NCBI RefSeq assembly: GCF_902459465.1
Contig: NC_047063.1
Location: 22,196,001 to 22,260,000 of the forward strand
DNA: 64,000 nt
DNA from: Asterias rubens
Lineage: Eukaryota
Direction: 5' to 3'
The notes below the pieces were generated by a model. It had not been told where the DNA came from and searched no databases. It saw nothing but the letters and a program-made list of their open reading frames with translations. Shown piece after piece: positions 1 to 64,000 of the stretch. Position numbers and translations under genes: made by a program. How positions within the stretch are numbered: position 1 is the first letter of the stretch; the number at the start of each line of letters is the position of its first letter.

Positions 1-290
1 CTATCTTACCACCTAGATCACCAAGATTGCTCGATAGCTAAATAGGGTACCCATTTAATAGATGTTAAATTTGCATTGGGGTTAAAGAATATTATTTCGG
101 CTTTGCCGTTCCACCAATGTGTGTAAGCACTGTATACCCAGTACTTTCCCAACTCTATAAAAAAAAAGTCGCAGGCCGATTAATCGGGTGGGATTTGAAC
201 CAGCGACCTTTGCCAATCCCGAGCAGATGTCTTGCTAACATACCACCGAGATTGCCTGGTAGGTAGAGGCAGTTGTACATCATCATGTCA
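1..290 (-). mobile_element. Second tRNA-derived SINE family (tandem fragments); copies at ~7410-7710 and ~9750-9880
   Basis: Shared GGGA.TTGAACC..CGACCTTTGCA, ACCACCGAGATTGCC and ATGTTAAATTTGCATCGGGGATAAAGAAT blocks. Confidence 0.6.
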
Positions 291-667
291 TGTTCCTGTC
301 AAGGAAATTGTGAGTTGGTGGCTCGAGTAGCTTCAATTTATGTATTATATAACTGACATACAGATCCTTGTCATTTGATTGGTGGAACTTACTTCACGTG
401 ACATTCACTATTACTCCCATCCACACCGGCGATCAAAAAGACCTATTCGCCCATGGGGAATAGCATTTCCCATTCAACAGTTAGGATCATCCTTCTTCCC
501 AATGTTTTTTTAGCAGTACAGCGCCGCCGCGCCGCTGCAAAAACAAAGGAGCACTTGTGCAAAAGGTTGTGATCTGAATTGTGCATTGTTGCCGCTACGC
601 GGCGCTGTTATTTTTGGTTGTCAGTAATTTGTGTGATTTTTCAAAATGTTATACTTTTAAAATACAT

Positions 668-864
668 CAAATGACAAGGATCTATAGGTCAGTTATATAA
701 AACAAATATTGAGTGGCTTTAATTCGTGGATTGGGAGGAATATTATCGCTCGATTAAATTTGGACTGTTCCATTTCACTCGGCTTCGCTTCGTGAAATGG
801 AACAGTTCAAATTTTACCTTGCGATAATATTCCTCCCATTCCACTCTGTGCCGCTCAATATTTG
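668..864. mobile_element. Palindromic element with CGGCTTCGC.TCG central loop and a one-sided terminus (Crypton-like, non-autonomous)
   Basis: Stem 703-864; terminus CAAATGACAAGGATCT..GTTATATAA at 668-700. The same terminus occurs at 345-385, 48015-48055 and 48310-48360. Confidence 0.55.
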
Positions 865-1268
865 TATACTATTGGTTTCCCACACAAAATAATTAGCCAA
901 CCCAAGCCCACATAAAGAAAACTTACAATCTACACTAGAGTTCCACTTCAACGATCTTGGAGATCCAACACTAAAACTTTCTCTCATAATTTGTACTAAA
1001 CATAACATGTAATAATTGTTCAACAAGCTAAATTATATAAAGTCATCTTAAATTAGAAATCGAGCAAAAAAAATAACCCACAGATATAAAACATATACAT
1101 ATATTTTCGTGATGTACGCAAAACAAACTTCACCACAACCGGTAGAGATATGTCACTCAGTTAGGAGCCTAAATTGGAAAGAGGTCGCATAATTTTGTAC
1201 TTAAACACAGAAAAAACATTTTTGAGTTTTACTCCCACTGACGAAAAAACACATAAATATATACAAAG

Positions 1269-4200
1269 TCAAAAGAGAAAGTTCCTACAATTCTTGGAGT
1301 TACACCTGCAGCGGATGGGCTGTAACTTTGAGGACGTTCCTGAAGTGTTCAATTCACCTGTAGAAAAACAAATCACAAAAAGGTGTCAAAGGTCGTCATG
1401 AATACGCCCTTTCCACCCAAACAACTCAAAGTCAAGCCACTTCTGCATTAAGTGACTTTGGCTAGGGCTACAGCCTCTTGTGTGCCAGATTCAGCCCAGT
1501 CGCAGTTTTCACCAAACTCTTCCCAACTTAGAATTAATCTTAGGACTTATGATGAGTTCAGTTCCGTATCTGAAGACATTAAGACGCATTGAACCCATCC
1601 TAAGTTAGGACCTCGAGGATTAATCACAGCGCCTCGTGAAATCAGGTGCTCTCCTCGAAATAACCCACATCACTCAAAGCAATTTTCCTCTGCTTTTGTT
1701 GTGGTGCCCCTTTGCAAAATTCCAATACAAGTGGAAGCTAAGCGTCGATGCTCGAAGGGGACTTTGTCCTGGCCCAGCCTGGAAGAGACCCAGAGGGCGA
1801 AAGTGGATCACGACTCACCGGTGTGGCGGTTTCAACTTTCCGCCGTGTTCAGTTTTCCGAATGACCAAATACGGTAACATTACATCATGCGACGCCTGCG
1901 CACAGCAAGCGAAAGTAGTCATTGTTAGTGCCGTACTGAGTCCCGGAAAACTGAACACGGCGGAAGACTGAAACCGCCACACCGGCACAGTAGCGGTGGC
2001 AGTCTGCAACACATCGTATGGTCTGGGCGGCTCTACGTCCGTCTTGATGGACCACAGAGAATGATGAATACAAGCTCAAATTTGCCCCATAGAGGTGTCC
2101 CTCATCAGAGGAAAATTGCTGTGTGAAGGGTTAACAAGGTCCTGTGGAAAACGCCTTCTCTACGCAATAAGTGTAACTGGATTCTTTTACGCATTTTATA
2201 ACACAACACCCAAGGCTTCAAGTCCCATCCGAGCAACGAAGCAATAATGGTTTTAAGTGTCTTGGATAAGGACACAAGTGCAGGCATGTATGCCTCGTTT
2301 TTTAAAGGGCAAGGGCACCAAGGCATTTTCTCCTTGGAAAAGGGCACCCTATCGATTTCTACTGGAGCATTTCTAGGGCACCAAGGGAATGACCAAGGGG
2401 CATGGAGCCAATCACCTTCATTGCCTCTGTGAAGTATCAGGCCTGGAAGTGTCAAGACTTGAACAAACACGCTGCTGATCTGAAACACCAAAGCCCCGTG
2501 ACTATTTTGTGAAAATCTAGGGTTGGAAAAAGAGTTCCACTATCATCCAGAAGATGACTTTCTGTATAAAGGCTGCATTACCTGTCATTTGATAGTCAAA
2601 CGTCAACTCCTCTCCGGCCTGGATGTCTCTACTCGCAAATAACGCTATCCTTGGTAGTCTGGGATCCAGTGTATTTACCCACACACCGTAGACAACTAAG
2701 TTTGGATCACACTGCAAGAGGGGGAAACAAGGGTACAATGTAGAATAAAATCAATATCATTCTGGTTTAGAAAAATGTTCTTCTGAACTGAAATTGTGTA
2801 AATACAAGAAATAGGCCAACATAAATAGAGATGAGAAAATACACAAATTTTAAAGGGGCAATCATGTTGTTACTGGTAAAACACAACATTTTAAGGGACC
2901 TTTGTGTAATTATTTTCTACTTTAAGAACATCTTTCCGACCATATTGATTTCACAACGAACAAATGTTAAAAGCCCAAAATTCCTAATCCAAAGGCAATG
3001 ATTCATCAGTTCCTACAAAGTTTTGTAAAAAAACAGACTCACGTTATGCCAATGTTTTACTAAAAAATTATTAAAAGAATTACACCAATGTTACAATAAT
3101 CATACAGACAAATAGCATACAATATAGTGCATTGATCTGAAAAAACAAGCAACATACACATCAAAATAAAACTATTTAGAATGCCCAAAATCGAAGTCAA
3201 AGATAAACACCAAATGTGAGGACCTTGTTTCAACTCGACATTCTTTTGGACAAACTTCCAAACTTTATGTCCAGAATGCCCAACAGCTTTGACAAATGCT
3301 GGGAAGAGCCATGTTTACTTCATTGATCATATACGACAGGGAGAATAAATGCTAAAACAATGCCCAGAATAATTCTTTTCTAGGAATTACAGTTTAAAGG
3401 CACTGTACACTATTGGTAATTATTAGCATAAACCTTACTTGGTAACAAGTAATGGGGAGCTGTTGATTTACGAGAAACGGCACCCTCTAGAGGTAACATA
3501 GTTTTTGAGAAAAAGTGTAATTTTCCACGAATTTGATTTCAAAACCTCAGAATTAGATTTTGAGGTCTTGAAATCAAGCATCTGAAAGCACACAACTTTG
3601 TGTAACAAGGGTGTTTTTTCACTCATTATTATCTCGCAACTTTGACGACCAATTGAGCTCAAATTTTCACAGGTTTGTTATTTTAAGCATGTTGAGATAC
3701 ACAAAGTGTAAAGACGGGTCTTTGACAATTACCAAAGTCCCACGTCTATAACTCCCAGTAAATTACAGTTTAGTCTCCAGACTACAGTGTAATCCTCAAT
3801 TCCAGACTGGTGTTTTTAGTCTGACGAACCAGGATTATTCAAAAACTATATTCTGCCACAATTATAAGCCATAATTACTCTTGCAAGTGCGAGATTCCAG
3901 CATGCCATTTGGCTGTTCATCAATTAGTAGTGGCCGTGGCTAACAGCCGAGTCACAGCAAATGAGGGTTTTTGTTTTGTTCAAATTTTTTGAAAAGGAAA
4001 AAAACATAAATTCCAAATCAAAGTACGAGTTTGTGTGTAGGCTTTACTAGTATGGCCAGGGCTTGAATTGGGAAGAAAAATGCATATAGACCCATTGCAT
4101 ATGACGTCACACTCTCAAAAAGGAGGCAGATCATTGGACAATAGCTGTTCTCTGCGCTTAAAAACTGGTGCGTGACCACAGCATACCTGTACCGTTCGCG

Positions 4201-7200
4201 TTATGCAAGGGGGAGCTATTGATTTTTTTACACAATACATGCTCGCAATTTTGGGTGTCAACTCTCTTTTGTGCACATTTGTATACGATTTTAACTCCCT
4301 AAAATGATATCCAGGATAGGCACATGTGAGTACGCTGCGCATATTGCAAGGGGTCTTTACATAAGAACAGAATATAAAATGGGGAAAATTTAAATTTGCG
4401 TTTGAAGGTTATGAATAAAAAATATATTGCATCAACTACAATATTTTGAGGTTTGGCGAACACCGTCAGGTACACAGTTTGGTTTGGATGCAAAAATGTA
4501 ATCAGCATATTTGCCAACCATTAGTGTGTATGCATGAACATAACTAGCATGTATACATGTATACCAACCAACAGTATTACGCATCAAGACACAGTTAGCA
4601 TGTTTATTAAAACATACTTACAGAGTGGTTAACAAAGTGAGAGACGTTTCCATAGCGTCCAGCATCCACAGTGAACGGACAGTCTCCATCGTTATAATCC
4701 AAGTCGAAGAGGTAGGTCCTGCCGTTAGCGTCGTAGATTTGACCCCTCCTTTCTGCTTCCTCATTAGTTATTACCTGAGGGTTGACAAGCCAGAAACAGA
4801 AATGAAGAAAACCATGAGAAGCATTTGATTCAGGTGGGGCCATGGGTGGGGGGGGGGGGTCAAATTTGAGAGAATAATCCACAATACCACAGGGCTTGTA
4901 GTTGTTTACTGTCTTTATACCAAATCATTCAAATCTCTTATCAAAACTTATCTTATGTCACAGGTTTCAAGGACTAATTTTTGTTGTGTACGTTTTCTTG
5001 TTTTTGGTTTTACTGCGCCTTGAACACCCAGCAGGGTGGATATGTGCGCATTACCTGTCTTTATTATTGTTACTGGACCATAAATTTGTGTTCAAGACCA
5101 GAATCAAAATGATGACATAAACTTCCCCCGAGTCCTGTCACAGCTACAGTTTGACATGCATCGACTTGTATGGTCGAAAGTCTTGTCAGGTCATGAGTTT
5201 ACAAGCCAGACACTAAAACCACTGGACTCGGCCTCTGGTCCAGAGTAAAATTCAAGCCCTAGGACAGTGGACCTCATACTTCATAGAAGCACTTGCCTTA
5301 CTGCCCCTGGTCATTGCCTTGGTGCCCCCTCGAAATTTTCCAGTAGCCCTTTGAGTTTTTTTCCATAGAGTTGCCCTTTCCAATAAGAGAAAATTTATTG
5401 CACTTCCATGAACAATGTAGCAGGCCTGTAACAGCACTAGCTAAGGTACTGTCCAAAGTTTTCAAAAATGTTCAGCTTCAAGAGAGAGAGAGAACCAGTT
5501 TGACGCCCCCTCCCCCTCCTCAAAAGTAGTATTAATCGGCCTGATACGCTACCTTGTGCACAGGGAAAACCCTTTGTCAGTGATCTCAAAGCTCTGTGAA
5601 TATAAGGACAGCTATTTTTTATCACACAAAAATCCATTTCATCCATAGACTCACCTCCCCAACATATTCCATGACAAATGTGTTTTTCCTGATCTCCGAA
5701 AGCGTCCTGACACCCCAGCCACATCCATTAGAGGTCCTGAAGATGGCAACGTCCTTCTGGCGGCCGTACTGCACCACACGATTTGGACACTTGGGGCCAC
5801 ACTTACACCGTATGTTACACTCGTACACCGGCTTACCGGGCGCTACCTTAATCTTTCCATTCTTATGAAACGCAAAGGGGGCGCCACTTTTCTGCGGGCA
5901 ACAGCCGGAACAAGTGCTACAGTCCTCGCATTCACAGCCCACGAGCGGATCGTTCGGGATGACGAGTCCCGGCCCCGGTTTGTAATCGTTAATGTAATTG
6001 AAGTCTTTGGGTGGACCGACCAAATCCACATTGTTCTTAACGAGAATGCGCGCTTTCTCCGTACACACTGCGTTCAAATCCTTTTCCCATTTCTTGAGGG
6101 CTTTCTGATTGGCTGTCCGCTGACTGGAAAGGTCCACTGGGGTGATGACTCCGTCCTCGTTACTGCACTTCGGCTTTTTGCTCTTGATGGAGTAAAGAGT
6201 TTCGCCGGAGTGCTCGCGCTTGCGCTTGTACTCTTCTCGATTTTCTTTCTTGTGAAATTTCTTGATGAGTTTCGAGCAGCCTGCCAGGTTTTTCAAGGGT
6301 TCCCATGTGTTCTCACTGGTTGAGTAACCCTTCCACTTCACATAGTACCAGACAGTGTCCTGTATAAGGAACAAATACAGGCAGCAAAAATATGGTTATT
6401 CCCACTGTAAGTTAAATAGACTCTCAAGAAAGTACATCAACTAGTCAAACGATAAATATTTCGTAGTATTTCCATGTATTTCCACTTGAGTGCTTCTGTT
6501 ACACTTGTATACCTTTGTGTGTGTTGTGTTGTCATTTAGCCTTCAAGAAAGGCTCTGCTATGGTCGAAACGTCAGGCCATTGAATCGTTTTTGCGCTTAT
6601 ACCAGGTCATTTTGTTGGGAAGCAGCTTGCAACAGATAGTTCTAATTTCTCAAACATTCTTTAAGTTGGCATTTTCACTGCCAACATTGAAGTCAGAAAT
6701 ACACGTTTATCACGGTGTGGCCATCTTGATTTTACTCCATTCCAACTCATTGTAACCAAACTGGGGCTGGACGAATTAATAGTCTGGTGCCATGTTTGCG
6801 CAATGAATATTAGCATTCAATACTGTTATTGAAACAGGGAACATGACCAAGATGGTGACAGCGTGATAAGGGTCAATAGGGCAATATGCAGAAAGTACTC
6901 GAATGAAATGGCCCAGTGATCAGGGTAATAATGTTGGAAGCGCTTTGAGACATGGTGTTTAAACCAAATAATATTATAATATTATCATTATTTTTAAGTA
7001 CTGTTCTGCAGAATCAGTGACAGTTGGCAGCTCTTGGGGGCAACAGAGACCATGCCTCTGTGGCCTTCAAGCTATTCAAGGTATCCTCTGCATTACCTAA
7101 GTTGTCCCTTGAAATTTTCCACAAGGGATTTTCAATAGCCTCATGTGCCCTTCATCATGGACAAACGCCTTGGTGCCCTTGTCCATTGAAAAACGAAATG

Positions 7201-9441
7201 GTACCGAAACGGTAGTTGTGCCAACGTAACCCTCGTCCGCAAGACCGGAGGGTTACGAGAATGTGTGCATACAAAGGGGCAAGCTTGCCCAACAGACCAA
7301 CATGTATAATTGACAGACTAGTCACCAGATTTACCCCATTTTTACCACTTTCGAAAATCTTGACACAAATTCTCAGAACACGAGCTTGATCCTCAATGTC
7401 TCATGAATCCATTCATTTAATATGTTAAATTTGCATCGGGGATAAAGAATATTCATTTTGGTTTTTACCCATATGCACCGATGTGTGTTAGCACTCCATT
7501 CTCAGTACTTACCCAAATTTCTGTGAAAAAAATCACAGGCATATTACTCGGGATGGATTCTAACCCTTGTCCTTTGCAACTCTAGAGCATTGTCATACCA
7601 ACTAGACCACCGAGATTGCCCGGTGGCTATAGTTAGTTCGTTTTAGCAGCGGGTACTGCAAACGATTTAATAGACGTTAAATTTGCATCGGGGATAAAGA
7701 ATATTCATTCATCAATTTATTCATAACACTCAAAACACCATTGAGGAAATATTTTGAAGAAAAAAGGACAAAAACTTACCAGAGCGTGGAGCAAAACAAA
7801 CTACACAAATCTGGTGACTAGTCAGTCAACATGGGTAAAAAATGTACGTGTAGGACAAGCTCGGTCGTTTTTTTTTGTGCACAGAGCTTCATAACCCTCT
7901 GGCCGTCGGGAGTTACGTTATCACAACTAACAAAGCGGCAGCTCAAGCAAGTATATTACATGGTCGTCTGTTCCATTCACAAAATGGTTACACCGACAAA
8001 CATTGCAAGAAATTATCCATCAATATCTTACATGTCTAAAGCGACTTACACTCTCATCCCTGACGAAGTCTCCAATACTTTCAACTTCATACTCATTAGG
8101 GACAACAGGGCTGGTAGCTAAACGAGGTAAAATAAAATAAAAAGTTGTGTAAAGTAAGATTTAGAAAACAAATTACAGTCTTCAACACTGACCCACAAAT
8201 AAAGGGAAGGTATACGTTTGGAATGGAATTGGTTATCACTCCTAAAAATTAATGGCAATAAAACATTAACTGGGTTAGAAGTACAGCCGTCAATTTCACA
8301 AACAGTTAGGATTCGTCTTATCTCTTAGGATTAATCTTAAGGTCTGCATACTACCATGGCTACAGTGCAGGGATAACTTTCCGTATGGCGCCACCACTTT
8401 TTTACTCATTTTTACAAAAGGGGATATCTCATTGAGGTAAATTAGATACTATATTATTTCATATCGAATGAAAAAGTGGTGGCGCCATACGGAAACTTTT
8501 CCCAGTGCAGGGTTGGACTCGTCCTACTAAGTCATAAGATAAATCCTAAGTTAGGAAGAGTTTTGTGAAATCGAAAGCAGCAGCTTTTGATAGTTACACA
8601 GTACAACAAAGCATTTTGAGAATAATTTCACTTTGAAGTAATTTGGTCATGGAAAAGTTTTGGATAACTTTCTGTAAGGCGCCACCACAAAGGGATATCT
8701 CATTGTGGTAAATTAGATACTATATTATTCCATATCGAATGAAAAAGTTGTGGCGCCATACGGAAACTTTTCCAAAGTTTTTAAACGATCAGATTCAGAA
8801 TGTTTGTGAACGTCAACGATACTCATGTTGGCTACTCATAATATGTATGTATGTGCATCAAGGAGGGTTCTACATACGATCTGCAGTCAAAACATAATTT
8901 CAGATGATTTTACCATAGTAGTAGGATAAGATTTCTAAATTAAAATTAACTCCGCCATGCAATGGATGGATGCATATTGCATAATGTCCACCGTTTATTT
9001 TTAGTGTTGACTGTCAACTCGATCAAAACGGCATTATAATTTGTATTTATTTATTCCTACACATTTATTTATACACTAAGAATAATCACACTAAATTTAA
9101 GCAATGTGCATTGATGCCACCATGGCTGATGTGAAATGACAAAAATTTAAAGGGTCTCCCATCCCCCATAATAAAATGCAAAGAGCATGCATCACGTTCT
9201 CGCCAATGTTGTTGTGGTTATTAAAAACAGTTGACAATCCTTGATCATGTGGACACGGAATTTGTCGTCATATTTCAGCTTGCACAAAGTTCTTCTTGCC
9301 ATTCAATTACGACGTTGATAATCATCTTTATTAAAAATATTAGATGCAAAGAGGGAACACACTAAAGTAAGTGAATAATTCGGTATTTAATAAAACACCT
9401 CACTTACCATTTTCGGAGCTAGACTTCTTATTATCTGCCAT
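1269..9441 (-). CDS. SUV39H1: Histone H3K9 methyltransferase SUV39H1/2-like (chromo + pre-SET + SET + post-SET), 392 aa
   Basis: Manual join (minus): 9441-9408, 8117-8050, 6359-5655, 4774-4622, 2711-2582, 1357-1269. All introns are GT-AG, phases agree, total 1179 nt. Motifs: chromodomain [22 protein letters not shown]; Cys-rich pre-SET ([23 protein letters not shown]); SET (GCGWGV, YVGEVIT, NHSCDPN, ELTFDY); post-[16 protein letters not shown]. Likely a single pro-orthologue of vertebrate SUV39H1/2. Confidence 0.95.
1735..2070 (+). mobile_element. 3' fragment of an RTE-like non-LTR retrotransposon, interrupted by a TIR element
   Basis: Matches 61816-62022 (WKRPRGR..W..A.NR..WAALR; GAATGATGA tail). 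Split at 1818-1985. Confidence 0.75.
1822..1981. mobile_element. 160-bp non-autonomous Ginger1-like DNA transposon (TGT..ACA, CCGG TSD)
   Basis: ~40-bp TIRs TGTGGCGGTTTCA..TTCCGCCGTGTTCAGTTTTCC. CCGG is duplicated at 1818-1821 and 1982-1985. The uninterrupted site CTCACCGGCACAG is visible in the sister copy near 61930. Confidence 0.7.
4940..5070 (+). mobile_element. LINE/SINE 3'-tail fragment with (TTA)n end; second copy at 17080-17240
   Basis: Shared TTTTACTGCGCCTTGAACACCCAGCAGGGTGGATATGTGCGCATTAC. Confidence 0.55.
8371..8502. mobile_element. ~130-bp MITE with GG termini and 8-bp TSD (Merlin-like), nested in another palindromic MITE (~8285-8580)
   Basis: TIR GGATAACTTTCCGTATGGCGCCACCACTTTTT; TSD CAGTGCAG at 8363-8370 and 8503-8510. 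Confidence 0.8.
8662..8773. mobile_element. Second, internally deleted copy of the 8-bp-TSD MITE
   Basis: TSD AAAGTTTT at 8654-8661 and 8774-8781. Confidence 0.75.
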
Positions 9442-9983
9442 TTTGGATTTGGTACCGTGAACATGGATCGTGATTGGTCAATGTGCGTAAAATGAAGCGC
9501 CAACAGTGGGGCGCTTTAATGCGCCCAAACCTGCTCTTTTTGTGTACTGCATCGTGCGCGTGTGCCCCTCCCATCGTACGGCCGGACGGCAAGCAGATGC
9601 TCTCGGTTGTTAAAAGTTACGGGCCTCAAATTTCAGCTATAAAACTACGTAAAACTAGTTGAATCGGGGATTAAAAACCCATAAGTACCCGCCGCTAAAA
9701 TATAGGATTCGAACTACCTCAGCTACTGGATGCGGTCCTAATATAATAAATAGTTGTGCTCCAGTTGCAAAGGTCGTGGGTTCGACACCCCCCCCCGAGA
9801 ACATGCCTAGGATTTTTTTCTCACAGAACTCAGTTGGGAAAGTACTGAGTGCACTGCACTCAAACCAATTACCTCTTTAGTATGTAATACTAATTAGTAA
9901 TTAATTAATTAATTGTTTTACTTCGACTGACAATGTTTTAGAAAGTTCACTTTCACTTTCCAAATGCTTTCAAGGCTATATAT

Positions 9984-10092
9984 AGGCACAATGCAGTTTT
10001 TTCTCTCTCATTACAATTTTAGGCACAATGCGGTTTGTTTTCTCTCATTATAATTTTAGGCACAATGCATTTTTTTTCCTCTCATTATAATA
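9984..10092. repeat. 3 x 37-bp tandem repeat
   Basis: AGGCACAATGC..TCTCTCATTA.AATTTT at 9984, 10021, 10058. Confidence 0.85.
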
Positions 10093-11192
10093 TTTGATTC
10101 TTTTAAATGTTGTTGGTTGTTTTTAATGGACTGTAATTAATGTAGTAAATGGACTTTTAGACAAATAATGTTTCTACCATTCAAAATTACTAAGCAAGCC
10201 TATACGTATTGGAACATTTTACCCAGACAAAAACAAACATTTGAACAGTTGTTTCCTTCGGTGGTCGCCGCGCGGCATCTCAGATGTTCCAACGTTTCTC
10301 GGATCGATGATCAATTCGGTATAGATATAAATAAGTTTATAATACAAACATAAGAACGTTATAGGATCAGATAAAATTTAAAACAAATCTACAAAAATCA
10401 GGCCTACTAAATAAACAGGTAAAAGGAAGAAAAAATCAGAATGAAAGAAAAATTCCAACCCACAAGGAATCACATCTAAAAAAAAATGGTAAGTTAAAAC
10501 TTTCACGAATTAGGTGTGAAAGCTGTTTTATTTGTACCCGAATCTATCATAAATAACCTAACTTATACACACGGGGTAAAAAAAAACAAAACAAAAAAAA
10601 CCCGTAAATAATAATACTGGACTCCCTGTTTAAAAACATTTCTTTAAACCATTCTCTTTTCAAATTGATACATCACGACTTTTAGAAGTAAGTTTTAGTT
10701 GACAAAATGGCGGAGAGAAGAAAAATAACCCCAAAAGTATCTCGCAAAAGGTTTGGGCTATAAGTGGCGCGAATCTACAGGTTTGGGCTATAAATGTGTA
10801 AAACTCAAATTCACTTCAAATTGCTGCACAGCTCTGTTGCTGCCACACAATGCCCCACGGGCATATGACTGTGAATAGGGCATACAAAGCAAAATATATA
10901 CAACTGTTATCCAAAAGGGTATTTTACATACAATTTTGACACACCAATTGTCCAATGTACACAAAATCCCTGTAAACTACATCACAGCCCAACGCATATC
11001 CTTTGTATTTTTAAAACCATTGGAGCATACAGTGGGCGTGGCTTATGCTGGCTTTAAAGTCATGTTTACACAAACGGGAGAACATTTTACTGCCATTTCA
11101 TTACATTGTGTATTTCCATTTTATCAGTTTAAGTTTAAACTTCATTACATGCTATATATACAAGATATATAATGGCAGTGTCAATGTTAATC

Positions 11193-11553
11193 TTAAAGAT
11201 GCTATGTCAGATTTTTGGCCCCAAACATTAAAAAATAGATTTTTTTGAGTGAATGCCATTTCAAAGAGTATCACCCGTTCTAACTTTTACTTATAATGGT
11301 CAGGAACCATGACAACAATTTAAAACGTTTTTTATAAATCACATAAGAATTGGTCACATGATATATTGTCGGGATCCCGACAAAAACTCATTTTGAGCAC
11401 TTTATTTCACTGCTACTAATAATTGGCAGACTTTTTTGAGCAATGGCTCAAATGAAAGCTTGTAACTTTCTCGACCCCCATCAAAATACCTATTGAATTT
11501 TAAATCAAAATTTTTTGGTCAAATCGGCCAAAAATCTGACATAGCATCTTTAA
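11193..11553. mobile_element. TTAA-flanked MITE (family K3) with perfect 24-bp TIRs
   Basis: AGATGCTATGTCAGATTTTTGGCC / GGCCAAAAATCTGACATAGCATCT, TTAA on both sides. Confidence 0.85.
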
Positions 11554-14500
11554 CATTACAATAATTCTCCCTTTGATATTTAAATGAATATAAAACATTA
11601 AACTATATGCATAATTGCAGAATCCATCACTTTTTTAATCAAAATGAAACTTCTTGATGTCCATTAAAACCTTCAATTTAATTAACTATTTGGCAATAAA
11701 ACAAATTAATGAAATAAATAAAGCATTGCACATCCAAAAAAAATTGTGTATACATTTGTCGTCTTGTGTACTCCTTGGAATGAGGAAAATTAATTCATCC
11801 TTTCCAAGACAAAGGTCAAGTTTCTATGCTTCCAGTGCCCAATTTTATACAGCCTGTAAACACAAAAGCTTGACACAGCTCAATTCCAGAAACCAAAGTT
11901 GCCCTTAAAAGACACCGACTGGTGTGTACCTGGGAACTATCGATTTTTGAAAAATTTACATTTACCTCACATTTATCTCAAGATTTGTCTTTGTTAGTTA
12001 GATCAGAAAAAGCATTTTATTTTTGTAGAAAAACAATATTGCAACATCAGTTACAAGAAACCACATTCATAGAGCTACTTAAGCAGAAAATATTGCTTGA
12101 CACAATTCTGCTAAGCAGAAATGAGCAGGATGCAAGTCACAAATTTATGTAACATGGCAGTTTAGGTGTTTACCTTATATTCTGCTAAGCATAATTTTGT
12201 TGAGCTTAACTGCATTTTGTGCTTCAGCAGCTCTATGAAATTGGGCGCAGGGCTCAAATCCACAAGACTCAGGACTTACAGATGACAAGTTTTACAAAAC
12301 CAGAATCAAAATTAGTTGAACAAGCACTAAGCCAAATAAAATTAAAACCAGTTGATCGTCCCCTCCTTCATCCTTTTTAGAGGTAGCATCCTTTTTTCAC
12401 CTATTTTTGTTTTACCCTTTTTTTCAAAAGAAAAATTTTCTGTGTATTTCTTATTCAAACAAATCTTTGAAGAGCTTGTACATAAAGTGATGACTTTAAA
12501 CTAAAAAAGTGGTGGCCAGTTCAAAAAAATAACAAGGCCCTCATCTTAAAAATAAAACTTTAAAAAAAAACCTGGACAATCAACTTTTTTTTTTAAATTG
12601 CCCTAACAGATGATCTAACTTATCTAATAAGTAAGTATACTCCGATAATTAAGAAAATAGAAAGATATTTATCAGACTCGTAGTCAAACTCTTTTCGCAA
12701 AGTTGTTACACGACGAGGAAGCCTACTATTAATAAATTGAAAAAAAACACAAGACCACCGGCCCAGTCCAGTCATGAGTTTACTGGCCTGATGTTTAATT
12801 CACTAGCCTCAGGCCTGCGGCAGGCCAGTGTTAATTTCGAGCCCCGACTACTCATTATATAGGATACCAACTGGCCTCTTGTCATCTGGGCAAGCTTGTC
12901 AGTATGGTCCAATAGTAAGCCATCTGGGCTCAATCTCATGGCTCTGCTTACTGCTGAGTTCTGTGCTTATGGTCACCATTCTGTAAGCGCCGATTCTTTG
13001 CCCCAGCTGTGTAGGCAAAGAATTCCTTGTGAAGCATGAATCGGAGTATGGATGCACACAAGCAAAAATTCCCTGCTAACCGGTGAAACACGCTTGACAT
13101 TTAAGCAAAGCATTTCTTGCTTCCGCAAGTGCTGATTATTTGCTTACACGGTAAGCAGAACCATGAAATTGGGCCCTACTCTTGAATGACGGGAGTCGAG
13201 GGTAAGACTACAACCGGGTAAGCTGCCCGTGTTTTCCCCCCACATGATTCGAGAGAGCACTGAAGATAAAGTGCTGATAACATTGGTGTAAGGTAAATCA
13301 AAAATAACATAAACACAAATATTGCCACATCCCTTCTGACAGAGACATGTATTAAAACTTAATGGCAAGATATTTAAGATTGGTATACTTTTCAAATAAC
13401 AGCAGCAGAGAATTTGCATTTCTTTGCATTTTTGCAAAACACTGAAACAAAAAATGAATTTTTTGTTCAACCTTTCCGACAGGTATAGGAATTTTTTTTT
13501 ACAATAAAAAACTGTTTTGCAATAAATTCGTGCAAATATTGTTATCAGTTTGCTATTTTTATTTTGTCTCGCCCCCAAAAATAGTTTTGCATCATTCCAA
13601 ACAGAATTGTTAATTTATCAAGGTTCCATTGAAAAAAAGTTGAACTGAAGTATTTGTTAGTCACTTTTCAAAATTACTTGTAAATATTTTATAGTTAACT
13701 ATATTATACTGTACATATCTCTTTTTTAATCTAAGGGTATAGTGCACGTTATTATAAAATATATGAATACAAAATATATTTCATCTATTGTTATGTTTCT
13801 AATTTTAACACTCAGTTTTCTATTCTAAAAAATGATGGATTAACTTTTAGTTGTCATGATGGCTGAAAAATGAAAAAATATTTCCTTTCTGTGTGCGACA
13901 TTTGTCTCAGCTTGAACACTCAAACACAACTTTAACCAAAATTGTGTTCAGGCATTCTCCAAAAATGCTAACTTTGTTTTGGTTTTCCCCACAAGCCAAT
14001 ATGGTGGCCCGCTGGCTTGTGACCAATAAAAATAACTTCAGGCCACCAAATACACCAAAAACGATAGACCGGCCAGATAGTGGTCTAGACTGCCCTCAAA
14101 ATATTACAGTAGGGCCACAAAAGTTTCTGGCGAGCAAGTAATGTGTATTTTACCCTGGTCCTGCCGTCTACGAAGCACTTAAAAAACTACACAGTAGTAA
14201 ACTTGCGAGTACAACCATGTACATGTACAATATCTCTTTTGAGGGAGAGTTGGCTCGGAAAAGAGCCATTGTGGTCTTGACGTTTCAAACAGTATACTCT
14301 GCTCGTCATCAGGAAAATAACATGAATGTTCCAGCAAGTTTACTATTCAGTATTTATAGTTACTTCCTACTCTTCACACCATGTTCCAAATGCCGTTTAG
14401 CTCTTAAAGTTAATATTCAACGATTTCTTCACCTTCTCACAAAAGTACAGTAGCACACATTAAAAATGTTGCTTTGTTCATCAATTTCTGCAAAAGAAGT

Positions 14501-14624
14501 TTTGAAACATTCTTACAACTGAGAGTGATGTAGTTAGTGCAACACTATACGTCTAACTTTTTCCTGTTTTGTTGTCCTAATCTTATTTAGGGGTTGGGGT
14601 TTCTAAATTTCACTTGTTGTGATC

Positions 14625-17600
14625 TTATGATGTTTCTTCAAGTTTCCTTTTAGCTCCTCCATCGATCTGGGGATCATCTCCTACCAAATCCACTTGACCT
14701 TTGACCTCTATCTGATCAGTGACCTTCGATGACTCATTTTGGAGTTCAACTTCAGAACTGCCACCCTGTTGGGCATCTGCGTTAGACTCAGTTTTGACAT
14801 CTGAACTTTGATCTTTGACCTCTGCAGAGTGCAATGAGGGTACGCTATTAGTTCCATCTGATGTCATTCCCTCTGAATGTTGGGCTTGGTTTTCAATATT
14901 GTCCGTTTCCGAAGACCCAGCGGCCTTCAAGATGCTTTCACTTTGCGGTGCATCTACAGGTGTCCCACTGCCCTCTGATTTGATACCCATCTCAAAGTAC
15001 CTATAACAGATACGGACAACTTATGGTTAACAGTTGAATAATGACATCTCCCTGTTTGAAATACATGACCTGGTGGCGATTTCAAAACAGAGCTTGGATT
15101 GATCTTAAAGCCATTGGACCCTTTCGGTACAGAAAAAAACAAAGAAAGTTCACAGATTTACACATAATTTACAGGGTTTACAGAATGTAATGGTGAAAGG
15201 CTTCTCTTGAAATATTAGTCCATGAAATGCTTTACTTTTGGAGAAAACGGTAAAACAATATAAATTCTCGTTAGCGAGAATTACGGATTTATTTTAAACA
15301 CATGTCATGACACGGCGAAACGCGCGGAAACAAGAGTGGGTTTTCCCTTTTTTTCTCCCGACTCCGATGACCGATTGAGCCTAAATTTTCACAGGTTTGT
15401 TGTTTTATATATAAGTTGTGATACACGAAGTGTGGGACTTGGACAATACTGTTAACCGAAAGTGTATAATGGCTTTAACTGAAAATCGATCTTGAATACA
15501 AAGCAAAGCGTGAAGACAACTCATTGTAAAGATGAAATTAAGTGCTTTGTGAAATTGAGCCTAACAATAGACCACGTCCAAATAGATGGATGCAATACGC
15601 GTCATTGGCCACCATATTTGATGAATTGTGCATGCGTGAAGAGCTACCATTGGCTAAGAGTCACGCGTAGCGCGTACATACGTGCACTTTTCCATTGTTT
15701 TATATAAAAGATGGAGGTCGATGAAGCGTACTGCAACCCATCTATAGAGCATGTGATCTCATTTGAGTAGGGCGCCCTCAACCAGAGGTCAAAAGAAGGT
15801 TGCTCATTGGCCTGTCCTGTAGTTTCAATTCGTTTGTCAAACCACTGGACAATATCATCAACAGTAGGGGGTTTAATTATTTCTTCATCGCGTCCCTGTC
15901 AACAGTTTCCCTCTTGAGGCATTCACTTATATTTACCCTAGACGCATCGGGATATCTCTTACCTGACGAGTATGTCATCCAGCCATTTCTTGTGGGTCAG
16001 TTCATTTCTCCAGGTGGGGGGAATCTTCTTGTACCCGAGCTTGCATCCGAGCAAAGCGCCCGCAACAGCCCCATTTGTGTCGGCATCACCTCCCTAGACA
16101 ACAGGTTCAAACAAATGTAAATGGGACTTATGGTAATAGTTGTTTATTAAAGGCAGTGGACACTATTGGTAATTACTCAAAATAATTATTAGCATAAAAC
16201 CTTTCTTGATTACAAGTAATGGGGAGAGGTTGATAGAATAAAACATTGTGAGAAACGGCTCCCTCTGAAGTGACGTAGTTTTCGAAAAAGAAGTAATTTT
16301 ACACAAATTTGATTTCGAGACCTCAAGTTTAAAACTTGAGGTCTCGAAATCAAGCATCTGAAAGCACACAACTTCGTGTGACAAGGGTGTTTTTTCTTTC
16401 ATTACTATCTCGCAACTTCGACGACCGATTGGGCTGAAATTTTCACAGGTTTGTTATTTTATGCATATGTTGAGATACACCAACTCTGAAGACTAGTCTT
16501 TGACAATTACCAATAGTGTCCACTGCCTTTAAGCACTTTTAGAATATTGTAGCAACGTGTCTTATAATATTAAGTAGGCTTGCGGTAGCCCCATATGTAA
16601 ATGAATTTTGAGTAGTGTTGGTTCTAAAAATGTACCAGTGGTTGACAATTAAACGTTTCGATCAGTCTTCTCCCTGAAGATGATCGGAGCATACTGACCA
16701 AAACATTGAGTCAACAACCATCAGACTAAAATAAGGAAAAAACACCATACTTGCACTTTGACAACTAGATTTAGGAAGGGCTCATAAAACATTCAGGAAA
16801 ACATTCAGATGAATAATTACCTCCAATGTTATAGCCTCGATGGCGTCCCTAAAGTTTTTCTGTCTCAAGGCCCAGAATCCTGCGCCAAGACATTTGAAGG
16901 TATACCCAATTCTCTGTCTGTCGTCCAGCTTCAGTTCTGGAAGTGATGCGTTCATATGAAACTTCAACTCCTCAACCTATTTAATAATAATAATTTATAA
17001 TAATAATAATAATTGATTTGTATATAGTGATTTGAATATATCTTCGATCTTGTGTTTGTACCGCAAAATTCAAGTCTCTTCTCAAAACTTATCTTATGTC
17101 ACAGGTTTTCAATGACTTATTTTGTTGTGTCTGTTTTTCTTTGTGTTGTGTTTTGTTTTGGTTTTACTGCGCCTTGAACACCCAGCAGGGTGGATATGTG
17201 CGCATTACAAGTCTTCTTCTTATTATTATTATTATTATTAGTGCTTTCTCAAATTGCTTCAAACATAATTAACCCTGGTCACTGGGCCATTTAATTAGTT
17301 CCTTAAACCATCTCGGCTCCCTGGGGAGTATACAGCCTATGCAACAAATATGCGCTAAGCTAAATCAGTCACAAGAACCATCTCTGCCCTCACAGGTACC
17401 CATTTACCCCTTAGAGAGAGACAATTTTAGTCAAGTGTCTTGCCAGGGACACAAGTGTCACAACCGAGACTCGAACCCACACTCTGCTGAACAGAAACAC
17501 CAGAGCTTGAGTTTTGTGCTAAGACAATAAAATTGTGTTCTTATATTAGTTCAAGTCTCTTCAAGTCTTTCGTTTTGATTCTGGCCCGGTAAATCAAATC

Positions 17601-20600
17601 CCGGTCCATTAAATAGTCTGAGCTACAAGTCCGGCAGTCTTGGAACATTTTCCACCAAAATTCAAGCCTTGTAATGACCCTTGACCCTCTCCAATGCTTA
17701 CCTGCCTTTCTTTCAAATTTCCCTCATCGTCCCTCAACAGACACTCCTTGGCGTAATCAAACGCTGCCTCAATGAGACTATCCACCTTGTAACTGCCGTT
17801 GGACTTCCTATGCATCCCCTGCAGCATCATCGCAATGGCTGTTGTTACGGCAACGCACGATGCAACACACCTGAAGAGGTCCAATAAAAGTTTAAATATA
17901 ACTAATGACTAAATCATTCTGATAAAAAAACCTCTTAAAGGGACTTGAACTGTAACCCCAATGAAAATAATCTGTCTTTGAGTTTGATTTGGGTTTAAAG
18001 AAAGAAAAGTTTACTAGAGCGGGAGTTGAACCAACGACCTCCAGATTAAAGTGCCAGCGCTCTACCAGCTGAGCTATCTAGCCATATGTTCAGAAGAGGA
18101 ATACCCACATAGTTAGAGATGGGACTGAACACTCAATAAAATGCTTTCTGATCAGAGGCAGAATGTAACAAGTCTCATGTTGTATAATGCATGTAAAAGA
18201 ACCCACTACTAATCACCAAGCTTCTTGGCTAGGTCTCAATAGGGAACTTAGAATTGTTTTGATTTAGTAACCGTATTTTTTTTATTTTATTATTTTTTTT
18301 TTTGGGGGGGGGGGAGTATTGGAGTATAAACAACTTATTTACAGAGTTCCCTGGTGCTCATTTGTGGAAGAATTTCAAGAGCAAAGACAAAACAAAAAAG
18401 GTAACATGAAATAACTCCATAGATTAATTCTAAAGACTAGGGCGCTCCACAAGGAAGTTTGTGTACAAAGTATATGGGAAACTGTTATGTGCAGGGACAA
18501 AGGAGAGAACATAAAATGCTCTATAAGGATGCAGTTTGAGAACATCAAGAGTTTTAGAGAAATAGAAACGTTTACCTTGGGTCTGCATGTGTGACTTTAC
18601 AGAAGACTTTAGTGTTGCTGATGACTTGCTGAATGTCATCAAATCGATGAACTCCAGCGATGGACGTCCTCATCACACCCCCATTAGGCGCCACAAATCT
18701 ACTACCCATCTCCCATACCGTCTCAGCAACCTGACATTAAGACACAAACACAATAGAGATGCAGTATAATAGTAATAATAAGCCACTCTTATATAAAGCG
18801 TATTACACACGGAGTCCCAATGCGCTGTACAAAGTGAATTGAGAACAAACAAACAAAAATTAGTCAGAGTTTTGAGAAGGAGTTTAAATTGATCCAGAGA
18901 TGGGCATCTTATGTTATGAAGAAGAACCGGTATGTGGAATAAAGCTGTTGGAAAGGCTCTTTGTTCTACATCTCTGCAAATCAAGAAGTATGGGTAAGAA
19001 GAAGCAGAAAGTCTGGTTTCACGCTCAAACATTTTGACAGGAGGACATACAGTCCCAACCAAAATGCTTGGGCCACCCACTCCTAACGTTACATAAAACC
19101 ATTCCCTGTACACTTCCAACTGACAACATTAAAAATCATTCTCTCCCCCGATCCCCATTCCCCCCACCCCCCCCCCCCCTCATTGCTGACTGTAACGCAG
19201 GAGACTGTCAACCAGAACCAACATTGAAAGGGGGCAGGGGAGCCCAACGAGATATGGCCGGGATTGTAGGTCGGACACACTGGTGGCACATTTACCATGA
19301 AAGTATCTGTAGAAACACAGAATCTTTTACACTACAGACCTACGGTTCAGTGGGAAAGAGGCTGTAATGTATGATTAGTGTGACACTCTTAAAGTATGAT
19401 CAGTATGATTAGTTTTAAGGAATATTACAGAATTGGTTTTGCTAGCAAAAAAGTTGCTGGCAGTGTAAGCACTTTATGTAATCCACCATATACATAAACT
19501 GACAAACCTGTAGAAGTTCGCGATCGATTGGCCATGGGTCACGAGAGAATAGTGAAATCGCGATTACAAATTTTGCATGGCGGCATCGATGACAAAACAA
19601 AAATGAATAAAATGCAAACTCCAAAGGCCAAATTAGATTATTTATTTCTCATCAAATATGAAATTTCCGACAGAATTATTCAAGGGATGTTTTCTACTAT
19701 CATATCTGTGATCTTCACGATTTGTTTCTTACCAATTCTGTAAGGTTCCTTTAATGATGAGTTTAATAGTGCAACCCTCCATTCCAACAGAATCAAACAA
19801 ATTGTGCACGTGGAAGATTGCTTCTCCATATTTATATGATCTGCCGCCTGCAAGTGAGTGCACAGACTGTACCTTATGTGGATCTGTTTTGAAGTTGTCG
19901 CTACGTAAGACCTGGCCTGTGGTCCTTCCTAGACCCATCCCACAGGTGTCTCCAAGCTCTGCAAAACCGCTACACCGCCAAGTTACAAGCTTCTCAGCAA
20001 AATCAGTTGCAACTGCCTGTAAGAAACAGCAACTATTGTTGTACTTTGACAATGATGACATTTTTCGGAAAATATCTTTTTTTTAAAATGAGAAATCGGT
20101 TAACATCACAAGGCCGGACGGCCACTTCATGGTGAGGGATGCAGTTACCTGATTGGTTGCTTTGGGCTGTAAAATGCGGCTGTTATGAATGGCTATGGTT
20201 GAAAAGACATTTCAAAAGTAGAATTAGATTCACGTTAATATCCCTTGAAATTGTTCACTTTTTGTATATGACAGAACCCGGTCTGCTATTTTGCAGAACA
20301 AACTTTTTGACCCAAAAATATGGAAGACTGTACGTTCTGCTGATTGTATAGTTTCCAGAGGCAAAGTTATGTTTTTTTACAAGCAACAATTTGAGTAAAT
20401 TCATCTTTGATTTTATAACCAGTAATATGACAAAGCAATTATTTAAAAAAAGTACCTGTCCATCGTTCTCCATCAGTGATTGGAGGATTAAGATCATCTG
20501 ATCGCTGTCATCTGTCCAATCAGCTTCCGGGAAGACCATTTGATGAAAGAATTTTTCTGCTGTTATGGCTTTCATGGAGTATTCCAGATGCTTGCCACTG

Positions 20601-21338
20601 TAATACTGCCAAATAACAGAGAAGGGTTGTTGTCAGTATACATTTTAGTTTTATAATGTAAAATAATTTTTAACTCACCCTGTTCTATTATATTAAAAGC
20701 TGAGAGCGTCTCAAGCTGAACCACTCAGAAGAGTAATTTTCACATGGTGCTACTGCAAACCTCACCTAACTATACTCCCACTATGCAAAGTTTCAAATCC
20801 AACTTATAAATTTGTTATAACATGACCACAATAAAATTCGGATGTAGTGACCAGGCGTCGCCTTAACTGGTTTGGCCATGTTATCAGAATGCCAGACTAC
20901 AGGCTACCCAATCTGGTCTACTTACTCTACTACAATGACTTTCACACTCCACGCCAACGAGGACGCCCACCATTGCGCTGGAAGGCTCAAGTACGGGAAG
21001 ATGACATTATTACACTTCATGATGCAGAGCAAATAGCTATGAATAGACTTGAATTATGGGGAATATTTTCCAAGGAGGCCAAGGGACACCCAGTCCTACT
21101 CAGCTAAGACAGTAAGTAAGTATATTATATAATAGCTTACTTTACAAGCTTGTTCTTTGTTGAGGAACTCTGTCATAAGACCAATGGCGTCCCCGATGCA
21201 GTTGCCATAGATCGTCCCCAGAATCTGGTCCTGTAGAATGTTGCTTGGGTCGACAATCAGCGTTAGTTTATCATCGTTACTTTTGTCTCTCCCCCACGTC
21301 GAGACTTTCCCTCTGAGATATGATTGTGCTTTACCCAT
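14625..21338 (-). CDS. ADP-ribosylglycohydrolase (ARH/DraG-fold) family protein, 492 aa, with acidic disordered C-terminal tail
   Basis: Join (minus): 21338-21141, 20605-20456, 20016-19873, 18730-18576, 17870-17702, 16976-16821, 16093-15963, 15000-14625. GT-AG, phases agree, 1479 nt. In-frame stops just upstream of the ATG. Family motifs: GNCIGDAIG, WTDDSDQM, NGGVMR, THADPRC, GGDADTNGAVAGALLG. Confidence 0.9.
15105..15478. mobile_element. TTAA-flanked MITE (family K4)
   Basis: TTAA|AGCCATTGGACCCTTTCGGT ... ACCGAAAGTGTATAATGGCT|TTAA. Confidence 0.75.
16147..16532 (+). mobile_element. ~385-bp TTAA-flanked MITE, family K1 (Kolobok-like), complete copy
   Basis: TTAA|AGGCAGTGGACACTATTGGTAATT...AATTACCAATAGTGTCCACTGCCT|TTAA. 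Other copies: 3394-3735, 23427-23774(-), 23921-24306, 25668-25950, 27474-27812(-), 33426-33804, 40737-41112, 42078-42435, 42440-42823(-), 48401-48769, 57098-57325, 59004-59336(-). Confidence 0.85.
17268..17527 (-). mobile_element. tRNA-headed SINE with CORE(MIR)-like domain (multi-copy)
   Basis: GTGTCTTGCTCAAGGACACAAGTG resembles the MIR core. Other copies at ~2175-2290, 32555-32735, 45691-45812, 45848-46260, 61575-62100, 62130-62320. Confidence 0.65.
18012..18083 (-). mobile_element. tRNA-derived SINE head (tRNA-Asn-like pseudo-tRNA); relatives at ~51181-51375 and ~58544-58630
   Basis: GGCTAGATAGCTCAGCTGGTAGAGC..GGTTCAACTCC: A and B boxes present, anticodon stem cannot pair. Confidence 0.7.
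19415..19754. mobile_element. TTAA-flanked MITE (family K5); second copy at 44583-44965
   Basis: TTAA|GGAATATTACAGAATTGG ... CCAATTCTGTAAGGTTCCT|TTAA; internal sequence shared with 44583-44965. Confidence 0.75.
20845..21121 (+). mobile_element. 3' end of an RTE-clade LINE, antisense in ARH intron 1
   Basis: RRRLNWFGHVIRMPDYRLP..RQRGRPPLRWK is the typical post-RT C-terminus of RTE elements; short (TAAG)n tail. Confidence 0.75.
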
Positions 21339-23920
21339 AATGGTTCAGCACTAATCATGCTTTCAAAATAAACAAATAAAAGTAATAAGGTTCTTGTTGT
21401 TGTGACTAGACCTTATGCACATGACGTCATTTCAGTACGGCACCCCCACATTGAGGTCAAAAGGAGGTTGTTCATTGGCCAATCTATGTGCGTTTTGATT
21501 GTTTCGTCACCGTTTAACCTCAAAGATGCCGGCTGGATGACGTCAATGCATAAGGTCTATAAGTTACCCACTTAACAGGGTTCACATTTAATTGTTTCTG
21601 TGACTAGCTGGGTGGGAGGCTAGTTGAGTTAGCATGTCATTTGATTGACTAGTCCGCCAGTTTTTATCCACTGATCCATGCTTGACAACTGTTTTATAAA
21701 TTTATAGTTCCCTTTCATTTCATTTTCAACAAAATTGGGCAAATGTAACGATTGGTCACTTGGTGTTTTATAAAATAGTACTAGTAGGGGGCACTCAAGA
21801 AACAAACAGATGGAATAACCATGGAGGAAGAATGGACTAGAACTGGCCAGATTCAACTTGCCCCACTGGAAAAGTTTTGGTATCATGCAACCACTTTTTC
21901 ATTCGATATGAAACAACATAGTTATCTATAATTTACCTCAATGAGATATGAATCTTTATGATTCCTTTTTGTAAAAATGAGAGAAAAAGTGGTGGCATGA
22001 TACGGAAAGTTATCTTGCCCCCCCCCCCTTGGCCCAGTACCCCTTCCCCCAAAATATTGCTTTTCTAATTTTTTGTTTCATGATGATGAATGAATGATGA
22101 ATGAATTATTATGAATCTTCAGTTCAGAATCTTCAGAAATTATACTGCATGAAAACGCCTTGGAACTTCAAATTGAAGGCTTTCTAAAATCTAAACACAC
22201 AGTATGAATGTGTCAAAAGTAACAGTTCGTTCACCTGCTGAGAGGATTATATTCATGAGGTCCATTATAATGGAATAACGGAGCCAACGTAATTTGTAAA
22301 TAAACGGCATTCCATAAAAAACACAATTCCAAAAAGAGCACACCAACCTGTTCCGACACGAAAATTGCGTTTAGTAGACTCTCCCTTCAGCAGTATGTTC
22401 CGAACATCACCACTACACTAGTTGTAGTGCACTAGTACCTAGTGTAGTAGTAGACAACTATTTTTCGCAAGCCCAGCTTGATACATAGTGCAACCATTGT
22501 GCAACCACCTCTCCTTTTAAAACAAGCTGCTCACGGAAATCCTGATGAGTAGGACTAAATAGTGTATAGGTGCCAAAAATAGCACAATGATGTATTTTGT
22601 AGCAGCTTATCTGTTTGACCTTGATACGGTCGAACGCTTTTAGATTCGGGTTGTAACTTGCATGCTCTCCTCTGTAGCGCTGTGTTGTTTTGGGTGTGGG
22701 TGTTCTGTGGTGTGGGAACAGGGCGCCCTCTTCAGTCAAATTACCCCTTTAAATAATTTGTTGCTGATGAAATGCTCAGTTTGGGTCATGACTCAAACAG
22801 TAATGAATGGGAAAGAAAAGGGTGCGGGGGGGGGGGGAGAACAAACAAAATAAGTCTCATAAGTGAAGTCTCATAAGGCCCCATAGGTGAACTTAACCAA
22901 TGTAAAACTCCAACTAGCCACGAGGAAAGCTCGACTCCTTTGTACTGAAAAGAACCCAGAGTACTTATTGTGAACACAGAAGAAGGCATTAATGACCTTT
23001 CCTCCTGAAAAATTAAATTTCAGGCCTTAGACACTGAAACTAGCTTCTAAAACAAAACTTATATGATATATTTAGTAAATGCTCACTCATTATAAAGAGT
23101 GTATGTAAGAATAAAACCGTGTACCTCTTGCCGTCTTGAGGCCACACTTCTACTTCTACTTGGATACCTGGTAGGGTCAATAAGACAGGACAAAAAGCCA
23201 AGGGAATGATCACTCCAAAATAGAAGGAATGGCCACAAAATATTGAATCAGACAGCAACTAACAATCATTTTCTGTTAAAACTGTAAGATATATTTTATT
23301 TTACAAAACTTTACACTTGGCACAATAATAGAAAAAAAAGTACATGAACATAATATTAACAAAATGGCTACACACCTATAACCAGACATCACTATGTTCC
23401 GAAACCCCTAGTGTATTTTCATAATCTTAAAGACATTTGGTAATTGTCAAACATCCGTCTTCTCACTTGGTGTATCTCAACATACGCACAAAATAACAAA
23501 CCTGTGGAAATTTGAGCTCAATTGGTCGTTGAAATTGTGAGATAATAATGGAAGAAAAAACACCCTTGTCAGACGAAGTTGTGTGCTTTCAGATCTAGAA
23601 GTCTTTTATTATTTTAGTGAGAAATCACCTCTTTCTCAAAGACTACGTTACTTCAGAGGGAGTCGTTTCCCACAATGTTTTATACTATCAACAGCTCTCC
23701 AATGCTCGTTACCAAGTCAGTTTTTAAGTTACTATTTGTTTTGAGTAATAACCAAACGTGTACCTTCCCTTTAACCCAAACCTGAGCCCTAACGTGTAGA
23801 TCATCAGTTTTTTTCACCGGAACATAGAGTTGTCGGAACATAGAGTTGTCGGAACATAGAGTTGTCCGATTATAGAGGAGTCACCAACAAAATAAAGGTG
23901 TTCTTCTTTTGCTACAGGGT

Positions 23921-24306
23921 TTAAAGGCAGTGGACACTATTGGTAATTACTCAAAATAATTATTGGCATAAAACCTTACTTGGTGACAAGTTATGGGGAG
24001 AGGTTGATGGTATAACAAATTGGGAGAAACGGCTCCCTCTAAAGTGCCATTGTTTTAGAGAAAGACGTAATATTCCACGAATTTGATTTCGAGACCTCAG
24101 ATTTAGAACTTGAGGTCTCGAAATCAACCATCTAAACGCACACAACTTCGTGTGACAAGGGTGTTTTTTCTTTCATTATTATCTCGCAAGTTCGATGACC
24201 GATTTAGCTCAAATTTTCACAGGTTTGTCATGTAATGCTTATGTTGAGATACACCAACTGTGAAGGCTAGTCTTTGACAATTACCAATAGTGTCCACTGC
24301 CTTTAA
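23921..24306 (+). mobile_element. K1 MITE, complete copy
   Basis: TTAA at both ends, intact TIRs. Confidence 0.85.
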
Positions 24307-25018
24307 GGCCAGAATTGGTCGAATTGCTCCACGCAGAATACGCACACGCTCATTCAACCAATGGAATGCGTTCTCTTTGTGTCGTTATCGTTCTCGTTAT
24401 CACTGCAGTGGGACCGGGCCTTAAGTCTCAATTAACCATACGAAAAAAGAAAAAAAAGGATAACTAAATGAAAATCCACAGCCTTCTCATGAAATACATT
24501 CATGCATTCGTACAGGCCCAATGGTCAGAAATGCCACAAAGTTGTACAAAAAGTGTTTGCTTGCCATCACTATCAGCCCCATACAAAAAAAGCCTGACGT
24601 TCCCCTATTCCCCTACCTGTACACACACTTGTATATTTCATTAGAAAGGTTTATTAACTTCTCCCAGGATAGTTTGCGCAAAACCATAACTTTCTATGAT
24701 AAAAAATTGATCCACAGTTTTTTTGTTCCTAAGATAGGGTTAGGGCAAAATGGCCCATAACAAACAAGTTAATCATAATTGTCTTTACCCCAATGCGACT
24801 TTATAATCAGCCTTTAATGTTTTCCCATGGCATAACTAAAGCAAAACCTTTCAACCAACAAAAGAAAAAGTAGAATACTTATTTCTGATTCCTGCCCAAA
24901 ATATATGCTCATCTCATATCAAATATTGCTACAGAGCTCAAAGGCCATAACTTGAAGACAACAAAATGCTAACGGGCCTCAAAATAACCCACGGCACCCA
25001 CATCAATAGACCGATCCA

Positions 25019-25405
25019 TTAAAGGAACACGTTGCCTTGGATCGGACGAGTTTGTCTATAAAAAACGTTTGTAACGATTTTTTATAAAATGCATATGGTT
25101 GGAAAGGTGTTTTAAACGTAGAATACAATGATCCACACGAATTTGCCTCGAATTTGCCTCGAAATTGCGTGGTTTTCCTTTTACTGTGCATACTAACACG
25201 GTCGGCCATTTATGGGAGTCAAAATATTGACTCCCATCAATGGCCAACCGTGTTAGTCGAAGAGGTAAAAGGAAAACCATGCAATTTCGAGGCATGTTTG
25301 TGTGGATCATTGTATTCCACTTTTACAACATCTTTCCAACCATATGCATTTTATAAGAAACGGTTACAAACGCCTTTCAAAGACCAAGGCAACGTGTTCC
25401 TTTAA
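25019..25405. mobile_element. Fully palindromic TTAA-flanked MITE (family K2), just downstream of the NSMCE3 stop
   Basis: TTAA|AGGAACACGTTGCCTTGG ... CCAAGGCAACGTGTTCCT|TTAA; arms meet at GGGAGTCAAAATATTGACTCCC (~25215-25236). Confidence 0.88.
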
Positions 25406-25500
25406 GCTCCACCCCATTGCCATAGTCCCAACTCTTTGTGGAATCGACCCCAATGCCTTTAACAGCTTCATGAAGTCGGTGCATGGTCTTAACTGCCTCC

Positions 25501-28500
25501 TCAGTCCGATTCGTCTGATTCATCAGATCCTGATGCAGACTCTTCATCCTCATCAGTCTGACTTCCTGACCTTTCAGAATGGAGTACCTCCCGGTACTGC
25601 TCCTTCCATGTGCTCATCTCTGTGTTGTCTCCGTACATCTAGCAAGGAAATAGTAACAATAGTATGATAGAGTATAAAACATTGTGAGAAACGGCTCCCT
25701 CTGAAGTAATGTAGTTTTCGAGAAAGAAGCCATTTTCCACGAATTTGACTTCGAGACCTCAGATTTAGAATTTGAGGTCTCGAAATCAAGCATCTGAAAG
25801 CGCACAACTTCGTGTGACAAGGGTGTTTTTTCTTTCGTTAATATCTCGCAACTTTGACAACCGATTGAGGACAAATTTTATGCATATGTTGAAATACACT
25901 AACTGTGAAGACTAGTCTTTGACAATTACCAATAGTGTCCAGTGTCTTTACACTGAGAAATCACATCCCTGTTGGACTGGTCTCCCTGCACGGTTTGAAG
26001 GGTGGATACAGAGAACAGCTGTTGTCCAATGATCTGCCTCCCTTTTATGAGTGTGACGTCATATGCAATGGGTCTATAGTTCAAATTTGTTGTATTTATA
26101 TTCATATTTAAATTTATATTTTTACATAGTTTTTAACGATTCCTGTAAGTGGCGGCTTTCCGCTGTTGGATATCAATAAATAAAAAAAATAAAAAAAATA
26201 ATTAATCGGGAAACACTCACCTTACAGACAAACTCCAGGACACTTCTCATAGTGACCTCTGCATTGGCTCGGAGACCCCATTTAAACTGATACAATGCAG
26301 GGTCTGTGTTGGGTATCTTACTGTAGTCTAAATACCTGGGGGGAGGGAGGTTCAGACAAAGAAAATAACATTGAACATAAATAAGGGAATAAAAGGGTAG
26401 CGACGAAGTCTTGACCTCTGCATTGGCTCGGAGACCCCATTTAAACTGATACAATGCAGGGTCTGTGTTGGGTATCTTACTGTAGTCTAAATACCTGGGG
26501 TGGGGGGGGGGTGGGGGATGGTTCAGACAAAGAAAATAACATTGAACATAAATAAGGGAATAAAAGGGTAGCGATGAAGTCTTGACCTCAGCATTGGCTC
26601 GGAGACCCCATTTAAACTGATACAATGCAGGGTCTGTGTTGGGTATCTTACTGTAGTCTAAATACCTGGGGTGGGGGGGGGGGGTGGGGGATGGTTCAGA
26701 CAAAGAAAATAACATTGAACATAAATAAGGGAATAAAAGGGTAGCGACGAAGTCTTGACCTCTGCATTGGCTTGGAGACCCCATTTAAACTGATACAATG
26801 CAGGGTCTGTGTTGGGTATCTTACTGTAGTCTAAATACCTGGGGTGGGGGATGGTTCAGACAAAGAAAATAACATTGAACATAAATAAGGGAATAAAAGG
26901 GTAGCGACGAAGTCTTGACCTCAGCATTGGCTCGCAGACCCCATTTAAACTGATACAATGCAGGGTCTGTGTTGGGTATCTTACTGTTGTCTAAATACCT
27001 GGGGTGGGGGATGGTTCAGACAAAGAAAATAACATTGAACATAAATAAGGGAATAAAAGGGTAGCGACGAAGTCTTGACCTCTGCATTGGCTCGGAGACC
27101 CCATTTAAACTGATACAATGCAGGGTCTGTGTTGGGTATCTTACTGTAGTCTAAATACCTGGGGGAGGGAGGTTCAGACAAAGAAAATAACATTGAACAT
27201 AAATAAGGGAATAAAAGGGTAGCGACGAAGTCTTGACCTCTGCATTGGCTTGGAGACCCCATTTAAACTGATACAATGCAGGGTCTGTGTTGGGTATCTT
27301 ACTGTAGTCTAAATACCTGGGGTGGGGGGGGGGGGTTCAGACAAAGAAAATAACATTGAACATAAATGAGATATAATTGCAAATTGAAAATGGGAAACAA
27401 TCAGACAGGCAAACTTTATGGTCAGTGAGTTTTGTGGTCAGGTAAAAAGCAGTTAAGTACCCAGATGACTACTGAAGACACTGGACACTATTGGTAGTTG
27501 TCAAAGACCAGTCTTCTCACTTCATCTCAACATATGCATTAAATAACAAACCTGTTTAAATTTGAGCTCAATTTGTCGTCGAAGTTGCAATAAAGAAATA
27601 CAAGAAAAAACAACATCGTCACAAGAAGTTGTGTGCGTTTAAATGGTTGATTTCGAGACCTCAACTTCTCAATCTGATGTCTCAAAATCAAATTCGTGAA
27701 AAATTACTTCTTTCTCGAAAACCATGTCACTTCTGAGGGAGCCGTTTCTCACAATGTTTTATACCATCAACCTCTCCCCGTTACTCGTCACCAAGTAAGT
27801 TTTATGCTCATAAAAAAAACCCACAAAAACAAATGAACAATTGCATCTGGATTATTTTTAAAACCTCAATTCTCCCACCCCAAGTCTGGAGGGGAAAGCA
27901 AATGCTACTCAAAACAAGACTCAAACTGGTCCCAATTTCATAAATATTTTAAGCAGAAAAAGCAAAAAAAAAAAAAGGTTGGGGCACCAGTTGCATCAAG
28001 TGACTTGGGTACAAAGTGACCGACATTCGGTTAGTGATTTAGAATTCAGGGGGTTATGGGTTCAAATCCAACCCAAGTGTTATGCCTGCATATTATCCCC
28101 CATAGGACTAGGCGGTAAAACCAAAGTATTGAATTTATTATGACTTACAATTGCTTTGAAGCAAACTCGGATGTCACCAGTTTCTTGAGATCACCAAACA
28201 ATTCATGGTTCTTTCTGAAAAACATCAACAGACCGTCAAGAATATCATCAGTCAGCTAACAGGTTATTACATTTCTGACAGTTGAATGGGCAGTGAATTA
28301 GAAGGAAAATTAGTTATCAGCATACAAATCAGCTGTGCAGAATGACTTGGTGGTTATATACATGGTGTATAAGGCAGGGCGTGGCCAAAATATGCCATCT
28401 GCGTACCGACAGACACGGCAAAACTTCTTATTTGATCTTACAAGAGTCACTTAATCATGAAGACCAATGCAGAACCAAACCATTACAAAAATAGCTTGAG

Positions 28501-31500
28501 TCACCTGGAAGTGGTATTTTGTCAAAATAAAGCTTTTGTCACTAACATAAAGTGTGTTTTGATGAGTGGAATGTGAATGACAGTTAACTAAGATTCTAAA
28601 AAATTAGTTCTTATCTTATTTACAAGTTTAAGAGTAGGCCCCGACCCTAGAGGACGCTGTTCGTGACGTCAATCGAGGCGCAATATTTGAAGAGAAAATG
28701 CTGCACAGCACTGAAAAAGACAACGGACCGGACCACTAGGCACTATTGCTCTTGTGAGTCTGACCAGCCATGCAGACTGACCCCATCTTCAGTTGTTTTA
28801 CTGCATCCTGCAGCAATACACTTGGCCGGCATTGCCGGAAAAATGCAAGAAAACAACTTTTTTCGAAAGGTACAAACTCACGACTTCGACTTGTATGTAC
28901 TTTGCACGTGTGTTTACTCTACGCATCACGGCAAACTCTACCTCGATTGACGTCACAAAAGGGGTAGGCGGAGTCAACCCCCTAATAACTTTATCTATTT
29001 TTCAAACATATAAATCGTCTACAAAATTGTTTTATTGTTACTCAACATATACTCTTATGTTTGAAAAAACAAAAATTATTATTCCAGGTGACTTTAAGAA
29101 ATCACTGTGCAGGGTTTTCCAGAGCAATTTCTCCACACAGAAATTTGACCTCTTGTTTTCCATTCCACAGCAGCAAGTACGACCTACACCATAAGGGTAT
29201 TAACGATGTAATAATAATATATAAACTATGAGAATATATCATCAAAGTGTAATCCTAAGTGTGAAAACAAAGTTAATAAACACGGGTCAACGTCTGTTGG
29301 TATCCCTCCCAATGTTGTAAACAAGCAGACTTTGTGTCTTGTAAGACTATCCTTCAAAACCACAGTACATGACACTAAATGGGAAATCAGGTTGTATGAG
29401 GGATATGTCATAGAAAAAATTGAGATCCTATGAAATCCAAGCTTTTGTTACGTAACAATAATAATGAAACTCACTCTTCTTGTCGAAGGCCCAACTTCTC
29501 CAGTGTGTGCCAAAGGACAACTGCAAACAAAAATAAAAAATTGAAAATCCATCAATCACATGTGTATTGAAGTAGGTCAGGTTACTCCCAGGCCGTGTTC
29601 GGCCGCTAAGCATTTTGGTACAAGCCGCTTCTGGTTGCTTTTGTCTCTTGCATTGTTGTACTCTCCTGCAAGCTTTGATGCTGTCTTGGGGAGGGTGGGT
29701 GGCAAATTCAGTTTGTGCTCTGTGACTGTGCTGTCAAGTTGGGCTTATCAGATGATGATAATGTCAATTTTTCCTGAGATAAATTGGAAGCTCCATCCCT
29801 CTTATAGCTGGCAGTGCTCTCTAGAACCCTGTCAGATTTGTTGCAATGACTACTGTTACCCTGTTCCAAACCTGAACAGCTCTTGGGAAAGGGCTACAGA
29901 GGTAGCAGTCAACTCTGGCAAATGGTTGCCCATTTGTGAGACTATGTTGATTGGCCTGGTTGCGTCGACTTGGTCGTCTGATTTTTACAGGGTTAAGATC
30001 AATCTTCAAGCCTGGACTTTCCTCTTTGAGAGGGCAATGCCATTTCATTTGGTTAAGGACACTTCCATCGGAAAATCTTAAAGTCTATGGGAAACTTTTG
30101 AAGGGGCACCAAGGCCAGGACGAGGGGCAACAGAGGCAATGTTACTTACCTTCAGTGAGAACTCCTCCATTCATGAAGATGAGGCTCAGTATCACCAGAA
30201 GGAGACCAACCTTGGGATCTTCAGAGGAACTGTACAGAAGAGAAAAACAGAAACACTGATCAGGGCTGGCATTAGGGGTAAAATTCCACACCAACGCTGC
30301 GCTTGTAGTAGACATTCAGACGTTCAAGACATAGAATCCAATTGGGTCCAATTTCATTAAGCCTGTAGTAAGCACAAAACACTTGCTTAGCAAATAAAGG
30401 TTACCCGCTAAAACATTAGAAAGTTACAATTGCTGCGACTTGTACCTTGATCATTTTTTGCTTAGCCAAGAACTTTGCTAAGCTGAATTTTCTGCTTAAC
30501 AGCTTTTTGTAATTGGGCCTAAGAGGATCCAAGTTTAATACCTGTCTATGAAGTCTCCTTGTGCTTCTGTCTCTATTCTGTTCAGAAGTATGTACATCTT
30601 TGTTGAGCTTTTTCCAGTTTTATGTACCAACTCCACAAGGTCCAAACCAAATGCCTGTAATTTTGGGATAGAACTAAGTTGTTTAAGGTTATTAAGCAGA
30701 TATTATGAGTTTCTGATTGCTTTGTATGCAGTTGAATTTCATCAATTTAGGCAAGATTTGAAACTGCATGGTGGGAATTATACAACAAACACTTTGTACA
30801 TGAGTATGATTTGAAACTTTGCATGATGGAGATACAATTTAATAAGGTTTACTGTAACACCATGTACATGAGTAGGATTTGAAACTTTGCATGGTGGATA
30901 CAATCTAGTAAGGTTTGCTGCAACACAGTGTACATGAGTAGGATTTGAAACTTTGCATGGTGGAGATACAATCTAGTAAGGTTTGCAGTAACACCATGTA
31001 CATGAGTAAGATTTGAAACTTTGCATGGTGGAGATGCAATCTAGTAAGGTTTGCAGTAACACCATGTACATGAGTAGGATTGAAACTTCGCATGACGGAG
31101 ATACAATCTAATAAGGTTTGCAGTAACACCATGTACATGAGTAGGATTTGAAACTTTGTATGGTGGAGATACATCTAGTAAGGTTTGTGGTAACACCATG
31201 TACATGAGTAGGATTGAAACTTTGCATGGTGGAGATACAATCTATAGGTTTGCAGTAACACCATGTACATGAGTAGGATTTGAAACTTTGCATGGTGGAG
31301 ATACAATCTATAGGTTTGCAGTAACACCATGTACATGAGTAGGATTTGAAACTTTGCATGGTGGAGATACAATCTAGTAAGGTTTGCAGTAACACCATGT
31401 ACATGAGTAGGATTGAAACTTTGCATGGTGGAGATACAATCTATAGGTTTGCAGTAACACCATGTACATGAGTAGGATTTGAAATTTTGCATGGTGGAGA

Positions 31501-34500
31501 TACAATCTTGTAAGGTTTGCAGTAACACCATGTACATGAGTAGGATGTGAAACTTTGCATGGTGGAGATACAATCTAGTAAGGTTTGCAGTAACACCATG
31601 TACATGAGTAGGATTTGAAACTTTGCATGGTGGAGATACAATCTAGTAAGGTTTGCAGTAACACCATGTACATGAGTAGGATTTGAAACTTTGCATGGTG
31701 GAGATACAATCTAGTAAGGTTTGCAGTAACACCATGTACATGAGTAGGATTTGAAACTTTGCATGGTGGAGATACAATCTAGTAAGGTTTGCAGTAACAC
31801 CATGTACATGAGTAGGATTTGAAACTTTGCATGGTGGAGATACAATCTAGTAAGGTTTGCAGTAACACCATGTACATGAGTAGGATTTGAAACTTTGCAT
31901 GGTGGAGATACAATCTAGTAAGGTTTGCAGTAACACCATGTACATGAGTAGGATTTGAAACTTTGCATGGTGGAGATACAATCTAGTAAGGTTTGCAGTA
32001 ACACCATGTACATGAGTAGGATTTGAAACTTTGCATGGTGGAGATACAATCTAGTAAGGTTTGCAGTAACACCATGTACATGAGTAGGATTTTAAACTTA
32101 GCATGGTGGAGATACAATCTAGTAATGTTTGTGGTAACACCATGTATATGAGTAGGATTTGAAACTTTGCATGGTGGAGATCAAATAATAAAAAAAATAA
32201 AAAATAAAACCAAGGTTTTAAAATGGTTCTGATTTTACCATCTTGAGCTTCCTCTTGGTTCTATCCAGAACGTGCGGCAAAATTTTGCGATACTCGGCCT
32301 TCAATACATGCTTGGTAATATCTGAAAAAAAAATTATTATATATTTTTGGTAATGACACCAAGGATGCCTCGTAAGTGAAATTAATTGCTGTAGCTTGCA
32401 AGCCTAATGGAACCTGTAAACAAGGCTGCTTGCTGTGTCAACCAGAAACACTGAGTGTTAACCCGTACTCTTCCACGGCAAGTGTTCAGGATTCTTTTCC
32501 TTTAGACAGCACCATGTGATGGTTTACAGGCGCTGTGGCGCAATATGTAGCCAATCAAATTAGAAACCCTAGGGCGAACCTTTTCTCTTTACAAGTGCAC
32601 TGGGTGCTTGTATGTGCATTCACAACACACATTCAAAGGATGCAGCAATAATATAGTAAAGTGTCTTGCTCAAGGACACAAGTGTCATGACTGGGACTCA
32701 AACCCACACTCTGCTGATAATTAACACCAGAGCCACACCAATTCCAAAGTCTATTCTACGCTATGCTTCATCAAAAACATGACAAAATACGAAGAGACTG
32801 GGGGGGGTTGTCTATGACATCACTTACCTCCCCTCTTTATTGGGATTTTCTTTTGTTCCATTATCAGCATGTATTGTACCAACTCACCAACCTTCAAAAC
32901 AGAATGGTAGAAAACGAAGAGCACTGAACATTAAATAACCCAAATGAATTCAGCAAAGCTTAACCATACAATATGATGAATATATGTCAACAGGAGTTTT
33001 CTTCGTATCGCCATTCTCTCTTCGCGGCCGGCCAACAGTAGCTATGCCAATATTGTATCAAGCTATACATAACGTACCAATTAACACAAAATCATCCGCT
33101 AAGACGAGCCTCATACCGATCGCAAGTTAGGAGAATGATGATTCTTGGCGCAGAATTCGGCGGTAAGCAGGGCCATGAGGCCCGTCCAAGTGGGTCCAGT
33201 GATTACTTCGAGACAAGGGCCCAAGTTCATAAAGCCTGTAAGCACAAAAACTTGCTAAGCAGAAACTACTATCGCTTAGCAGAAACAGGTTACCTGCCAA
33301 AACTACATTAAGATGTTATTGCTGTGACTGATGCCCCACTACATTTTTGTTAAGCAAAGAAATTTGTTATGTAGTATTTTTTGCTTAACAGCTTTATGAA
33401 ATTGGGCCCTGGAAAGGTTAATTGATTAAAGGCAGTGGACACTATTGGTAATTACTCAAAATAATTAATAGCATAAAACTTACTTGGTAACGAGAAATGG
33501 GGAGAGGTTGATAGTATAAAACATAGTGAGAAACCGCTCCCTCTGAAGTGGAGTAGTTTTCAAGAAAGTAGTAATTTTCCACAAATTTGATTTTGAGACC
33601 TCAGATTTAGAATTTGAGGTCTCGAAATCAAGCATCTAAAAGCACACAACTTCGTGTGACAAGGGTGTTTTTTTTCCCATTATTATCTCGCAACTTCGAC
33701 GACCAATTGAGCTCAAATTTTCAAAGGTTTGTTATTTTAAGTTGAGATACACCAAGTGAGAATACTGGTCTTTGACAATTACCAATAGTGTCCAGTGTCT
33801 TTAAGGAGTGTTTATTGCCAAGATCTATGATGGTGTTGTGATGCTGCTCCTCAGAACAATACCATTTGTACGAATTACTCAATACAAAGACTCACGGAAG
33901 ACGATTTGTTGTTAACTTCTTCTGCATGCAGTCTATTTATTTCTACATATGTCTTTTAACATAGAAGTGCACCCTAAGGTGCCCTAGATAAGAATAACTC
34001 ATTTACTTTCCCCATCCCTCTTTTATTTCCCTTCAACTCCTTGAGGAGTGGTCATTCCTGGAATGAGGCAAGAACCACATCCTTGAGTCCAGGTAGGTCA
34101 CTGACCACTGACCTCCACACCCACCTCAGTATTCTAGGAATACCCATTACTACCACAATGACCTTCTCACCACCAGGCTCTGGGTGAAAGTTCGGTCATG
34201 ACTAATAATGACATCACAGATGGACTGACCTTCCTTTCGATGAGTTCTGGCGTGAGTTTGGCGACTGCTCTTTCAGCTTGAGTCATGCTCTGAGTCTGTT
34301 GCTGGCTTTGACTGGCGTCCATATCCTCCTCTCCCTGTGCAAAAACAACGATCAAAACAAACTTATATCGACACAGGGAATTGCGTTTGTACAAAAAATA
34401 TATACAAACCTGAAAATGGGGACAACTATCAGAGACTGTAGCCCATTTTCAGTTTTTTTGTGTATGTGTGTCTGTGCATCTCTTCATGGACCTGAGCTTC

Positions 34501-35262
34501 TATCTTAACCTACAGCTTACATTTGTCAAGAAAAAATTATTATAATTTTTGTCTTCAAGTCTAAATCTTTGTACCAAAAGAATGGAGTTCAAATGTCAAA
34601 TTTTGAGTCGCACAAATATCTTTCAATCCTGCAGAGTATCACACATATTAAACAGAAGAGCGAAAAAGCTGTATTCTCATTCTGAAATAGTCTCTTCTCA
34701 TTTTGATTCTGGGGTGTATTTCATAAAGAGTTAAGACTAGTCTTGTTTCGAGTTAGGAGTTACTCGTCCTAACTTAGGACTAGCCTTTAGTTTTTAATAT
34801 CTCCTAGCACTAGTCCTAAGTTAGGACTAGTCCTAAGTTAGGACTAGCCCTAACTCTTTGTGAAATCGACCCCTGGTCTTTCAATGGAATCCTGGTCAAG
34901 TACCGGTAAAAAACCCGAGCTGCAAGGGGTGGATTTCGCAAAGAATTAAGACTAGTCTTATTTCGAGTTAGGGCGACTTACTCGTCCACACTTGAGACTA
35001 TAGCCATACGTTTTTAATATCTCCTAGGACTAGTCCTAAGTTAGGACTAGTGCTAACTATTTGTAAAATCGACCCCTGGCTGCAGGCTTGTGGATTTCCC
35101 CCCAAAGACAAGCCCCGGCGGTGCTAAAAAATAAACTGCTTGACATACCGAGCTGGATGCTGATGATGACTCTACCACAGCAGCCCTTCCTTTTTGCCGT
35201 CCCTTCTTTGGTTGTGACTTCTGCCTTTGGGACTGGCTCGCTCCTGCTGCTCCACGAGGCAT
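25501..35262 (-). CDS. NSMCE3: MAGE-domain protein, NSE3/NSMCE3 (SMC5/6 subunit)-like, 307 aa
   Basis: Join (minus): 35262-35149, 34334-34230, 32891-32828, 32321-32239, 30654-30542, 30229-30150, 29520-29475, 28214-28149, 26335-26221, 25638-25501. GT-AG, phases agree, 924 nt. MAGE hallmarks: [113 protein letters not shown]. Confidence 0.92.
26221..27367 (-). repeat. 7-copy ~158-173 bp tandem repeat spanning the intron 8/exon 9 junction of NSMCE3
   Basis: Identical CAG|GTATTTAGAC acceptors with exon starts at 27316, 27158, 26998, 26838, 26665, 26494 and 26335. Only the last copy runs on to the donor at 26221. Confidence 0.97.
28497..29098. mobile_element. ~600-bp TIR element (AGTCACCTGGAA termini), NSMCE3 intron 7
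   Basis: GAGTCACCTGGAA at ~28498 and TTCCAGGTGACTTTAA at ~29083-29098; no ORF. Confidence 0.55.
30780..32185. repeat. 68-bp minisatellite, ~20 copies, in NSMCE3 intron 4
   Basis: Unit CATGTACATGAGTAGGATTTGAAACTTTGCATGGTGGAGATACAATCTAGTAAGGTTTGCAGTAACAC; period 68 (e.g. 31561 to 31629). Copies at ~31560-32090 look identical. Confidence 0.97.
33426..33804 (+). mobile_element. K1 MITE, complete copy (NSMCE3 intron 2)
   Basis: TTAA at both ends, TIRs. Confidence 0.85.
34711..35076. mobile_element. Two adjacent palindromic MITEs (GGGGT.GATTTCACAAAGAGTTA termini); relatives at ~1499-1640 and ~8285-8580
   Basis: 34711-34873 and 34926-35076, rich in CCTAAGTTAGG/GACTAGTC palindromes. Confidence 0.75.
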
Positions 35263-35307
35263 TGTAATAGAGGTTTTTCTTGACTCAAGTTAAAAAAAAC
35301 AAAACAA

Positions 35308-35838
35308 ATTTGAATAGAATTTTGAAGCGATTGGGTAATTCAAACCCTTTATCCTCTTGACGGGTCGACCAGAGACGGCAACTAAAAATTTGAGCAACCT
35401 TTTTATGAAAAAATATGTTTAATTGGGAGTTATTTTAAACTCTCCATCCTCTTGACGGAGATGGGCGGGCAATGATTATCGCAACTTCTGGGGATGGGTC
35501 AGGAAAAAAAAGTGAATACCGAGCAGAAAATTGCCTTTTTTGAAGAAATTATTGAACGTAACTCAACAAAAGGGAAATGCAAGCATTATGAATGTATATT
35601 GAGTAGGATGGGGAATGCTTTAGGTAGGTGTACAGTACACAGGAAACTTCAGTTCTGGCTGGCTAACGGTCGCAAAACTTTCACCCATCAACGCTGATTT
35701 GAAAAATGTATAGCGTTAAAAAAGCCCTAAATATATGACCCTTATAAGGCTCATAGGGGAGCCTTATAGTTTCTAGAAGTACCCGTCAAGAGGATCAAGG
35801 GTTTGAATTACTCAATAGCTTCAAAATTCTATTCAAAT
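35308..35838. mobile_element. ~530-bp element with ~65-bp terminal inverted repeats in the NSMCE3 5'-UTR intron
   Basis: ATTTGAATAGAATTTTGAAGCGATTGGGTAATTCAAACCCTT.ATCCTCTTGACGGGT, with its reverse complement at 35779-35838. Confidence 0.7.
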
Positions 35839-36320
35839 AATTGTTCAATGATTTCTTTCAACACAACACCCCTCCAGCCATGAAACGCCAAGGCCCTCGG
35901 GTAAACAACTCCAAGGAGATTGCTTGCGCGTCGCGCGTAACATGTGATGTGGCACAATTGTTCCAGCCATTGCCCTCGACCAATACAAATAGGAATGAAG
36001 AACAAAATATAAGCACAGGTGCAAGCTTGCGTGTCACAGGCCCATGTTTCAACACTTTTTACTGGTGTTATATCATCCGTTATAACATCCCCATGTGATG
36101 CCCTCTCGACCAATCAGAATGGATAACTGTCCAAGGTATTTATGAATCTCATTTCACGCCCTCTTCCTAATAATCAACAGGGAATAATTATTGTCATGCA
36201 CCACCAATTCATTTCCATTTGTCAGTTTGTTTATGTTTTTAATTTAATTTTAATGTTTTGTTTATTATTTAATCTTTAGCTATTCCATGAAAAGTAATCA
36301 CACTTTCCATGTAATCTTAC

Positions 36321-36430
36321 CTCTGTGCTTTTGAATTAAAGTTGACTATGTATTTTAGTGCATGTCGACAAGAGTGAAGTTTGCAAGTTGATAACCAACA
36401 TCAGGAAAGTTCTGTCAAAAGGAAGAACAG
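36321..36430 (-). other. NSMCE3: Probable non-coding first exon (5' UTR) of NSMCE3
   Basis: Strong minus-strand donor GAG|GTAAGA at 36321/36320. The ATG exon (35262) is preceded by a polypyrimidine tract and AG. The upstream boundary is approximate. Confidence 0.5.
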
Positions 36431-36573
36431 AAACTCCAGGCCTTTCCCTCATTTCCAAATCATGCGCGAAATTGTTACTGGTACTCGACTCGGCACTTTA
36501 CAGCTTTTGGTGTTTAGTCAAGGAATGATTACCAGCGAGGATTGCACCCAAAATGCATTGCTACAAATTCAAG
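36330..36573. promoter_or_regulatory. Putative bidirectional promoter NSMCE3/NDUFAF3 with an E2F-type site
   Basis: Only ~250 bp between the NSMCE3 UTR-exon donor (36321) and the NDUFAF3 ATG (36574). GCGCGAAA (= TTTCGCGC) at 36464-36471. Confidence 0.55.
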
Positions 36574-39445
36574 ATGGCAGCTCCCATGGTCGCACGGAGT
36601 TTGAGATTGTTATGCAATCGACAAGCCGTTTTCAGGTCAGTATCCTTCACAAGAACTGTTTAAATATTGTTCAAAGCTTGACACCGTTTACCCCTCGTTT
36701 GCGAATGGAATAAATGCACATTCTATGGTCTAAAATAGTGAAGAGAAATTCTTCACGAAACTCATGCAACGAGTTTATATTGTCACGAGTGCTGCTTCAG
36801 TGCTATAGTATATATGTGTTTGGTATTGCACGAGTCTCGTGATAAATTATTTTTTCAGTGGTGGAAATGGAATAGATGGAAGATGGAATTTTTAATAATT
36901 GGGAACCAATTAGTTTCTGCTGAATCCAACATTTTGGATTACTACTAGGATAACTTTCCGTATGGCGCCACCACCTTTTCACTCATTTTTACAAAAAGGG
37001 ATATCTCATTGAGGTAAATTAGATACTATATTATTTCTTATCGAATGAAAAAGTGGTGGCGCCATACGGAAACTTTTCCTACTACTATATTACGATGTAG
37101 CTAGTGTAATAATCCAAAATGTTTTGGATTTTTCAATTTTATAAATTATTTATGATGATTTATTATAAATATTATTAATATTATGAAGCTAAATTTTTCT
37201 GAACCCTGCTTGTCACCTGATCGAAACCTTTCAGCTGGTCAAGGGATTGGAAAAAGTTGATTGCAAGAAATTCTTCAATAATAATAGATTAATACAGCTA
37301 GAAACACCAGTACGAGGGCCACTCTTTTTTAAAATTAAAGTTGTAAAACTTGTACAAGCCTACTCTCAACAAAAACATTGGGTGCAGAAGGAATTTCTTT
37401 TCACAGAGAATCATTAATGATTAATATACAGTCTCCCACACCAAGTAATAGTAAATGCCAAGACAGTGTCAACATTTAAGAAAGAGCTCGATGTCTATTG
37501 GAAGGAATCTATGATAGGATATATAGGTCCCAAAGGAAGCCTAACGTCACTAACGCTGAGCCAACCAGGTTGCCTGAATATAAACTAAATAGTCACTGTC
37601 TAATTTTTGTATTTATTTACTCAGGAACTTAAGTCGACCCATGAGTAAGCTACAGCCAACTGATGATGAGCTGTATGTACGAACAACAATCAGCCTCTTG
37701 TCTAAAGAGTCCGAGGGTCTACCGTTCATCTCCAACTACAGCGTCCATGGATTCACAGTCAGCGGAGATCGAGTAATCGGACCTCTGGCTATTCTGCCGA
37801 GAAGTCTCGTCCAGTGGAATGTTAGTCACCTTTCAACCATCCGGATACATAAGGGACTGTGTCAAAATTAGTCCAGGGAAATCAGCTATTACATTCTGTC
37901 AAGGACAGTTTTTTACACACTGTTAGTTCACCTGGTTTTAAATTGGGTGTCGGAAAAAACATTGGAGAAGCTCAAAGTGCCTGGGGTTACATGTGTTTAA
38001 AAACGCAGCTATGAGTTTGAGTGCCACTCATGACACTGAGTGTCAAATGTTATGCTTAAGTTAAGCAAGACACCTTACACCTTTCTTTGTCCTTCAGACA
38101 GGACGCAAAGCTGTAGGATTTAAAACTGTAGCTATGTTTACAGTTATGAGGCAATGGAAAATGGGTTTATAAGACAATGCGTTTGCCTGTTTTTTTCTGG
38201 TTAGCATTTTTGTGTCCAGCTGCAAGAGCAACACCTGTATGAGCATCACCTTGTGAAACCCAAAAAAGGTGCTACGTAAATCGGTCTCATAATTAAAACA
38301 CTTAAAAAACCTTTGGTCCAGTACCTTTGGAGTACCTTAATGGTAGATTTGTGGGTATATAAGACTCCGATATTATTATTGTGTTTGGTAATCTTTGTTG
38401 TTTTAGGTCGGTAGTGTAGCAGACATCAATGAAGAGAGCCTGTCACTGTTTCATTTATTGGAACCCAAAATAGGTAAGAATTAGTCCGAGTTCTCAGTAG
38501 ATGGTTAAAACTAGTCCGAGTTCTCAGTAGATGGTTAAAACTAAACTGACATAACCGCTCCAGGCATTCGCCGATATCTCAAAAACTGCTACCACATTTT
38601 GAAATGAAATTTTCATAGGTTAGTTTTGATTGTATATGTCTACATTCATATAGGATTAAAGCAATCGAATGGTACCAAAATCAAAGGTATTACTATGACC
38701 TTATATATTGATCGGCATACATGTTTTTTTCCTCTACATTCTCTGAGAGTTTGAAACCCAAGTTTAATTTTTAAATTAACACTTTAAATTTAAATTTCAT
38801 TGTGACCCTTCCCTCTTCCAGAAATCCTTGTTCTTGGCTGTGGGGCAGTCAACCACAGATTGGATCCTGGGCTGCACAAATTCATGAGGCAAAAGGGAAT
38901 AGCGCTTGAAGTTCAAGACACGGTAAGTATCATAAAGGGAGGGGAACACCTTTGGTAATTACTTCCTAATGAATCTATTCAAGAATTTGACAGTTACTAT
39001 TAAAATTTATGAACATTGAAAATCTATCGGTAAAGATCTATGGAGATGTATAATGTAGTTTTAGAGAAATAGGAACATTTTCACCCCACATTTGAATCTG
39101 AGAAAGGCTTCAGACATGTAGCCTTTCTCAGCCAGACATGAAGCCTTTCTAAGGCAATCAAGTCTATGCGACAAGTTTTTCTTTCTTTCTTTCTTTCATT
39201 CATTATTTTCTTGCAACTTTGATGACCGATTGAGCCCAATTTACGCTGGAGTATGTTATGCATATGTTGGGATACACCAAATGGGGGTACTAGTCTTTTG
39301 ACAATCACGAAAAGTATACCCTGCTAAAGTATAATTCTCTTTCTGATCTCATTTTCAGCCACACGCCTGTTCAACATTTAATTATTTAGTGAGTGAGAAC
39401 CGCATCGTTGCCGCAGGTCTCATACCCCCCGAGAAGGTATTATGA
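36574..39445 (+). CDS. NDUFAF3: NADH dehydrogenase (complex I) assembly factor 3, Mth938-like domain, 170 aa
   Basis: Join: 36574-36635, 37625-37820, 38407-38473, 38822-38922, 39359-39445. GT-AG, 513 nt. Arg-rich N-terminus resembling a mitochondrial presequence (MAAPMVARSLRLLCNRQAVFR). Motifs ISNYSVHGF..GDRVIGPLAILP..VQWNV, LEPKIEILVLGCG, GIALEVQDTPHACSTFNYL.E.R.VAAGLIPP. Confidence 0.93.
36948..37079. mobile_element. Third copy of the 8-bp-TSD MITE (NDUFAF3 intron 1); a degenerate fourth copy at ~21868-22015
   Basis: TSD TACTACTA at 36940-36947 and 37080-37087. Confidence 0.8.
38482..38543. repeat. 30-bp tandem duplication just after the NDUFAF3 exon 3 donor
   Basis: TAGTCCGAGTTCTCAGTAGATGGTTAAAAC x2. 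Confidence 0.85.
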
Positions 39446-39653
39446 TGATGGCATCACTAATCAACGAAGAGTTTCCGTTGTGTGCAATTCTCCGTCTCAG
39501 TTCATTTGTTGATCAACCAATAATCAGTTACGAGCTGCAGTGGTGTATCTAACAAGGGGTGGAAGTGGAATTGTGTCAAAATGTTGCTACATGCCAACAG
39601 TCGACCCTGGTAAAAAGAACAAATTTTATCTCAGGAGTTTTTTTCCACACCTC

Positions 39654-39791
39654 TTAAGCTTGGTTTATACTTCCTGCGAATGCGAAGCGAATTTCGGTGA
39701 CACAACAATCGGTATGAGCTCCCTTTACCTTTGTGACGCAATAAAATTTGCATTGCACGAAGCATTCGCAGGAAGAATGAACCAGGCTTTA
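39654..39791. mobile_element. ~140-bp TIR element in the NDUFAF3 3' region
   Basis: TTAAGCTTGGTTTATACTTCCTGCGAATGC / GCATTCGCAGGAAGAATGAACCAGGCTTTA. Confidence 0.6.
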
Positions 39792-42077
39792 GACTCTGTC
39801 TACAGCTTCGAGCTTTCTGATGTTAAAAGCATTTATACAAAATGTACACTGCTCCAAATTTGATAAAGTCTGGAGCCAGGGCACAAGCCAAGATTTGGGA
39901 AAATGGTCCACGTCTGCTCAAGTTTCTGGAGTTGGGCGATTCACAATACAGCAGCACTCAGAAGTTTCCCTAAAAGTAACCCACTAGAAACTAAGCATCA
40001 CACAAGGGCGGCAAGACAACAAAAACTTGTCAACTTTAATCCCCGTGAGGCACTGTAAAAATGTCCTCCCCTAGATTATGAAACACCATCTAAAAGGTGT
40101 ACAAATGAGCCGAGCTGTACACAGTAACATCAAGTAATTTAAAAATCAAATCCATTTGTACATTAACTTGAATAGTAGTCTCAGTGTTCATGTTTATTGT
40201 ATACTGTCATGATGCATATTGTACAAGTCAGCTAGTGTCACCTGTCGGAATATTTTAGTGAAGTTCAGCACAAAACAAACGGAAAAGAGTTCATACAGCA
40301 GTACGGAAACAAAGGCAAAATCAGAAGGGGCAGGAAAACTGAACAATTCAAAACCTGGTATTAGTAGAAAACAAATATGTATGGGAAAAACATACAGGTA
40401 TACCAACAAAAATATTTAGTACATGAAAAGTGATTTTTTTTACAATACGGTCATACTTGACTAAAATGTTACTGTAAATATTAATGTACATTTTAACAAA
40501 TATTGTAACTTTATTGCACTAGGCTAGAAAAGAAAATATAGATTGGTTAAAGGCCACAGCATACTTGAGACAAATAAATCGCCCCCACTTTTCTGTAGAG
40601 TGTGGGGGGGGGGGGGGGGGCAGGGCGGGGTGTGCGTACCCATCAAATAAGGAGGACTTTATCCAAAGGAATTTGGGTGTTTAGAAAGAGCGAGGATACT
40701 CACTTCTCTTTTGTGCATAAAAACATTGGCAGATAGTTAAGCAGTGGACACTATTGGTAATTACTCAAAATAATTATTAGCATAAAACCTTACTTGGTAA
40801 CGAGTAATGGGGAGCTGTTGATAGTATAAAACATTGTGAGAAACGGCTCCCTCTGAAGTGGAGTAGTTTTCGAGAAAGAAGTGTTTTTCCACAAATTTGA
40901 CTTCATACCTCAGATTTAGAATTTGAGGTCTTGAAATCAATCATCTGAAAGCACAAAACTTTGTGTGACAAGGGTGTTTTTTTCTTTCATTATTATCTAG
41001 CAACTTTGATGACCAATTGAGCTCAAATTTGCACAGGTTGGTTATTTTGTGCACATGTTGAGATACATCAAGTGAGAAGACTGGTCCTTGACAATTACCA
41101 ATAGTGTCCAGTTATAATGACCTCTTGACGCCAGTGACGATATTCCTCTAATTGGGTGTGAACACAGTTCTCCAGCTATTAGAAAACTGTAATATCTATA
41201 TATTTGAGATCATCCTTTATTGGCTGTTTAACATAAAGCAGTGTGTGTCTCCATTGCATGCAAAAAAGTGAACTGATTACGGTTTTTAAATTATTAGTGG
41301 AAATGACTAATTAATAAATCACTACATGTTGGTAAGTTTGTTATGTCACACTGTACATGTGTTTTGTCCAACTATAGAATCGGCCCAACTATAGTTGGGC
41401 TGATCCCAACTAGTGTTTGAAGATTCCAATTGTCCAATTCTATAGTTGTGTGGAACACCTGAAACTGAAGAACAAAATCGCAAGCTTGAAATCCTGTATG
41501 AAAAAACCGCTACTTGGGGTTATTTAATAATGCTGTACACCATCTGCCTAGGGTTTTATGTATACTCGAGCCATGTCAGATTTAGTGGCTACGACTTGAT
41601 CGTCATGCCAACATGTATTGAAATATAGGATGCCCATAGCAACACCCTTGGCAACAGCCACATCCATAGGCAAAAATATGGACACTGCCTTTATGTTCGA
41701 TAAACATGATTTGAGGGATTTGCAATACAGTGTTGAATAAATAAAACAATCCAATTTCTGGTGGTAGATCTTCCACAGAGTACATTATATGTAATAAATT
41801 AATTTGTTGTATTTCAACAGAATAAAGATTGATTATTTATTTGAAGAAAAACAAAAATAGCGGTTTGAGTAACATGGCTTAATATAAAAATATTAATTTG
41901 AGTCTCATATTTCTGACATAAGGATAACCTTATACACCTTTACGCATCCCCACTTATACAAAAAATATTTGATCACACCATTTAGGAGCTTCTAGAAAAA
42001 ACTTAAAGTACCATAATTCTCCTTTGATTCAAAATATGACTCTCCTCAAAGATAAAACTTTCAACAGGAAAGAGAAC

Positions 42078-42823
42078 TTAAAGGCAATGGACACTATTTG
42101 TAATTACTAAAAAATAATTTTTAGCTTAAATCCTTTCTTGGTAACAAGTAGTAGGGAGACATTGTCAGTATAAAACATTGTGAGAAACGACTCCATCTAA
42201 AGTAATATAGTTTTCGAGAAAGAAGGAATTATCAACATATTTACTTTTGAGACCGCAGATTTAGAATTTGAGTTCACAACTTCGTGTGACAAGGGTGTTT
42301 TTTCTTTCATTATTATCTAGCAACTTTGACGAACGATTGAGCTCAAACTTCACAGGTTTGTTATTTTATGCATATGTTGAGATACATCAAGTGAGAAGAC
42401 TGGCCTTTGATAACTACCAATAGTGTCTAGTGTGTTACGATACACTGGATACTATTGGTAATTGTCGAAGACTAGTCTTCACAGTTGGTGTATCTCAACA
42501 TATGCATAAAATAAAAAACCTGTGAAAATTTGAGCTCAATCGGTTGCAAGATATTAATGAAAGAAAAAACACCTGTGTCGCACCATGGTCACACGAAGTT
42601 GTGTGCTTTCAGATGCTTGATTTCGAGACCTCAAATTCTAAATCTGAAGTCTCAAAATCAAATTTGTGGAAAATTACTTCTTTCTTGAAAACTACGTCAC
42701 TTCAGAGGGAGCTGTTCCTCACAATGTTTTATACTATCAACCTCTCCCCATTACTCATAATTAAGAAAGGTTTTATGCTAATAATTATTTTGAGTAATTA
42801 CCAATTGTGTCCACTACCTTTAA
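42078..42823. mobile_element. Two K1 MITEs in abutting inverted orientation
   Basis: 42078-42435 (+) and 42440-42823 (-). Confidence 0.8.
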
Positions 42824-43425
42824 AGGACTTATTCACTTTTGAAAATAAATCTCTACGTTAGCAGACGTCAGGTTTCTGGTTATTGCTAATATTTAACTCA
42901 ACTCCTTCGGTTCTTTTTTTTTCTTTGTGCTTTCAAACCTATCAGTTGCAAACATGTATCCGAGTAAAAAATATATTTTTAATAACATTTTTGGCATATA
43001 ATATTTCACAAATTATTAAACCTTATGTACAATACAACTATACAATCTCAACAATTTTTTAGTTGAAACATTACTTAATAAACACACCACATAGTGTCCT
43101 GCAGTTGACCAGTAACAAAATTGTCATAGTCCACTTTCATGGAGCTGCTTACGCACCGAAGCTTGCCCTTACCAAACCAAAATACCTTGTCATATGTACA
43201 AGTTGTGATTGGTTTCCTATTAGTTTTTTGCTCGGCATAAACTTATTTCACAATATTTTTTATGAAGCTGCTCTATGAAAGTGGTTAAATATTTGCTTAT
43301 TATGCTTATTCTTGTTCATTCACCAGTAAGCTTGTCTTGTAGCTGTACTTAGTTCAAATCGGGGTCTTGTGCTTGCTCTGTAATGTACACATGTACATGA
43401 TATGGGCTTCTTGTCATGTGCGGTT

Positions 43426-43612
43426 CAGGACCCAACTGCTGAAGTACAAAAATCAGCTAAGCACAACAAAGTTATGCTTACCAGAGTAAGGTTACCAGCC
43501 AAAATACAGTGTCACATAAACAATCTGAGACTGGTATCCTGCTTATTTTTTCTTAGCAGCAAATTATTAAGCAATACTTTCTGCTTAAGCAACTCTATGA
43601 GACTGGGCCCTG
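43426..43612. mobile_element. MITE family with CAGGGCCCAATTTCAT termini (multi-copy)
   Basis: Other copies or fragments at ~12060-12250, 12940-13178, 30350-30520, 33225-33410, 47135-47470, 56030-56740, 57716-57760. Confidence 0.7.
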
Positions 43613-44324
43613 ATGTCAAGGAGTTGCCAATCCAGTGAGTTTGCTCATTCCTCGTGCCTCAACTAAAGTCTTCAAAGGGAACCAATAGTGAAGGTGAATG
43701 GCACAATACTGGCAAGTGCGGGCGCACAGTAATGAATTGAAGCGTTATGCAGAATGCTGTGTGCAGTGTTTCACATATTTTACACAAAGAACAAAAGTAC
43801 GACCTGAGGCCAGTCTAGTCTGCCAGTTTCCCCCATAAATTACAACTTTTTCTTTCAACTGTGTGATTATGGGAGAAAAATGTGAAGCAAAAGATTCATT
43901 TTTCCAAGTCAAATTGTCAAGTTAGATTAGTCTCATGCAGCTAGAAGAAAACAAAATTCACACACAGCTTCAACTCTAAATCATAGTATTGTCAACTAAG
44001 ATGCATTTAAATTTCCTGGTTCAAGATTCATGATAGTACAGAATAGTGGGGGGTGGGAGGGAAGGGTTGGAAAGGCAGTAGTGAAAAAAATCCTATTAAC
44101 TATTTCCTCCACTCCAGGGGACATTTTTTTGTCCCTCTATGGAAGAAGTTAGGGCCAGCAAATCTCAATGAATAAATGTCTACCATAAGTCCAGGCCTGG
44201 AATTAAACGGAGGCCATGGTGCCCCTTCAAAAGACTCTAAAACGCCAGGAAGCGCCCTTTGCAAAATGAAAACTGCTTTGCCCTCTCCAAAGATGAAATT
44301 CAAGGCCTGCAAGTCGCCAGTCTG

Positions 44325-45127
44325 CTACACCTCCGAACCTGGTCTACCATTGGCACTTCTTTGTAATATGACCGTGTCGCCACTTTCCTCATCTGGCGAT
44401 AGGAGAACCTCAGATTCAGGCTCGCGACTTTCGCCGTTTGTGGCTTTCATGTTGTTCAGCTTGAAGTAACGCGCTTGCACGCCGTTCTTGTTTGGGTCGT
44501 CTTTTAGCTTTCTCCGTTTCCGCATGAGGAAGTTATCCACCACCCAGAACATGATGGCCTGGAATAGAAAGAGAGGAGAGCATTAAAGAACATTACAAAG
44601 TTGGTTTTTGCTAAACAAAACAGTTATTGGCAGTGTGGGTAGTGGGCACTTTATGAAATCCACCATATACATAAACTGACAAACCTGTAGAAGTTTGCGA
44701 TCGATCAGCCATCTGGGTCACGAGAAAACAGTGAAAAATCGATTACAAATGTTGCATGGCACCGATGCCAAAACAAAAATGAATAAAACACTCAATGAGC
44801 GATAAACTCCAAACGCGAAACTAGATTATTTATTTCTCCGCAAATATGACATTTCAGACAGAAATATTTCAAGGGATGTTTACTACTATCATCATCAGTA
44901 GACCGTGCAAGTTTTATTTAAATCTGTGATCTTCACGATTTTTTTCTTCTTACCTATTCTGTAACAATTTTTATTAATTGTGTGAAGGCTTACTAATTAT
45001 CAAGGTAATTCCGGAACTATTTTTATGTACCAGAATCAAGTTTATAGAAAATAAGGTTGCGTCCGAATTGGTGGGTGCAGCTTGTCAACAGCAGCAGCCA
45101 TTTCAGACTTAGTTATAAGGTTGGGTC

Positions 45128-45159
<32 letters not shown>

Positions 45160-48100
45160 GACAAATTATATTGCGCACGATCCACCTAATAAGGTGCTCA
45201 AAGCGCCTGAAAAGAAGAAAACAGAAACAAATCAACAGAGGGAAGAGGGAACAACGGGAAAACAGAAGAAATAAAATACTGAAAAGCTGTTTGAAACAAA
45301 TGAAATACTATCATTACTTAAACTCATAGATTGGTTTTGTCAAGGTAATACTGGTTTATTTATAGGCACACAATAAAAGTCACATGTGAAAGTTTCAGCT
45401 CAATATCGTACCGAGAAAACAACACAAAAAACAGGGAGAGTGGTCTAAAAAGGTCAGGTGTCCTGCCATAATTCCTAATTCTTCAGTCATGTAACAGTAT
45501 TACATGGGCAATCGGAAGTTAAGTTTTTGGGGTTATACTTACATTAAGAAAAAAGGGAACTATAAGCATAACAATGACAACCTCCACTCTGGCGTTATGT
45601 ATTGGAGAAAGTAGCGTTCTTGCAACCTGCACATTAAATAAGAGACAAATTATCCTGTTAATAATAAACAAAATACACCGATTTGAGTTTAAGCAATTAT
45701 AGTGTCTTGCTCAAGGGCACAAGTGTCATGACCGGGATTCGACCCCACACTCTGCTGCTAAAAACACCAAAGCTTAGGTCCAGTGACCTAGACCACTCAG
45801 CCACGACACGCCATGAGATGAAATCTTGAGCAGAGCTACATGTGGATGTGTCGTGGCCGAGCAATTAAGAGCACTGAATTCAAACTCTGGTGTTTCTGAT
45901 CAGCAGAATGTGGGTTCGAATCCCCAGCCGCGACACTTGTGTAGACACTTAGCCGTTGCCTCGTCCTTCGGATGGGACGTAAAGCCGTTGGCCCAATGTG
46001 TGTAACGCATGTAAAAGAACCTAGTGCACTTGTCGAAAAGAGAAGGGGTTCGCCCGGGTGTTCCTTGCGGTGGCTGCTATATGCGCTGTAGCATCTTGTG
46101 AACCCTTACAAGGTGCTACTTAATCGGGTCTCAGAATTCATCACTTCAATAACACATCTTTCTGAAAGTTTGTATATACCCAGCGCATTGTGTACCTTGT
46201 TTGGTAGATACATGCGCTATATAAGACTTCGATATAATTATATTACTATTATTAATAAGAAATTCAAAATAATATTCAAATGAAACTCACCTCAGACCAA
46301 AATTTCAGGCTTGCAAATAGGGTAATAACAACTTTCTCCACTATGACTATGAGTACAAACACACCACACTGGCCAATGAACGATTCACACTTCGGAGGGG
46401 TGCCGTATTCTCCAAAATACAATGTTTTGCAGCCGCATAGTTTAACAATGCACTGAGATATCTTCACACTGATGTAGATAAAAAACAGGCCGAACGTGGA
46501 GTCCAGAAGGAAGTAAACAATGTACCTGAAAGAGAGGAAAAATTGATAAAAGGGAAGTTATGCAATAGACCGATCCATTAGGCTCCGCCCACGACGCACA
46601 TGTGAGCAAGAACGCGTGAGCCTCCCCAATGCCTTTCTGCAAAATCAGCCGTGCGCGCCAAGCATACGCCCACGCATGTCGGACCTTATATGTCGGACCT
46701 TCGTTGCGTTGTGATTGGTCGGAGCTCAAGGGATTGGTCAATTGGTAATCACTCTTAAAATGTATGGCAATAACAAACTTTTGGTTAGATGCCTACAACA
46801 GCTTACTGTAGTATACAGCATTTTGATAAACATTTCACTTCAAAGTTATGTGGTTATAAAGAATGTACAAAAATATCAGTGGTATGCCCCAGAGTTTAAT
46901 CTGAGAAGCGCTACTGCATTAACAGAATGGATATTTCTATTAGGGACTATTCTTCCTGTGTTAACATTATTCTCTCCGGATTTTCAGCGATATCTCAAAA
47001 ACGCAACCACCTTTTGAAATGAATTATTAGTTTTATTGTACTCATACGAAAGGTTAAAAAAACCAAAGGTATACTTTGCCTTTAACAACAAAATTTAGTT
47101 ATTTGCATTCGTCTGCAAGAGTCTCCTTTCTTGGTGACCAATTTCATAACGCTGCTGAAGCAGAAAATATTGCTTAGCAATTTTCTGCTTAGCATAAATG
47201 AGCAGTAAACCTGTCTCAAATTGTACATATGTGACATTGTATTTTAGTTGTAGTTGCAAGTGGAACCCGCTTGACTATCAGCTGACCAGGGCTCAATTTC
47301 ATAAAGCTGCATGAAAAAGCACAGAAAGCAGCTAAGCAAAACAAAAATATATGCTTACCAGAATAAGATTACCAGCTACAACAGTACCATGTCACTCGTG
47401 CTATCTATGACTGGTATCCTGTTTATATTTGCTAGCAGAAAAACTGATAAACATATGAAATTGCGCTCAGGGTTACTTAATTCTGCAAACCATCCCCGAG
47501 CCTTGTAAAACACTAGAGCAAGTATTGAACAATTCAATAGATGTTAATATTTCATCGGGGATAAAGAATTCATGTAATTTTTTGGGGGAACAAGTTTTGA
47601 ATCTCTGGCTAATTATTTTTTATTGTTGTATCTGCAACTAATAATACAGACTCACCATATACAGGGATCTCCTTGGAAAAGCTCTGATGAGAGAAACACA
47701 TTGGCCATGTGTATAACTCCAGCTCCTAATGCTTGCTTTGATGTGTCATAAAACCTGTTAAAACACACAAAATAGTATGGCTGTTCAATTTTCAACTGTT
47801 TTAAAAAGGGACACGTTGCCTTGGATAAAACTGACTCACATTGTTCATCATTATACACATAATGAATGTTTATGAGTGCAATGGTGCGAATATGTTCATG
47901 AGTTGAAAGATGGAATGTTCTATTCAACGAGGCGGAGCCGAGTTGAATGGAACATTCCAGCTTTCAACGAATGAACATATTCGCGCCATTGCACGAATGA
48001 AAAACATTCATTATTTGTTTTATATAACATCCAAGTAGATCTTTGTCATTTTGATTGAAAGATACAACTTTCAAAACAAACAATTTCAACTGTAGAAGCC

Positions 48101-51100
48101 GAATGCTAGTAATTTTACTATGCCTTCTTGCAGTAACACCTGCTGCGTTACCAAAGACACGCGCACGCAGTGATGTTTTTACTCAGCTTTTTCGTTCCAT
48201 CCGAAAAGTACCATTGCACGCTGCCAGCGTGCAATGGTACTTTTCGGATGGAACGAAAAAGCACGGTGAGTGACTCAGCGTGCAATGGTACTTTTATTTG
48301 CTATCACGTGACGGACAATCCTCCAATCAAATGGCAAGGATCTGCTTGGGTGTTATATAATAGACCATAAACCATGCCCTATAAACCCCAGCATCAGTGT
48401 TTAAAGGCAGTGGGCACTATTGGTAATTACTCAAAATATTTATTAGCATAAAACCTTACTTGGTAACGAGTAATGTGGAGAGGTTGGTAATATAAAACAT
48501 TGTGAAAAACGGCTCCATCTGAAGTGCCATAGTTTTCCATGATTTTGATTTCGAGACCTCAGATTTAGAACTTGAGGTCTCGAAATCAACCATCTAAACG
48601 CACACAACTTCGTGTGACAAGGGTGTTTTTTTCTTTCATTATTATCTCGCAAGTACGATGACCGATTGAGCTCAAATTTTCACAGGTTTGTTATTTTATG
48701 TATATTTTGAGATACACCAACTGTTAAGGCTAGTCTTTGACAATTACAAATAGTGTCCACTGCCTTTAATCACAAATCGATGTTAGTGTAAAAAAACAAG
48801 ATATAAATCTTATTAGTGTCAATGAAATGAGGAAGTTAATTCAGTTAATTCAATTACATGTAATATGGTATTGAAAAACAACAAAATGAACACTGAGCAC
48901 CACTTCTTGAGTCCTAACTCTGACACTGAACACCACTTCTTGAGTCCTTACTGTGAGTCACTGACACTGAACGCCACTTCTTTAAGTCCTAACTTTGACA
49001 CTGAAAACTTCTTCTTGAGTTCTAACTCTGACACTGAACACCACTTCTTGAATCCTAACTCTGACAATGAGCACCATTTCTTGAGTCCTAACTCTGAACC
49101 TGAACACCACTTCTTGAGTCCTACACTACATGTTTGTAACTCTGAGTCTGAACACAACTTCTTGAGTCTTAACTCAGACACTGATCACCACTTCTTGAGT
49201 CCTAACTCTGACTCTGAACACCACTTCTTGAATCCTAACTCTGACACTGAACACCTCTTCTTTAAGTCCTAACTCTGACAATGAAAACTTCTTCTTGAGT
49301 CCTTAGTCTGACAATGAGCACCACTTCTTGAGTCCTAGTCTGACACTGAACACCACTTCTTGAGTCCTAGTCTGACACCGACCACCACTTCTTGAGTCCT
49401 AGTCTGACACTGAACACCACTTCTTGAGTCCTAGTCTGACACCGACCACCACTTCTTGAGTCCTAGTCTGACACTGAACACCACTTCTTGAGTCCTAGTC
49501 TGACACCGACCACCACTTCTTGAGTCCTAGTCTGACACTGAACACCACTTCTTGAGTCTTACATTACATGTTTACTTTGTAACTCTGAGTTTGAACACCA
49601 CTTCTAGAGTCCTGACTCTGACACTGAACACCACTTCTTGAGTCCTAGTCTGACACTGATCACCACTTCTTGAGTCCTAGTCTGACACTGAACACCACTT
49701 CTTGAGTCCTACATTACATGTTTACTTTGTAACTCTGAGTTTGAACACCACTTCTAGAGTCCTGACTCTGACACTGAACACCACTTCTTGAGTCCTAGTC
49801 TGACACTGATCACCACTTCTTGAGTCCTAGTCTGACACTGAACACCACTTCTTGAGTCCTAGTCTGACACCGACCACCACTTCTTGAGTCCTAGTCTGAC
49901 ACTGAACACCACTTCTTGAGTCCTACATTACATGTTTACTTTGTAACTCTGAGTTTGAACACCACTTCTAGAGGCCTGACTCTGACACTGAACACCACTT
50001 CTTGAGTCCTAGTCTGACACTGATCACCACTTCTTGAGTCCTAGTCTGACACCGACCACCACTTCTTGAGTCCTAGTCTGACACTGAACACCACTTCTTG
50101 AGTCCTACATTACATGTTTACTTTGTAACTCTGAGTTTGAACACCACTTCTAGAGTCCTGACTCTGACACTGAACACCACTTCTTGAGTCCCAACTCAGA
50201 CACTGATCACCACTTCTTGAGTCCTAACTCCGACACTGAACACCACTTCTTGAGTCCCAACTCAGATACTGATCACCACTTCTTGAGTCCTAACTCTGAC
50301 ACTGAAAACCACTTCTAGAATCCCAACTCAAACACTGAACACCCCCTTCTTTAGTCAATACATTACATGTTTGTAACTCTGACACACGGAACACCACTTC
50401 TAGAATCCCAACTCAGACACTGATCACCACTTCTTGAGTCCTAACTCTGACACTGAACACCACTTCTTGAGTGTTAACTATGACACTAAATAGTACACCA
50501 CTTCTGGCCATGCCAGGACACTGGGAATTAATGAGAATTACAATGAGTAAAATGAACATGTGAATCCAAATATTGAAATAAAAGTGGTGCTCTACAGCTA
50601 CTTTGTTAATGTAATCTTACCAAATAGTCCATGACCTCCGCTCATCTTTGGGTTCTCGTAGTCGTTTCACTGCAGAAAAGAAAAGTGAAATAATACAAGA
50701 ATCACCGCGAGTTCAAATTCAAGAGGTCAAAAGAGGTTGCTCATTGGCTGATCCTGCCCGCCCCGCATACCTGCACTTTTACATTATTTCATCATTGTTT
50801 TACCTCCAAGTCTCAAGATAGCACTGTAATGTAATGACGCCAAGCATTTATATTTAAGTTCGGTGCAAATGCAGGCTAATCCCACCCCCCTCTCAAGTTA
50901 TTGTATGCTATTGACCTTATTGCTAGTTATTTGTTTCTGAAACAGCCGAAGGCACTGTGGGAAGGAAAAGGGATACAAAGTGCCCCTTTTTCCTTCCCAC
51001 AAATGCCTTGCATCCATCGTCCAAACCAAGAAGCATCATCCATCATTATGGCACTATCAGTATCACTCAGTCCTGCCACAAAATTAAACAAAATCTTGTT

Positions 51101-52038
51101 GAAAAACACATTGTGTTCCTTTCTAAATGTGGAAGGAAAGATGATTTGTAAATCGCAGTGAGGGCCTTCCTTCCTCTACTCTAGATGGTCGAAGTCACAA
51201 TAATTGTTGTTTTATAATCTGTAATGATTTTTGGCTGGGGTTGAACAAAGAATTGACTAGAGTGCCGACACGTTTATAATCCGGATGTTGTTGGTTCGAA
51301 TCCCACTCAAGTCAATTCTTTGTTCAACCCCAAAAATCGTTTGAAAATTTACCCAGTCAGTTTCCCTTGTGTTTGTGGTTAACATTGATAATCTGTTCAA
51401 ATGGCAATACAAACAAATGATGATCAGTGTCAATGTTTGTAGGCTCCCCCCACCATCCAGTTGAGTTGAGTGAGCCCACCAGCAAATTATGATTTAAATT
51501 AATTTTTTAACACAATAAGTTTATATTTTTATTGAATACATACTTGAAAATGAAAGTTAATTATTATGCCCTAAATCATATTCAATTATTATAGTATTCA
51601 TAATCATAACTAACTGTCCTGAGTGTGTACCAACCTAAACAAGATTATTTTAAATTCAATTTTCATAAATTATTGATAATAAACAGATAAAAATATGAAT
51701 AATTTTAAATAAATAATAATATAAATGATACAGTAAATTGAAAGACAAGTGAAGTGGAAATGTAAGACAATTTTTATTTTATTTTCATGCTTACAAATTA
51801 AACTGCTGAATGCCAGCACTGCTAAAACTGCCTGTGTGATGATTCCAAACCTATCGGTCAGCGCTCCCTGACTGCAATGTTGCGGCGGGTCAGAGGCGTT
51901 GATTTTACCGGTCATGTTGTCAGCAATAACACCCTTCCCCGCCCGGTCCACAATGACTGCACCATCGACAATGTAGGGGACAAAATCGGCGAGGAATGCC
52001 AAGGAAACTGCACTCGAAAACACTCTAACAGCTGGCAT
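44325..52038 (-). CDS. STIMATE: STIM-activating enhancer / TMEM110, 314 aa multi-pass ER membrane protein
   Basis: Join (minus): 52038-51795, 50669-50621, 47754-47656, 46525-46291, 45626-45543, 44558-44325. GT-AG, 945 nt. Motifs [93 protein letters not shown]. Start could alternatively be the ATG at 51915. Confidence 0.92.
47859..48365. mobile_element. Two adjacent Crypton-like palindromic elements
   Basis: Stem 47859-48014 with GAGGCGGAGCCGAG loop plus terminus; a second element at ~48100-48365 carries the same terminus. Confidence 0.55.
48401..48769 (+). mobile_element. K1 MITE, complete copy (STIMATE intron 2)
   Basis: TTAA at both ends, TIRs. Confidence 0.85.
48880..50490. repeat. 32/33-bp minisatellite with higher-order structure in STIMATE intron 2
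   Basis: Unit (A)CTCTGACACTGAACACCACTTCTTGAGTCCTA; 33-bp units on the flanks, 32-bp units centrally. A recurring interruption ACATTACATGTTTACTTTGTAAC occurs at 49561, 49711, 49925 and 50107. Confidence 0.96.
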
Positions 52039-53607
52039 GGTTGAACGTAAAATTGTCCCTTTTTTTAATGTATCCTGAGAGGACTACCTAATCGATAATC
52101 ACGTTACAAACGGAACAAAATGTCATCATTCATATTAGTTTTTTTATTACTACTAGAAATTGGCTCCAGCATTTATTATAGTTCCGCAATCCACACACCG
52201 CCGGTTCGTCGTGTGTACACACGTAACACACCCATGTGTCCCGATCCCCCCTTTACGTTTGTTGTGTGACTGCTGTGTGTGTTTGTGACGCGTGTGCGAC
52301 AAGAACGTCGAAAAGTCCTATTCTGCAACGTTGGACACGGATGATAGACTACTCGACTACAAACTCAGCTCATCAATAAATGGTTGACTGACTCGACCAC
52401 AGGTTTACAAAGGTGCATACAACTCGACTTGTAGGGCTATAAGCATGTCAGGCGAGTTGGCCAATTACATTGTCGAGTTGTTTCAACGGACGAGCTGTCT
52501 CAATCGTTGAGTTGTCTTGAGTCGAATTCGTCATAGTTTAATATTGAGGGTCGTCCTAGACACCAATAACCTTTTTCATAACTTCATAACTCCATTATTA
52601 TTCTAAACAAGCTTTACAAATCTTCAAATCCAAACGGTTATACTTCGTTATGATTTATGTTTTTTAATACAGTTTAATTTGAAAAACAGTAATTACTTTA
52701 TACAATTTTTCTTCCATAAATACAACTAGAATCTGTTTTTTCCCCCCCACACCCACAGCCCACCCACGCCCCACCCATCTTATAGTCATATGCAAATTAA
52801 GTGTATATCAATTCCTCCATTTGCTAATATCTTTTTCTTGTAGAACTCGAATTATAAAACGTTGTCTAAACATGTACAATATATCATATGCTGCCTATTT
52901 TGTTAAAACTGATAGAGCAATTATTAGTGGGTGGGTGGCCGTGGGGCCGGGGGAGGGTGGGGGGGGGGGGTGTTTGTCGGTGATTTGGTTTTTGGTTCAT
53001 CTCACAGATATTATTTTTCAAATTACAACAGTAGTAGAGATTTGTTTCCCCTTGTATAATTGTTTATGTCCATTATTTACAGTAATATATTTGCATGAGT
53101 GTAATTCGCCTTATTGTTGACCTTTTAAAATTACATTTCAGCCGTTCGGTTTGGTTGCAACGTGATTTTTAATAAGCCTTTGTGAATATATTATCATATA
53201 GTGCCACACTTTTACCAACTGCGGGGTTCGTCCACTCTGACGACACGAGCGGTCGCTAACAATTAAACACACAAAACCCGCTCTCCCCGATCCGTTTCTC
53301 ACTTGCACTCTATGCGTGCACTGTTCCCGCCTGTTTTGATAGCGCGCCAACAAACCACCGTGGCTCATCAATTATCGTCATCAGATTATTTCAAAATTGC
53401 ATGATAAGTCTGCAAAATATTTCATAAAACTTTTAAACAACAATGCTTTAATGATTCTAGTTTAAAACATTTTGTTTATATATGGGAACAGATTATTTGA
53501 ATAAAAATGTTGTTGCGCAAAGTTAGTGAACGAGGTAAATTTATGTTATTTACTACATCCGGGCATTTTTGTTGGCGTTAGCGGCTGCATTGTGGGTAAG
53601 GGACAAG

Positions 53608-62809
<9,202 letters not shown>

Positions 62810-64000
62810 GTAAGGTTTGCTCCATCCCTCTAAGCTAAAGGAAAAACAAAAACAATAGGCATGGCATACATTCACAAACAAATTTATCCCAAAATGAAAT
62901 GTGGAATTTTTACTATGTTGATAAGTGTACTGGGTACGCCCCTGAAGTTTTGCAATTTTACTATTTGGAAAGTCCTGTAAGGTTCTTGTATTTTCATTTA
63001 CATAGGTTGCTATATATTTTTCTCACTTGTTCTTTTTTAAAAATTTTGATATTTTTAATTTTTTTTCATAATGCACTCGTGTACATTTAAAGGAATGGGA
63101 GGCAATAGAAATTAATAAATTATTATTATAGTATGTTCTTATTTGATGGCATGATGATAACTGTTTTTTAATAACAAATATATTTTTTATAAAACTCTGT
63201 ATTTTAAACTTCATTCAGCCTTTGGCTGCGGAGATTGAATGTTTTTAATAAACCAATAAATAAAACTAAAAATTAAAAGTCATGAAAACCTATGCCTGAC
63301 CCCTGACAAGTTAAGGCTAAAATATGACGATAACAAATAACTCTTTGGAACAGCCTCCCACTTTGACTCGGACAAGCAGATACTTGTTCTCGATTTAAAA
63401 CACATTTCAAAACCTATCTATTTCGGAAATAATAGCTTTAAGCCTTTGGTTGTCTTTGTTAAAAGCAGAGTTCTGTTTTTTTTTGCACCAGGAGTGTGAT
63501 CGTCGACAGACATGGGTTACTAAAAATGTTCAATATTATTATTGTTATGTGAAAGGTTTACGTTTGAACCAAGTTTGACATTGTTCGTTAGAATCGATCA
63601 GAAACAACTTGGATACCTGCCAAAATAGAGATCGCTCAAGCACCATACGTACACACAACGGAATATTTGTAAAGGCACCTTTACATCAAGATCGAAGCGC
63701 TGAAAAGAGCAAAACCAATTGAACCATAACTACATTACATTACATCTGACACTAATGAGCTTTAAGAGATTTTTTTAACAATTGCGCCATCGGCATTCAA
63801 GCTTTCTCCTGAAGATGTGCAAAGTACACTATTTGAAGAAAGCTCTTCTGTAGAGCCAACACTCCCTCAAAAGAGATTATTACATGGCTGTACCCGCAAG
63901 TTTACTTTTGTTTATAGTTTACACTTGACATTGTTCTTTGTGTTTTGACTTGTCCACTCAGCCTACGAGTGGGGGGTCAGCCCTGAGTGGCATCGTCGCT

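What the first reader, a model, noticed from the sequence alone, without database searches (positions are those of the whole stretch)
26221..27367. NSE3/MAGE exon whose 3' splice site and first ~83 nt are tandemly multiplied seven times
Seen: seven near-identical units, each with the same polypyrimidine tract, CAG|G acceptor and the codons YLDYSKIPNTDPALYQFKWGLRANAEV (exon starts 27316, 27158, 26998, 26838, 26665, 26494, 26335). Only the last unit continues to TMRSVLEFVCK and a GT donor (26221). The spliceosome therefore has seven equivalent acceptors for one donor. Acceptors 26494 (+159 nt) and 26665 (+330 nt) keep the frame with no stop (the 203-aa ORF in the track). They would add one or two extra copies of this C-terminal MAGE-domain segment, each followed by a hydrophobic spacer (KTSSLPFYSLIYVQCYFLCL). 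The four upstream acceptors hit a frameshift and stop, so they would be NMD targets. Known: NSE3 is an essential SMC5/6 subunit. Inference: a repeat-built splicing rheostat and isoform generator in an essential gene, or a strong natural test of exon definition.
Basis: partly seen in the sequence, partly recalled or inferred. Interest (0 to 1): 0.8.

Follow-up and report, generated by a model that had tools for sequence, protein, structure and literature searches.

The report
Seven-fold repeated splice acceptor in starfish NSE3
In the common starfish, the start of one exon of the essential NSMCE3 gene is repeated seven times with its splice acceptor; the repeat began beside a fragment of a mobile element, and the RNA assemblies examined show only the last copy spliced, so it looks like a tolerated accident and not a regulator.

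Summary
Window 27366-26222 (minus strand) holds seven 158-173-nt tandem units. Each has a C-rich polypyrimidine tract, a CAG|G acceptor and the first 83 nt of coding exon 9 of Asterias rubens NSMCE3 (XP_033647674.1).

New here: the 30-nt spacer between units is the exact 3' end of a dispersed non-autonomous element with at least 1,291 genome copies. Each unit is therefore a 131-141-nt flanking direct repeat plus a 28-31-nt transposon end. That is the layout of a 5'-truncated insertion with a very long target-site duplication.

Asterias amurensis has the same junction but only two units. Its upstream unit carries a stop codon, and NCBI isoform X2 ends exactly there. Acanthaster planci has one copy. 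A. rubens therefore expanded from two units to seven.

RNA-like contigs from three studies join exon 8 only to the last acceptor (26335). Nine RNA-like runs hold 0.11 of the array's sampled words; mature mRNA alone predicts 0.123. The two in-frame units match chance (2 of 6).

Verdict: a real, probably neutral, transposon-seeded repeat of a splice site. A rheostat or isoform-generator role is unsupported. It is still a good natural test of exon definition. Copy number and minor isoforms remain unmeasured.

The parts
25501..35262 (-). Coding part of the Asterias rubens NSMCE3/NSE3 gene. Ten coding exons: 35262-35149, 34334-34230, 32891-32828, 32321-32239, 30654-30542, 30229-30150, 29520-29475, 28214-28149, 26335-26221, 25638-25501.
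   Evidence: This is the only AG/GT-bounded model found that translates exactly to XP_033647674.1 (P0001, 307 aa). The MAGE homology domain covers residues 77-252, E = 3.8e-30.
28149..28214 (-). Coding exon 8 (66 nt). Its donor (gtaagt) is the single 5' splice site facing the seven acceptors. The intron is phase 2: TT|G encodes Leu.
   Evidence: RNA contigs join it to 26335.
26222..27366 (-). Tandem array of seven units. Each unit has 46-58 nt of intron end (possible branch sites, C-rich tract, CAG), the first 83 nt of exon 9, and a 30-nt spacer.
26221..26335 (-). Functional coding exon 9 (115 nt), which is unit 7 plus the unique 32-nt exon end. It encodes residues 225-262, the end of the MAGE domain.
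   Evidence: Annotated protein. RNA-like contigs X1 record 1, X10 record 7 and X9 record 21.
26382..26411 (-). Spacer AGACTTCGTCGCTACCCTTTTATTCCCTTA, which is the 3' terminus of a dispersed element. Other copies lie at 26553-26582, 26726-26755, 26886-26915, 27046-27075 and 27204-27233.
   Evidence: 632 genome matches to the array variant and 1,291 to the family consensus, with 0 for the reversed control. In all 56 sampled copies, similarity to other copies ends at this terminus.
26494..26494 (-). Decoy acceptor of unit 6. Its use would add 159 nt (53 aa) in frame.
   Evidence: No contig shows it.
26665..26665 (-). Decoy acceptor of unit 5. Its use would add 330 nt (110 aa) in frame.
26838..27316 (-). 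Decoy acceptors of units 4, 3, 2 and 1 (26838, 26998, 27158, 27316). Use of any gives a premature stop 437-930 nt upstream of the last exon junction.
25501..25638 (-). Last coding exon (acidic C-terminal tail and stop codon).

Best explanation
The array is a by-product of a mobile-element accident, and the spliceosome bypasses it.

Step 1 (inferred from anatomy). Before A. rubens and A. amurensis split, the last 28-31 nt of a dispersed non-autonomous element were inserted about 50 nt upstream of the exon-9 acceptor. The insertion was flanked by a direct duplication of about 131 nt, from the end of the intron to exon nucleotide 83. This is the layout of a severely 5'-truncated insertion with a very long target-site duplication. 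Because the downstream copy stays joined to the rest of the exon, the gene remained intact.

Step 2 (inferred). In A. rubens, unequal exchange or replication slippage between the two direct repeats raised the number from two units to seven and kept them 96-100% alike.

Step 3 (shown at the level of assembled contigs). Exon 8 is spliced to the last acceptor (26335). The likely reason (inferred) is exon definition: only that acceptor lies 115 nt upstream of the one strong donor (26221).

Step 4 (predicted). Rare use of units 1-4 would give transcripts with a premature stop. Rare use of units 5 or 6 would give proteins with 110 or 53 extra residues at the end of the MAGE domain.
For: - Every spacer equals the exact 3' end of a family with at least 1,291 copies. 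The family's similarity stops at ...CCCTTA, and its usual 3' flank starts TT(T)A, as in the array (CCCTTA|TTTATG).
- The intron part of the unit is unique to the array.
- A. amurensis has the same junction and spacer but only two units. Its upstream copy differs from the downstream copy at 7 of 83 positions and carries a TAG stop.
- Acanthaster planci has one copy of the exon, with the same intron position.
- The A. rubens units differ from u7 at 0-3 of 83 positions, which suggests recent expansion or homogenisation.
- A 68-bp minisatellite in intron 4 of the same gene has 20.7 copies in A. rubens and 4.6 in A. amurensis, so repeat expansion is common at this locus.
- RNA-like contigs X1, X10 and X9 (three studies) join exon 8 to 26335, then 26221 to 25638, with one copy of the segment.
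- RNA-like runs hold 0.11 of the array's sampled words against 0.123 expected from mature mRNA. DNA runs hold 0.22-0.38.
- The NCBI model uses 26335.
- Small tandem duplications at L1 insertion sites are documented in human cells (PMC11702581).
Against: - The class of the element is unresolved. It has no poly(A) or simple-repeat tail, and no reverse-transcriptase partner was found.
- Element heads (1,837) outnumber tails (1,291). This is not the classic 5'-truncation signature.
- A target-site duplication of about 131 nt is far beyond the usual length.
- Contigs cannot measure minor isoforms, and nonsense-mediated decay would hide four of the six decoy products.
- RNA runs show unexplained depth of 200-700 in bins 27172-27315 and 26308-26451. 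I attribute this to transcripts of other copies of the element matching the spacer, but I could not check it.
- The NCBI isoform X2 of A. amurensis suggests that a decoy acceptor can be used.
Confidence: 0.68

Rival explanations
1. Functional splicing rheostat or isoform generator. The number of decoy acceptors tunes NSE3 output through unproductive splicing and decay. The two in-frame acceptors make longer NSE3 isoforms with a function.
For: All seven acceptors are intact, and no unit has an internal stop in the coding frame. The last two units are in frame. The A. amurensis isoform X2 indicates that a duplicated acceptor can be used.
Against: Only the last acceptor appears in contigs from three studies. 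The word share in RNA runs equals the expectation for mature mRNA alone. The in-frame fraction of 2 in 6 is the chance value and depends on unstable poly-C lengths. The extra peptide would be a translated transposon end plus polypyrimidine tract (KTSSLPFYSLIYVQCYFLCLN...), inserted at the end of the MAGE domain. The sister species manages with two units, one of them decayed. Intact units are explained by their youth.
Confidence: 0.05
2. Same structure, different origin. The first duplication arose by replication template switching or microhomology-mediated repair. The 30 nt were copied as filler from another copy of the element, and no insertion of an element took place.
For: One nucleotide (A) is shared at the exon/spacer junction. 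Several genomic copies of the element are followed by TTTAT, which could pair with the intron's TTTATG for the switch back. The element shows no clear retroposon hallmarks.
Against: The filler ends exactly at the element's terminus and sits in the orientation and position of a normal 3' insertion junction. A random copied piece would rarely do this.
Confidence: 0.2
3. The copy number is an assembly error. The duplication is real, but seven units overstates or understates the true array.
For: No long reads could be laid. DNA contigs hold only 0.22-0.38 of the array's words. Poly-C runs are error-prone.
Against: The units carry distinct substitutions and poly-C lengths in a non-periodic order. 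An independent metagenome contig matches the u2-u3 junction with one differing letter in 190 nt. Collapse of repeats in k=31 contigs explains the low word share.
Confidence: 0.08
4. Recursive splicing. Each acceptor is followed by GTATTT. After exon 8 is joined to an upstream unit, a weak 5' splice site (ATT|GTATTT) is regenerated, and the units are removed one by one until the last. The mature mRNA would look the same.
For: The sequence CAG|GTATTT is present in all seven units. The mature product is identical to direct use of unit 7.
Against: The regenerated site lacks G at -1 and at +5, so it is weak. No intermediates were seen in contigs.
Confidence: 0.03

Closest known systems
NSMCE3 / NSE3 (MAGE-G1), the MAGE-domain subunit of the SMC5/6 complex
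   Same: The gene is the A. rubens orthologue. It has the MAGE homology domain (E = 3.8e-30), 69-71% identity to the Acanthaster and Patiria NSMCE3 proteins, and the same intron position before YLDY.
   Different: No other orthologue examined has more than one copy of the exon start. Acanthaster has one; A. amurensis has two.
Retroelement insertions flanked by target-site duplications, and L1-associated small tandem duplications (PMC11702581)
   Same: A direct repeat flanks an element fragment that keeps its exact 3' end and lacks its 5' part. The fragment's 3' end abuts the downstream repeat copy.
   Different: The duplication is about 131 nt, against the 12-18 bp reported in that study. The element has no poly(A) tail and its class is unknown. 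The flanking repeat was later amplified to seven copies.
Minisatellite (VNTR) expansion by unequal exchange
   Same: Head-to-tail units of about 160 nt, 96-100% alike, with copy number differing between sister species. A second minisatellite lies in the same gene.
   Different: The unit contains a complete 3' splice site and 83 coding nucleotides of an essential gene.
Competition between duplicated splice sites in minigenes, and exon definition (classic work recalled from memory, not checked here)
   Same: Identical 3' splice sites compete in cis for one 5' splice site. The site that gives a normal-sized exon next to a strong donor wins.
   Different: This is a natural seven-fold case in a living genome, not a two-fold engineered construct.
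Helentron-associated interspersed elements, HINE / DINE-1-like (PMC4067079)
   Same: The element behind the spacer is non-autonomous. It has conserved ends, a variable middle with simple repeats, a palindrome near the 3' end, and T on both flanks.
   Different: No 13-bp subterminal inverted repeats were found. The palindrome is about 150 nt, not short. Membership is not established.

Membership tests
NSMCE3/NSE3 (MAGE family) | MAGE homology domain above the Pfam cut-off | tested here: met
   PF01454, residues 77-252, 105.6 bits against a cut-off of 25.
NSMCE3/NSE3 (MAGE family) | Orthology to named NSMCE3 proteins of other echinoderms, with shared exon structure | tested here: met
   Best hits are all named NSMCE3 homolog, at 47-71% identity. 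The same phase-2 intron precedes YLDY in Acanthaster.
NSMCE3/NSE3 (MAGE family) | Binding to NSE1/NSE4 and an essential role in SMC5/6 | not testable with these tools
   Assumed from orthology only.
5'-truncated retroelement insertion by target-primed reverse transcription | The element's 3' end is intact at the junction and its 5' part is missing | tested here: met
   Only the last 28-31 nt of an element of about 500 nt are present, ending at the family terminus.
5'-truncated retroelement insertion by target-primed reverse transcription | Flanking direct repeat (target-site duplication) | tested here: met
   A repeat of 131-141 nt on both sides in A. amurensis and A. rubens. It is unusually long.
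5'-truncated retroelement insertion by target-primed reverse transcription | The family shows retroposon hallmarks: poly(A) or simple-repeat tail, more tails than heads, variable 5' truncation | tested here: inconclusive
   15 of 56 sampled copies lack the head and have variable 5' ends. But there is no poly(A) tail, heads (1,837) outnumber tails (1,291), and no tRNA-like head was found in six of the eight copies scanned that carry the head.
5'-truncated retroelement insertion by target-primed reverse transcription | An autonomous partner that encodes reverse transcriptase and shares the tail | not tested
   Headless copies share only 50-130 nt with each other. No LINE partner was looked for genome-wide.
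Helentron-associated element (HINE) | Subterminal inverted repeats, a short 3' stem-loop and insertion at TT | tested here: inconclusive
   T flanks and a 3' palindrome are present. No subterminal inverted repeats link head and tail.
Regulated alternative 3' splice-site use (rheostat or isoform generator) | More than one acceptor used in mature RNA of this species | tested here: not met
   Only the 28149-to-26335 junction appears in contigs of three studies. Word share is 0.11 against 0.123 expected. Contigs cannot exclude rare isoforms.
Recursive splice site (ratchet point) | A 3' splice site directly followed by a consensus 5' splice site (AG|GTRAGT) | tested here: inconclusive
   The sequence is CAG|GTATTT. 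GT and +3A are present, but +4, +5 and the regenerated -1 do not fit the consensus.

The most novel reading that the evidence does not exclude
The seven-acceptor array is not inert. It acts on NSE3 expression as a set of decoys: a kinetic delay, unproductive splicing coupled to decay, or stepwise recursive removal. Its variable copy number and poly-C lengths would then make NSE3 dosage, or rare NSE3 isoforms with 53 or 110 extra residues, differ between individual starfish.
Probability: 0.06. Interest if true: 0.75.

Novelty: new variant of a known kind. Interest (0 to 1): 0.4.

Why it matters
- It is a clean natural experiment. Seven near-identical sets of polypyrimidine tract and acceptor, each with candidate branch sites, compete for one donor in an essential gene, and the assembled transcripts show only the one that makes a 115-nt exon. 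The sister species offers a two-copy comparison.
- It shows how a mobile-element insertion with a long flanking duplication can copy a splice site and part of an exon without breaking the gene, and then seed a minisatellite.
- Gene predictors and RNA aligners should treat this locus with care, because reads can map to any of the seven units.
- No evidence points to a new regulatory mechanism.

Tried and rejected
- **Pfam MAGE search of the whole genome in six frames.** It found nothing, even at this locus, so that tool cannot see short exons. I used the protein database instead.
- **Patiria miniata locus look-up.** Not on record.
- **Rfam scan of eight element copies.** It gave only a tRNA next to one copy, on the opposite strand, and a sub-threshold match to a plant MITE-derived miRNA hairpin. 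This was no help in classifying the element.
- **Simple MITE hypothesis.** Rejected. The left arm of the palindrome is not the element's end, because conserved sequence continues for another 300 nt.
- **Clear target-site duplications around full-length copies.** None were found by eye. Both flanks are simply TTTAAA-like.
- **Head versus tail counts as a test of 5' truncation.** They did not favour a retroposon.
- **THAP-like ORF at 28746-28877.** No Pfam support.
- **Earlier findings of this scan.** Nothing near this place or on this element.
- **Array similar to other sequence in the window.** Only poly-C matches.
- **Read laying.** It could be used once, and only on contigs, so neither junction counts nor copy number were obtained.
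Full report
**1. The observation**

On the minus strand, window 27366-26222 contains seven head-to-tail units of 158-173 nt. TRF reports period 160, 96% matches and score 1277. Each unit has three parts:
- 46-58 nt of intron end: TTTATGTTCAATGTTATTTTCTTTGTCTGAACC, a C-rich tract of variable length, then CAG.
- The first 83 nt of a coding exon, from GTATTTAGAC to GAGGTCA.
- In units 1-6, a 30-nt spacer, AGACTTCGTCGCTACCCTTTTATTCCCTTA.

Only unit 7 continues into the rest of the exon (CTATGAG...TGTAAG) and the donor gtgagt. The exon ends at 26221.

The units are not quite identical in coding sense. Unit 3 has Y to N, and units 1 and 4 have R to Q. Units 2, 6 and 7 are identical over the 83 nt.

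| Acceptor | Added length | Result |
|---|---|---|
| 26494 | +159 nt | In frame, no stop |
| 26665 | +330 nt | In frame, no stop |
| 26838, 26998, 27158, 27316 | longer | Stop 437-930 nt upstream of the last exon junction |

**2. Identity of the gene and genome**

The 40 residues encoded by the true exon matched one protein cluster at 100% identity: XP_033647674.1, 'non-structural maintenance of chromosomes element 3 homolog [Asterias rubens]', 307 aa. The window lies at 22.196-22.260 Mb of contig C2 in a 417.6-Mb assembly.

One model of ten coding exons with AG/GT borders reproduces that protein exactly. The array sits at coding exon 9. Pfam places the MAGE homology domain at residues 77-252 (E = 3.8e-30). 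The multiplied 27 codons are residues 225-251, the last part of that domain. The NCBI model uses the last acceptor and contains a single copy of the segment.

**3. Is the array real?**

- The intron part of the unit occurs only at these seven places in the genome.
- The units carry their own substitutions and poly-C lengths in a non-periodic order.
- A 190-nt contig from a marine metagenome (X14, record 19, 26971-27160) spans one unit-to-unit junction with one differing letter.
- Eight runs labelled DNA or of unknown kind (the labels are the tool's guess), from four studies, hold 0.22-0.38 of the array's sampled words.
- An independent assembly of A. amurensis has a two-unit version (section 5).

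The duplication is therefore real. The count of seven could not be verified, because only k=31 contigs were available.

**4. The spacer is the end of a mobile element (new finding)**

Read laying showed unexplained depth in two bins of the array in the RNA runs. That led me to search the genome for the 30-nt spacer.
- The array variant has 632 matches at up to 3 mismatches. The family consensus, AGAACTCGTCGCTACCCTTTTATTCCCTTA, has 1,291. The reversed control has none.
- In 56 sampled copies, similarity between copies always stops at ...CCCTTA. Beyond it the flanks are unrelated and usually begin TT(T)A. Similarity extends leftwards for 50 to about 540 nt.
- Full-length copies are about 480-540 nt. 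They have a conserved 86-nt head (TTCATAAATACCCCAGACAG...; 1,837 genome matches), a variable middle with CG/CA-rich simple sequence, and a palindrome of about 150 nt just before the 3' end.
- There are no terminal inverted repeats. No tRNA-like head was detected.
- 15 of the 56 copies lack the head and have variable 5' ends.

I could not assign the element to a class. It has some retroposon-like traits and some traits of Helentron-associated elements as described in PMC4067079. It fails clear tests for both.

**5. Origin and history**

Each array junction reads: exon nucleotide 83 | last 28-31 nt of the element | intron TTTATG.... The first two units therefore have the layout 'direct repeat - 5'-truncated element with intact 3' end - direct repeat'. 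This is the layout of a truncated insertion with a target-site duplication, except that the duplication is 131-141 nt long.

Because the downstream repeat copy stays contiguous with the rest of exon 9, the gene survived.

- A. amurensis (GCA_032118995.1, locus L008) has exactly this minimal form. It has two units at 10507 and 10669, with the same spacer (one substitution) and the same upstream intron.
- Its upstream unit differs from its downstream unit at 7 of 83 positions and contains TAC TAG.
- Acanthaster planci has one copy of the exon, with the same intron position.
- The event therefore predates the split of the two Asterias species, and A. rubens later expanded from two units to seven.
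- The A. rubens units differ from unit 7 at only 0-3 of 83 positions. Flanking non-coding sequence differs by about 3-5% between the species. This suggests recent expansion or homogenisation.
- The same gene's intron 4 holds a 68-bp minisatellite with 20.7 copies in A. rubens and 4.6 in A. amurensis. Tandem-repeat growth is thus ordinary at this locus.
- Small tandem duplications at L1 insertion sites have been reported in experimental human cells (PMC11702581). This gives a precedent for the class of event, though not for this element.
- A rival origin is template switching that copied 30 nt of an element as filler. It remains possible. It explains less well why the fragment ends exactly at the element's terminus.

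**6. Which acceptor is used?**

Only assembled contigs of public runs were available. Run identities are coded, and their RNA status is the tool's guess. The contigs themselves skip the introns, however.

| Run | Contig | Pieces laid on the window |
|---|---|---|
| X1 | 1,218 nt, depth 40 | 28214-28146, then 26332-26221, then 25638-25376 |
| X10 | 1,517 nt, depth 288 | Same three pieces |
| X9 | 416 nt, depth 72 | 26332-26221, then 25638-25365 |

These three runs come from three studies. The 112 nt after the junction run straight into the unique exon end. The transcripts therefore contain one copy of the segment, which means acceptor 26335 was used.

Bins 26740-27171 (units 2-4) have zero depth in all three runs.

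A k-mer argument points the same way. The array has 430 distinct 31-mers, and 53 of them (0.123) also occur in the mature mRNA. Nine RNA-like runs of the same coded organism hold 0.11 of the sampled array words. DNA runs hold 0.22-0.38.

No protein carrying the repeated segment appeared among the length-compatible candidates that the word-based search scored.

Limits:
- Contigs drop rare variants.
- Nonsense-mediated decay would remove four of the six decoy products.
- Depth of 200-700 in bins 27172-27315 and 26308-26451 of the RNA runs is unexplained. I think it comes from transcripts of other copies of the element that match the spacer, but I could not inspect those contigs.

**7. Evidence that a decoy can be used**

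The NCBI isoform X2 of A. amurensis (XP_071810356.1, 239 aa) ends ...YLDYSKIPNTDPALY. That is exactly the reading of the upstream duplicated unit up to its TAG. This is evidence at the annotation level only. The product is truncated and lacks the end of the MAGE domain.

**8. Function**

- The in-frame state of units 5 and 6 follows from unit lengths of 171 and 159 nt. Lengths modulo 3 across the array are 2,1,1,2,0,0, so two of six are in frame, which is the chance expectation. The lengths depend on poly-C runs.
- The open frame through the spacer is a single shared property of the unit.
- The extra peptide would be a translated transposon end plus polypyrimidine tract.
- I see no sign of selection for a rheostat or for new isoforms.

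The most likely reason the last acceptor wins is exon definition. It is the only acceptor within 115 nt of the strong donor at 26221, whereas units 6 to 1 would give exons of 274 to 1,096 nt. Each unit also contains GAG|GTCAAG, a poor donor. No contig shows it being used.

A speculative alternative is stepwise recursive removal through CAG|GTATTT. It cannot be excluded, but the regenerated site is weak.

**9. Verdict**

The best-supported reading is a transposon-seeded duplication of a splice acceptor and partial exon. A. rubens expanded it as a minisatellite, and splicing bypasses it.

The locus is a useful natural test of exon definition, and an example of how an insertion with a long flanking duplication can copy a splice site harmlessly. 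A regulatory role is possible but unsupported, at about 5%.

Noticed in passing
window 30788-32181 (intron 4 of the same gene); L008 6114-6533: A 68-bp minisatellite with 20.7 copies at 95% identity in A. rubens, against about 4.6 copies at the orthologous place in A. amurensis.
   Followed up: partly
genome-wide, e.g. L013 (G000:C7:13726692-13727921), L021, L023: An unclassified non-autonomous dispersed element of about 480-540 nt. It has a conserved 86-nt head (1,837 matches), a conserved tail (1,291 matches), a CG/CA-rich variable middle, a subterminal palindrome of about 150 nt, no terminal inverted repeats and TTTAAA-like flanks. Shorter derivatives with internal deletions, and copies lacking the head, also exist.
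   Followed up: partly
window 25588-26019 and 27460-27891 (introns 9 and 8): Copies of a very abundant dispersed repeat, translating to ...[26 protein letters not shown]... Further copies lie at about 24000, 33500, 40800 and 42300. RNA-like runs show summed contig depths of 10^5 to 10^6 here, so the family is widely transcribed.
   Followed up: no
window 26100-26210: Just downstream of the exon-9 donor, A. rubens has about 110 nt of T-rich and other sequence that A. amurensis lacks (compare L008 10800-10810).
   Followed up: no
window 27770-28175: RNA-like runs X9 and X10 contain low-depth contigs (4-6, against 72-288 for the mRNA) covering the 5' part of intron 8. X9's contig reaches into exon 8; X10's stops at 28100. 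These are pre-mRNA or retained intron.
   Followed up: no
L017 1043-1115: A tRNA gene (43 bits) lies about 40 nt from the 5' side of one copy of the element, on the opposite strand. This is probably coincidence.
   Followed up: no
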